This document shows, in pieces, positions 1 through 64,000 of a DNA stretch of 64,000 bases; position 1 is the first letter of the stretch; each line of letters begins with the position of its first letter. The stretch lies in the NCBI GenBank assembly GCA_964106645.2, contig OZ067039.1; one strand, 5' to 3'. A program made the position numbers and the translations under genes. The notes beneath the pieces were generated by a model. That model worked only from the letters and a program-made list of their open reading frames with translations. It made no database searches and was not told where the DNA came from. The stretch comes from Podarcis pityusensis (lineage: Eukaryota).

Positions 1-237
1 GATTAGCCATCAGTTCAACGCCTAATGTGAGAAGGGGCATGTATAAACAACACTAGCTTGAGTTAACATGAGGGGAATGTTGAAAAAGTTGCATTCTCGC
101 ACCTTCACAGAGAGTTGGAGAGTCGCTGTAGTTTCCACGCCCACCTGAAATGTCCTTTTCACAGAAACAAATTCACACCTTCCCCCCCTCTCCTAAAGAT
201 TTATTAAGACGAAGGGGAAGTTCTGAGAGAGATGGTT

Positions 238-252
238 GCTGCCATCTAGTGA
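238..252 (-). promoter_or_regulatory. CTCF-like motif
   Basis: Minus strand TCACTAGATGGCAGC versus consensus CCACYAGRKGGCRGY. Confidence 0.5.
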
Positions 253-1178
253 CCAAGTCAAGCAATACAGAGACACTGCATTAATCTAATAGGGGCACAC
301 AAGCTGTTAACTAGCAGAGCAAACGGGTTGGTTTCGTGTCATTAAAAAAAAAAAAAAACTCCAGTGACTTTTAGGGACATTTTAAACGGAGCTGGCACAT
401 TGCCAGAAATCTCTGGGGTTGCTTTTTCTTCACATGACCATTAACTTTCCCTTTCTTTTTCTTTCTTTCTTTTTTGATACTGTTCATTTATGAGGTCAAA
501 ACCAGCACTTAAAAGTCTAAGACTCAGCATCCATTCTATGCAGCCACCAGCCTTTCCTGCAGTTCTAATATTTCATAATTATCACTGGGGCAATTCGGAG
601 TCAAAAGAACAATGGAATGGAAGGAACACTCAGCCAAGCTGTGCAGCCGAGGGAGTCTCCTTATTCACTCAATATTCCCCCAATCCTCGATTTTCCCACA
701 CTGCAGTAATTTAGTTGTTTATTTAGAAGGACACAAAACACATCAATTGTACGGGGCTGGTTTAATGGTTCTGAATGGTGGAAAACGGAATGCAGGCATG
801 AAGACCCCCACTCCCACCCCACTGCCTGAGCTCCCAATCCTCTCTGAGCTCACCTCCTGTGCTTTAAACAGATGCGTAAGGAGCAGGAACCCAGGAGGTG
901 AAACAGATCTATCACCTAACTTTCCGTATTAAGAAAAGATCCAGTTGCCGGGAATCCTTGACTATGACCAAAATTGCAGCCGTTAGAAGCAGTGCACCCT
1001 GGAATTAATGTGCATTGGATATTTTTTCTTCCCTTTGTCCAACCAGACTACAGTTGCCCTCTCCACCTTTGCATCGGGGCAACAAGTCAAGAGAGGTGGG
1101 GCGTGTAGAGGAGTTTTACTTGTTTGGTTAAAAAAAATAAAAATGGAAAAGATTTATTTACAAGCCTTCAGCAATGCT

Positions 1179-1363
1179 GAAGGTAAATGGCGTTCCCCTG
1201 CACTGCTCTGGTTCGCCAGAAGCGGCTTAGTCATGCTGGCCACATGATCCGGAAGCTGTCTGCAGACAAACACCGGCTCCCTCGGCCTATAGAGCGAGAT
1301 GAGCGCCACAATCCCAGAGTCGTCCGCGACTGGACCTAACGGTCAGGGGTACCTTTACCTTTT
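1179..1363 (+). mobile_element. Sauria SINE, 5'-truncated
   Basis: 3' half of the family, ending in ACCTTTACCTTT. Confidence 0.85.
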
Positions 1364-1393
1364 ATGACTACCTTATTGTGGGACTAAAACTAA

Positions 1394-1818
1394 GGGCTTA
1401 TTTACATTTACGCTTTGCCCTGCTCTTTCCAGGCTTAAAAACTCTGTGTATGACCATTGTTGAGGTTTTTTTGCCCCGGAGTTTTCCCCAGAGCGAAAAT
1501 CTGCTCTTTAGTGCTTAGTTGGACCGTGCCTGGAAAGAGCAGTGTGTTATGTACTGAAGTTCTCACCCTGGGCCAGCGGGGGATACTGTAGATAGTTATG
1601 CAAATGAAGGATCGAAAGTGACATTCAGTGATTGGATAGTTTTAGAAAGTTGCTACAGTAACATTGTACTGGAGCTCTATATAAGCAGGCTGACTGAGCC
1701 CTTCAGTTCAGTTCTGTTGTGGCCTCTGAATAAAGAAGAGCTGTTTGAAGAATCGCTGTGTCGTCTGATATGTTCACCCACAACTTAACACAGAGGAAAG
1801 GTAAATGTGGACAAGCCC
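1394..1818. mobile_element. PIF/Harbinger-like MITE interrupted by the solo LTR
   Basis: Imperfect TIRs GGGCTTATTTACATTTAC / GTAAATGTGGACAAGCCC, inner inverted arm CTGCTCTTTCCAGGC / GCCTGGAAAGAGCAG, TAA on the left flank. Confidence 0.6.
1545..1790 (+). mobile_element. Solo LTR (246 bp)
   Basis: TGTTA...TAACA termini, CAGTG/CAGAG 5-bp TSD with 1 mismatch, TATATAA 1678-1684, AATAAA 1729-1734. Confidence 0.8.
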
Positions 1819-1959
1819 AAATATTTTTTGATTTTCAGAACAAATGCTCACAGTTGGCATCCATGGGTGCAGAAGGCTTCCAGATTATATGACATTTGTT
1901 TATATCCTATACCAAGGCCTGCTCTGTATTTTTTTTGGGGGGGTGTTAAATAAACATAT

Positions 1960-1964
<5 letters not shown>

Positions 1965-2006
<42 letters not shown>
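1965..2006 (+). repeat. (CA)21 microsatellite
   Basis: Direct reading. Confidence 0.95.
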
Positions 2007-2008
<2 letters not shown>

Positions 2009-3321
2009 TGTAGATCTATCCTGCCAAGGGCATTATATTTAAGACACATAACCTTTCTAGTCCCCATTCCTTCTAAGTGGGGATGTGATATCTTCACCCT
2101 CATTTTAGATCCGTAAAGCTGAGCAATGCTTTGCAATATCCTGTCTGCTGGGGATAGCCTGTGCAATTTCTGTATTAATTTACACCTCCTTTTGCGTAAC
2201 TTTCCCAGACACTTCAGGCTCCTTTCCTGTGTACCTGCAACATGACCCAAGGGTACATTTTCGCTGTGTCAGGCAAGCCGTCACATAAAAGCACCTGGGC
2301 CCTGACGGACCATAAATATAGAAAACACTGCCTTTATCCCTCATTTGTGACCATTGAGAGAAGCCACACACCGCTTCTATACTTGAGAAGAAGACCCTCC
2401 CTGTGTTAGTAGTGGACAATTATAACTAGACTTCCATAGGTTACTTAGATGTCGAACTTTACTTCTTTTGTTATCTCTTATTTTTATTCTTAATAAAAGC
2501 TGCTAAAGTAAAAACCTAGCTTTGGCACTTTATTTGCCACCCTTCCTGGCCACTAACTGGCTCATAGCGCTGGGGTTATTCCCCTGATTAGAGTTGGATC
2601 AGCTTTTTGGAAAATGTTACAGGCACAACAGGCCTACCTCGCAATGCAGTCTTAGCATGAAAGGGTGTTGCACGCAGACAACCAGGATCTCTGGGCAGCA
2701 GCTGACATGTTCAGAAACCGAACTAAACAGACTAGAGGGAAATCTGAATAGTTTAGATTAGAGGGAACGAAATAGATTAAAGAGAAAATTATATTGGTAC
2801 AAAGAGGGTTGGGGAAGAAAAGGGCCTATGCCAGTCTACCTGAGGCAGTCCAATCTGATCACACGCCTAGTAAACTGTGACTGTTTAGGTTTTCTCTCCT
2901 AATCTAATCTGGTGGGCAGAGCGTTGCACTTGCAAGACTGAGGCTCAAATTTAATTATGGCTTTTTGTAATCCGGCACTATTCAGTCACAATTCCTCCCC
3001 GTTGGTATACTGGGAATAATACTTGTCTGGACCTATGTTATTGTTGTGAGGATGAAATATGGGCTTGTGAGCCCTATATTTAAATGCTACCTCTGTTTTC
3101 ATGAAAGTAGTTCATGTGCTTGGCTGTGAATCTACTTGCTTTTTTTTTTTTTTTAATTACCACCACCTAACAGAGCAGTTGAAGAAGGTATAAATTAATT
3201 TCCAGCTTTCCTGGGTCACACACATTGCCACAAAACAGAGATAGTGGACGGAGATTTAGAAGCCACATTTCTCCAAAGCATGGCTTGAACCACCAAGTCT
3301 GTTGCATCTAGCTTAGGGCTT

Positions 3322-3486
3322 CCCTTTTTCCGTGTATAAGACTAGGTTTTTTAACCAAAAAGTTAGGTTTAAAATTGGGGCTCGTCTTATACACAGGTAG
3401 CTCTGAGGAGTGTTTTCTTAATTTGGAGTCCCCAAAAATAGGGGGGCGTCTTATACATGGGGGCATCTTATACACGGAAAAATAGG
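3322..3486. mobile_element. pogo/Tigger-type MITE (damaged ends)
   Basis: TTTTTCCGTGTATAAGA / TCTTATACACGGAAAAA inverted repeat. Confidence 0.7.
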
Positions 3487-3529
3487 CAAATGCAGCAGTC
3501 TTAATTTGGACAATCTATTCTGAGTAGTA

Positions 3530-3755
3530 CAGTGGTACCTCGGGTTACATACACTCCAGGTTACAGACTCCGCTAACCCAGAAATATTACCTCAGGTTAA
3601 GAACTTTACCTCAGGATGAGAACAGAAATCATGCAGCGGTGGCGCAGCGGCAGCAGGAGGCCCCATTAGCTAAAGTGGTGCTTTAGGTTAAGAACAGTTT
3701 CAGGTTAAGAACAGACCTCTGGAACGAATTAAGTTCTTAACCCGAGGTACCACTG
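3530..3755. mobile_element. Tc1/mariner-pogo-type MITE
   Basis: TIR CAGTGGTACCTCGGGTTA, TA TSDs. Confidence 0.88.
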
Positions 3756-3829
3756 TATTCTTAGGCACAGATTCAGAAGAAGAGGAAAAAAAAACACTGT
3801 CAGAAGAATAGGGTGAGCCACAAAAACAT

Positions 3830-4380
3830 ACATCTCGGGTATCCAAGCCCAAAGCAGGGTGATGTGTCTTCCCCATATGATGGAAAGTGAAAAATGAAGT
3901 TGCTGTAAGCACCTTTGTGGGAAGGGGATTGCACAGTTTTGGGGATTGCACAGAAAAGGCCCTGTCCCAGGCTGCCACCCTCCCCTAAAAAAAACCATCT
4001 GAGTGGGGGGGGGGTGGAACTACCAAGAGGACCCCCTCTGCTGATCCTAACACCTAAAAGGCTCTGTAGGGAAGGAAGCAGTCTTTCAGATATTTGGGGC
4101 CTAAGTTGTTTAGGGCTTTAAAAACTAATGTGAGCATTTTGGATTAGGCTCATAAATAAACTGGCAACCAGGGCAGAGGTTGCATATATTCTAAATGGAA
4201 GGTGACCCAGTAATCTGGCTGCTGCATTTGGTGGTGGTGGGGGCATTCCATTCATATTCCCCACACAGAGTGCATGACAGTAATCCATCCTGGATGTTCC
4301 CAGAGCACAGAGGTTAGGGGTATCGCAGTGGCCAAGTCAGATTTATCCAAAAAGGGAGCATAGCAACAGCAAGGCACTTT
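3830..4380 (-). mobile_element. L2 LINE 3' fragment (approximate limits)
   Basis: DRAFSVQSPKLCNPLP resembles the L2 ORF2 C-terminal RAFS..AP.LWN.LP motif. Confidence 0.65.
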
Positions 4381-5781
4381 TTCATGTATTGCTAGCTTTG
4401 CCCGCTAGAAGCCATTTCTGTCTTGTCTTTGTTCTGTAGTCACCATGGTTTTCAAGCTCAAGGAACATCTTGTGGTTTGTTTTTTTACCTGCTTCTAGAT
4501 TTTGCATGCATTTTTTTTTTTTTTAAAAAAGCTACTCAGACCAGTTATGCAAACTAGACTAATGCACATAATTCGGCATGAACTGTCACAAAGGCTCAAC
4601 TATTATAGCTGCGGAAAAAATCCATCCTGTCATCATATGCTATGGTCGGTTCTGTTCATTTCCATGGTGATGCCAACAAGCACATTATTTAAAATGTGTT
4701 GCAGCGGCACTAGTGTTATCTTGTTCTTGAGGTCTCCACAGAGGCTTCAACCAAACGATGAGAATTTGATTACTGTATTCCTCTTATAAATCTCAGCAGG
4801 ATCAGTTCATCCTACCTTACACTTGACATGCCACAGAAAGCAGATGGACGAAACTATAACTGGAGGGGAGGTTAGTGGGCCACGTGAAGCTTATGTATCA
4901 TTGGTGAATTTGTCTCTCACACATGTGGACAGGATAGCTCAGAGACAGCCTCCCACTCTGTACAGATCCACTGCTGATGCTGATGATACCCAGAATGCCC
5001 TTTAACAAAAGTTTATTCTTTCTTGCAGCTGTCACTATTAATCTCCAACATCATCTTCTGATGGCAAAGGAGGCATTTATTATTTAGAAAGTCAGACAAA
5101 GGTCCTTCCATGTACTCATGTTCTGAACTCCCAGAGATTGGTAGGGTACGCAGAAGGTTAAAGCAAGAGACTGTTTCTCTGAGGCCATGATAAGCAAGAA
5201 GTGGCCTCTGAAAGCAGAGCTGGCTTTAGACATTTTCATACCAGAAGCAACATCAAAACACATGTTTTGTTCACCAATGACAGTCCCTATTTCCCAGCAC
5301 CTTCCCTTGATAAATCACTTTTGTTATTTTGGCCTTTTTTCCCTTTGGAAATGCCTTACGAAAATTAGTGTTTTGGTGGTTTTCTTCAGAATGCAAATCT
5401 CGGGAACAGGGAAACAGATTATCATATTGTGTGTCAATGCAGGCACATGAACACAAAGGCACCACGCTGTGCAAGGCCTCCCAATTTGCACATTGCAGCT
5501 GCTGAGCTGTATTTTGGAACTTGTGACAATCTTATTGGGAGTACAATAGATTTTTAACCAAACAAATATCCTCTTCCCATCAGAGACAGGCGTTTCCAGA
5601 TTTTACGACAGCAAACCAAAACCTTCAGCTATGTGTAGTTAGTCAGGGATGGAGGAGACCAGGGCAGTAAAACTTGGGTCAGAGAATATGAGTATTTGCT
5701 GCTCCTATTTCCCTCTGTGAAATGGTGGAGGATTTGAAAACAGTATTCTTTCTCTCTGTTTTAAAAATCCAGTGACATGGA

Positions 5782-6100
5782 GTAAAGGTAAAGGGACCCC
5801 TGACCATTAGGTCCAGTCGTTGCCGACTCTGGGGTTGTGGCGCTCATCTTGCTTTAATGGCCGAGGGAGCCGGCGTACAGCTTCCAGGTCATGTGGCCAG
5901 CATGACTAAGCTGCTTCTGGGGAACCAGAGCAGCGCACGGAAACACCGTTTACCTTCCCGCTGGAGCGGTACCTATTTATCTACTTGCACTTTGATGTGC
6001 TTTCGAACTGCTAGGTTGGCAGGAGCAGGGATCGAGCAACGGGAGCTCACCCCGTCGCAGGGATTCGAACCGCCGGCCTTCTGATCGGCAAGTCCTAGGC
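5782..6100 (-). mobile_element. Sauria SINE, nearly full length
   Basis: B-box GGTTCGAATCC and (ACCTTT)n tail on the minus strand. Confidence 0.9.
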
Positions 6101-6797
6101 AGTTGGAGGCAAAAAATGACACTCTGACATATTGCCAAATCTGCTTAGATTTCCACCCCCTCCGCTTAAAAGTTTCCCAAAGTCCAAGTCTGAACATATT
6201 TTGTGAGCACTGTTAAGACCTGTTTAGACTGGCTTTTGGAGATCTGGCAGAGTTTATTTTAGTGTTGTAATTTTATTAGGTTTCATTGCATTTTAATAGG
6301 TGTGGGTATGTGCGTGTTTCTGTCTGAAGCCTTTAGGGTGAGCTGTAAATTTGAATCAATACATGGAATGAGCTTCTAATACAGGCAAGCGAACTCTTTC
6401 TTCAACCTAGTTTTCCATTAGGCATGGTTTAAGGGGGACCACAGTGGAATGTTGCAGAGAGGTTTCCTGATGGCTTTGGTGAAATGCAGCAAATAATATA
6501 AGGGAAAAGAATTAGAAAATAGATATAAGTATCACTTCCTTAGAGACTTCCAAACCTACACTCCCCACACCTTGTATATTAAATTGATTTATAGGCCAGT
6601 ACATGCAGAACCTCACATTGTTCTCCGGGGATCCCTTAGGAAGATGGGAATAGCTTATGCAATTTGCATAATTGGTTGGTTGGATAGGGCTTTTGTTTTT
6701 AAAAGTCATGCTCTTTAACTAAGGATAACCAATTTGGGATATTTGGACAGCAAAAGAATTAAGTGCAAAGGATGCTGAGTTATATTGCGCACAAGTA

Positions 6798-7054
6798 CTG
6801 TATTTTTCGCTCTATGACGCACCAGACCACAAGACGCACCTAGTTTTTGGAGGAGGAAAACAAGAAAAAAAATATTCTGAATCTCAGAAGCCAGAACAGC
6901 AAGAGGGATCGCTGCGCAGTGAAAGCAGCAATCCCTCTTGCTGTTCTGGCTTCTGGGATAGCTGCGCAGCCTGCATTCGCTCCATAAGACGCACACACAT
7001 TTCCCCTTACTTTTTAGGAGGGGAAAAGTGAGTCTTATAGAGCAAAAAATACGG
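6798..7054. mobile_element. pogo/Tigger-type MITE, short form
   Basis: TIR C(C/T)GTATTTTT(C/T)GCTCTAT, TA TSDs. Confidence 0.85.
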
Positions 7055-8789
7055 TAAGTGCTCAAGTATGAAGCCATTTCCCCCCCTGCTAATACTCCTT
7101 TCCTTTCGCAGTCTGGTAACTGAAACTGTCTCTGAAAACAAGGGTGCAATGTGTCCTCTGGATTGTTATCAAGTGAGCTGGACTTCTTGAGCCTAACCAA
7201 TGAAGCAAGCTGGTCTTCCCTTTACTGATGGGGTCAATATCTGAAAGGCTCTCAGTGTACTTCCATACAGGTCTACTCAAAAGCAAGTCCCAGTGAGTTC
7301 AATGTAACTTAACAGCTAGAAAACTGAGCAGAGTCTCAAATTATGCACCCCTTGCTTAACAAATCATGTTATAGGAAAATTACCTCTCCAGTCACCGAGA
7401 GAGTTCTGTTGGGAGAAATTGTTCCTCGCATCTCTGGCTGTTCTCCTATGGAGTGCTGAAGAATCCTGTCATTTCCCTTTCTCCCTAACACCTTCGTGAA
7501 GCTCCCAAGATCATCCAAAGAACAGGGTTGAAGTGTCATCAACATGCTGACAACACCCAGGCTTCTTTTATATCAGATTCAAGTGCTGCTTCTTTCCTGG
7601 CGACTGTGGCTGCGTGGGGCAGAGTGGAACAACCTTAGGTGGAAGCCAGACAACACAGAGGTAACACTGGTCAGAAATCCACATTAGCTGGAGGAGACCC
7701 ATCTGTCTTTACCATATCCTGGAAAGACCCTCAATTCCCAGATGGAAACTGTGGCCGGAACTAAACATTTCCCCAAGTAAAAAAGATTATCATTGGAGAA
7801 CAAGGTTTTTGGAACCCATTGCCCATGCTTTTGTCAACATCCAGGTTTAAAACTGAGGAACTTTGAAAGAAACCACTGCTGACACAACGCAGCAGCCTAT
7901 TTGAAGGATATGCAATAACTTATCATTTGCTTCTGGGTACCATTTTTAAGATCATCAACAGCCCAAGCCTCGTCTTGTATGTACATTCTAGAAGAATGGA
8001 CAAAGATTAAGAGACACATCTGCAATTCCTGCTCACTTTTGCTCTGGCGCCACTTACTTTTCTATCTGGCCACATCCACTGAATGAATGTGAGCCCTAAC
8101 AGTTTTCAGATGATATAACATGGGCCTTGGTTTGGGGGGCGGGGGGGGGGAGAAATCCTCATCCCTGCATTAGGGAGAGTATGCTGCTCCATTGCTGTGC
8201 CCTGGAGAGGCGCTGATCCAAGTTTTAACTTAGGATGTATTAACTAGCAAAATGGCACCCATGTTTCCTTACATGGGGGATGTTACCCATTCACTCCCAT
8301 CCCTGCATTCAGAAGCAAGTCAAAATGTCTTTGTTGACCCAAGTTTTCCAGTTTTCATAGGCATTCAGACTTCTTCAGTTGGATCATTTATTGGTTAGAC
8401 TACTCTTGTTAATTTGTTAAAGCTTTGCCATAGTTTGAGTGGAAGCTACTCTGGTTTTACACAGAAGGGTGGGTTATAAAATCTACATTCCAGTCAATAC
8501 ATTTCTTGCCCTGTGACTGGCTAATTTAGGGATGTGGCCTAGTTTATTTTGTCTTGACACAGAACCCCCCTTTCCTGCCTTTAAGAGTATAGACTATAAG
8601 CAGCAATAAAATAAAATATACCAAACTTCTGCAAGATTCCTTTCAGTATCTGTGAGAAGGAACTTGCATGGTGTGGTAGTACTGGAAGCTGCAGTATAGA
8701 ATGATCTTTCCCTCATCAGCTGCCTTGGTGTACCCCAGAGTCTGTACTTGCTCTACTTTTACGGTGTTTGTAAACTCTAGCACTCAATA

Positions 8790-9022
8790 CAGTGGTGCCC
8801 CGCAAGACGAATGCCTCGCAAGACGAAAAACTCGCTAGACGAAAGGGTTTTGCGTTTTTTTGAGTTGTTCCGCAAGACGAATTTCCCTTGCGAGTTCTTG
8901 CGAGTTTGTTTCCTTTTTCTTAAAGCCGCTAAGCCGCTAATAGCCGTGCTTCGCAAGACGAAAAAACCGCAAGACGAAGAGACTCGCGGAACGGATTAAT
9001 TTCGTCTTGCGAGGCACCACTG
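8790..9022. mobile_element. Tc1/mariner-pogo-type MITE
   Basis: TIR CAGTGGTGCC(C/T)CGCAAGACGAA, TA TSDs, repeated internal CGCAAGACGA. Confidence 0.88.
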
Positions 9023-10587
9023 TACAACGTACCAGGGACAGGTAAGGTTGAAAAATGGAAGGAATCTCTATTGGTCTGAGGGGAAGAACATCTCAGTCAT
9101 CCTTCAATGGAAATTGTAGCTTCTCTAGAAAAGCTAAAGAGATAATGGAACATCAACCAGGGGTGGGAGCCTTGTTGGGAAGCTGTGGCCTTCCAGATGT
9201 TGCTGGATTTCAACTTGAATAGCTACATCAATAGCTACACTGGCAATGCTGTATGAGGCTGTTGGGGGCTGGTAGTCCAATAACACCTCAAGGACCACAA
9301 GTTCTTCACCCCTGGTCCCCACCCGGAATCTAATTGTGGGTTGACTGCTTCAATGCCAAAAAAAACTTCATTTATCTAGAACAGGGGTAGGAAACGTCTA
9401 GCCCTCCAGATGCTATTGAGCTACAGACATCTCATCATCCCTGACCACTGGCCATGCTGTCTGAGGCGGATGGGAGCTGGAGTCTGAGAACAAATAGTGT
9501 CACAGGTTAGCCACTCCTGATCTATAAGACAGGCTAGGAGTTCAGAAAAGCCATTCTGATTTTTGACACCCCCAGAACCGTTGATTTGGCCAATACCTGA
9601 GCAAAATCCTCTCCCTGCTTTCCTTCTCCCAGTAGCCCAGTATTGCACTGGGTTGGCATAGAAACCACATCAGGGCCAGGCATCACACAGCAGCAGTTAC
9701 ATAAGCTCAAGGAAGGAAAGGAGGAAATAAAAATAAAGAAGCAACTCTTCTTAAGGAAGATGCACGGAGGCCACAAGGGATAACTAGCTCAGGAGGCAAG
9801 GTGCCCACTCACACAGAGTTTAAAAGGCAGCAACTCCCTGAAGTCAAGGCAGCGGGAAGAACATCCATATCAAGCTGATATCTAGCAGAAGCACTGTTCC
9901 CTCGTGGACAACTTTTGAGTAATGCTCTGTTTAGAGTCTTGCCACTTGCGTAATGGGTGCTAAACTTTGGTCTCTTCCATTTGAAGAGTTTTATTCCCAG
10001 GAACACCTAAGAAAAAAAGAAAACCCAGTAATTTCTTTTCTTCTCTGTTTTGAGATTGCCATCCCCTGGGGGTGAGGATGCTTCGTGTGGAGCACAACTC
10101 CTTGGGGCAGGGACAGAAAGTTCTGGACCCAGAGGGATAAAAGCACCAGCAGATGGGAGGGACACTCATTGTGGCTTTTCCTCCCCACCAAAAAGGCAGA
10201 CCCACTGCAGAAAAACAAAAACAAAAGACAGGCTGACATTAACACTCTTACCTGTGTCCCTTCTTTCTGTAGCACCAGTTTCAGTCTCCCCAAAGGTTAC
10301 CAACAATGCCATGGAGTAGTCCAGCTGCTCTTTAACAAACTAGCAAGTCAAAACCGCCCCTTGAATACATTCTAGAACAGGAGAGTGCCATTCACAATCC
10401 TCTCCTTAACTTTCTAACCGACAAGGATTCTTTCAGAAAGGCCCTTCCTGCTCCGTAAGAGCAATCCTAGGAAGCCAACATCCTCTATACGTTTCAGGTC
10501 CCAAGGTGGGGTGGCGTGGGGGGAAGTGCATTGGCTGCTGATGGAGGTATGCGACTGGACACCAGAGATTGAAGGCGTCAGAAACAC

Positions 10588-10593
10588 TTTATT
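10588..10593 (-). terminator. CHMP6: Candidate CHMP6 polyadenylation signal AATAAA
   Basis: First canonical AATAAA I found on the minus strand after the stop codon. An ATTAAA at 12954-12959 is a proximal alternative. Confidence 0.45.
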
Positions 10594-13162
10594 GCTGCTA
10601 CCCTGAACTGCTCCTGCTGGCTTTACTGTTTGAGGAGCTGCACAGAGATTCAGCCAAGAGATGGAAATTTTTGACTCACGCGCAGGAAGCGGAGAGTTTG
10701 GAGAGGCTGGGCAGCAGCCCTAATCTTACCCGGCTTTAGCCAAAGATGTCACCGACTGGGGATATTGCAGAGGGAAGCTGTTTAGTTAGCACTGTGGCTA
10801 CTCTCTAAGGCCACTTTACATATCTGCAGTCCTTACTCTCCTATGGAGCTGGCAGGCTCTTTCGCTGGCTTTCTTTCCTGTACTTCTTGGCAGTGAAGAA
10901 GAGGAAGAAAAACACACTCCCGTTAATTTCCCCAGGGCACTGAGCTACCTAGTTAACTGGGCGCAATGGAGCCTACTGGGGATCCCTGTAGGGAAGCTGA
11001 ATGCTTCTACAGTACCCTTAATGCCAATGAGAAAGTCCTGCTTGAGAAGCAGGCCTTGGCATTTGCTCACAAATGTAGTAACAATCAATCAATGACAGCA
11101 GTCCACAGCAACTAAGAGGTTAAAGCCGGAGAATGTTTGTTCTCAGCCACAGTGATGGAACAGGTAAGGGTAGGACTGCCACCTGGTGAACAAAGTGAAT
11201 ACAGCAGTACTGAGACAGAATTGGCAACAGACAAACTAACTTGTAAGAAATCACAGCACACTTCCCATAATTATTTGTCTCCCAGATGTAAAGGCTGGTC
11301 GAATGGTGTTTGAGCACATTATATAGAAAGGATGACTTAAGTGCGAACCATGAACTCAATCTGATCTACTGTTCAGCCTTCCTAATGCTAACAAAGAGTG
11401 CCTAGGTGGGGGAAGGTCTAGGTGTACCTTGAAGGGCCGCTATCAAGCAGCTCCATCTCCCTGTGAATGGTAATGGGCAAGTGCTAGCAGAGGACTTTGA
11501 AGGCGAGTCATTCAGGGTTCTTTGCAGCAGCAAAACAGGCAGGGCCTTAGTCAAAAACCCACTGGGGAAAACCCACTACATTCAAAGAGGCTTGAATCCC
11601 AGGAGCCTGAGGATACAATTCCACTCACTAACAAGGCGGTTTGGGGAAGGGTTCAGAGAGAAAGTGGGGTCAATCAGAGGAAACGTTTATCAGCGCTGAG
11701 CTGTAGACCCCAGACAGTGGCAACCTCTACTACTTCTGTATGTAGAATGAGCCTTCAATATCATTCTCCTCCCACCCACCCCACTGCATCAACCCATCCA
11801 ACCGCTCAGCCATGGTTGGCCCCCATCTCAGCGGGTCCTGCGGGTCGTGCTCAGCACAGACCAGCTGGCTCTCAAAAGGCAGTAAGTCTGGGATACAAGT
11901 TTGGTGGGCTGCAACTGTGAAAGCAGGTCGGACCCAAGTTTCAAGGTTCCTGAAGCCGTGTGATCTGGGGCAAAGTCTTCGACATCCTTTTAAGGACAAG
12001 GAGGCCATCAGAACGAACTGGGATCCAGCCCTTTTCAGCATTCAGGAGGGGGGCAGGGAAGCACATTCAGGTCTTCTATAATTAAGAGGAAAGCAATACT
12101 TAGCCCCACTGGCTTGCCATGTTCCTGACTGCTCCATACAAGAACAGAGGAAAAGCAGACATGGCAGGCAGCCTCCACCTCTGAGAAAAGGCGATGTGCC
12201 TCCTGTCTCAGCCCATTTCACAGCTGTGATAAGCTGGGAAGGGCAAGATTAATCAAGAAGCTGCTTTGCAACTACCAAACCCCTCTCCTGTTGAGAAGTT
12301 TCAGCTGAAACAGTGTTCAGCTCTTCACACCATGGATTTGTTAAGGAAGAAAAGGGAAGGGGGAAACAGGATGCCTGTATAGGATTTCAGGAATTAATCC
12401 TTAGCAAGCACTTTTTATAGATTCCTATCCCTGTAGGAAACAGGCCTTCAGTTTTCTAAGATCAAGGCCAGCAGCCTCGCATCGCTACCTGGTGGTGCAT
12501 AGAACTATTAACTGCATTTGTCTCAGAAGCACACTGGACACGGGGTAATCTTCTTGTATTTCCACTACCACGTCAGCACAAGCAATTGTTGCTACCATTG
12601 GAAGTGACGCTCCCATCTCAGCATCAAGCTAACAAGGTCTAATTCAGGTACAGGCCAAAGTTCCGTAAATTCCATTCTTTCCAAAAAAACAAAGAAAAAA
12701 AGAGAGAGAACCCATTCGAAAAAGCCAGAGAACTGAAGAGAGGCAAGTGAAGAGGAAGGCCAAGAGGGTTCCCAGCAATTCTTCCCGCACGGTAGCAGAA
12801 AGCTCGTAACTTTTCACAGCGCCCACAAGCTCAAAAGGGCACCATGGGGCTTAGGCAGAGTTAGCAAGAGGCTGTGCTGGCGTCTGAGGCAGGTCTGCAG
12901 CTGACATCAGGTCTGTAGAAAGCATTTGGCTTGAAGGGTTTTGAGAGTCACCATTTAATCCAGTTTACGTTACAAAAAAAGGAGTGTGCACACTACAAAA
13001 TAATCTTGATATGGGATATTAACCAGTTTACAGCTTCCATTCTGTGCAGGAAACCTGCTCCAGCGTGGCTGTTCAGAGCCAATGGGACACCACGGAAGCC
13101 TCTTGCACCCTAGGCATTCTGGAAGTCCAGGATAGCCTGCAGGGATCCCCCAGGAAATGGAG

Positions 13163-13215
13163 TTAAGATGCAGCCACCAGTTCTGGCTTTGGTTTGACTC
13201 TGACCGGCGATGTTT
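13163..13215 (-). CDS. CHMP6: CHMP6 exon 8 (last coding part)
   Basis: TTTACAG acceptor, (E)TSPVRVKPKPELVAAS-TAA. The eight exons sum to 603 nt = 200 aa plus stop. Confidence 0.95.
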
Positions 13216-13885
13216 CTGTAAATAGAAGGAAAAAGGAAGGAGTTAACTTTCTCAGCTGGAGTTAGAGCTAACCAAATTCAGACCAATGGTTTATCTAGTC
13301 TTACAACTGGTCTGTCTTGCTATCTGCTCCCTTTAGAGGAGACAATGGAGATGCTATGCAAGCAAACACTCCCAATCCCACAGCAACATCTCTCAAACAT
13401 ATCTTCATGTTTCAGGGAAGACTGTGATTTCCCATTTGAAATGCTCCTGAATGTCTGTATACTTGTGCCAAGAGCAGGAACGCTCCCTGTCGCTGCCCTG
13501 ATACAGTTCTATGCCTTGTATGTTCTAAGGGCAGCCAACAAGGAAGTTGAGCTAGTACTTTCCCCAAATCTCTCTGGAGAGGCTAAGCCTGGGGGCAGGA
13601 GAGTTCTGAAGCTTTACTCCTCAGCTGATGAGAACAACTGCACTGTACATGCCCACTTCAGGTCCAGCCCCAGCCTTTTTAAAAGGAGGGAGAGACAGTG
13701 GTAAGGTATATTGAAGTTTATGTCATAACAGCAGCTGGGCCAAACTGCACTGCATACAAGTTTATTACACGAGGCAGAGGTAAGAGATTCTGCAGAGAAA
13801 GATGAAACTACTACAGTACCAACAAGTGAGGATATTCTTCCAAACTGTGAAGGATATGATATAACACTATACTGGCTAATATATC

Positions 13886-14232
13886 GTGTGCCTCCTCCTC
13901 AAGAGGTCTGGAGAAGGAGGCAACACGAGAACGGGCCTTTTCTGTAGTGGCTCCCCGTCTGTGGAACGCTCTCCCCAGGGAAGTTTGCCTGGCGCCTTCA
14001 TTATACACCTTTAGGCCCCAGGCAAAAACATTCATTTTTAACCAGGCCTTGGGTTGACCTGATCAACACCCCATACCCTTTTAAAATGTGGCTCTTTGGG
14101 GGGGGGGTATTAACGGGTTATTGCTTTTATTTAAATTTTATATGCTGTGATCTTTTTACTACTTTTTCACTCAGAGACCTCCTGGTATAGGGCAGTATAC
14201 AAATTCAATTAATAATAATAATAATAAATAAA
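13886..14232 (+). mobile_element. L2 LINE 3' end
   Basis: Encodes RAFSVVAPRLWNALP, with an (AAT)n tail. Confidence 0.8.
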
Positions 14233-14595
14233 GGCAGCTTTTGTTATTTGTTTCTTTAGAGGTCCAGGAATCTGTATGGCTTACACATTGATTGCTGAGT
14301 GCTCCCCTCCCTATGCCCTATATAACTTCCAGTTCTCAAGCCAGTCATTTTTGTACACCTATGGCTGCTCACCTCCACTCTCCACAAGTCCACTACCTTG
14401 TATTTCAGATAGAGTTTGTTTTTGAACACCCAAACCAAACACCAGTTGTATGGCTACAACAGGGTTTTCAACCAGAGCTTGGCCTCCTTTTTTTGTCTTG
14501 TTCAAACGTCATCTGTACTGTGAATCCACTCTCCCCACCCTCCCCATACTGGGATAGTGCAACTGATCTAACTTACAATTGTTGTGAGAATTATA

Positions 14596-14923
14596 GGGAT
14601 GTGGGTGGCGCTGTGGTCTAAACCACAGAGCCTAGGGCTTGCCAATCAGAAGGTCGGCGGTTCGAATCCCCACGACGGAGTGAACTCCTGTTGTTCGGTC
14701 GCTGCTCCTGCCAGGCTAGCAGTTCAAAAGCACGAAGTGCAAGTAGATAAATAGGTACCACTCCGGCGGGAAGGTAAACGGCGTTTCCGTGTGCTGCTCT
14801 GGTTCGCCAGAAGCGACCCGGAAGCTGTATGCCGGCTCCCTCAGCCAGTAAAGCGAGATGAGCACCACAACCCCAGAGTCATCCATGACTGGACCTAATG
14901 GTCAGGGGCACCTTCACCTTTAC
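14596..14923 (+). mobile_element. Sauria SINE in CHMP6 intron 7
   Basis: GGGATGTGGGTGGCGCTGTGG head, B-box, ACCTTTAC tail. Confidence 0.9.
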
Positions 14924-15190
14924 GGCACATGAAGGTCTTTGGACTTTTTAAAGCACTCTACAAATGTCAAGTGTTGGGCTGTAGCATGATTACATACAGT
15001 AAAGCTTTGGTGGAGTCTGACATAGTCAGTGCTCTAGAGCTGCTTTAAGAGCGCTCTGCGGAGTTGGTGCTTGCATAGTACCTGCCAAGCTTATTCTTAA
15101 ATCTCCCATGTGCCACGTGGTTCATGCAGGCACAACCAAAAGCACAAGCCTGCACAACTGAGGGAAAGAAAACAAGACAGACAACGCTAC

Positions 15191-15245
15191 CTGGAATCTT
15201 TTCTGGGAGAGGCTCTGATGGAACCTCTGGAAGATCTATCTGTTC
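15191..15245 (-). CDS. CHMP6: CHMP6 exon 7 (MIM2 VPS4-binding motif)
   Basis: CAG/GTAGCG, 55 nt, EQIDLPEVPSEPLPEKIP. Confidence 0.96.
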
Positions 15246-15499
15246 CTGCAAGAAAAGAAGTCACACTGTGAAACAAATGTTCTGGGGATAACAAGCAACT
15301 CTAAACCAGAACTTCCAAGCGCATAGGAAGGAGTGCAGCTCCCTGTACCACCTCAGAAGCTGAGAATTTGGCTGGGCTCTAGAGCTTTGGTTCTGGGTTA
15401 CTAACAAGATTCTAGCAGCACTTTTGCTTCCTTGGCGAGTTACCCTGATTCATCATGTTGGGTGGCAGCTATTGGTCTGGGAATATAACTGTGTCAATC

Positions 15500-16965
15500 T
15501 ATTCATTCATTTACTTAATGGATTTATATCCCATTTTGAGTAAGTCCTCCACAACACGACTTATATCATGTTTACAATATGGAATCAACATTAACCGTGG
15601 AATCAATGTCAGCAACAGGACCACAATCCAAACTCCAATAAGCAGCTGCTCTCTATGAGTCACATTAAAAGCTTTGGAAAAGATAAAGGTCTTTAAGCCC
15701 TCTTTAAAGGATACAAGATATGGGGTCTGTCTGATCTCCAAGGAATCAAATTCCATAACTGCAGGGCCACCATTGTGCCTTAGTCTGAGCACCTGCCAGC
15801 TTGATTGCTTTCACTGGCAGACACTGAAGCAGGCTATCTGACAAAGATCTCAAGATATGGGCAGGGCAGTATGGGTGTAGGTGGTCTTTTAAGTAATCCC
15901 GTTCCAGACAGCTCAGGGCTTTAAAGGTAATAACCAGAACTCTGAATTGGGTCTGCAAAAGCTTTGGCAGCCAGTGCAACTGTTACAAAACCATTTACCA
16001 TATTTTTTGCAACATAAAACTCACTTTTTTCCTCCTAGAAAGTAAGGGGAAATGTCTGTGCGTGTTATAGAGCGAATGCCTACGGATGGCGGGGGGATCT
16101 GCTGCAGTCGTGAGCAGAGGATCCATGGTTCCCCTTCCTTCCCTCCTCCGTGGCTCGCTTTGAAACAGCAAAGCGGGAGAAGAGCCACTAAGTGGGGAGG
16201 AGAGAGGGACAGAGAGCCTGCTTCTTTAAAGGAGCAAAGCGGGAGAGGAGAGGAGCCTGTCCGGTTGGTTCCTTTAAAGCAAGCAGGCTCTCTGTCCCTC
16301 TCTCCTCCCCACTCAGCTCGCTACATAGCAGCAAAGTTTTTCAGCTCGCTAAGCTGGGGATGAGCGGGGAGGAGGGAGAAAAGCAGAGCCTGCTTGCTTT
16401 AAAGGAGCAAAGTGGGAGAGGAGAGGAGCCTTCTCCCCTTATACCCCTCTTCTGCATTATTAGCAGCATCCTTCTCCACACACCCCACGCGTGCTCCTTG
16501 TCCCTTGAGTGCTTTTCCTTCCCTCCCCACTTAAAACGTGGTTACAAAGCACGGATCCACATGGATCCTCAGGATTTTTGCACTGGGTCACCCCAAATTC
16601 ACCATCAGATCACATTACATGTCCATGGCTACAGCCTGCACCAAAAAAATCACGCACCCACTGTTGCCTGGGGCTACAGTGGTGCAAAAACGTGGTTACA
16701 AAGCATGGATCCACATGGATCCTCAGGATTTTTGCACTGGGCTACTCCAAACTCACCGTCAGATCACATGTCTATGGCCACACCATGAACCACAAAAATC
16801 ATACATCCACTGTTTCGTTTACAATATTTTTTTTCTTGTTTTCCTCCTCTAAAAACTATGTGCGTGTTATGGTCGGGTGCGTGTTATAGAGCGAAAAATA
16901 CGGTATATTCTGATTGTCTGGCACCCACCAGTAATCAGGCAACCACATTTTGTGCTTGCTGCAGT
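15500..16965 (-). mobile_element. L2 LINE 3' fragment interrupted by 15998-16903
   Basis: HWLP...QFRVLVITFKAL...YLKDHL motif, resumes after the MITE. Confidence 0.7.
15998..16903. mobile_element. pogo/Tigger-type non-autonomous element, long form, inserted in L2
   Basis: Both ~80-bp ends match 6798-7054 in reverse orientation, TA TSDs. Confidence 0.85.
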
Positions 16966-17959
16966 TTATAATATGCTCATCTGTGCACTCTGATAAGCAA
17001 TGGAATTTTGTGGAAAGCATCAAAAGACTAATATTTTGAATGCTTTACAATCACCACCAGATCGGTGGTGGAGTTGGATATTAGGCAGCAGGGGTCCCAC
17101 AATTTTTGGCTTTGGCGGTCAACCCCAAAATTAGGACCACCAGGACCCTGCCACTCTCCTAGCATCAGACCTTGCTACATGAGGTCAGGGACAATTATTT
17201 ATCCACTTTTCCATTTCCAAGCTTTCGTAGTTTTGGGGCTGTATTTCTTACATGACATCTGAATTAGAGGAGGTTGTGCACTGGTGCTTGGATGCAGTGG
17301 TGGGGTGGATGAGGGAAAATAAACTGAGCTTGAACTCTGGCAGCACAGAGACACTGGTTCCCGTGTGCAAGAAACTGATCAATTGCCTGCCCTGGATGGG
17401 TTTGTTGTCACATCGGGCAGATGGCCCAACCATTCGCATAAACTGACATTTATTGCGTGAACGTAGTCTAATGGCTCAAAGTGAAGTTCCATCCCTTCTA
17501 AGAAGGGAGCCATAGCGGCAGGCCAGAATCTCCACCGCAGATTGCATCCACGGAAGTAGCTGGGGACACATGAATCTTCAGACACTAGCGTGGAAGAATC
17601 TTTCATTTGAAGGCGAAGAAAACAAAGGGTAAACCAAGGAAACATGTTGTAAAAGTTATTCAATACTGGCAGAATCCAGCATTCGCGATAGTCAATGAAC
17701 TTAAGCCCATACATTTCAATAGGTCAGCTCTGAGTACGACTTGGTTGGGTATCACCCTCTTTGTTTTTAAGCTTCTTTGGGAAGATTGGGCTGACCTCTT
17801 CAAGGCTTCAGAAGACATAAATGCAAGGCAGCTATAATAAGGACCCCTTATTACCTGCCAGGTATATGGGATGGATAATCCCCTCGCGTGAGATGAAAAA
17901 TGTCCACTGCAAAATGTAGCCCAACAATGAATTACCAGTGTTGCTGATTAAACACTCAC

Positions 17960-18040
17960 CTGAGTGATGGCATCTAATTCTGCTAAAATGGCATCTTCAT
18001 CTTCTACAGTGAAGCTGCCAGCCAGCATTTCATCTATTTG
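17960..18040 (-). CDS. CHMP6: CHMP6 exon 6
   Basis: CAG/GTGAGT, 81 nt, QIDEMLAGSFTVEDEDAILAELDAITQ. Confidence 0.97.
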
Positions 18041-18484
18041 CTGCAAAGGAAAAGGGCAGAATGCATGGTGAACACCAGAATAGCACCATATCCTTAAGCA
18101 TTGTAAGATGAGAACATCTATGGGTCAGTGTAACATAGGAACATAGACCCAAAGCTACAAAATACTCCGCTGAAACCCAGCCACTTGGCACTCAAGCTAT
18201 ATTCAACTCCCTCCCTCCTTCTATGACAGTCTTCTTGACATGAACAAATGTCATCTCTGACCTGTTTAAGGGGCAATGACGAAGAACAGTTTAGTCTCTA
18301 GGTTTGCAATGCAATATGTTAAAGCAAAATAGGGTCTCCACTCCTCTTCATAAGTAAGTTTGGTGGCACGATGGAAACACTTTCAAGCATCTAAGTGGGT
18401 GGAATTGCTGTCATACAAATATAAGAATGAAGCAGTGCAATGGTTAAAAGGATCTCCATGATGATACACAGGGACAATACATAC

Positions 18485-18550
18485 CCTCTGGTATTCCACA
18501 GCTTCCTGGGTTTCATCCATGATCCTTTCCACTTCTTCTATTGACATAAC
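18485..18550 (-). CDS. CHMP6: CHMP6 exon 5
   Basis: TAG/GTATGT, 66 nt, VMSIEEVERIMDETQEAVEYQR. Confidence 0.97.
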
Positions 18551-18636
18551 CTACAGGAAAAGAAGGCTGGTCAGAAGAGATGTCCCAACCAGTGTCCCAT
18601 ATGAAATAGTCCCAAGGACCCTGGGCTCACACTCAC

Positions 18637-18723
18637 CTGGTGCATCTTATTTAAACACTCATTACCAATTTTGAGGCCCTCAATCACTTTCATCTCAATT
18701 TGTGTGAATTCAATATCCTGGAC
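18637..18723 (-). CDS. CHMP6: CHMP6 exon 4
   Basis: CAG/GTGAGT, 87 nt, VQDIEFTQIEMKVIEGLKIGNECLNKMHQ. Confidence 0.97.
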
Positions 18724-19154
18724 CTGAAGGAAACAGAAGTCAACAGAGGGGGTCAGCGAGTGATGCATTTCATCAATATGTAGTAGGGAGAGTAGACAAC
18801 TGCAGCCACAGTAGACAGTATGCTCTACATTCCACAGGCCACCACAGAGCCAAATGGAAGAGGAACAGACAAAACTGGCTTGCAGAACACTGCAGCACAG
18901 GCCGATATTACAGCTTAAAACATGACATTGCATTCGGAACTCAGCAAAAAACAAAACAAAACCAAAAAAACCTAACCCAAAACAAAACAAAATAACACTT
19001 TAAACATTCATGTTGTAATCCAAGATGTCCAACTAATGCTAAGTACTAAGACAGCTTGAATTAGAAGTTAAGCACAAGTAAACAAAATTTAGCAGTATAC
19101 AGATATGACAGCTGTAAAAGCCCTGAAAACAATGACACTGGGTGCCTCCATTAC

Positions 19155-19242
19155 CATGCGTTCCAGGTTGCTAATTTGGTTTTCTGTCTTGTCCAGCAGT
19201 TGCTCTTGATACCGTTTTTTCTTCAGCAGAAACTTTGCTTTC
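19155..19242 (-). CDS. CHMP6: CHMP6 exon 3
   Basis: AG/GTAATG, 88 nt, phase fits exon 2, KAKFLLKKKRYQEQLLDKTENQISNLERM. Confidence 0.97.
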
Positions 19243-19977
19243 CTAGGAGGAGAAAAAAAGCACCGGCTGCAGAAAACAATCCTTCAAACCAAAGCAATTT
19301 CTGCCTTGCCTTGCTGATCTTGATTTTTTTAAATAATAAAAAAACCATAGATTCCAATATTCTCAGAAGCAAGGAATAAGTTAAAGATAGTCAGATAGGC
19401 TGCCTCAGATCCAGAAGTCCCATTTTTAGTTATTATGACCAGCAATAACTAATGTGTATATTCTCTACTTACTTGACCCTTTAAAATTTTTATTAAAGCT
19501 CGCGGCCATCACAATATTTAATTTTTCAATTATTAATTTTGCAACATGTGAAGTGCTTCCTTCTGTCTGACTGCAGGCTTAGGGCAATCCATTTCATTAG
19601 ATGCCTAAGTCCTGGCATTGTGAGAAAGATTCGTTATTTCTCTGCTGGTTGTGTCACATGAATGAAGCTGCCCATTGTGTGACCGATCATTAAAAGGACT
19701 CCTCTCTCCAGCAGGATGCAATAAAGGAACATTTTAAGAATGCTCAGTAGTACCCGTTTAGAAATTTTAACAAAGCTTATACAGCTTCAAATCACTCTTC
19801 TCACTGGAGTTAGGAGCACAGGAAGTGGCCTTATACAAAGTCAAAACAGTGATCTATCAAACTCAGTACAGTCTATACCAGGAATGGGGAACCTGTGGTC
19901 CTCCAGATGTTGTTGGGGTTATTTCTATCATTCATATACAATAGCCATAGTTTCTTGGACCAATGGATATGCTAGAT

Positions 19978-20113
19978 CAGGCATAGGGAAACTCCAGCCC
20001 TCCAGAAGTTTGGGACTACAATTCCCATCATCCTTGACCACTGGTCCTATTAGCTAGGGATGATGGGAATTGTAGTCCCAGACATCTGGAGGGCTGGCGT
20101 TTGCCTATGCCTG
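19978..20113. mobile_element. hAT-type MITE nested in a related MITE (19879-20173)
   Basis: CAGGCATAGG / CCTATGCCTG TIR, perfect 8-bp TSD TGCTAGAT. Related degenerate copies near 9158-9314, 9381-9519, 22548-22666 and 44166-44277. Confidence 0.85.
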
Positions 20114-20824
20114 TGCTAGATGATGGGAATCAGAGTCCTACAACATTTGGAGGGCCACTGGTTCCCCACCCTGGTCTACTCTGACAGGCAGCAGATTTCC
20201 TTAGAGACAGGATTATTTCCTTGCCCTATCTGGCCATGCCAGAGTTTGAACCTGGGACCTTGTGCAGGCTACTCCACTGAGCTACAGCCTTTCCCTTATG
20301 TGTTATATCAATTCCTGGTACATTTAGTACCAAAGTAGCTCCTAGCCACGCCATGTTTCACTAGAGATGCCAAGGACTGAACCAGGAACCTTATGCATGA
20401 AAATATTCATTTTAGCACTGCGTTATTATGCAGGCTGAGCCAAGGTAGTTAGAACGCTTCACCAGCAACAACAGTATTCAGCTTAAATATTAAACCATGG
20501 CCAGTCAGAGATTTAAGGTTTCTACATGATGCACCTCAATTTCCTCCAGGGATGCACTTGTAAAGAAAGCTTCCCATAGGCAGTTTCTTCAAGTGTGGAA
20601 GTAAATGCTTCACGTGTTGAAATAATGGGAATCATTTAGCCGTTATCAGTGGAATGCAATATGTCAATTCAAGCTTTACCCATACAAGAGAGGCCACAGG
20701 GGCAGTTATGGTTCACAGGGGCAGTTATGGTTCATCTCACTAAGAAGACCTTAACTTTCTGAACCAGCCCATAAACTGAGCACCTCCGTATGGAAAGGGT
20801 GCAAAGTGACTTGGAATGACTTAC

Positions 20825-20934
20825 TCTTTCTTGCCATCTTTTAATAGTTGCCGAGCAAAAGCCCTCTCCCGCTCCAGCTGCAGCGATATCCTTTTCTGAT
20901 ATTGCTTTAGTTTGTCCCGCTGCTGTTTCAGTTG
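20825..20934 (-). CDS. CHMP6: CHMP6 exon 2
   Basis: AG/GTAAGT, 110 nt, QLKQQRDKLKQYQKRISLQLERERAFARQLLKDGKK(E). Confidence 0.97.
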
Positions 20935-21837
20935 CTACAGGAGAAAATAAATTGGCCATTAGAAGGTGCACCAACAAGCCTTGCTAGGATGACCACTGGA
21001 AAAGAGAAACCAAAATCTCCCTTTAAGGCAGACCTGCTTATAAGCCCAGCAGCCTGATCCCTCAAACCTACTTTGTTATTCCCGTTTTTGGCTTGCTGCA
21101 AAAACAGCAGAAGAAGCTTAAAGTTCCACCTTGCAAAGTTAAACACCAACTCACTGCCTTTGGCTCTCGGGTACGAAACATCGTACCTCATGGGAGAGGT
21201 GGGAGAGAGACAATAAAAGTTTTAGAGTGCTTTACCATGTGTTTCCTCCTTCAAGTTGGTCAAATTGCTTTTGCTCTCAGGCCGCAGCATAATAAAACTA
21301 GCAGCATCTATCTGATGATATTCCAGACTTAAAAAACAGTATGTGGAATTCAGATTTGGGGCACAATGTTCAGCTAGTGGAGCATAGGGATGTTGTATTC
21401 CCAGGGCAATAGCTAGTGGAGGGGGGGATGTTCAGCTAGATGTGAAACCTTTGACCCTCCAGATGTTGCTGGACTCCAGCTCTCATCATCCTTGATGATT
21501 GGCCATGCTAATAACTAAAAGGCCATGGATTTCTCACCACTGAGACGCAGACTGGGCATTTATACCTCTTGTTAGTATGCAAACTAAATGAGACTATTAA
21601 GAACTAAATGAAAAAGTTGGCAAGCAGCTGGTTTTAAGTAAGAACTGTATTAAGGCAAAGACTTCAGTAGTTAAGGGACAGACTCACTGCAATGCTTTAC
21701 TGAGTACAGTTCCAATTCCGATGGCTACATCTAGCTTTTGACACCTCTACATTATTAGGGGCACCCTAAATATTAGAATGGATACTGCAGAGTAACCCTG
21801 AGACTCTGAACTTAAATTCAGTGCTGAACGCAAATCT

Positions 21838-22315
21838 TCAAAAACGTGACAAGTGAGTAGCCACAAGGTTCTGTTTTTCGGCTAATGTCGTTCAATGTCT
21901 TTATAAATGTCTTGGTCAAAGGAATTGAGGGGGTACTTATCAAATATGCCGATGACACCAAACTGGGAAGGGTAGCTAATACTGCAGAAGACGGAATCGG
22001 GGTTCAATTGACCTTAACAGATTGGAGAACTGGACCAAAAGTGAATTTTAGTAGGGACAAATGTAAGGTTCTGCACTTAGTCAGGAAGAACCATCTGCAC
22101 AGAGGTTGGGTGGCCATTTGTCAGGTATGATCTAGTTGAGATTCCTGCACTGCAGGGGGTTGGACTAACTGACCCCCCCCCCCAGGCTCCCTTCCAACCT
22201 GTCAACTTTTCCCTTTTCTTGTGAGGAATCCTATTAGGAATAAGGGAATTTCCCTTTAAAAGGGGGAAACGTTGACAGCTATGCTTCCAACTCTACAGTT
22301 CTATGATTCTATGAT
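21838..22315 (+). mobile_element. Degenerate, internally deleted CR1 fragment in CHMP6 intron 1
   Basis: LIKYADDTKLG...DKCKVLHL and TTCTATGATTCTATGA tail. Confidence 0.85.
22199..22283. mobile_element. Small hAT-type MITE inside the CR1 3' UTR
   Basis: 8-bp TSD CTTCCAAC (22191-22198 and 22284-22291), CTGTCAAC / GTTGACAG inverted ends. Confidence 0.75.
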
Positions 22316-23374
22316 AGGGGATCCTGAGTGGAGCTGATCACTGCTGAAAGTGAGACTGGCAATGGATGCCAAGATAGGAAGCATTTTCAAATGTGCTTGG
22401 AGAAAAATGCAGAAAACAAATCCACAGCTGGAATACACCAGATGCAGTGGCGAAATAAAGTGGTGTGATGACAAAGCAGCCAATCCCTAGTATCTCCAGA
22501 TAAGGGCTGTCTGAAATCCTGGAGAGCTGCCACAAGTCTATATACACCAGGGATGGGGAACCTGTGGCTTTCCAGATGTTGCTGGGACTCCATTAGCATG
22601 TTGGATGGTCCAAAATTATGGGAGCTGGAACCCAACATCTGGTGTGCCACAGGTTCCCCATCTCTGGTGCAGTTCAAGGAGTTGGAATGTGACAGGCTGA
22701 ACACAGGCTCTTTGTGTTGAAAACACTGGTCTTTCAGACACTCAGAAAACTCTTCCACACCATAGACATGGTATTCAATCATTTACAGATACCATGGGAG
22801 CACAATCCTAAACATGCTTGTTCATAAGTCACTAACAGTTCAAAGAGATTTAAGAATGCAATCCTACCCCCTTCTCCATGTAGATGAATGGGGGTTGGTG
22901 AGCAGGATGGCACACAAAATCCTCTCCATCAGCAGGAGAAAGCACTGTGGGGGTGGGTGTCTCTAATGTAGTGGAGGCCTCAGCTTTCTCCATACTCCTG
23001 GAGATTGTTTTCCCACTAGCAAAGGGTTCTGAAAACTTTTCAGTAACTGTGTTTAGGATGCAGCTTGCACAACTGCTCTCCTATTTCACAAACTATGGTC
23101 AAGGATAGGGAACACATTGAGTGGCTAAGATATTGACCTAGATATTCCAGCTCTATATAAATGATAATCCAGTGGAATCTCAAGACTTCACCAGACAGAG
23201 CTCCCATCATTCCCAAAGCACTGTGACTTTATACCCTCAGTCTGGGGGCATCTTATTTCAACCTCGAAACTTCTCATTCTACATAGTGTGCTACTATTTT
23301 ATAATAGCCTTCCAAATGAACCCCCCCCCCCCCAAATGACGAGGCTGCATTTCTGTCCTGGCTGCGAAGAAGGG

Positions 23375-23502
23375 AGAAGCATAGTGCTGATAATGACATG
23401 GTTGCAGGTTTGATCTGCGTATATGACAGCTGCATATTCTTGCATTGCAGGGGGGTTGGACTAGATGATCTACAGGGTCCCTTCCAACTCTGATTCTATG
23501 AT
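23375..23502 (+). mobile_element. tRNA-derived SINE with CR1-type 3' tail (degenerate)
   Basis: Related to 49720-49857, ends GGGTTGGACTAGATGA...CCCTTCCAACTCTGATTCTATGA. Confidence 0.65.
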
Positions 23503-24299
23503 ACTCCTCCACAGACAGTAAGGAAATGCAGGCAAATAACCTCTTCAGTAGTGGTTTTTATAACAGACTGGTGGAAGAGAGGCAGCACAACCTGTCCCTC
23601 TCCCAGCAGCTTGGTCATGGGCAAATAGGCTTTCCTTCCTCCACAGCTTGCCTGGGAACTAGGCATGCTGGCAGATGGAGCACTGTAGCCCCTTCTCCAA
23701 CTGCCCGACCCCACGAACTCGCCTGCATGCAATTCCTGGTCACCTATGGCTGTTACTAGGCAAGCTGTTAAATTCAAGGCTGATTTTTTTCTATAGTGCT
23801 TTGCTGCTCTTAATATAAATACTCCGCCTGGGAGCATTTCCACCTGACTGCCAAAGTAATCCGGAACACGACAGCCACCACCACGACTTCCGTTCGTTTG
23901 CTCGGGTTTCTTTCTTTTTCTTTTTAGAGAGAAACAGAAAGTGTAGCCAGTCCGAAAAGAAGCCAAAGTTCCTTTAACTTTCAACAGCTGTGTTAAGAAA
24001 GAGATCTTTGGCTTTCCCACCCCATTTAGGAGAAACAGCACCTGCCAAAAATCACTTTTCTTCCCCACCCAAACAAACTGCCAATAAATAAATAAATACA
24101 GGGGAATTGGGCATGTCACATACGGTGGAAACATGGGTCTACGTGGGATAAATGCGGGTCCGGGCTCTGTCAAGGCACAGGGGCTCCTTTGCAGCACACA
24201 TTTGCTGGCTACCTTGCAGCCTTTTGCACTCAAGTCACAGCAACCTGCTCCTGCTCCTGCAGCCGCCGCCTTCCCTGCCTCCCAGCCCCTTCTTTGCTC

Positions 24300-24620
24300 T
24301 CACCAGCACGGCCTTATCTTGCTCGGTGACCCGGCTCCGCCGCTTGCGCCCGAACAGATTCCCCATCGCCCCGGCCCCGCCCGCGCGGCCCTGGCCTACA
24401 TTGGCCCCACCCCGGCCCCCTCGGCTTCCGTACGGCGGCCGCGGAGGCTCCCGCTTTGCCGGAACGCGAACGCGGAAAGGAGGCGAGGAGCGAAAGTGAC
24501 GGCTTTGGCTCATAGAGCTAAGAAAAAAAGCAGAGGAGCCCGCCGCCGCCGCGTTTCCTTTGTAGGGAGCTTCCGGGTGGTCATACAGACTAGCTCGCGG
24601 AACGCGCCTGAACTTTTTTT
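24300..24620 (-). promoter_or_regulatory. CHMP6: CHMP6 CpG-island promoter / 5' UTR
   Basis: Strongly GC- and CpG-rich block around exon 1, ETS-like CCGGAA/TTCCGG motifs, no obvious TATA. Confidence 0.8.
24304..24366 (-). CDS. CHMP6: CHMP6 (ESCRT-III, Vps20) coding exon 1
   Basis: ATG at 24366, MGNLFGRKRRSRVTEQDKAVL with N-myristoylation-type MG start, donor GTGAG, 63 nt. Confidence 0.97.
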
Positions 24621-24724
24621 TGTATAAGTCTGCATGCCCATGGCTTCCCCCGAGAGAATCCTGGGAGCTGTAGTTTAACGGTGCTGGGAATTGTAGCCTA
24701 CCCAGATGCTTGAGGAAATTTTAA

Positions 24725-24962
24725 TCTGAAAAAATGTTTAGGGTACTCTTATTTTCCTACTCCTATTGAAATACTGCCCCTCAATGAGGCCAAACTTAGA
24801 TTCACCTTACCACAGACTCTCCTTCCTTTTAAAAAAGTCTGGGGCTGAACTTGAAGTGGACATGTACAATGCAGTTGTTCTCATCAGCTGAGGAGTAAAG
24901 CTTTGGTACTCTCCTGCCCCCAGGCTTAGTGTACCCCTGTGTCCCCCCAGAAAAAAGCACTG
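24725..24962. mobile_element. hAT-like MITE remnant carrying a foreign 126-bp insert
   Basis: Right end CCCCCCAGAAAAAAGCACTG is TIR-like, left end is damaged. Confidence 0.55.
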
Positions 24963-25189
24963 TGTGTATGGCACTGTTTTATGTTTTGTAAACCACTTTG
25001 AGAGGTTTTTTTATTTTAAAAAAAATCAAGTGGTGTATAAATTTTATTAAATAAAATAAACTTCTGCATACCACCAAACTCTCGCTCTGGATTTGAAGGG
25101 TGCTGACTGACAGGATAATTAAAGGGACTGACATTTACTACAACCGGAAGGGTGTTTTATTGCTTGGGGTGTGGGGCATGAGCCCCGGC

Positions 25190-25801
25190 AAGGTAAAAAG
25201 GTAAAGGACGGCTAAGTCCTGTCAAAGGCGACTATGAGGTGCGGCGCTCATCTCGCTTTCAGCCTGAGGAAGCCAGTGTTTGTCCACAGACAGCTTTCCA
25301 GGTCATGTAGCCAGCATGACTAAATCGCTACTGGCACATGGAGAAGGCAGAGCGCATGGAAACGCTTTTTATCTTCCCATCCCAGCGGTACCTATTTATC
25401 TATTTGCACTGGTGTGCTTTTGAACTACAGTGGTACCTCTGGTTACATACTTAATTCGTTCCGGAGGTCCATTCTTAACCTGAAACTGTTCTTAACCTGA
25501 AGCACCACTTTAGCTAATGGGGCCTTCCACTGCTGCTGCGCCGCCGCTGCACGATTTCTGTTCTCATCCTGAAGCAAAGTTCTTAACCCGAGTAATATTT
25601 CTAATTAACCCGGTAATATTTCTGGGTTAGCAGAGTCTGTAACCTGAAGCGTATGTAACCTGAAGTGTATGTAACCTGAAGTACCATTGTACTAGGTTGG
25701 CAGAAGCTGGGACATAGCAACGGGAGCTCACCCCATTGTGAGGATTCAAACCGCCGACCTTCCCGTCAGCAAGGCTTGGTGGTTTAGACCACAGGGTCAC
25801 C
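25190..25801 (-). mobile_element. Sauria SINE (variant subfamily) split by a MITE
   Basis: SINE sequence is continuous across the 25428-25689 insertion. Confidence 0.8.
25428..25689. mobile_element. Same MITE family as 3530-3755, opposite orientation
   Basis: CAGTGGTACCTC...GTACCATTG, TA TSDs, internal sequence is the reverse complement of 3530-3755. Confidence 0.88.
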
Positions 25802-26065
25802 TCTAACCTGAACCATTAAGGCTGAAACATGCTTATTTTGTCGTAAACCTTAGGCCACAGGCAAAAACATTCCTCTTTAGCCAGGCCAAATATAATCTAT
25901 GGCCTGTGAAAGTGTGGGGGAGTGGACTGTTATTATGATGATGGTGATTAGGCTGTCTGTCATTATGTTTTTATTATGTTTATATCACTGATGTTCTGTA
26001 TTTATGTGTTTTTAATGTTGTACACTGCTCTTGGATCTTCTGATAAAGGGTGGTAAATAAATTGA

Positions 26066-26098
<33 letters not shown>

Positions 26099-26499
26099 CT
26101 CAGTGATACTTACTTCTGAGCAAACATGCACAGTATCAGAGGACGCAAAGATGCCACAAGTCTTGCAAGCGGCAGCTCATCTTCTCCCTCTCAGTTTGGG
26201 GGGCAGTGTACCAAACTGGCACAAACATTGTCAGAAACATGTTTTGTTTCTGAGTGGAGAGGCTCACACTCGGCCACAGCTACATTAAAATGCTGTGGTC
26301 TCTACATGGACCTCTATAAGCATCTATTACTTCCAACCTGGAGAAAGTGATGGAGAAGAACTCCCATTAGATACAGATTTAGATACAGATATAGATATAG
26401 AGTGAGAGAACTTGAGCCCCTGTCCTGTCAGTATCAACTACATCCACGAGCTAGCCAACTAACAACATCGGGAGGGGAAAGAGGTAGCGCTTATCTCTA

Positions 26500-26800
26500 A
26501 GCAGATAGGAAAAGGGACCAATAGGAGAGAGGCGAGTTTTGTCTCGAGGCTTTCGGTGAACAGCTGGTGATTCCCACGCCTCCCACACGCCCGTGTACCC
26601 GCGCCATCTTCTGTTGGCTTCTCAGAGTGGTTTGCAAAGTACGAGAGTTTGGTTTATTTTTTGGACACTCCCTCCGCGCTAAAAATAACTCTTTTTTTTA
26701 AAAAAATGCCTCCTAGTTTCTTCCTCAGTTCCCCCAACCCCAACCCTACGCCGGGTTTATTCCTGCCTTCTGTGAGTTTGCAAACAGCAGCGCCTCCCTG
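26500..26800. promoter_or_regulatory. Second CpG-rich promoter-like patch
   Basis: CCAAT 26518-26522, CCACGCCTCCC Sp/KLF-like box, YY1-type CGCCATCTT 26602-26610. Confidence 0.45.
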
Positions 26801-27165
26801 AGAGAACCTTTTCAGTCCTTCAGCCAAGGACTAATCGAGAAGTTTATTTGTTTAGGCTTGACGTAGAGACTGGGATTCACTGTTATCACCAATCTCTGTC
26901 GTTGTGAGTGGCCTTTGGCTTATTGTGTATACATTTTTAAGCTTCATATAGACTCATATGGCTTATACTGTATGTACTTGTAGTTCTTGCATTTTATGGG
27001 CATTTGGCTCCACCCTTTAAAAGAGGGATGTATGTGTCCGTAAGGGCAGCTGTGGTCAGGGAACACATGCTCTGCGTTCAGAAGGTCACTAAGGGCAGAT
27101 AATCTTCTGGAGACAGACATAAAAGAGCAAAATTGTGGTCTGTGAAGCTTTGCAGTGAGTTACAG

Positions 27166-27443
27166 CAGTGCCGGATTTAACTCTTTTGGCCCCTCCAAAA
27201 TCCCCCCCCCCTATTAATATACTTCTTCTTAATTGTATTTCAGTTCAACAATTACTTTGATAAAATACATATTTTTTATGTGCAAATGGCTTTAGATACC
27301 TATTAGGTCCATAAATTACCATATAGCATATATTCAACACAAAAAACAGCAGCAATTTGTTGTTGACAAAGGACAGCTGGACATACAAAGGGCCCCATTA
27401 CCTTCAGTAGCTTAGGGCCTCATCAAACCTAAATCCAGCCCTG
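27166..27443. mobile_element. hAT-type MITE
   Basis: CAGTGCCGGATTTA / TAAATCCAGCCCTG TIR, 8-bp TSD AGTTACAG/GGTTACAG. Confidence 0.75.
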
Positions 27444-27666
27444 GGTTACAGTGTAGTATTCTGCACACTCAGCACATGTTTTTTAATAAATGAAGCCTCC
27501 TAGGTCTACCCAACGTTACCTGAACTCTGGAGTCTTATTTTACCAGGCATGGCTAAACCTGCAATTGCAACATGGTTGGTTGCAAATCATCCCCAGAAGG
27601 TTAAGTGAGTAGAGTTGCCCCTCAGCTGTATTATTATGTCTAACCTGTCTGCATATTTTTAAATGG

Positions 27667-27700
<34 letters not shown>

Positions 27701-29220
27701 TTATTTATACCCCACCCATCTGACTGGATTTCCCCAGCCACTCTGGGTGGCTCCCAACAGAATATTAATAATAAGAAAGCAACAACATCAAACATTAAAA
27801 ACTTCCCTAACCAGGGCTGCCCATATGAATGTTGGTTGCACTTCTTCCTTTTCCTAGTGGCAACTTGATTTAAAGCCCAGCCCCTGACAGCTGCTTAGCC
27901 CGGAGAGTTTTGCTTATTTCTTTCCTGTCTTTGTGCCTTTAAATGAACATGGCGATATGTAGTGCCTGTGCAATATCGGGCAAATATTATCAGGTTCACA
28001 ATACTCCCATTTAAATATAGACAAATGTTCTCTTATAGACACTAGGAACTTGAACTTACAAGTGGCCTCTTCATAAATATTAGACGCTTGTGCATTATAA
28101 TGAAGTATTATATTTTTTTAAAAAATGTTTATAATTTGCTCCAGTTCGTGCAGTTATGCAAAGGACATATACCCTTTCTTCCGTTAGGTGGCAGAATGGA
28201 TCCATCATCATAACCTTTGAAATACCAACTACTGCATCTCAGAAGCTGGAGTTTACTGCAGTGCTATTTGTAGCAAAGAATGGATCTGTGGCTCAGATGG
28301 ACAAGAAATGGCATATCTGCCAACATAGATACAAAACCAACAAATTGTAAGTTTGCATAAAGGAATACAATGAAGTATATCAATAAGGAAGTCCCAGGAT
28401 GGTGCATATATCTGTGAATATTTGTTGCATTGGCAGGTGTGAAACAGAAGTTAATTCATATTGATTTAAAGCTTTTCCCAGCAGATATCATTAGGAGGTT
28501 GAGATAATGATTGAATTCAAGCAGTCAGCATTGGCCTCTGAAGCCATTGGAGACTGAACTTATGGGGGGCTGTGCATATCCCAAAATTCTGCATTAGTGC
28601 AGGAAAAACAAACCCAAACATGGATTTTGGTATTGAGTGTGCAGAATTAAACATCCTGGGAATTGCAGTGTTTTTATAACAAGCAAGTTTCTAGTCCTTA
28701 TTGGGAGTGATGAAAGGATTGTCTGTAAGTGGGCAGGAGCTGCTGAAATCTCCAGGTTAGAGCAGCAGAGCTTCAGTGTCGGGTGCAGTCCTTTTTTTCC
28801 TCCTTGTGAAGCAAAAGAAATAGTGCAAAGCACATCAATATACAGAAATATGCTTAGAATTCAGGATAACGTGGTAGATAATTTTGAGTTTTGGAGACAG
28901 CACAGCCCTGAAAATGCCTACTTGCCTTCCATGTTACTTTATGCACAGAGGACCTAGGAAAAAGATCCTTTAAAATTATCAAGGATCCAATATCCTGCAC
29001 AAACTCCAACCCATGTGCTTTAGGAAAAGAGGTAGAGGAAGTATGTGCCTTCCTGTGGCTAGGTGAACTGAGGCTACAGCCATATTTGCATTTATGTGAA
29101 AACTACCAGTTAGCGATGGTGATGCATGAAGATGCTTCCATTGGCAAGTGACCATGAGTGGTTTCTTATACATTTTTATTACGTAGCCCTAATTCTTCTC
29201 ACTGCTGTAAATCAGTAGTA

Positions 29221-29471
29221 CAGTGATAGCTTGGGTTACAGACGCTTCAGGTTACGTGTTTTCGGGTTGTGCACTGCGCCGAACCCGAACGGGTTACTTC
29301 CCGGTTTCGGTGCTCATACATGCGCAGAAGCGCTATATCGCACTTTGCGCATGCGCAGAAGTGCCGAATCGCGACCCGCCCATGCACAGACGCAGTGCTG
29401 TGGGTTGTGAACGCTGCAGGTTATGAACGTGCCTTCTGCACGGATCACGTTCGCAACCCAAGGTTCAACTG
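29221..29471. mobile_element. Tc1/mariner-pogo-type MITE (diverged)
   Basis: TA-CAGTG...AACTG-TA ends, CpG-rich palindromic interior (TGCGCATGCGCA). Confidence 0.7.
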
Positions 29472-30442
29472 TAATGCAGGTGGTAAAGACCAAAGAACAG
29501 CAACTCTTGCCTTTTCCCCACCCCATCCCAGTGTCTGCTGTGGCTGCCTTTCTGTGTCGTTAAATAGTGCAAGAAGCAGCTTTGCCATAAAAATGGTGCT
29601 CAGAGGATATTATGTACACAGTATATTCTAGAGCAAGCTGAGGTGAAAGATCTCATACATATAAACAACCAATGCGGAGATTTCCAGGCTGCAAGATATG
29701 ATTGCACAACTGGGAAATTAGCCTGAGATTGCAGCTGACACCGCTGTGCGGTTGTGGCTCAGCAAACCCTTTATTTCTAAAGTCACAGTTCTCTGCTCAG
29801 GGCAGGAGCTTTGCTCCAGAGTTACGGACGTGTGACTTCCATGTGCATTCTCAGCACAGTTGTTCCAAGGCTGACAGCCCTGTTCAGTTTCTCTCTTGTC
29901 TCCAGCAATAGTGCCACCTAGTGTATCTGACAGGAAACCGTTCAAGGTGTAGGCAAACAAAATTTCAATTTGGTTTTTGGAAATGTAAAGTTTGGAAATA
30001 ATGCCAGATGCTTTTAATTCATCAAGAGTTCTAACTTTCCGTTATCTGTGTTTGAATGCCAATTTGCTTATTTTATGTACAGTACTGTGCTTGTGGCAGT
30101 GAAGCCTTCTGCACTGATTTTCCCCCTTGGGGAAAGGTTTCAGAATGCTTGCAGTCCATCTTCCATGAGAAAAGTGAAAGTTCGCTGTTTGGCTGGGATT
30201 AAGATTTCAAACAGACCTTAGAGACAATTGTAGCTTTCTTGTGGGATAGACTTGAGGACTGGGACAAGATTCTGGGAGATAGGGATGTTCAGGAACAGGG
30301 AAACCAGAGACAAGTTGGGTGGTGCAATGAAGTTCAGCCTAGGCAACAGTTGAGAAACAGGAATGGTAAGGGAAGACTTCTTTGCAGGTTTTGTCCCAAG
30401 GGAGAGGCACGTGAAAGTTTTTCTGTCTCTGATATTAAAGAA

Positions 30443-30893
30443 TAATAATTTTATTTATTTATATCCCGCCCTAACCAGCCAAAGCCGGGCTCAGAACGGC
30501 TAACAACAGTAAAAATAACACAGTTTACATAAAATCATAATCAATTAATTGAAATACATTCTAAAATCAATTCATTCTAAAATCAATTCAGAGTCAAATT
30601 AATGGCAACCATTGGGCTAGAGTTCTATACGGATTACAAAAGGACTGTGCCTCAGCCAAAGGCCTGGTGGAACAGCTCTGTCTTGCAGGCCCTGCGGAAA
30701 GATGTCAAGTCCCGCAGGGCTCTAGTCTCTTGTAACAGAGCGTTCCACCAGATCGGGGCCACAGCTGAAAAAGCCCTGGCTCTGGTTGAGGCCAGCCTAA
30801 CCTCTCTGTGGCCCAGGATCTCCAAGATGTTTTTATTTGAAGACCGTGGGACATACCGGGAGAGGTGGTCCTGTAGGTACGAGGGTCCTTGCA
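30443..30893 (-). mobile_element. L2 LINE 3' end
   Basis: GPSYLQDHL...RARAFSAVAPIWWNAL...FRRACKTELF, with an AATAAATAAA tail. Confidence 0.85.
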
Positions 30894-33564
30894 CCTTGAC
30901 TGAAGTAGGGGCACTGTTTGCTGCTTAGTCATGGCCAGGAAAATGTATTGGGCTACTGGTGGTGAATATACAGGGTTAAAGGAAGGGGGTGGGCAAGGAG
31001 AAAACAAGAAGAAGGCAAACTTTCACACTGAAGCTGGAAGAGGCTGTGCAGTACTGTCAAAGAAGCACATTGGCCAGGGAGACTTGGCAGGACAAGGCCT
31101 ATGCAAACACTTGGTTTAAGGATTGTATGTCTGATATAGGTTCTTCATAAGGCAATCATTAGGGCTCAGGCATAATTTGATGGAAGCTGGGGACATCACA
31201 ACTATATTGGTTTTTTTGAGACTTGGCATTCTAATCTGAGACTGGGCTTTAGTTTGGTGTTCAAGTGGACTAAAGGCACACAAAAGCTGGAAGGGGAAGC
31301 AAGCCAGGTTTGGTCTCTAGCTTATACTGAGCTAGAAATGTGACGCTTTACCACGGCTACCCCACGTGCTATTACCTGGGCTAATGGAAGCTGTCACTTG
31401 TTGTTGATTACTGCCTGTCTGCCTGCCAAAATGTGTATCACACGCTAAGGGGACAATTGATTCTTCAGATCATATGAAATGCCTGAGCAAATAAAAATTG
31501 AACAAACAGTCTATCACTGTCTGTAAGTTAGGATGATAAGCCTCAGAAACTCATACGTGCGCATATGCTAGCTATCAGGTAGAGGTGTGAGAGAGTGTGT
31601 GTGTCTGTTTAGGAGAAGCAGAGAACGTTGAGCTTCACCTGATTTTGCTACCAGCAGAACTCTCTGCTGTCTCTGCTCCTCCTTCTTGTCTGCAAAATGC
31701 TTCAGGAGATCTTTCCAATGCAAAATGCAGTTTGAATTATATCGAAGTGTTGCATCAGTTTCTCTCTGATTTTCGGATATCAGAACCAACCCAAGTATGG
31801 AATCAAGATTAACAAATCTGATAAAGCAAATGTCAGTTTTGCTTAACATTCAGTGTGAACGTGGAAGTGAGTCGCGTTAAAATATTCTTTTTGTCAGCAT
31901 GCGTTTGTGCTGCTCCCACCTGTATCCACATACTGGTTCCAGTCTTCATTTCCCACTTTTATTCAGACTTCCATCCTGCATCTCTTTCCACATCTTCTAT
32001 TTATTGCTCTGAACCATTTCCCTCTGCCTCTTCAGTTTCTACTCTCAGTCACCTTGACCTCTTCTGCCTCTCTTCCTTTCAGTGTGAACTTGCTGACTCT
32101 CCTACCAGTGACCACTTTCCTCAATCCTCTGCCCTCTATTCATGCTTTTTAAGGCTCCTATTTCTTTTATCGCATTGTCCTGCTTTCTTCTCCAACTCTT
32201 AAGAGATGCTGCATTGCTAGAAATGCCTGATATTAATTGAATTATTGTGCTCCTGGGAAGGTTTCAATCAAAAGCTATTCTGCAGTTCACTCTTTTAATA
32301 ACATTTTGTGCATATTTTCTTTGCTTTCCTTCTCGCTCGCTCTGGTGCTTTCTGCTGTTTTGCTTTTTTCCCTTCTCTTCCTTGTGCTCAAGAACTCTGC
32401 ATAACCAATGACAAAAGACTGTAATTTCAGCCCAAGGCTGTATAGATAGCAGCAAACTAAACTATGGATTATGCCTTACTTGAAACTCATGCTGAAGGCG
32501 ATTGCTACTAGCAGGAAATTATTAGTGCCAAAGGGGAGAAGCAATGTATATTCTTGCCCATTAGCAGGTTCAAGCAAAGTGATTGGTGAAGTTAATAAGA
32601 AGAGAAAGCACCAAACTTATTAGATTGCAGCCTCTTAAAGAAAGCATATAATTGGCCATTCCTTCAGATCTTGCCTGAGAGCCAAGAATGAATGTGAAGT
32701 GCTAACACACCTTGATTTCCCACTAAGAGAGGCATAAATGGAGCCAGAATCAAATTTGGGCAAGGACAATATCCCTTAATTTGATTTGTCCTTTTACCTT
32801 GAGAGAGGCATCCAAGAAGAGTTGACACATGAGAGCCAGAATTCAGGTCAATAAGATACTCTTTTCAGATCAGCATCAAGTCAAACACACCTTGCAGACT
32901 GCTTGCATTACAATGGCACCTGGGACGCAAGGGTAGCTGCTCAGAGTCATTCTGTCGGCTCCAGAGAGTAGGATGAGCAAAGCATATGTTTGGAACTTGA
33001 AGGAAATTACTGTAATGTGGTCAGAGAGGCTGGTGTTGAAGAGAACACAAGAATGGTGTTGCATGGACTGAAGCAAAGGACAGATAACCCAAAACTAAGC
33101 ATTGACTAACAGTTCATTGGCATGACCTTTGAGGGTTTGGTAATATAGTGTAAATGACTGACAAAGGATAGCTGCATGCTTCCCAGCCAGATATAATTAC
33201 AAATTTGTTCTGCCTGACTAACACCACTGTATTGGCCTTTGTTTGATATAGGCCACTCAAACTGCTATGTCTTTGGGTGTCCCCCCCCCCCAAACTGGTG
33301 AAACGGTTAGAATGGCTTTGACCGCTTATACAACTGTTGTCCAGAAGAATTTGCAATTTCTGTGCAGTATGGAAACTGGCTGGAGCAGAGGCGCTGAGTT
33401 GCACCCAACATTTTTTGGGGGGGTGGGCTGTTACGCATTTGTGACATCACACATATGCCACTGCTGCCCTTCAACCTAGACAGGCCGACTCAACTGTTAC
33501 TCAGAAGTGAGTCCTTCTGACTTCAATGGGAAATACACCCAGGTAAATGTAATTATAGCCTACT

Positions 33565-33952
33565 GGGATGCAGGTGGTGCTGTGATCTAAACCACTGAGC
33601 TTCTTGGGCTTGCCGATCGGAGGGTCGACAGTTCAAATCCACATGACGGGGTGAGCTCCTGTTGCTGTCCCCCAGCTTCTGCCAACATAGCAGTTCGAAA
33701 GCATACCAGTGCAAGTAGATAAATAGGTACCGCTGTGGCAGGAAGATAAACGGTGTTTCCATGTGCTCTGGCACTTGTCACAGTCCTCCGTACACTAGTA
33801 GCGGTTTAGTCATGCTAGCCACATGACCCAGAAAACTGTCTGTGAACAAACGCTGGTCCCCTTGGCCTGAAAAGCGAGATGAGCATAGCACCCCTTAGTT
33901 ACCTTCAACTGGACTAACCATCCAGGGCTCCTTTACTGTACTTTTACCTTTT
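33565..33952 (+). mobile_element. Sauria SINE (older/longer variant)
   Basis: Diverged head, GTGCAAGTAGATAAATAGGTACC core, TTTACCTTT tail. Confidence 0.85.
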
Positions 33953-34115
33953 AATTATCAATTTTGCTTTAACTCAGAAAGATGGTGGCAACCAACTTAG
34001 CTAACACATGTAAGAGAAGTAGCTGCAATATTTTATTCTGTAAATTTTATAAGTGATGCAAAGAGGAGCAGGCAGCAAAGGAAATTGACCTTCCAGCTCT
34101 TAACAATGATAATAT

Positions 34116-34591
34116 TGTTGGAATTCTGCCTGGGTCAGAGGAATGTGCCACAACGTAGGCACCGGCAGATATTCCTGTCGACCTCCCCGCGTCTCCCAAC
34201 CTCTGCTGATAAGCAGGCGAGGTCCGGCGATTCTTCTCAGATGTATGAGAGGAACACACCGTTCTTCCTCTCTCCCCTTTGGTGTCCCCAGGGAGGGGAA
34301 AGAAGCAGACAGAAAACTATTTACATCATTTATTTCTGCCTCTTACATCAGTACAGAGAATCATGTCTGCACTCAACAACAGCAAGAAGAAAACTCCTCC
34401 CAAGTACATCCAGTACGGGTCATATGACACACACACACACTGAGCTAACATCCGGTGCTCAGTACAGAATGGACTGCCCCTTTGTTCCCATGGCAACAGT
34501 CACAAACATCCTGTCTGGCTTTCCAGCCACAAGCAGCTGGCTGAGCTGCTGGAGCCTTTGCTTGCTGCAGCATTGGTGCTTTATGGTAACA
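34116..34591 (-). repeat. 3' LTR
   Basis: Preceded on the element strand by the purine tract TAGGGGGAGTA (34592-34602). Confidence 0.95.
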
Positions 34592-37108
34592 TACTCCCCC
34601 TAAAGTATCAATGTGTGCTGCGAGCAAAGCGTCATCCAGAGAAGAAAACAAACAGTTGTTATATTTATAACATTCCCCTGTTGTTTCAGTTCCACCCTTG
34701 GAACTACCCGCCACTGGTTTAACCAATGTACCTCTCTGGTTGTGTGACTTCGCATTACCTTGGTTAACAACTCTCTGTTGTGCCTTTGTCTCTGACTCAG
34801 ACACAGCTTCAATCTGTCCTTGGTCGTTTACAATAGCAACATATGCAAGGTTAGCAAACTCCTTTGAATACCTCTTGGGTGGTACACCCTTCGTTGCTCT
34901 CTCAGACCTACGTAAAAGTTGCTGCTCTTCTTTGCTTTCTGGTTCAGCCTCTGAACTCTCTGGAGAACCAGTACTAAGCTTAATCAATGGTTCATCCTTC
35001 ATCTGTGAAGGTCTATCCATTGTGTGAGATTTTCTCTCAATGACTGTGACAACTGAGCTGTCTGAGCTATCGCTGTCATCATCAGTACTACTGAACTCAA
35101 TAAGATCAAACTCATCATCATCATTATCATCAGAATCGTTTCCTGTGGGAAATGTCTGTACTATCCGCTCTTGCTTTGGAGCACTCTCTAGGAACTTTGT
35201 GAGAATCACCTGACCAGATTCAGACAAAATTACTCTGTAGAGACCCTTTTCATATCCCACAAAAATGCCTCTGGCATTCTTTACTCCACCTGGAGCTTCT
35301 GTTCTCACATGAGACCCGAAAACCTTAAAATAGGCAACAGAAGGTTTTCTATTGAACAGCTTCTCAAAAGGAGAACATCCCAACTCTGTTGAGACTTTTC
35401 TCAACCACACATGAAGATAGGACGCTAGCGATTCGGCCCAATATTCATGTGGCAAATGTGAACTCAGCAATTGCGCATGCATCCCCTTTTGCAATTCTTT
35501 GTTCACTTTTACACAGACTCCTCTGTTCCACGCTTCTTGTGAAACTGCCACTTTGTGGTCTATCCCTTTTCCATCCAGGAACTTCTGAAACTTCTGTAAC
35601 AGAAAAATTTGCTTCTCATCTGTGAAAAGACAATCAATGTTAGCATCATGCATACTTTTAACCTTGTCACAAAACTCCTGAAACTTTTCTAAAGTTTCTT
35701 GCGGTTTCTCCATCATATAAACCCAAGAATAATTAGTGAAACAATCCACACACAAAAGGTAAAATCGTGCACCGCCTCTAGATGGTTCTAGAGGACCAAT
35801 CACATCAGCATACACCCGCTGAAATGCTCTGTCGACCTTCTTGGTGTTAGTCACCTTCCTGGTGCTCACACTGGTCACACCTGCAAGAGAGATTTCGTTA
35901 GAAACAGAAGAATTACATTTCATGTAATCACTTTGATCAAAAGTCAACAAATACAGTCCATCTTTCTCTTTGGCAGTAAGAAACAGTTCTCCATCTTTGT
36001 AGATCTTGCAGCTTTTAGCATCATAGGACAGTTTCAGTCCTTTCTTTGCAATCTGCGACACGCTCAGCAGATTAAATCTCAGTTCTGGAACCAGGTAAAC
36101 ATCGCTTATAGTCAAGTTCAGACTCTCAAGATACACAGTCCCAATTCCAGTCGCTTCCAACTCCTGACCGTTGGCCTGTTTCACAGTGAAGCTTTGCTTC
36201 TTCAACGTCGAAAACAGTCCTCTGTGCGGGCACAAATGTTTTGTACAGCCCGTGTCGATTATGAACGAGTTCCCAACATCTGGCGTGGCTCCTTTCGCCA
36301 TCATAGCCTTTGCAGGTTTCACCTGGCACTTGGTACGGCTTTTGCCTGACGCCTGAGGCTTCGTAGAGCTGCTCTTTGCTCCTCTTGACTGGCGCGGCTT
36401 CTTACAGTTTCGCTGTAGATGCCCAGTCTGTCCACAATTGTAGCATCGGACAGCACTCAATGCTACACCATGCTCTCCAGTAGCATCAGCAGTGGGGGAA
36501 TTAGAACTCTGTTCTTCCCTCCCCCTTTCTTTTTCTTCCAGTGCAGCAAGTCTGTCGTGTTCATTCAGGACCACAGCACAAACTCTCTCCGCGGTCAGCT
36601 GCGCGGCCGGTAGGGAACCAAGCTGACTGGCAACAACCTTGTAGGTGCGGCTAAGGCTGTTTATCATCATGAAGCAAAACACTTCCTCCTGAAGACGGAA
36701 ATTGCGTTCCACCATCTGTTGACGCAGAAACTTCATTTCTGTCAGGTGTGCTTGAACATCTCCATCAGGCGCAAGTCTCAGATTGGTCAATTTCTCAAAA
36801 TACAGCAACGCTGAAGAACCAGCATCTCTCTGATGCGTTGTACGCAGCGTGTCCCATACCTCTTTCGCATTTTCTAAATGCTGAACATGCACCAACTGAT
36901 CATCTGAGACACACAGAATCATAGCAGTCCTGGCCCTTACATTTCGTGATTCCCAACCTCTGGTTGGTGCTGCAGGGATGGGGTTTTCAATTACATCAAA
37001 AAGCCTCTGATTCTGCAGCAGGGCCTTCATCTTTACAGACCAAGATGAATAATTGTCATTGGTTAAGGGAAGTGGGCAAGGCAAAACTCCCCCTTTCTTG
37101 GCATCCAT
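34445..37108 (-). CDS. 887-aa Copia Gag-protease-degenerate integrase polyprotein
   Basis: Copia Gag N-terminus (LTNDNYSSWSVKMKALL), CCHC knuckle CYNCGQTGHLQRNC (36404-36445), protease IIDTGCTKH (DTG at 36248-36256), rve-like core VYADVIGP...FTD...YWAE...SPFE...FKVFGS, GIFVGY motif, LRRSERATKGVPPKRY linker. Confidence 0.9.
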   Translation of the reverse strand: MDAKKGGVLPCPLPLTNDNYSSWSVKMKALLQNQRLFDVIENPIPAAPTRGWESRNVRARTAMILCVSDDQLVHVQHLENAKEVWDTLRTTHQRDAGSSALLYFEKLTNLRLAPDGDVQAHLTEMKFLRQQMVERNFRLQEEVFCFMMINSLSRTYKVVASQLGSLPAAQLTAERVCAVVLNEHDRLAALEEKERGREEQSSNSPTADATGEHGVALSAVRCYNCGQTGHLQRNCKKPRQSRGAKSSSTKPQASGKSRTKCQVKPAKAMMAKGATPDVGNSFIIDTGCTKHLCPHRGLFSTLKKQSFTVKQANGQELEATGIGTVYLESLNLTISDVYLVPELRFNLLSVSQIAKKGLKLSYDAKSCKIYKDGELFLTAKEKDGLYLLTFDQSDYMKCNSSVSNEISLAGVTSVSTRKVTNTKKVDRAFQRVYADVIGPLEPSRGGARFYLLCVDCFTNYSWVYMMEKPQETLEKFQEFCDKVKSMHDANIDCLFTDEKQIFLLQKFQKFLDGKGIDHKVAVSQEAWNRGVCVKVNKELQKGMHAQLLSSHLPHEYWAESLASYLHVWLRKVSTELGCSPFEKLFNRKPSVAYFKVFGSHVRTEAPGGVKNARGIFVGYEKGLYRVILSESGQVILTKFLESAPKQERIVQTFPTGNDSDDNDDDEFDLIEFSSTDDDSDSSDSSVVTVIERKSHTMDRPSQMKDEPLIKLSTGSPESSEAEPESKEEQQLLRRSERATKGVPPKRYSKEFANLAYVAIVNDQGQIEAVSESETKAQQRVVNQGNAKSHNQRGTLVKPVAGSSKGGTETTGECYKYNNCLFSSLDDALLAAHIDTLGGVCYHKAPMLQQAKAPAAQPAACGWKARQDVCDCCHGNKGAVHSVLSTGC

Positions 37109-37701
37109 CTTGAAGCCAAGCCTCTCTCACCTCCAAACAAGCTGCAAAATCCAACAGCTGTTTTTTCCTTTCTCACGCAGCAAACTGCAAATTGTTTACG
37201 CTCTTTGCACCTGGCAGCTAAACTCAGGCTGCTATTGAAAAGTCCCTTTCAAGAGCTCGTAAACCTTGTAGCCAAAACATTCTCTGGTTTTGTTTCGCTT
37301 TCCCAGGCTTACACGCAGAGTCCAGCCCCTTTGCCAGTAATTTTCCAGGACCGTTACCTAGCAACAATGCATTTCAGTAGGACATCTTATCTACCACAAA
37401 AATTTGTGGAATTTCAGGCTTCAGCCTTCAAGCTGCAGGCCTCTTCCTCCGGAGCTTTTGTTTTCTTTGAAACGCAGCTCCGTGAACCAGGGAATTAATC
37501 TTCCTGCGTTCACACTTTTAGCCCGAAATGCAGCATACCTTGAACTCCGTTGCTCTGGAAAACACCTCTTCTTTCCACCAGCTGTCTGTGGAGCCTCTGG
37601 CTACTTTCAGACGCTTGCCTTCCTCCTTGGAGCAGAGGAGGACAATCCATCAGCCTCTCATGCAGATGTCCGATGAATCACAACCATCCGAAGGCTGCCA
37701 C

Positions 37702-38177
37702 TGTTGGAATTCTGCCTGGGTCAGAGGAATGTGCCACAACGTAGGCACCGGCAGATATTCCTGTCGACCTCCCCGCGTCTCCCAACCTCTGCTGATAAGC
37801 AGGCGAGGTCCGGCGATTCTTCTCAGATGTATGAGAGGAACACACCGTTCTTCCTCTCTCCCCTTTGGTGTCCCCAGGGAGGGGAAAGAAGCAGACAGAA
37901 AACTATTTACATCATTTATTTCTGCCTCTTACATCAGTACAGAGAATCATGTCTGCACTCAACAACAGCAAGAAGAAAACTCCTCCCAAGTACATCCAGT
38001 ACGGGTCATATGACACACACACACACTGAGCTAACATCCGGTGCTCAGTACAGAATGGACTGCCCCTTTGTTCCCATGGCAACAGTCACAAACATCCTGT
38101 CTGGCTTTCCAGCCACAAGCAGCTGGCTGAGCTGCTGGAGCCTTTGCTTGCTGCAGCATTGGTGCTTTATGGTAACA
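37702..38177 (-). repeat. 5' LTR
   Basis: No difference from 34116-34591 seen by eye. Contains AATAAA on the minus strand. Confidence 0.95.
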
Positions 38178-40508
38178 AATATACCTGCCATAGAATTCTA
38201 GCCCATGCTGAACTGTTTTTCTAACTGAAGCCACTCAAACACTTTGGAGCCTACTGTAATTACAGCAGTGGGCATGTTCTTGGTTGGGCAAACCAGGAAC
38301 ACAAAAACCCTGCTACAAATGAGAAACAAAATTATTCCGAAATATTTCCACCTTTGTGCATAGTAACAGAGGAGAAGGAGTATCTTATGGGTGCAGAGTT
38401 TGTAAAATATGGTTCAACACAGGGAGTCTAAATCCTATTATTCACATTAGCCAAGGAGCAATCTTGTTTCTACTTTTCATTTACTTTTCCTATTAAGGCA
38501 AGGGTTGTCAGACTTGGACATCTCTCACAGCACTTTCTTATGGCTATAACTTGTTTCTTTCACAGTACTTACAAGGCTGTCATGGTTGAAAGTATGTGCT
38601 TTAATTTCTTCCAGTATTGATTCATTCTATGAGCAGAGTAAGGGATTTTCAGTAAATTGCTTAATAACAATGAAGTGCAAAATGCTGATCTCTTTCTTCC
38701 ATGTCTGTTTTTCATAGCCCCTGTTTCCTTGCAGAAAACATTCATGCCCCAGGAAATTTAAGAAAAATTGTGTTCCTTTAAAAACACCACCACAAAAACT
38801 GCTTTCTTTGTTTTAAAAATGCAGCATAACTGATTGAAACCAAATAGTGTGTTGTTTCTATCTAGAGTTATTATGGATTCTGGCACATTATAAGAATGTG
38901 TCATTCATCTTCAAGAGCAGTGCTCAACAATACCCAATCTCAGGTACTCACTTGGTAGAAAATATAAGAAGGGTGTTGAATTATTCTTCCTGGAGAAAAC
39001 AGTTCATAATAATCGCTTTCTGGGTTCCTCCTGACTTTGAATGCTACCTAATTGAGAAAATGAAGTGAATTAATTAATACATGCAGGGACCCAGGTGAGC
39101 TCCTTAGTCAGAGAAATTGACTGAGGAAATTTTAATCAATTTTTGACTGTCTGTGAAAAATACAAATTAAAAGAATGCCAAGGTGATTTCACTGGGACAG
39201 CCGCTAATCTGAGCAAAAGATTTGTACAAACTGGTAATCTGGGAGTTTTATGTAGCTAGCTTCCTCAACACTCCTGACCCCTAAGTACTTGGTTGGCACT
39301 ATCAGTTGAGGGCCTGAAGTTGGGCCTGAAGACCATAAGCAAAACAAGGGAAGGGACCTAATAATTAGCAAAAGACCCACCCCCTCAGCCCTCTGTTTCG
39401 TTCCTTAATCACTGCATGCAGTGGCTGATAACACACCACGCCAAAGGTGGGAATTCCTTCAGCATGCAAATCTGTTCTTTTGGCTCCCAAGACTCTTACA
39501 GATCTTGCGGAATGTTAAACTATCACAATTAATATGGAGAGAGGCAACTAATGCTGATTCTACTCAGCCCTGATCCTCATAGTTTAAGTTCAATCATCCG
39601 GTTCCATGGGAGCTTGAGGCTCACAGGGGAAGCAGGTGATGTCCTGAGAAGGTCAGTTCAAAGTAAAGGACAGAACCTAGGACTGGGTCTTACTGGCTAG
39701 AGCATTCTCCTTCTGGACAATGGCGATGTTCTGAAATCCCCATGTCCCCATCAGATCTACTGCATGTTGTGCCAGGAAATTCTAATGTATCATTATGTCC
39801 TCCCTCAAGGTGATCGGCTATTGGCAGAAGGGATGTGAAACCACCACTGCAGTGTGGGAGCTTTGCTGCCTTAAGAGTCCCAAAGTGCTTTATGCTTACT
39901 GTTTCCAAGGTAGACTTCAGACTCTCCCATAGCACACCAGTTTGTGCCACTGCACAGTTTGGGGACTTATTGTTCCCATTTGCTCTCCTTTCTGTCATAG
40001 GCTTCCCACGTTAAGATTTGGTGAGTTACTAAAAAATGCCTTTTAGTAAAGACCCAAGATGACAGTTGTTTGGAAGAGCAGACGTGTTCTCTTCCTCACC
40101 TTAGGAACAAAACCTTTAGGAAGAATTCCTTAGATGGGAAATTATGCTTCTGTGATCTCTGAGTATCAAATGAACCAAGGATCCCTAGTGCTCTCTATGC
40201 GCACCTCATTCGTAAGCACATAACATATATAGTTGTATTTACAGCAGCATAGTTGCTGTTGATCAGACATCTTAAAGAATGAATTTGTAGCTGATTGTCT
40301 GCAACTTTGGTCACATGTCACTGTTTAATATTAGAGAGTGAGAGTGTGGTTTTCCTTTCCACGCGAATGGGGGAAAAGTTCAGTGGATGTGGTCACAGTC
40401 CTTATGTGCCCTCATGTTCCTTCAGCCAGTAAATGTCAGTTTAAAGGATTTAATGCCTAGTGTTGCAGAATTATCCTTTTTTTAAAGGGGGGTATAGTAG
40501 ATTAGAAG

Positions 40509-40866
40509 GGGACGTGGGTGGCGCTGTGGGTTAAACCACAGAGCCTAGGGCTTGCCGATCAGAAGGTCGTCGGTTCGAATCCCCACGATGGGGTGAGCTC
40601 CCGTTGCTCTGTCCCAGCTCCTGCCAACCTAGCAGTTCAAAAGCATGTCAGACTGCAAATAGATAAATAGGTACCGCTGCGGCGGGAAGGTAAACGGCGT
40701 TTCCATGCGCTGCTCTGGTTTGCCAGAAGTGGCTTAGTCATGCTAAGGAAGTCATGACCCGGAAGCTGTACGCTGGCTCCCTTGGCCAATAAAGCGAGAT
40801 GAGCGCCGCAACCCCAGAGTCGGCCACGACTAGACCTAATGGTCAGGGGTCCCTTTACCTTTACCT
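40509..40866 (+). mobile_element. Sauria SINE, full length
   Basis: Full head to tail, TSD TAGTAGATTAGAAG (40495-40508) / TAGCAGATTAGAAG (40920-40933). Confidence 0.92.
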
Positions 40867-40872
40867 TAGCAG

Positions 40873-40917
40873 ATACTCTGGCTTCTCCTCAGATCGTATA
40901 AATCTTTCGCCTTTTAC
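40873..40917 (+). pseudogene. RNU5: 3'-truncated U5 snRNA retrocopy (nt 1-45)
   Basis: ATACTCTGGCTTCTCCTCAGATCGTATAAATCTTTCGCCTTTTAC matches the vertebrate U5 5' end through invariant loop 1 (GCCUUUUAC). Flanked by a CTTAGCAG duplication. Confidence 0.88.
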
Positions 40918-41406
40918 CTTAGCAGATTAGAAGAGGAACCACGTGGTTGCCTCAGCAATGGTGAACATGCTTATTGTGATGGAGTTTTGTTTAATTGCTG
41001 TCAGGAACAGTACAGTACTTATAGTTGGGCACCACTGTCTCAATCTGCCCTCTCTCTCTTCTTAACGGAGTTCCCAAACTGACAGTTTGTACTGGACAGA
41101 GGGAAGTGGCACGAAACAGATGACCGCCCCCCCCCCAAAAAAAACTTGCACGACCACCACAACCCGTCCACACAGAAACTGGGCGGCCAATGCTTATATA
41201 TACACATGCCACACAAACATGGAAGGTCCAGCCCATCTTGAACTTTCTCAAATTTTTGTTGTTTTTTGCAGTAGACAAAAAAGTGTTGGTTTTTTAAAAA
41301 AACACCATTATTCCAAAATATTAGCTGAATAAAGACAATGTTGTGTGTCAGCATACAATTATAGCACTATAAATTGTAAGTGCAGAAATGCCCTTCATTT
41401 GCCAGC

Positions 41407-41408
<2 letters not shown>

Positions 41409-41448
<40 letters not shown>
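41409..41448 (+). repeat. (CA)20 microsatellite
   Basis: Direct reading. Confidence 0.95.
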
Positions 41449-41450
<2 letters not shown>

Positions 41451-43359
41451 TGGACTTCCACCCACATTGCCTAGCTCATCATTGCAGTGCTGCCACCCAC
41501 TTCTTTTATATCTGGTATAGAAAGGGAGATGAAAGCCATTCACTTTGAATGCCTTGGCCTGAATAGGATTCACGATAGCAGTTGCCTTTCAGACTGGGTA
41601 AACAAGCAAGGCTTTTTATAGCAATTAGGCCAAAGTAGGGGGGAAAAACATATCCGCATACCCATACACCAAAAGCCTGATTCTTATTGTTAACACAATA
41701 TATCCTGGGGATAACTTAAAACACACAGGGTGCCATTTAAGGCCATCATTCAGGATGCTGGTTAGCCATGTATATATCTTATTGCAGGGTTAAATATTTG
41801 GGTTTGGAATCAGGGCAACGCCATCAATTTGCGGATGGCGACACTCAAATGCCTGCAAACAATCGATAAGGGAAGGAGGAGAATTTCATTTGGTGTACAT
41901 TTTTAGTTCTTCTTTTATTATTTGCATGATATATACAGGCAATGAAAAATTTATATAAGGTATATATTACAATATATTACAATATATTAAAGAGAGACAG
42001 AGATAATAACAGTACAATAATTAAATAGCATAGAAATGTATGTCTAAAATTAATACTCAAGACATACATGTAGTTATAGTTTGAAATATTCTTACAATAA
42101 ACAGTTAAAAGTTTGTTTTCACCTTTTTTGTAAGATACGTATCTTTTCTTTTTAAAATACTCCTATAATCTCAATCTCTCTCTCTCCGTGTGTGTGTATG
42201 TGTCTACCCTCCCTAATTATAAGAGTGCTGCTTGCTTATTAATTAAAGATTAACCACTTAGCCAGCTGATTTGGTCTGCAGTTTAAAGCAAACTGACCTC
42301 AGACACATCTTTTGGACTGATACGTGGATCAGAATGTAATTATCCTTCACACTTCAGATTTTGTAATACTGTTCTTGGTTCAAAAAATGCACTAAACTGC
42401 ATAGTAGGAATATATATATATTTAGGATAAGGTAATGTTTAGAAAATTATCCACTGAAATTAAATACCGGTACCAGATAAAATATGCAAGCATATATAAA
42501 TACAAATTTGCATATAAACTTATTTTAAAATGTCCATCCCTACAACCAGTCAAGAAGGAGTAATCACAGCATCTATTTAGTGCTTTGGAGCTGTGGTCAG
42601 TTGGATGAAGGTGAGCAAGTTGCAACTGAATCCAGAGAAGACAGATGTAATAGCACCTTCACTCGGCTGGGGATCCATGTGCTCTAAGGAGGGCTAAGGT
42701 TGCCACAGATTAGTAGTGTCTCCCCTTCCCTAATGAGATCAGGTTTGCAGTCTAAGAGAGCTACTGGACTCTGCATTGTGTGTGAAAATCCCTCAAGGCA
42801 GGGACACCAGCAGTGCATTATTACCAGTGGCGTTCTCATCCCTTCCTAGAGCAAAGGGGCCTAGCAATCTTTATTATCTGTGTAAACTAAGCTAAAGTAT
42901 TGACAAGACAGGACAAAGGGGACCTGTGGTTAGGGAGTAGAAACAAGAACTTGGCTTGCACTACCCGACAGGGTTTAGAGATCTTGGGCTCCTGACCTCT
43001 GCAGAGGCTGGGGACCTGTTATAAGGAGATTTCAACTGGTGGCGCTCAGTGTGACACAATGGTTGGCTAGGCTGCTAGAGTGACCGTGGAGCAAGACTAG
43101 GAATGAATTCAGCTGAACATTGGTTAGAGCTCATTTTAGACCTGTTTTTGCAACAGCGAAGAAATCACACTTCGCCATCACCATTGCCCTGCTGTGTTGG
43201 CTTGGCCAGAGGAGTTATTCCAAGTAGTGAAGGAATTCTTGCAGGAGGAACCCTTGGCAGCTTACTGGAACTATTATGCACAGCACATTGCAAGTACACA
43301 CTAGCTCTGTCTTGCTCCACATTGAGAACAGGATCTATGATGGTGAGAGGCGGCTGCTT

Positions 43360-44030
43360 TTCTGTTTTGTTGGATAGCTTTCAGCGTGCACAGCCTCAGA
43401 ACGTGGGCAGCTTGCTCAAAGGACTGAGGCCAACTACTTTCTTGTTTGATCCATGTCCATATTGCCTGATTAAGCTGCCAGAGGAAGACAGGCCAGATGG
43501 GTGGTTGAGGTTGTAAATCTATCTCCAGAGGAGAACAATAATCCTGTGGCAATAAAGGAAGTAGTTGTACTGCATTTAGTTTACATGCCCTCATTTGATT
43601 CTACCATGCAGGGTAATTCCTGGCTACTCTCTAATTTGTTTAGTTTGAGGAAGGCGGTAGAGTGGTAACTACACAACTCCCAAGCTTTGTTGAAGAAAAG
43701 TGATTGTTTAGATTCTTTCCCATCTGGATTCCAACCTAGTTTTGGACTGAAATTACTTTGGTTGCCCTTTGAAGATGACCTTCACCAGGAGCTAGCCGGG
43801 GGAGTGTAACATTTTGGTGCTGGTGAACCTTTTAGCAGCTTTCAGTACCATTAACTCTGATATCCTTCTGGGACTTCTGGCTGACATCGGACTGCGAGGA
43901 ACTCTGTTGCAATGACTCTAGTCCTATAAGGCTGGACATACCAAGAACAGTGGTGCTTGGCTCCATGACTATGGGGTTCCTCAAGGTCCCATCCTTTTCC
44001 CCATGCTATTTAACATCCATGTGAATCTTT
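43360..44030 (+). mobile_element. Old L2 ORF2 (RT) remnant
   Basis: LRPTT..FDPCP..LIK, then degenerate LDPFQSGF and GVPQG motifs. Confidence 0.65.
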
Positions 44031-46049
44031 CATCTGCACCTATGAATACTAGGCATATGTTCTTGCAGAGGAATGTAACTCTTCTGAAAGGATATCTACA
44101 CACATATCAAGATATCAAAAATTATAACTTTGGCAGTCTTTGGTAGTATGGGCCATTTCTTTAGCCAGGGGATGGGAAACCTATGGCCCTCCCAGATGTT
44201 GTTGAAACTCCAAACTCCCAGCAGTACCAGATAGGAGGGCTCATGCATCTGCAGGGCCAAATGTTTCCCCTACCCTGCTCTAGGCCAATGCATATAGATA
44301 CCAAGGGCTGCTGCAACAGCCAACAAAATAATTTTAATAGGCTGGAAATTAACTCTATTCCCTTGATTTACTCATAGCTGAACCAGATGGCAGCCTTAAC
44401 CACAAGAGAAAGAAACAGGGAGAGGGAGGGAGAGAGAGAATTGTTTATTGGAAGCATAATAAAGAAAGTACTTAAACTGAAATATAGACTTAGTTCTTAG
44501 AGTGCTTTGGAGAAGAACTGGAAGTAGAATGAAGTATGTGACCTTTAAAAAAGGGTACATCCTAGTCTTGGTCTAGCACACCTGAAAAGGTGAGCCTATG
44601 CGTCCTTTGATATGGGGTGGACTACTCCAAATTCTCTTATGCAAAGGTAGTGAAGTAAGCCTTACTTTTCAGAGCGCACTATCTGTAGGGATCTGTCTTT
44701 CCCTTTAGAATGAATCACAAAGCTTTTCTGCTTTTAAAAGTGCTCAGAGACTGATTATCTTATAGCAAGCCTCACGCCTCCCCTCTCATTGACACTCACA
44801 CAGATACCCACTCCCCACCCCCCATAGCAGTTACTTCATTTTTAATGGTCATTTGCCATCAAGAAAATCCTTGGTCTCCTTGAATAGGTGAACAGATGTT
44901 CCATGTAGATGCCAGAGAACCAAGAAGCATCACTGTTGCCACCTTCCTAAAGATATGTGAAGTGCCAGAATTTAAATTTCTGAAAGCTATCCAAAGGAAA
45001 AGTTTTCAACACTTCCTCCCGCTCCTGAGATACTTTGCAACTTTGCAATTTAGTTTTGAATGTAAACAGGTGATTCAATTTCACAGTTCCTGACAGAATG
45101 TTTGTTTTCAACAAAACTTACTTTCTGGGCCAGCAAGAATTTGGAATGGTCCCAGTGGCTTGCATTTACCTCTCCTAGAAATACACATTTTCTCCTCTGA
45201 AATGCAAATTTTCTCACTTTAAAAGAACACTTCTGTCTCCTACATTCTATGGAAAAAATAAATAAAGATAGGAAAAAGTCTTGTATCCAGAGAAATAAAC
45301 ATGAACAGAATTATTAATCACCTCCTCTTAGGAGCTCTTCATTTCTTGTCAGAAGTAAACATACAATTGTCCTATTGCAAAGAGTCCCCCACCCCCACCC
45401 CTGACTTGACTCCCTCCCTCCCCCAGGACAGATCAGTCTATTAAGTTTCGCCAAAGAACATGATTATATTATTTCTATAACTTAAAAAACGAACGACTAG
45501 TAGTAAATATACCACACTAACCACTGGGGAAGTGTGACTAGTTTCACACCAAAATTCCTACTGGAGCTGCTAGATTTCAAGTCAGGTTATATTTAGCAAC
45601 ATACCATTGTTATGTGACATTCTGTCAAGTGATCAAAGCTCTGTCAAACAATTACTGTGCAGAAGATAAAAGATGCTGGAGAAAATGTTATTTTTGTGAT
45701 AGCATTTTGCCCGCAGTCTTGCTTCAATTTAAGCACCTCTGCTCTTCAAACTACAGGCACAAAGAGGTAGCCAGTTCCACCAATTAAAGGCAAAAACTCA
45801 TTCCACACAAGCCAAACCTGGCAGCATGCACTGTGCACCCAGTTGTGTTAAAAAAGACACTGAGTAGACATACATGTTAAAACATTTTAGTCTGCTTTTC
45901 CACCAAAGGCTTTCAAGTCAACATAAAAGACAAAAGTAATTTAAAAAATGCAACAATATTGATCAATATACACAAAAAGAACTTAACATAAATCTGCAGC
46001 AACATAGCACCAGAATAGCAAACTAAAGAGAAAATAAAAACGACTCCAA

Positions 46050-46300
46050 TCCAAAGGACTGATTAAACAAAGCAGATTTAACTGAATATCTGAACACCTG
46101 TAAAGTGGGGGACCCTGGGACAGCTAGGCACCACTACCAAAAAGATCCTGCCCCACTACATCGACAAGTGGAGGTGGGACACAGAGCTGGACCTTTGCTG
46201 AAGATCTCAACTGATGGGCAGGTTCATGTGGCAGAAGCCTGACATTTAAATATCCTGATCCCAAACTATTCAGAGCTTTGAAGATAATGATCAGCCTTTT
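46050..46300 (-). mobile_element. L2 fragment
   Basis: LIIIFKALNSLGSGYL...LRSS. Confidence 0.6.
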
Positions 46301-47975
46301 GCAGGGCTCCTGGTTCATTTCCTAACACAATTCAAATTAATGGAGTTGATTGAACCATTGAACCATGCCATGAACTTCTGAGAGCAATCTGGTTGCAGGG
46401 TTATTTATATACCAGCTACATTTTCTAGACACTTTCAGAAGACCACATTACAAGAAATAAGCAAACCTAGTTCTTTGGAAAGTATGAGAGTTGTAACTCA
46501 GTAGGGACTCGGGATCCATAACAGCACCTCTTCCAACTACGATTTGCATCATCCCCCCCCCCCCCGGGGTATTGTGCTGTTGGAGGATGAGACATCAAGT
46601 GTATAGAAGGCAGGGTATAAATGATAAATAAATAAAGAGCCAGTGTAGTGTAATGGTTAGAGTATTGGACTGTGACCAGGGAAAGCAGGGTTCAAATCCC
46701 TTATGCTAGGTAGGACAACCAAACCCCCCTGTCCAGTACAGCCCCCCCCCCCATGCCCCCCTCCGATACTCCTTAGTATGGAAGGGGGAGAAGTTCAATT
46801 CAGTTCAACTCGGTTCACATTTAAAAGTGAACTTCCCTGCTTTGCAGTTTCCAAAATGATATGCAAACCAAAACACAGTCTTCCTTTGGAAATCTCACTT
46901 TTCTGAATACTGAAGTACAGTTCTCCAGTCCAGTATTCCGTACAAAAAGTGCATCTTCTAGTGTAAAGTGTGCATGTTAATGCATATAACAGTAAAAAAT
47001 AACATACAAAAATGCAGTCTGTTGAGGGAAATTGCCTTGCAATGGCAACACGGCATATAAGAATGTGTATATTAATAAAAATTTGAACTAAAATACTGTG
47101 CTGATGAATTTTTCATGAGGACTTAAAAACACACACCAAACAAACTGGTGTAGGAGTGTAGAGAACGGAACTGAATAGTGGAATAAATAAAAAAGGGAAA
47201 GAACCTGAAATTGGCATATTCACCCATCACTGCACCTGAGGGATGGTAACCATATGGAACAGTATATGATACGGTGCTGAGAGCTGCAGTAGATGGGGGC
47301 AGGGAGAAATCAGCAAAAAGCTGATGCCCGTTCCTTACATAAGTTGAAGTGCTTTCTGCTAACACAAAGCCACCATTGGCTACAATTCTATATATTTCCT
47401 CATAAAATTCAGGTTTGTACACTGAGATTGCAAAACAATACTTGGACATTTGTCACATATCACGTAACTTGTTGGAGATGATTGTGTGGAAAGTGGCTTT
47501 GACAGAGGCACAGCAAGGAAGGGGGAAATGCAGGAGGAGAAGCAAAACAACATTTTGGAAGCAGTAAGAGATATGAGCTATAAGAAAAGCACTAATAACC
47601 AAAGAGGAAAATAGTAAAGGACACTGTGCAATGCAGAACACATTGGTTTTGATTTATTGTAATATTGCATTTTTAGATAATTGCAGCCACCCTACGGGCA
47701 GGTAATAAATCTAAATAGCAGTAGTAGTGGCAATTGGTAATGACAGGGCAACCCTCCATTTCAGCACCAATCTTGCAAGGTAGGCTAACAGCCCTGAGGA
47801 ACCCAGCCTAGTCCTTCCTCTCTGCTGCTGTCAACCACTCACATGTCCCTAGGGCAAGGGGATGGGCAAGATTCCTACCTCACTATGGTGGTTTTCTTGA
47901 GAGTAGGGGAGCAGCCAGCTGAATTCCAGCTTCACCTTGTCTGCAGTACCACATGTTTTAACAATCTGTGCACTG

Positions 47976-48218
47976 GAGAGCCAGTGTGGTGTAGTGGTTA
48001 AGAGCGGTAGACTCGTAATCTGGTGAACTGGGTTCGATTCCCCGCTCCTTCACATGCAATTGCTGTGTGACCTTGGGCTAGTCACACTTCTCTGAAGTCT
48101 CTCAGCCTCATTCACCTCACAGAGTGTTGTGGGGGAGGAAGGGAAAGGAGAATGTTAGCCGCTTTGAGACTCCTTAGGGTAGTGATAAAGCGGGATATCA
48201 AATTCAAACTCTTCTTCT
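47976..48218 (+). mobile_element. Squam3-type tRNA-derived SINE
   Basis: GAGAGCCAGTGTGGTGTAGTGGTT head, B-box GGTTCGATTCC, (CTT)n tail, AACAATCTGTGCAC duplication at 47960-47973 and 48245-48258. Confidence 0.8.
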
Positions 48219-48251
48219 AAAAAACCCCCCCACCCCCCAAAAAAAACAATC

Positions 48252-48426
48252 TGTGCACCGCTCTGGTTTTGCCAGAAGCGATTTAGTCATGCTGGCCACA
48301 TGACCCTGAAAAACTGTCTGTGGACAAACGTCGGCTCCCTTGGCCAGTAAAGCGAGATCAGCGCCGCAACCCTAGAGTCGTTTGCGACTGGACCTAACTG
48401 TCAGGGGTCCTTTACTTTTACTTTTT
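48252..48426 (+). mobile_element. Sauria SINE 3' fragment
   Basis: TTAGTCATGCTGGCCACATGACC...GGGGTCCTTTAC. Confidence 0.85.
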
Positions 48427-49719
48427 AGTGTAGCAGCCCAAGCAGCCTAAACACGTGGGAGTTTAATTGGTGTGTGCAGAAACCAATACAGCCCAGAAAT
48501 CCAATTAAACAGTTCATTCCAAAAGGAGTCAATGCAAAAAAAAGGAAGGAGGAGAAATAGCAAGCATGCAGGTCAAAATGGAAATAAAACACTGCAATCA
48601 GGATATTGGTCTAACTAATCCTACACTTAATTCAGACTAACACAGAATAATTTACACTTATTGGTCAAGCTTCAGGCATCAGTTGAAGGTTGCGAGATTC
48701 AAGAGGAAGAATTCAGCACTATGGTGGGAAACCTTTGGCCCCGTTTCCTACATCTTCCAATAATTTTAAACATTGATTTTATTGTGGACTTTCTGTGTTT
48801 TATAATAACTATTGTTGCAAACTGCTCTGAGAGTTCCTTGGGGCTACATAAACTGGGATGTAAATTTTAATTAAATTAGACATTCAGTGTATATCTTAAC
48901 ACCACAGACTTAAACTGCTTTCAAAGCCATTTCCTCTCATCAGGGAATCCTGGCATATGTATTTGCTGTGACAGGAGTTCGGGATCTCTGACAGGATTTT
49001 CAACACCCCTTTTCGAACCAAAATTCTGAGGAAGCCATGACAGGATTAAAATGGATTAAAAAAATTATAGTGCGGTTAGGCTCTCAGAATGACCGTAAAG
49101 CTATTCTTAACCTTATTTAATTTGTGAATGCAAATAAATAACAACGTGATTAGAGGGGGGAATATAATAAGGAAATGATACAGAGAAGAGCATCTGTTTA
49201 ATCAATCATAAGTAATTTATTCAAAGTGTATGTTTATAAAGACAAGGCTGAATATCTGTATCGTATCCTATACACGCTCAGTTGACGATAATCTCCATTG
49301 AACTCAGTGGGATGTGTTGCTGAGGAGATGTGAATAGGATCATGCAGTTAGATATTCAGGTAGGGTAATCTGGTGCATCTCTCAGTTCAAACATTATGCT
49401 GAAAACAATTCTCTAAATAATATATCTGCTTTGTTGGTACCTAATGCTGAACCTTAGCGTGAATGCACAAGTATGCAGGTATCCAGAAGGAAAATTGCAG
49501 ACTCTTTGCTTCTCCTTCAGTTCTGCTGCCACTGTGCTACCTTGGAGCTAAATTATGGTTTGACTGAGCATTACAGATGAACCTTGGCCCATGGTTTGTT
49601 CCCCCCCAAACTATGAGCAGTAACTTGCTCCCAGAATAAGGATGTTATTTTTAGTTTAGCTTGGCAATTGTATTTGTTTAGTTTCTACTGCAAGTACCTA
49701 AACTGCAATAGCCTGAGGA

Positions 49720-49857
49720 TAGGTCAGCTGGCTACAGCGTGGTGTCAATAACGCCAAGGTTGCAGGTTCGATCCCCATATGGGACAGCTGCCTATTCCTG
49801 CATTGCAGGGGATTGGACCAGGTGATTCTCAGGGTCCTTTCCAACTCTATAATTCTG
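49720..49857 (+). mobile_element. tRNA-derived SINE with CR1-type 3' tail
   Basis: B-box GGTTCGATCCC followed by a CR1-like 3' end. Confidence 0.7.
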
Positions 49858-49943
49858 AGCTAATGACAGCTGCAAATATCTATCTTGCCTGTTCTCTCTA
49901 AGCCGTAGTTCAGCTTAGTGTTAAACTGGGCCAAGGTCTATTT

Positions 49944-50295
49944 AAAGGTAAAGGTACCCCTGACCATTAGGTCCAGTCGCAGACAACTCTGGGGTTGCGG
50001 CGCTTATCTCGCATTATTGGCTGAGGGAGCCGGCGTACAGCTTCCAGGTCATGTGGCCAGCATGACTAAACCGCTTCTGGCGAACCAGAGCAGCGCACGG
50101 AAACGCCGTTTTCCTTCCCGCCAGAGCAGTACCTATTTATCTACTTGCACTTTGATGTGCTTTCAAACTGCTAGGTTGGCAGGAGCAGGGATCGAGCAAC
50201 AGGAGCTCACCCCGTCACGGGGATTCGAACCACTGACCTTCTGATCGGCAAGCCCTAGGCTCAGTGGTTTAACCCACAGTGCCACCCGCGTCCCC
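49944..50295 (-). mobile_element. Sauria SINE, full length
   Basis: Complete reverse-complement copy, from GGGACGCGGGTGGC to TTTACCTTT. Confidence 0.92.
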
Positions 50296-50304
50296 TTAAG
50301 GTCT

Positions 50305-51810
50305 AGAATCATAGAATCATAGAGTTGGAAGAGACCACAAGGGCCATCGAGTCCAACCCCCTGCCAAGCAGGAAACACCATCAGAGCACTCCGGACATAT
50401 GGTTGTCAAGCTTCTGCTTAAAGACCTCCAAAGAAGGAGACTCCACCACACTCACTCCTTGGCAGCAAATTCCACTGTCGAACAGCTCTTACTGTCAGGA
50501 AGTTCTTCTAATGTTTAGGGGGAATCTTCTTTCTTGTAGTTTGGATCCATTGCTCTGTGTCCGCTTCTCTGGAGCAGCAGAAAACAACCTTTCTCCCTCC
50601 TCTATGTGACATCCTTTTATATATTTGAACATGGCTATCATATCACCCCTTAACCTCCTCTTCTCCAGGCTAAACATGCACAGCTCCCTTTGCCGTTCCT
50701 CATAAGGCATCGTTTCCAGGCCTTTGACCATTTTGGTTGCCCTCCTCTGGACATGTTCCAGTTTGTCAGTGTCCTTCTTGAACTGTGGTGCCCAGAACTG
50801 GACACAGTACTCCAGGTGAGGTCTGACCAGAGCAGAATACAGTGGCACTATATCTTCCCTTGATCTAGATGCTATACTCCTATTGATGCAGCCCAGAATT
50901 GCATTGGCTTTTTTAGCTGCCGCGTCACACTGTTGGCTCATGTCAAGTTTGTGGTCAACCAAGACTCCTAGATCCTTTTCACATGTACTGCTCTCAAGCC
51001 AGGTGTCACCCATCTTGTATTTGTGCCTCTCATTTTTTTTTGCCCAAGTGCAATACTTTACATTTCTCCCTGTTAAAATTCATCTTGTTTGTTTTGGCCC
51101 AGTTCTCTAATCTGTCAAGGTCGTTTTGAAGTGTGATCCTGTCCTCTGGGGTGTTAGCCACCCCTCCCAGTTTGGTGTCATCTGCAAATTTGATCAGGAT
51201 GCCCTTGAGTCCATCATCCAAGTCGTTGATAAAGATGTTGAATAAGACCGGGCCCAAGACAGAACCCTGTGGCACCCCACTAGTCACTCTTCTCCAGGAT
51301 GAAGAGGAACCATTGATGAGCACCCTTTGGGTTTGATCAGTCAGCCAGTTACAAATCCACTGAGTGGTAGCATAGTCAAGACCGCATTTTACCAGCTTCT
51401 TTACAAGAATATCATGGGGCACCTTGTCAAATGCCTTGCTGAAATCAAGGTAGGCTACATCCACTGCGTTCCCTTCATCTACCAGGCTTGTAATTCTGTC
51501 AAAAAACGAGATCAGGTTAGTCTGACATGACTTATTTTTCAGAAATCCATGCTGACTATTGGTGATCACAGCATTCCTTTCTAGGATCTGCTCCAGAATC
51601 TTCCCTGGTATTGATGTCAGACTGACTGGGCGGTAATTATTTGGGTCCTCTCTTTCCCCCTTTTTGAAAATAGGGGCAACATTTGCCCTCCTTCAGTCTG
51701 CCGGGACTTCTCCTGTTCTCGAGGAATTCTCAAAGATGACTGCCAGTGGTTCTGAGATCACATCTGCCAGTTCTTTTAATACTCTTGGATGCAGTTCATC
51801 TGGCCCTGGA
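50305..51810 (-). mobile_element. CR1 LINE, 5'-truncated (RT C-terminal half plus 3' UTR)
   Basis: [31 protein letters not shown] motifs, frameshift at an A-run near 51035, (ATTCTATG)n tail. Confidence 0.95.
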
Positions 51811-54800
51811 GGTCTATTTAGGTCTTGTTTAAATATGCTAAATGTATCAATCAAGCATCTTAACAGATTTGTCAGATAAAATACTGATCATAGATGCCCA
51901 ACTCTCTTTATCTGTGCACATGCCTACATAATACCAAACAAAATGTCCCTGCTTTATCATGAAACTGGCATAAATTCAGAAAGATTATTGCACTTCTCTG
52001 TGTTTGTGCACAAATAAGTAGTTGTCTGGTATTAAGTCAGTTCCACCTAGCTCAGTGTTGCCTGACTGACAGCGGACCTTCAGGGTTTCAGGTAGAGTTC
52101 CCTCCAAGCCCTACCTGGAGATGGGAGGGATTGATTCTGGGACCATCTTCATTCAAAGCAGGCGCTCCACCACTGAGCTATGGCTCTTTCAATGATCATG
52201 CCATTTAAGATGCTCAGGAGAGTGATAAGCTATGCAGAGCAGCTTGTGCACGTAGAATATATTATACGGAAGTAGCCAGATTTTCCTCTTGCACAAGCTG
52301 TTTATACAGTGAAAATAGCTGCCATGCCTGTGGAGCAGCTTCTCTTGATCATATACTTCTTGGTTCCCTATGGCTCAGTAGTATGCTACAACTTCAGGTG
52401 ACGCGTCCTAGTGGGACTGTATTAAATTTAGTGGCAACTTCCTCCGAGTGCAATAATGTCACAGCTGCTAACGCTCTCATTCTTTGGAATCCTTTCAAAC
52501 ATTACCGCAAACTTATTTTACATAAGGGGTACCTTTCCAGCAGGAAAATCAAACAAACTAACTGGAACTAGGGAAGTGCATGTTTACATGTCCACACAGC
52601 CGTTGTGCTGTTTGTGTTAGGGTAGGCATGCCCTTGTCAGGAAAGGGCTGCCCAGGGACCTTAGGACCTGGAGTTTGTGACTCCATTTTCATATGAGGAG
52701 TTTAAGGAAGAGGATGGGAATACAGGGAAGAAAATAAGGACAGCTTTGTTTGTGCCTATAAACAGAGGGGCAAAATCAGTGTTTCTCATTTGCAGAGAAG
52801 GAAAAATAAATGATTGGGGGCTATGGAATTTATAAAATTGTGCATTGTATGAAAAAGTGGATAGAGGTATTTCTTTCTCCTGAATTCATAAAACCAGAAG
52901 ATAGGATGACAAATAGCTACTGGCCATCACCGGCAGGGGACAAGTGCAACAAAATGTTGCAGTGTATCCTCATCCTGTTGCAGGCATGTTTTGAATCTTG
53001 AAGCAATGTTTGGTGTGTGGTCTCAAGATGGGAGGCCAAAAAGTGGCCTGTTTTCCATCCTTTCAAAGGCTTTTCTCATTGGGCCAAAGTGGGGGGGGGG
53101 GCAGTGATGACAAGGAAACTCTCACTTCAGAGGCTATATGCCTCAAATTTAATAATTACTGGGGGAAAGGCAAGAGGAGTGAAGGGTTGATGTGTTACCG
53201 TTCTTCTTCTAGGATTTGTTGAAGCATCTGACTTGCAACTATGGGAAAGAGTGCTGGGCTAGTTGGACCTTTGGTCTCATACAACAGCACTCTTCTTTTT
53301 GAGCATATTTCATTCATGTGGGACATGGTGTGCCAAAGATAATCTGAAAAGCAGTCTGTTGGCAGACTGTTATCCAGCTGTCATTGTATGCTTGTAACTT
53401 TTGACTAAAACCTGCTGGAAACACAGAACCAGCCTCTGCTGCTCATTAGCCCTACTAATGCAAGCCAGATGGACATGAATCTAGCTGCATTACCCAAACA
53501 CTTGAAAACATTAAGAGGCTTTCTGAAAATAAATGACAGAAGTATTATTCCCCATTTTATAACTGGAAACAGAAACAAGAGTGACTTGACTGAGGACCAC
53601 CGTTGCCCAACTTGTACAATAAACCATGGCCCACCACATGCTATGTGTAGTTGACTTTAGCAGCTACTAATGTATTGACAAATGAATCCATGTTAACATT
53701 AAAAAGCAGCAATGTGGGCCTTGCCCATCATAAGCATGTATGTTGATCTGATAGATGGCAGAAACCTGAAGTAAATTTCCAGGATGCAGAGTTGCTGTGG
53801 GTTACTGCAGGACCCTGGATAGCTCCTAGCCAACAGACCACAACACAAAGTTCATCCAAGGTGTGAGATGCTACCTGCAAATGAGTTACTTATTAAAAGA
53901 TCTTTTCTCAAAGGAGTTCAAGGGTTCATTCATGGTCCCTCTTCTTACAGATTAGGTCAAGGGACTGTGGTTGGCTCAAGGTGAACCTTGGTGTCTCACA
54001 TTTCAGTAGCACCCTGTGCTATGCCAAACCCCGGTGTGTTCCTCCCTCCCCCTGCCTTGAATTGGAGTAATAATGAAGTCTGCTCTGGCGCTCCAGAAGC
54101 TCTGTGCCCAGTGCAGCTGCACTGGTCACACTCCCCTAGCTCCCAGTGAGCTTCATGGCTGAGTGGGGATTTGAATCCTGGTATCCCAGGTCCTAAAACC
54201 ACCACAATATAGGGAAACACTGCTCGATCCAAAACATTAGTAGATTTATTATCACAATAAACAAACACCAAGGAACTGAACATTACATGCATGCCATGTT
54301 GATCAGTCCTCCACCTCCCACAAGACTCTGTGGACGCTACAAACCTGAGTTGCATTCAACGGAGTACTAAGGATAGTGTTCTGCCAATGGCATGATCTCT
54401 CTTTTCCTCCCTCCACATGCTGTTCCAGGGTTTTCCCCAACTCTCTGGAGAAGATATGGGGAAGTTGTGATGAAAAGGGGGCTGAGTTATGAAGGACCAA
54501 TAAGAGATGGGGCATTATTTAAACTAGACAGTATGTGGTCACTGTGAATACTGCCCAGCTGAATTTGTAGAGAAATAATTGCTACAAATCTAGGATAACA
54601 GCCATAAGCTACTGGACTATGACTTTCCTGAACAAAATGCTGGACTCAACAGATTGCTGGTAGGCTTGTTTAAAATAATCAGTAATTCAGTAAAGGTTCC
54701 CATGGCAACAACTTCCACTAAGACATAGCTAAGCACCATGTCAATTAATCTTAAACAGCTTCAGACAAGCAAGGAAGACACATTATTCTTTTGTCCTTTA

Positions 54801-57226
54801 CTGTGACTGTATTTCAAGGATGCCAACAATGTGTGCTCAAGACTTTCCATTCTCCTACAACCACACTTAATACTATTTGCATGAAATGTGCACAAATGTT
54901 TTGCCAGACCAATGACAACTTTAGAAACGATTTAGGCAGCCCATTCATCTTGTATGGACTGTGAAAAGCCCATTTTGAGAACAAGAGTGTATAAAAGAAG
55001 GCAGCCTGATAGTTATTGTGGTGGGCGATCCCTGTATAACTATTCTGCAGTTTTGCTGAAACCATAGAACTTTAGCTTTCATATTTAGGAATACTTAAAT
55101 CCTTGTTTTATAGTCCTGCAGGCTGTTGAAAATGACTTGCAAAATATTCTCAGAATAATATCATACACAAACCTAGTACAGGAGCATAAATTATATAGTG
55201 TCCATTCAGAACCAGGGTTATTCAAGCATTTCCTGTCATTGTCCTTCCCTGATGTCATATCAGGTAGCAGCTCCCATCAAAACAATCTGAAGCAAGGAAG
55301 TGGGGCTGAGCATCTGGTTCTCACTCAGCCCATGATGGAAGCTGTCTTCCCTTGCTGGCGGGTTGCCACCCCATACCCTTGGGACTGGCTACTCTTGTTG
55401 GGTGAGGCATACAAGAGTGTGTTACAAAAAGAAAAAATTATCTGTGCAGTGACGCACTCCCCAATCAGAGCTAAGTCTGTTATGTCACCTCCTGCTCTTT
55501 ACCAATAGTATTCCAATTTCTAATATTTAGAGTGCTCAGAGTGTTGGATTAGGAGTGGGAGAGAGAGAACAATGCACACCATCTTCAGTTTGAGGGCAGT
55601 AGAATATAAATGTAAGGAACAAAGCATACATTTTGTTTTCCTTGTTGTATGCATCCTTCAGAAAAACAAAAAGCCAGGTCTTGGGGTTCCTCACGAACAT
55701 GTAAGTTACAGGTGCTTTTCAGTGTTAGGGTAGGTCAAGCTCTATATAAGTGAGCTAAAATTAAATGCGTATGATGCTTTTAAAGGTTTCAAAGCACTTC
55801 GCATATGTCACCAGTAATAACTTAGAACAATAATGCTGTGAGGTTGGCCATTCTCATGATCCCTTTGCAGATAGCGGACTGATGTTATGAGGCAGTGGTT
55901 TGCTTCAGTCTACCTAGCAAGTTTATGTTTGACATGAGCTTTGAACTGAGGACTTCCTGGCTTATTGTAGTTGATGCACTTAGCTGCTACAGTAAACCAG
56001 CTCTCATATTTTTCATAGAATGAAAACATGCCTTTCACATTACAAAAGGATAAAATTTCTCCTTTCATGGCTGTGGCTCTCTGCTCAACCTACAGCACGG
56101 GTCCCCAAGGACTTTTTGAGCACAGCACTTCACTCGGAAAATATGCTGAAGGTTTGAAGCTAGTCTTTTGAATCATGTCATGTCTCAGGGCCATCTTCGA
56201 TTAAATGGCTGCTGTCCAGCTCGACAAGCAAAAAGCTATTTCAGAGGAGATGTCTTCAGGTACTGCTACTATTTTAGTGTGATACGGCTCAGCATTCTGT
56301 GTTTTCCTGCTACACAGCATTCTTTGTCATGGTTCCCTCCTGCCTGGTGCAGATAGCTAATAAGATGCACATGGTTTCACTCTTTTACAATAGTCTCCCT
56401 GTTTCTTTCGTTGTTTCTAAGGTTGGGGCAGAGGGAGAAAATCGGAACAGACTGAGCCACAGGTCAACATACATATCATTATATCAAATTTGATTAAAAG
56501 ATCAGCTCTTTTGCCATTTTCCCTGGGATGGGTATGACATTAGAAAGCATTCAGTAAGACTCCACTCATCTAGATAAGTAGCAACTCATCTGTTTGACTG
56601 TTCATGCAGCAATCTTCCCCCTTCTCTCTCTCTCTCTCTCTCCTGGTACAGCATTCTTAAATTGCCTCAATAAGAAAATAGCTTGAAATAATTTTGTACC
56701 CCTAAGAAGAACAATTATAATCCTATAAAGGGGTGGGGGGGGGGAGTTCTTGCCACATAGTTAAGTCACTTATCATACAAGGAATTGTGGGAGAATTACT
56801 GTTTTCCTTTTCTGGACTTAAAGCTGCAATTCCAAGCACACTCACCTGTGAGATGTTGTTGTTTTGGAGGCAGTAGCTAGGTACTTTCTCCAGACTGCAA
56901 GGCACTTACTTACCTCCTCTATCCACCCTTTTGAAAGAAGAGGATTGCCAAGAGCAGGTGCAGCTATCCAGAGATGAAGACAAGCCAGGAGTGCATTGTC
57001 TGTGCGTTGTCAGAACAGCAATTATTATCTTCTTTTCTTCTTTGTCAGGAGGAGCAGCTAGGCACTCCCTCAGGGAATTGCTTTGTTGTTCTGCAACACC
57101 CCCACCCCTTCACTCACCCACCTGTCCACCACATTTTTCTTGACATCTGTTCTCCAAAGTTTCGCCTCCACCCCCATCTGATAACAGTCAGATCCCATTG
57201 ACCAGAGGCTGTTACGGCATTTACAT

Positions 57227-57289
57227 TTTATTAACCATTTATTTCATTAATTGTTTTACTCTCACAGTACAATCTTGTGGCGGTTTATT
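57227..57289 (-). terminator. RPTOR: Cluster of AATAAA signals, probable RPTOR 3' end (UTR about 2.2 kb)
   Basis: TTTATT on the + strand at 57227, 57238 and 57284 in an AT-rich block. Confidence 0.65.
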
Positions 57290-59466
57290 ATTAAATGTAT
57301 ATATACTTTTTTTTCTTTAAATTTTGCTTTTGGAAAATAAATAAAGAGATAAGTGAACCATATAGGTAGATTACTTTCTGGAGCCTTGGTTAAACTTCAT
57401 GATTGGATCTCCACATCAGACCTGTGAAAAAACACAGCTCCCCCCCCCCCCCAATTTGGATGGAAGCTGACAGATTAAAACAGAAAAAGACTACCACAAC
57501 CATAGTCCTGGCTGTGCAAACTGAGGGGGGAAGCACAAGGGATCTTGTTCTTGAAACAAAATATATAGGATATACATTACAAAAAATAATCGTCATCATC
57601 ATATTCTCATTTGCTTTTAATTGCGTAGGTTAAGTCAGTTATACATGGATTTCAGACTCTGGCTTGATGCTTGTTAGCAAAATCCATCAACTATCTGCCC
57701 TTCCCTGAGTTCATTGCCACTTACAGAGGGACAGGCACGGCAATGGGGCCAAGGCTGTGGCATCTCAGCACAACTGACACTGGGGATCAGCAAACTAATG
57801 TGTCAAGTCACCTCTTGGGTTTATTCCCATCATTTAATTTTGGCAGCTTTCAGTATAGGTTTCTAGCTATATGAGCAATCCTCCCTTGGCCTCTGCCTAG
57901 TATCTTACATGGTGGCTCTCAGCCTAGAAGGTGGGGAAGAAGGGGAAAAAAAACATATAGCAGGCTTCATAGTGAGAGCCAGGAGATGGATTTTGCAAGC
58001 AAGGAAAAGCTGACATCCACAATGCAAGATGAATTGGATGCTATCTCTATTCTTAATGCTATCACAAGCGACAAAATTATTGGCAAGACGACGACAGAAT
58101 TCCATGCCTCTCCACAGCTTTGTAGACAACTGATTTTGGAGCCAGTGCCAATAGCTGCACAATGCTGGCACAACATAATGCAAAGGGGCCTTCTTGTCTT
58201 TGTGTCCCTACTCAGGCAGCCATTTAATTGGGAATCTCTTCCCCTGGACACTGAAGAGACCAAAGTCTTTACTGTATGGGAGATGGGTGGCATGTGAGAT
58301 GGAACCAGCATTCTCTAGAGAGCGGGAACATCAGTAGTTCTCTTGCAGGCAGCACACCATGCATGCAATCACAGGGTGCCAGGTATACATATAGCTTCCC
58401 CTGTGTTCGGTCTAGGGGGCAAGTGCCTGAAGTGGGGGGGGGGGATGAATGGGAGGAGGGACCCTCTGCACAGGCCTGTTCTGTATGTGTGCTGCAATAT
58501 CTGCATCCATTACCAAGCTGAATAATAGCACTTCTTGCAAAAGGAGAACAGGAGGTGGGGGTAGGATTTAAGGCAGTGGTACAATGATAAGTGAACTCCT
58601 TGCTCTCTATGAGGAGGTAGCAGGCCATTTCTTGTGCTTATGGGGTTCTGCTGTGAGCAAAAGGAGTTAGAGGATGGCTGGAGCAACTTATAGATTGAAT
58701 GGACATCAGAGGGGAAGGTCTCCTGTCCTGTCACGCAGCTTCTCAAATGTGTCACTCCGATTTCCCCAACAGACACCCAGGAAGTGGGGGCAAGTTTCCT
58801 GCTTTCCCTTCCGTAGTGGCAGCCAACTCTGTAGTATTTTCAGCAGCACTGAGAGACTCTCTCTTCCTTAGGGCTTTCCTTTTGTCTTTTACCAGTGGAA
58901 CAGTAAATGCAAGAGAAGGTGGCCGGTGGCATATAGAGTAGTAAGATACACACAGAACTATCCAAGACCGGCAGCCTGCTAGCATGCGACTGCCAGGGCC
59001 AGCACTTGGCACAAAATAGGTAGCAGCCACAGACGTTCTAGGTAGAGTATGTAGAACACTAGGTGAGTCCTGAATTAATTCCTGATTCAAAGGAAAACCC
59101 ACCCCTGTTCTAGGAAGGAATCATCCTCTTAGTTTGTAGGAGCCATAACGCCAAGCAACCAGAGAAGCAGTCATGGGCAGTGGTGGTGAAACCCGGTGAG
59201 AATATATATACTCGTTTTCTGCTGCTCCTGAAGGTTCTGGCTCGGAAGAAAAGCAAGAGGTCGCTTCTCTCCTCTCCCCTCTGACTCAAAATCATCAGTA
59301 GCTAAATCAGGAGGGAAAAAAGTGTTCAAGTTACGGGGGGGTTGCACAGCAGCAGCAGCCAACACTAAACATTCAAGTCGATAGTTTCACTATGTACACC
59401 ATGAGTGAGACACGGTCCCACCTGCCAGAAGATGTCCTGCTCTTGACAGAGCAGCCACACACACTG

Positions 59467-59535
59467 TTATCTGATTCGCTTCTCCACCGAGTACACAGAA
59501 ATGTAGTAGTCATTGCTTCCAACTGCCAGGTGAGG
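59467..59535 (-). CDS. RPTOR: RPTOR last coding exon
   Basis: Pyrimidine tract plus CAG, PHLAVGSNDYYISVYSVEKRIR-TAA, matching the vertebrate Raptor C-terminus. Confidence 0.97.
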   Translation of the reverse strand, partial: PHLAVGSNDYYISVYSVEKRIR

Positions 59536-60901
59536 CTGTGGAAAGGAGAGGGGAAATAAAATCAGTGCATATATAGCAGGGTTCTGCTGGTTTTGATTGG
59601 CTTTTGAAGCTAGTCAGAATTTATACTTGCCACCAGCCCTGCTCCTCACTCAAGAGGGAAGGGGTTAGAGTCTTGATTATTATTATTTATTTAATTTCTA
59701 TACTGCCCTATACCCGAAGGTCTCAGGGCAGTTCACATAAAATTTTGTGATGTCACACCAGGTTGTCTGACTGCCACTGAAGCCTAAGTACAGAGGCAAG
59801 CCCCTTCACCCTCTTTCTCAGCTTCAAGCTGGATATAATGGGCCAAAGCTCTTACCACTTACTCTGAGCCCAGAGAGGTTCAGAAAGCAGCAAAAGATTG
59901 ACATTTAAGGCACTAATCTGTTTTATTCTGCTTCTGTTAGGCAACATTTATGTTGCTTTTATTGATTTTAATTATTGTATTTTGTATTACGAAGTTGGAT
60001 GGTTTTATTGAGTTGTGGCCATAAAAGCTCTTACCTACCTGCTTCATCCTCTACAGTGACAGTCAACTTCCAGTAGTTTTTGTTATGCTGGAAATCCTTT
60101 CTCCACTAATTTCCCCTGTTTGTTTCCAGTGGATTGAAAATCCACCAATACAGTTGAGTTCCAACTTACATGAGGGTACAGTTCCAAGGGTTGTGCAAAC
60201 ACACGAAAATTGTAAATAGGAAAAAAATGCATTTTCCTTGTCTGGCAAGGTGTGGAGAGTCCCATGGGAAGGTCTCCCCTGTGTGTGTGTCTCTGCTGCC
60301 CCCCTCCTCCAGGTGTGAATGGCCATTGCAAGGGAGGAGGAGTGGAGCAAGCAGAGAGAGATGCAGGCAGAAGAAAAAGGCTCTAATGGATCTGGAATGG
60401 AGCTGCAGCCAAGTGTGTAAAGTTGAATTTGTGAAAGTAAAATGCACATATGATGTGACTTGACTGTATACCTAGTTGCAACCTCGTATCTACTTTGCAC
60501 TGTTCATCAGGCATCTCTTCCTTTGATCACCTGGAGCAGAAGCATTTGTTTGGCCGTGGTCAGAAACAGGATCATGGACTAGATGGATCCATGGCTTGAC
60601 CAAGTGAACTTGTAACTTGACAGCTACTAGAAAATAGTAGATTCTGGGAACCTTGTCTAAGCAAATAAAAGAACCCTACTAGAACTTGCATGTAATCTGA
60701 AATAAATAAATAAATGCTCCCCACCCCCACCCCCAATGAGCTAGTTCAATGAATTTTCTCACTGAATTTGAGTTTTCTGAATTTGGAAATATTGTGTGTG
60801 TCCCCCTCTCAACAGCTTCACCACGTCATCTTCATAATAGCTATTCAGAACAAATTAAGGGTAACAATTGAGATGTTCTACAGTTTAGAAACGAGACTGA
60901 C

Positions 60902-61031
60902 CCAGTGTGGATGGAAGGCTAGGCAGCTGATGGCACCCACTCGCTGGCCCATGAATCCATCGTAGTACTTGATATTGTTGATCAGCTCACCATTCCCATT
61001 GTAGATTGCAGTGAATTGATTCATAGAGCCA
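60902..61031 (-). CDS. RPTOR: RPTOR penultimate exon
   Basis: CAG/GTCAGT, 130 nt, GSMNQFTAIYNGNGELINNIKYYDGFMGQRVGAISCLAFHPHW. Confidence 0.97.
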
Positions 61032-61589
61032 CTGCAGAGGGAAACAGAGAACACAGGATATTGGTGACATTAAACAACTGGTGGTTAAGTCCTAGAGATG
61101 AAGGTTTTCTACTCTTGTGCCATTTGTGGAGCAAGAAGCAAGTAAGCTTACAACAGCAAATGGGATTTTCTTTAAGCCATGAAATCTTCAGCACAATCTC
61201 AGCTATTAGCAGGTGCACAATGGAAAATTCACATGCTCAGTAGGAGATTTAGGGAGGCAGGATGGGAGACACAACAGCAGGCAGGGAGGCTATAACTATG
61301 AGATGGTCTTGAGTGAAAACCCCAGGCACCAAACTGCTGACACTGGACAGCAAGTCCCTACCAAATAGTGTACTTTCTGCTCTTAAGGAAGGGAAACCCA
61401 CATAATACGGTGAGCTGCAACACCCACCATAATTGAAATCCATGTGCTGCAGGTTCAATGAAGCATACAAGAATTGAAATACCTCAGCTGCAAATACGTG
61501 AAATAAGCCACACTATTTATGCCAAGGAAAATTAATGCAAGTGTTTAACAATGGAGCAGGGTGGTATGCAGGTTGCATTTAGAACTTAC

Positions 61590-61706
61590 CATGCAAACAG
61601 GTTGGCTTGTGGGTGGATGTCCAGAGCTGTCAGTCCTTTTACTATCTGCAGGACCTTCACTGATTCTGGCATCCTTGGGTCAAAGAAACGGACATCTCCA
61701 TTAACA
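61590..61706 (-). CDS. RPTOR: RPTOR (Raptor, mTORC1) third-last coding exon, WD40 region
   Basis: CAG/GTAAGT, 117 nt, VNGDVRFFDPRMPESVKVLQIVKGLTALDIHPQANLFA(C). No further upstream exon found inside the window. Confidence 0.96.
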
Positions 61707-64000
61707 CTGCAAAGAGATAGAACATGGGGCTATTACCTGTTTGCTCCAACAAGGAGAGCAGATCTACTTATCCCAGAACCTGGCTAAAATTAGGAGAGTA
61801 TTAGTATCAATGCTCAATTTGCCAGCAATGTCCTTTTGTGAAAACCAGCATACTTGCCACCCACTGCAGTCTGTTTCAGGCAGCCCTAGATGCTTCAGAA
61901 GCAAACATAAGGTTACTCACGCACAAGGAATCAGTGTACACGAATCAATTCATTATTCCTCCTGTTCAACTCATTGGCATTAAATACCACTAGAAAACCA
62001 CTGACTGGCTTTGCTGTTTGACGGATTTCTGAACTTTAAGACCCTTTGTATTCCCCTGGAACAAGGTAAATGATAACAGGGTTACTTTAACCATATGCAA
62101 ACATCCTGTGACTTTGGGCTAATGATCCTGTGACAGATTTTTGGCAGGTTGAAGACCTTTAACACTGGACAAGATGCTTTATAGTGGCATCAGTGAATGG
62201 TTAAGATCACAATAATTGGTGAAGTGAAATTTCTAACTTTCAGCTTGATTACTGTCTTGTCATAAATATAATGGATTCATAGCTAATGAAACTGGCCTTC
62301 CAGTTCATAACTCATGAAACTGGCCTTCTGTCCTAATCCTTTAAATGCTGTAAGGTGTGTCCAAGTGATGATTCTATGAGGAAAACAAGGTTGAAACATG
62401 GGGTCCACTCACTGAGCAGATTGTTTCTTGAGCAGAGGATTTGGGCAAAATGTAAGGGAGATGAATAAAACCAGGTCTGCTAAGAAACTGAAGGAATTAC
62501 AGTCCTTGTCTGTAGTTTTCAGAGCAGAGAGATTAATGAAAAACTAGTAGAATAAGGAAGGCAAATGAGAAAATGTTGCTGAGAAAACTGTAGCCAAAGC
62601 CTGATCAGCTGAAGTTATCTTAATTCAGTCAAATGACTGTATTTTATTGAGAATTTACTATTTTATGTACAATGCTTAAGGGTTTCTTTTTCTTTTTATA
62701 ATGCAGTTTATAAAATTTCTTCAATAAATAATTTTGATTACAGAGAATGGCTATTTAAGTGTAAAAATCTAGTCGGAGGGCCTTAAACTTTGGTTATAAC
62801 TAATTCTCTACTCCCTGCATCACCACAATTGCTGGTCTGAGGATGTAACAGAGCCTGCTAAGAAGCAGCATTCAGGTAACTGGGATCTGGATCTCGTTAG
62901 GTAACCCTATAGTCTATCTCATGCTGCTCTTCCCTACATGACTTCCTTAGTCTCCAGCTGCAGCATTTCATAATGAGGACTCAACATGGGGCTTCCCTAC
63001 TGCAGTTCAGATCCTTCCGCTCTCTCTTGTGATTCTTCAAATATCTGACCTGCATGCCCCATCTCTCTTAGAACTTTCCCTTCATTTAGGGTTCATTATA
63101 TCTCTCTTGTTTCTGGAACCTTGTAATTTAAAGACCTAATAGCCTTCATAGTGTAACCCATGTCTGGTTACAGCCTGTGGAGCCTGACAGTATAAAAAAA
63201 GGCAAAGGAAAACATAGTACAAAAAAAGAATAGTGAGCAGGGCTTTAAGTTGCACCAACTTCTGGTTGGTGCAAGGAGAAGACTCTACAGCTGTACTGCC
63301 AAACAAAACGGCAACGAAGACACAGCAATAAAAAGACTGAAGATGAAAGCACCAATATTTGATTCCTTGTATGCATCCAGCTAATGGAGCTGGTGAAAGC
63401 TAATGGAGACTAGTGAAGATCCACTTGAAGGCTGAGTGTTTACAGCCCATCTGCAACACGCACGGCTGAAAAGTACAGACCATGTTCTAAGATCTGATTC
63501 CAAAAAAAGCTGTGGGTGCAGAAGAGAAACTAATACCTCACAGACAGTCAGATCTGGAAAGCCAAAGGTCAATACCAAATGCTACAAAATGAAGAACTAC
63601 AGAGAAAAGCACTCCAGCTGTCACTCCCTAGTGTTAAGCTGTCAGAGATGTGGCAGGATCCTCAGGAAGCATCTGCAGCACCACTTAGAGAGGGCAGAAC
63701 CAGGGTTAAAATATCCAAGAGAGGCAAAGCTTCAAATTATTACTCAACATAAGGAAACATTCTAAAAAAACACACACAAAAAAACACATAAGGAAACATT
63801 TTGATTAAAAATAAGTCTTCAGGTTTACTGTAAATTAATGTATGTGAAATCTAATCATGAAATGATTTATTCCATGTTCTTAATTCCTGCTGCCCTTTAT
63901 TTATCTTATAAAAATTGCTTTTATTGTATTTTCTTTTATATCCATTAGTGTGCATTAAAAGTAAGTGAAACAATATAAAAGTAATGAATGGAATAATAAA

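Follow-up and report, generated by a model that had tools for sequence, protein, structure and literature searches.

A probable pseudo-integrase kept under purifying selection in a young Ty1/copia retrotransposon of Podarcis pityusensis that is devoid of reverse transcriptase

Among the non-autonomous LTR retrotransposons to be compared with the element described here, the ETn elements of the mouse are non-coding. The nearest known families are those of plants which encode Gag and protease only, or which keep patchy remnants of pol (PMC13570524). Integration is not the sole job of the integrases of HIV, Ty1 and Ty3, and their other jobs are hard to part from catalysis; in the family described here, evolution appears to have parted them. 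In intasomes, the outer subunits attach by the core-core interface, their N-terminal domains being dispensable in vitro, and these outer subunits are implicated in nucleosome contacts (PMC9728412). With respect to the primer-binding site (PBS), a trade-off of priming against silencing, with escape from silencing by tRNA fragments, has been proposed for mouse endogenous retroviruses (ERVs), and Ty1 and Ty3 are said to inherit their PBS strictly (PMC7472051).

The window, i.e., the whole stretch of 64,000 nucleotides of Podarcis pityusensis analysed here (assembly GCA_964106645.2, contig OZ067039.1), contains a member of a family of elements hereafter called family A, the features of which are collected in Table 1. 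According to its copia-type Gag and protease, to an integrase located directly after the protease and to its placement in trees, all read from sequence, family A is a Ty1/copia element by descent, and it exhibits the structural marks of this group, namely LTRs with TG...CA ends, a PBS, a polypurine tract and a 5-bp target duplication. The open frame around its ORF spans positions 34445-37126 of the minus strand. The Pfam scores of the ORF are 5e-23 for PF14223, 3e-20 for PF22936 and 4e-4 for PF25597; no Pfam match to RVT_2 occurs in it, and the reverse transcriptase (RT) and RNase H which follow the integrase in autonomous copia elements are missing. Before its stop codon, the ORF runs for 49 codons inside the 3' LTR (34445-34591), where very few changes occur and pairwise pN/pS amounts to 0.20. 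Elsewhere in the window, a truncated LINE reverse-transcriptase fragment (RVT_1, E=7e-34), which we take from its motifs to be CR1-like, occupies positions 50495-51692.

Table 1. Features of the family A element, in window coordinates.
Feature	Position	Strand	Size, basis or rate
Whole element, non-autonomous Ty1/copia LTR retrotransposon ("family A")	34116..38177	-	4,062 bp
5' LTR, TGTT...AACA, identical to 3' LTR	37702..38177	-	476 bp
3' LTR	34116..34591	-	476 bp
Target-site duplication AATAT (+ strand), left copy	34111..34115	.	5 bp
Target-site duplication AATAT, right copy	38178..38182	.	
PBS, complementary with mismatches to the 3' 36 nt of tRNA-iMet	37663..37700	-	~38 nt
Polypurine tract GGGGGAGTA	34592..34600	-	
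Single ORF, entering the 3' LTR, without RT or RNase H	34445..37108	-	887 aa from first Met
Copia-type Gag (PF14223, PF13961)	36527..37108	-	Pfam; omega 0.26
CCHC zinc knuckle	36398..36448	-	Pfam, family copies
Aspartic protease, DTG intact	35927..36271	-	Pfam; omega 0.25; Asp in 36/36 copies
Short linker, ~50 aa including the HHCC domain missing, neutral evolution	35831..35926	-	omega 0.95
Integrase-like catalytic-core fold, D, D, V	35312..35830	-	sequence, predicted fold; omega 0.32
First Asp D441, codon GAT	35804..35806	-	translated frame, family copies
Second Asp D503, codon GAT	35618..35620	-	translated frame, family copies
Val539 (GTA) where the catalytic Glu is expected	35510..35512	-	translated frame, copies, alignment
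SH3-like C-terminal domain (PF25597)	35162..35311	-	Pfam; omega 0.25
Basic tail motif RRSER...PPKRY, conserved, common to active sisters	34868..34915	-	

The original prediction depicted an integrase that has kept its fold and lost both its third catalytic residue and its HHCC domain, and the letters agree with it. The codons of the D, D, V triad are as claimed, with Val following the second Asp at a distance of exactly 36 residues, and all the motifs quoted as retained or altered occur at their places in the translated frame. The altered active-site motifs align unambiguously with those of active sisters, WNRGVCVKVN corresponding to WQNGLCERVN and TDEKQIF to TDKGGEF. The absence of HHCC is confirmed by the spacing between protease and core, by pattern and by Pfam: 85-89 residues separate the NLLS motif of the protease from the first Asp in six of six disarmed representatives vs 134-143 residues in three of three active sisters, the H..H..C..C pattern is matched by the active sisters only among these six disarmed and three active proteins, and gag_pre-integrs finds no Pfam match in the family A ORF. 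The rve profile gives E=0.06 with this ORF (14 bits, for a cut-off of 32.6) vs E=4e-11 with the active sister P0031. Compared with an active integrase, the core fold and the SH3 domain are there in the predicted model, whereas D,D(35)E is absent from 66 of 66 copies and HHCC from all six representatives.

Half of the 32 positions conserved at 85% or more in 85 active integrases (16 of them) are kept in all six disarmed representatives. Another eight of the 32, invariant in the three active sisters, i.e., H439, K475, G505, E507, P532, N535, E539 and N575, are lost in each of the six, and five of these eight belong to the two active-site motifs, namely the motif that follows the second Asp and the loop plus helix bearing the Glu. 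In these sequences, the losses cluster in the active-site motifs and the scaffold residues stay, the kept residues being largely structural. Basic residues (K+R) number 29-33 in the disarmed proteins vs 27-29 in the active sisters, and 24 in a relative labelled Zootoca vivipara. The predicted model, based on an alignment made mostly of active integrases, consists of an integrase core and an SH3 domain (pLDDT 93), with the foamy virus integrase as its closest fold match (Z 20.8, rmsd 2.0, 158 aligned residues), and a search of the ESM Atlas returned generic integrase clusters only.

Family A is represented by many closely similar copies. The exact LTR-PBS junction of one young subfamily occurs 468 times; the integrase stretch gives 1,100 DNA candidates in the genome, the best 40 of which were scored at 98-100%, together with at least 150 protein matches at 97-100%. 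Among the 39 copies fetched, 36 have both LTRs in view, with 5-bp duplications in 27 and identical LTRs in 23 of these 36. Such 5-bp duplications and identical LTRs denote normal insertions, and therefore an active integrase acts on the copies; active integrase and RT have copied family A very recently. In a set of 36 close copies, chosen by DNA closeness with one irregular copy dropped and the window copy included, Asp, Asp and Val occur in 36 of 36 and the integrase core is free of stops and frameshifts in all of them, the 887-aa ORF being unbroken in 32 and broken in Gag in the other four. Since this set is biased by DNA closeness, 30 diverged loci (59-93% amino acid identity) were added, all with both Asp; their third residue is Val in 29 loci, Met in one and Glu in none. 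In older copies, as low as about 52% amino acid identity, Val is present wherever the site is covered, and Asn replaces one of the two Asp in a few single copies. The prediction was to be abandoned if other family copies carried Glu and HHCC; no Glu occurs in any copy examined and no HHCC in those checked. The D, D, V pattern is fixed across family A and is neither a chance nor a private mutation. The Glu-bearing matches in two loci (L205 and L226) belong to separate elements, on the opposite strand and with 23-34% identity. RT matches also occur next to some copies and, in the two loci checked, fall outside the 3' LTR. Contigs of four DNA runs from other organisms also hold family A and, as weak evidence, the first two positions of the Val codon are unchanged among the matches listed for these four runs.

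A search among cluster representatives revealed two relatives of the same length class, P0030 and P0031. The Zootoca vivipara protein P0030, for which the evidence consists of one gene-model protein, has G, N and V at the triad, both Asp being lost, and is devoid of HHCC. In trees of 22 proteins, family A and P0030 group together (bootstrap 100 for the integrase and 96 for Gag-protease), inside a wider clade which also comprises family B, P0182, family C and the P. muralis fragment P0183 (bootstrap 100 and 82). Because Val and the lack of HHCC occur in both family A and Zootoca, the disarming predates their split at about 41% amino acid identity. The closest labelled proteins come from Podarcis, in keeping with a lacertid lizard. 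Among public gene models, P0002, P0003 and P0030 bear the names vomeronasal receptor or FAM168A and contain the family A protein; they look like mis-annotations or chimeric models.

Family B (P0031; L128-L137) resembles family A in being RT-less, young and of the same clade; it measures about 4.3 kb, with an 845-aa Gag-protease-integrase ORF, and keeps a short piece of the RNase H end; at least 54 copies at 99-100% amino acid identity occur in the genome. It differs from family A by its intact HHCC and D, D, E, by a half-tRNA primer site and by LTR ends of the TGAGG...TGACA type. Its closest relative P0182 (67%) has RT, hence the loss of RT in family B is separate from that in family A, and the sequences are most simply accounted for by two losses of RT in the clade. 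The LTR ends of family B also differ from those of family C, which may be its reason for keeping an active integrase. Family C (L139-L149) is an autonomous copia family with ORFs of 1342-1356 aa, LTR pairs 99.4-100% identical and at least 34 matches scored. Families A and C belong to the same clade, are both young and have TGTT...AACA ends and the GGGGGAGGA tract alike; their LTRs and leaders show no similarity beyond the ends, and their primer sites differ. The clade, the youth, the LTR ends and the polypurine tract all point to family C as the best candidate helper. Its core is 38% identical to that of family A, so that a shared dimer face cannot be assumed, and a complex prediction combining the dead core with the family C integrase yielded a score of 0.00, which is evidence for neither side.

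Shared 11-mers between the non-coding DNA of family A and seven other families singled out no helper. Five further copia families (L100-L119), taken from 20 sampled of the 150 top RT matches, have long ORFs and, for several of them, near-identical LTRs; considered as close relatives of family A, they were rejected at 23-26% amino acid identity and no DNA similarity, and they are possible helpers. The genome contains 2,321 RT candidates, copia elements being abundant and recently active in this lizard. Contig C19 (38 Mb) displays a strong pile-up of old, nested copia copies, as would be expected of a non-recombining sex chromosome.

As confirmed with genomic tRNA-Met(CAT) genes, the 38-nt PBS of family A is complementary, with mismatches, to the 3' end of tRNA-iMet and does not pair with the anticodon region as half-tRNA sites do; families B and C and the five other copia families sampled all have the half-tRNA site GGTTATGG. 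The first 100 of the 468 junctions, sorted by eye, comprise 25 with the exact tRNA sequence, 4 hybrids and 71 mismatched sites, and the exact tRNA sequence in about a quarter of the young copies is direct evidence that tRNA-iMet primes. The mismatched PBS is dominant, and other subfamilies carry their own mismatches at the same place. By analogy, this dominance of a mismatched site resembles the escape from tRNA-fragment silencing proposed for mouse ERVs. In three junctions (L184, L185 and L186, around position 1500), the tRNA has been copied past the usual 18 nt, up to the anticodon, to a fold-back or almost to the tRNA 5' end; a primer consisting of only the 3' half of tRNA-iMet was rejected as a general rule, these junctions copying the tRNA farther. 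Candidates for a tRNA-like gene that would match the mismatched PBS turned out to be eight copies of an unrelated tandem repeat and one family copy; the repeat (L120, L122-L127) is dispersed, GC-rich and built of tandem units of about 60 bp with internal hairpins. No autonomous element with a 3'-end primer site was found among 20 of 82 sites, the RT matches at these sites coming from nested or flanking elements or from a LINE.

Expression of family A receives low-level support from three RNA runs of a related organism, which contain 235, 236 and 177 reads, respectively, for 11-13 million records read in each; these reads are distributed along the element, most of them being 90-99% alike. Provided that the libraries are stranded in the conventional way, the reads of the two bulk runs lean to the strand expected for sense RNA. 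Splice joints were not apparent at this low read depth, and a run search listed no RNA run as a holder of family A.

Codon models were applied to 30 ORFs, 25 of which come from the 30 diverged loci and five from close copies; five of 35 ORFs, with an open frame below 800 aa, were left out. These models give an omega of 0.316 for the integrase core (p=4e-22 vs 1), next to the values listed in Table 1 for Gag, protease and SH3 domain and to 0.50 for the tail. The scar left by the HHCC deletion serves as an internal control, its value of 0.95 being a rough estimate from 32 codons, and pairwise pN/pS in the 36 close copies is 0.19. Relative to Gag plus protease, the rate of the core is 0.77-1.27 in dead pairs vs 0.43-0.58 in active pairs, and the variability of sites in the dead core follows the conservation of active integrases weakly (rho 0.12, p=0.11). 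The constraint on the dead core is real but relaxed, at about half that of the active sister integrases. Since the core stands at 0.32 beside a scar at 0.95 and its losses are fixed, it is a selected pseudo-integrase rather than a decaying one: lost catalytic residues, a kept fold (as predicted) and purifying selection, marks of a pseudoenzyme, are all present. We consider it very probable that the domain is dead as a catalyst and that selection acts on it as a protein. The neutral decay of a relic persisting since the loss of RT, to which the faster change than in active integrases and the weak rve score could be ascribed, retains almost no probability: such decay was originally pictured as uniform changes with frequent stops, and is contradicted by the omega of the core beside its adjoining neutral linker, by the pN/pS of the close copies and by cores without stops in 36 of 36. 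A partly active enzyme, in which the two Asp bind one metal or Glu544 or another acidic residue replaces the missing Glu, is also quite improbable. Both Asp are kept in all 66 copies (36 close and 30 diverged), and in nearly all Podarcis-type copies, with which residual metal binding is compatible, and Glu544 is invariant in the six disarmed representatives and absent from the active sisters. However, the Zootoca relative keeps Glu544 without either Asp, a single triad mutation abolishes the activity of the Ty1 integrase (PMC8487063), and the loop residues G505, E507, P532 and N535 have been lost along with the HHCC domain. Moreover, Glu544 is located five residues along the helix and, from helix geometry, should face away.

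A non-catalytic role, as originally proposed, is well supported by the fixed losses, the omega and the scaffold. Of the three roles then named, i.e., docking of the helper's integrase or Pol, RNA binding and dominant-negative interference, the last is the least likely because family A depends on a helper and amplifies. Integrases multimerise, and a dead core still able to dimerise could in principle poison autonomous copia elements to the benefit of the host or of the element, but the copies are dispersed new insertions instead of one conserved host locus, they need an active integrase, and the autonomous sisters are young and numerous, all of which makes dominant-negative interference highly improbable. 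The best explanation, to which we give about as much credence as doubt, is that of a young, high-copy, RT-less element with a dead and selected integrase acting as a likely non-catalytic partner of a helper integrase; for the partner role itself, which is drawn by analogy, our confidence falls slightly short of even. Its main rival, unlikely as it seems to us, regards the dead integrase as an RNA- or tRNA-binding module of the particle, which holds the element RNA or the full-length tRNA-iMet outside the integration complex. Conservation among subfamilies is highest in the SH3 domain (94-96% to four of five, omega 0.25), the primer site of family A is unlike that of all the RT-bearing copia families sampled in the genome, lentiviral integrase binds RNA mainly via its C-terminal domains (PMC13102720), Ty3 integrase mutants package less primer tRNA (PMC5371799), and the handling of RNA or tRNA by integrase is also reported in PMC4974528. 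Against such a module, the K+R counts are close to those of the active sisters, and the Ty1 and Ty3 integrases, when apart from RT, fail to rescue reverse transcription (PMC5371799), family A being itself without RT; for the same reason, a direct stimulation of the helper RT is disfavoured. Rather improbably, finally, the core could have no partner-specific job and persist because the polyprotein must fold, be processed and assemble, a misfolded end harming Gag and protease, or because it carries the basic tail. The roughly twofold relaxed constraint, the largely structural nature of the kept residues and an RRSxR tail conserved in active and dead families alike are consistent with this, but a stop or a deletion after the protease would lift the burden, as in the plant families with Gag and protease only (PMC13570524), and the core has persisted over about 50% amino acid divergence, without stops in 36 of 36 close copies, even though the HHCC part has been deleted.

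The partnership with a helper integrase can be pictured as follows. Gag and protease of family A would build a particle favouring their own RNA, and this would account for the selection on the family A protein. If an element that depends on a helper is selected for its protein, the encoding RNA presumably gains from that protein, as it would by Gag-driven packaging. Both RT and the active integrase would come from the co-packaged Gag-Pol of a helper, for which family C is the best candidate. At the core-core dimer face, the dead core would pair with the integrase of the helper, and this pairing could draw scarce helper Pol into the particle. The dead core would also occupy those outer positions of the integration complex that are non-catalytic, and its SH3 domain and basic tail would there contact chromatin. 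More tentatively, and with doubts that outweigh our confidence, the parasitic element may have evolved a natural pseudo-integrase that combines a dedicated outer subunit with an adaptor for docking Pol, so that its particles need little helper enzyme, whereas the mismatched 3'-end primer site would avoid both the primer of the helper and tRNA-fragment silencing.

No earlier description of family A was found in the literature searched, Repbase and Dfam, which may list the family without remark on this feature, lying outside that scope, and the same literature yielded no prior description of a non-autonomous element whose integrase is catalytically dead and under selection. A disarmed, HHCC-less integrase is conserved here across about 50% protein divergence in a still-spreading element, and the active sisters present in this genome serve as controls. 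Great success of a non-autonomous LTR element is also seen to be compatible with keeping, instead of shedding, a pol domain, and annotation pipelines would call such copies broken. If the present reading is true, families A, B and C represent three living grades of dependence in one copia clade of one lizard genome, and the non-catalytic functions of integrase are separable.

Compared with the known systems, family A shares with Ty1 and Drosophila copia (Pseudoviridae) the Gag-protease-integrase order, the copia Pfam domains, the TG...CA LTRs, the 5-bp duplication and the tRNA-iMet primer, and differs from them by the lack of RT, RNase H, HHCC and catalytic Glu. It uses the 3' end of the tRNA, in contrast to the RT-bearing copia elements sampled in the genome, which use the half-tRNA site, and the inheritance of its PBS is not strict, unlike that stated for Ty1 and Ty3 (PMC7472051). 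An 887-aa ORF sets it apart from TRIM and LARD elements, defined by the lack of coding capacity, and a selected integrase-like core with its SH3 domain sets it apart from TR-GAG elements, defined by Gag with or without protease and no integrase domain. Like TR-GAG and other plant families, family A is non-autonomous, keeps Gag and protease and belongs to a type of element whose partner is often untraceable; these plant families have Gag and protease alone or patchy, partly decayed remnants of pol (PMC13570524), whereas family A exhibits, in a vertebrate, an unbroken and selected integrase-like domain that is fixed throughout its copies. The mouse ETn/MusD pair similarly combines a non-autonomous element with a helper, the commonest PBS being mismatched and some copies exact (PMC7472051), but ETn derives from an endogenous retrovirus whereas family A encodes an 887-aa protein. 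The outer subunits of the foamy virus intasome resemble the family A core in needing no N-terminal domain and performing no chemistry, and the domain deleted in family A is the one reported as dispensable in these subunits; they are the same gene product as the inner subunits, whereas the dead form of family A is the product of a separate gene, with a putative role of the same kind (PMC9728412).
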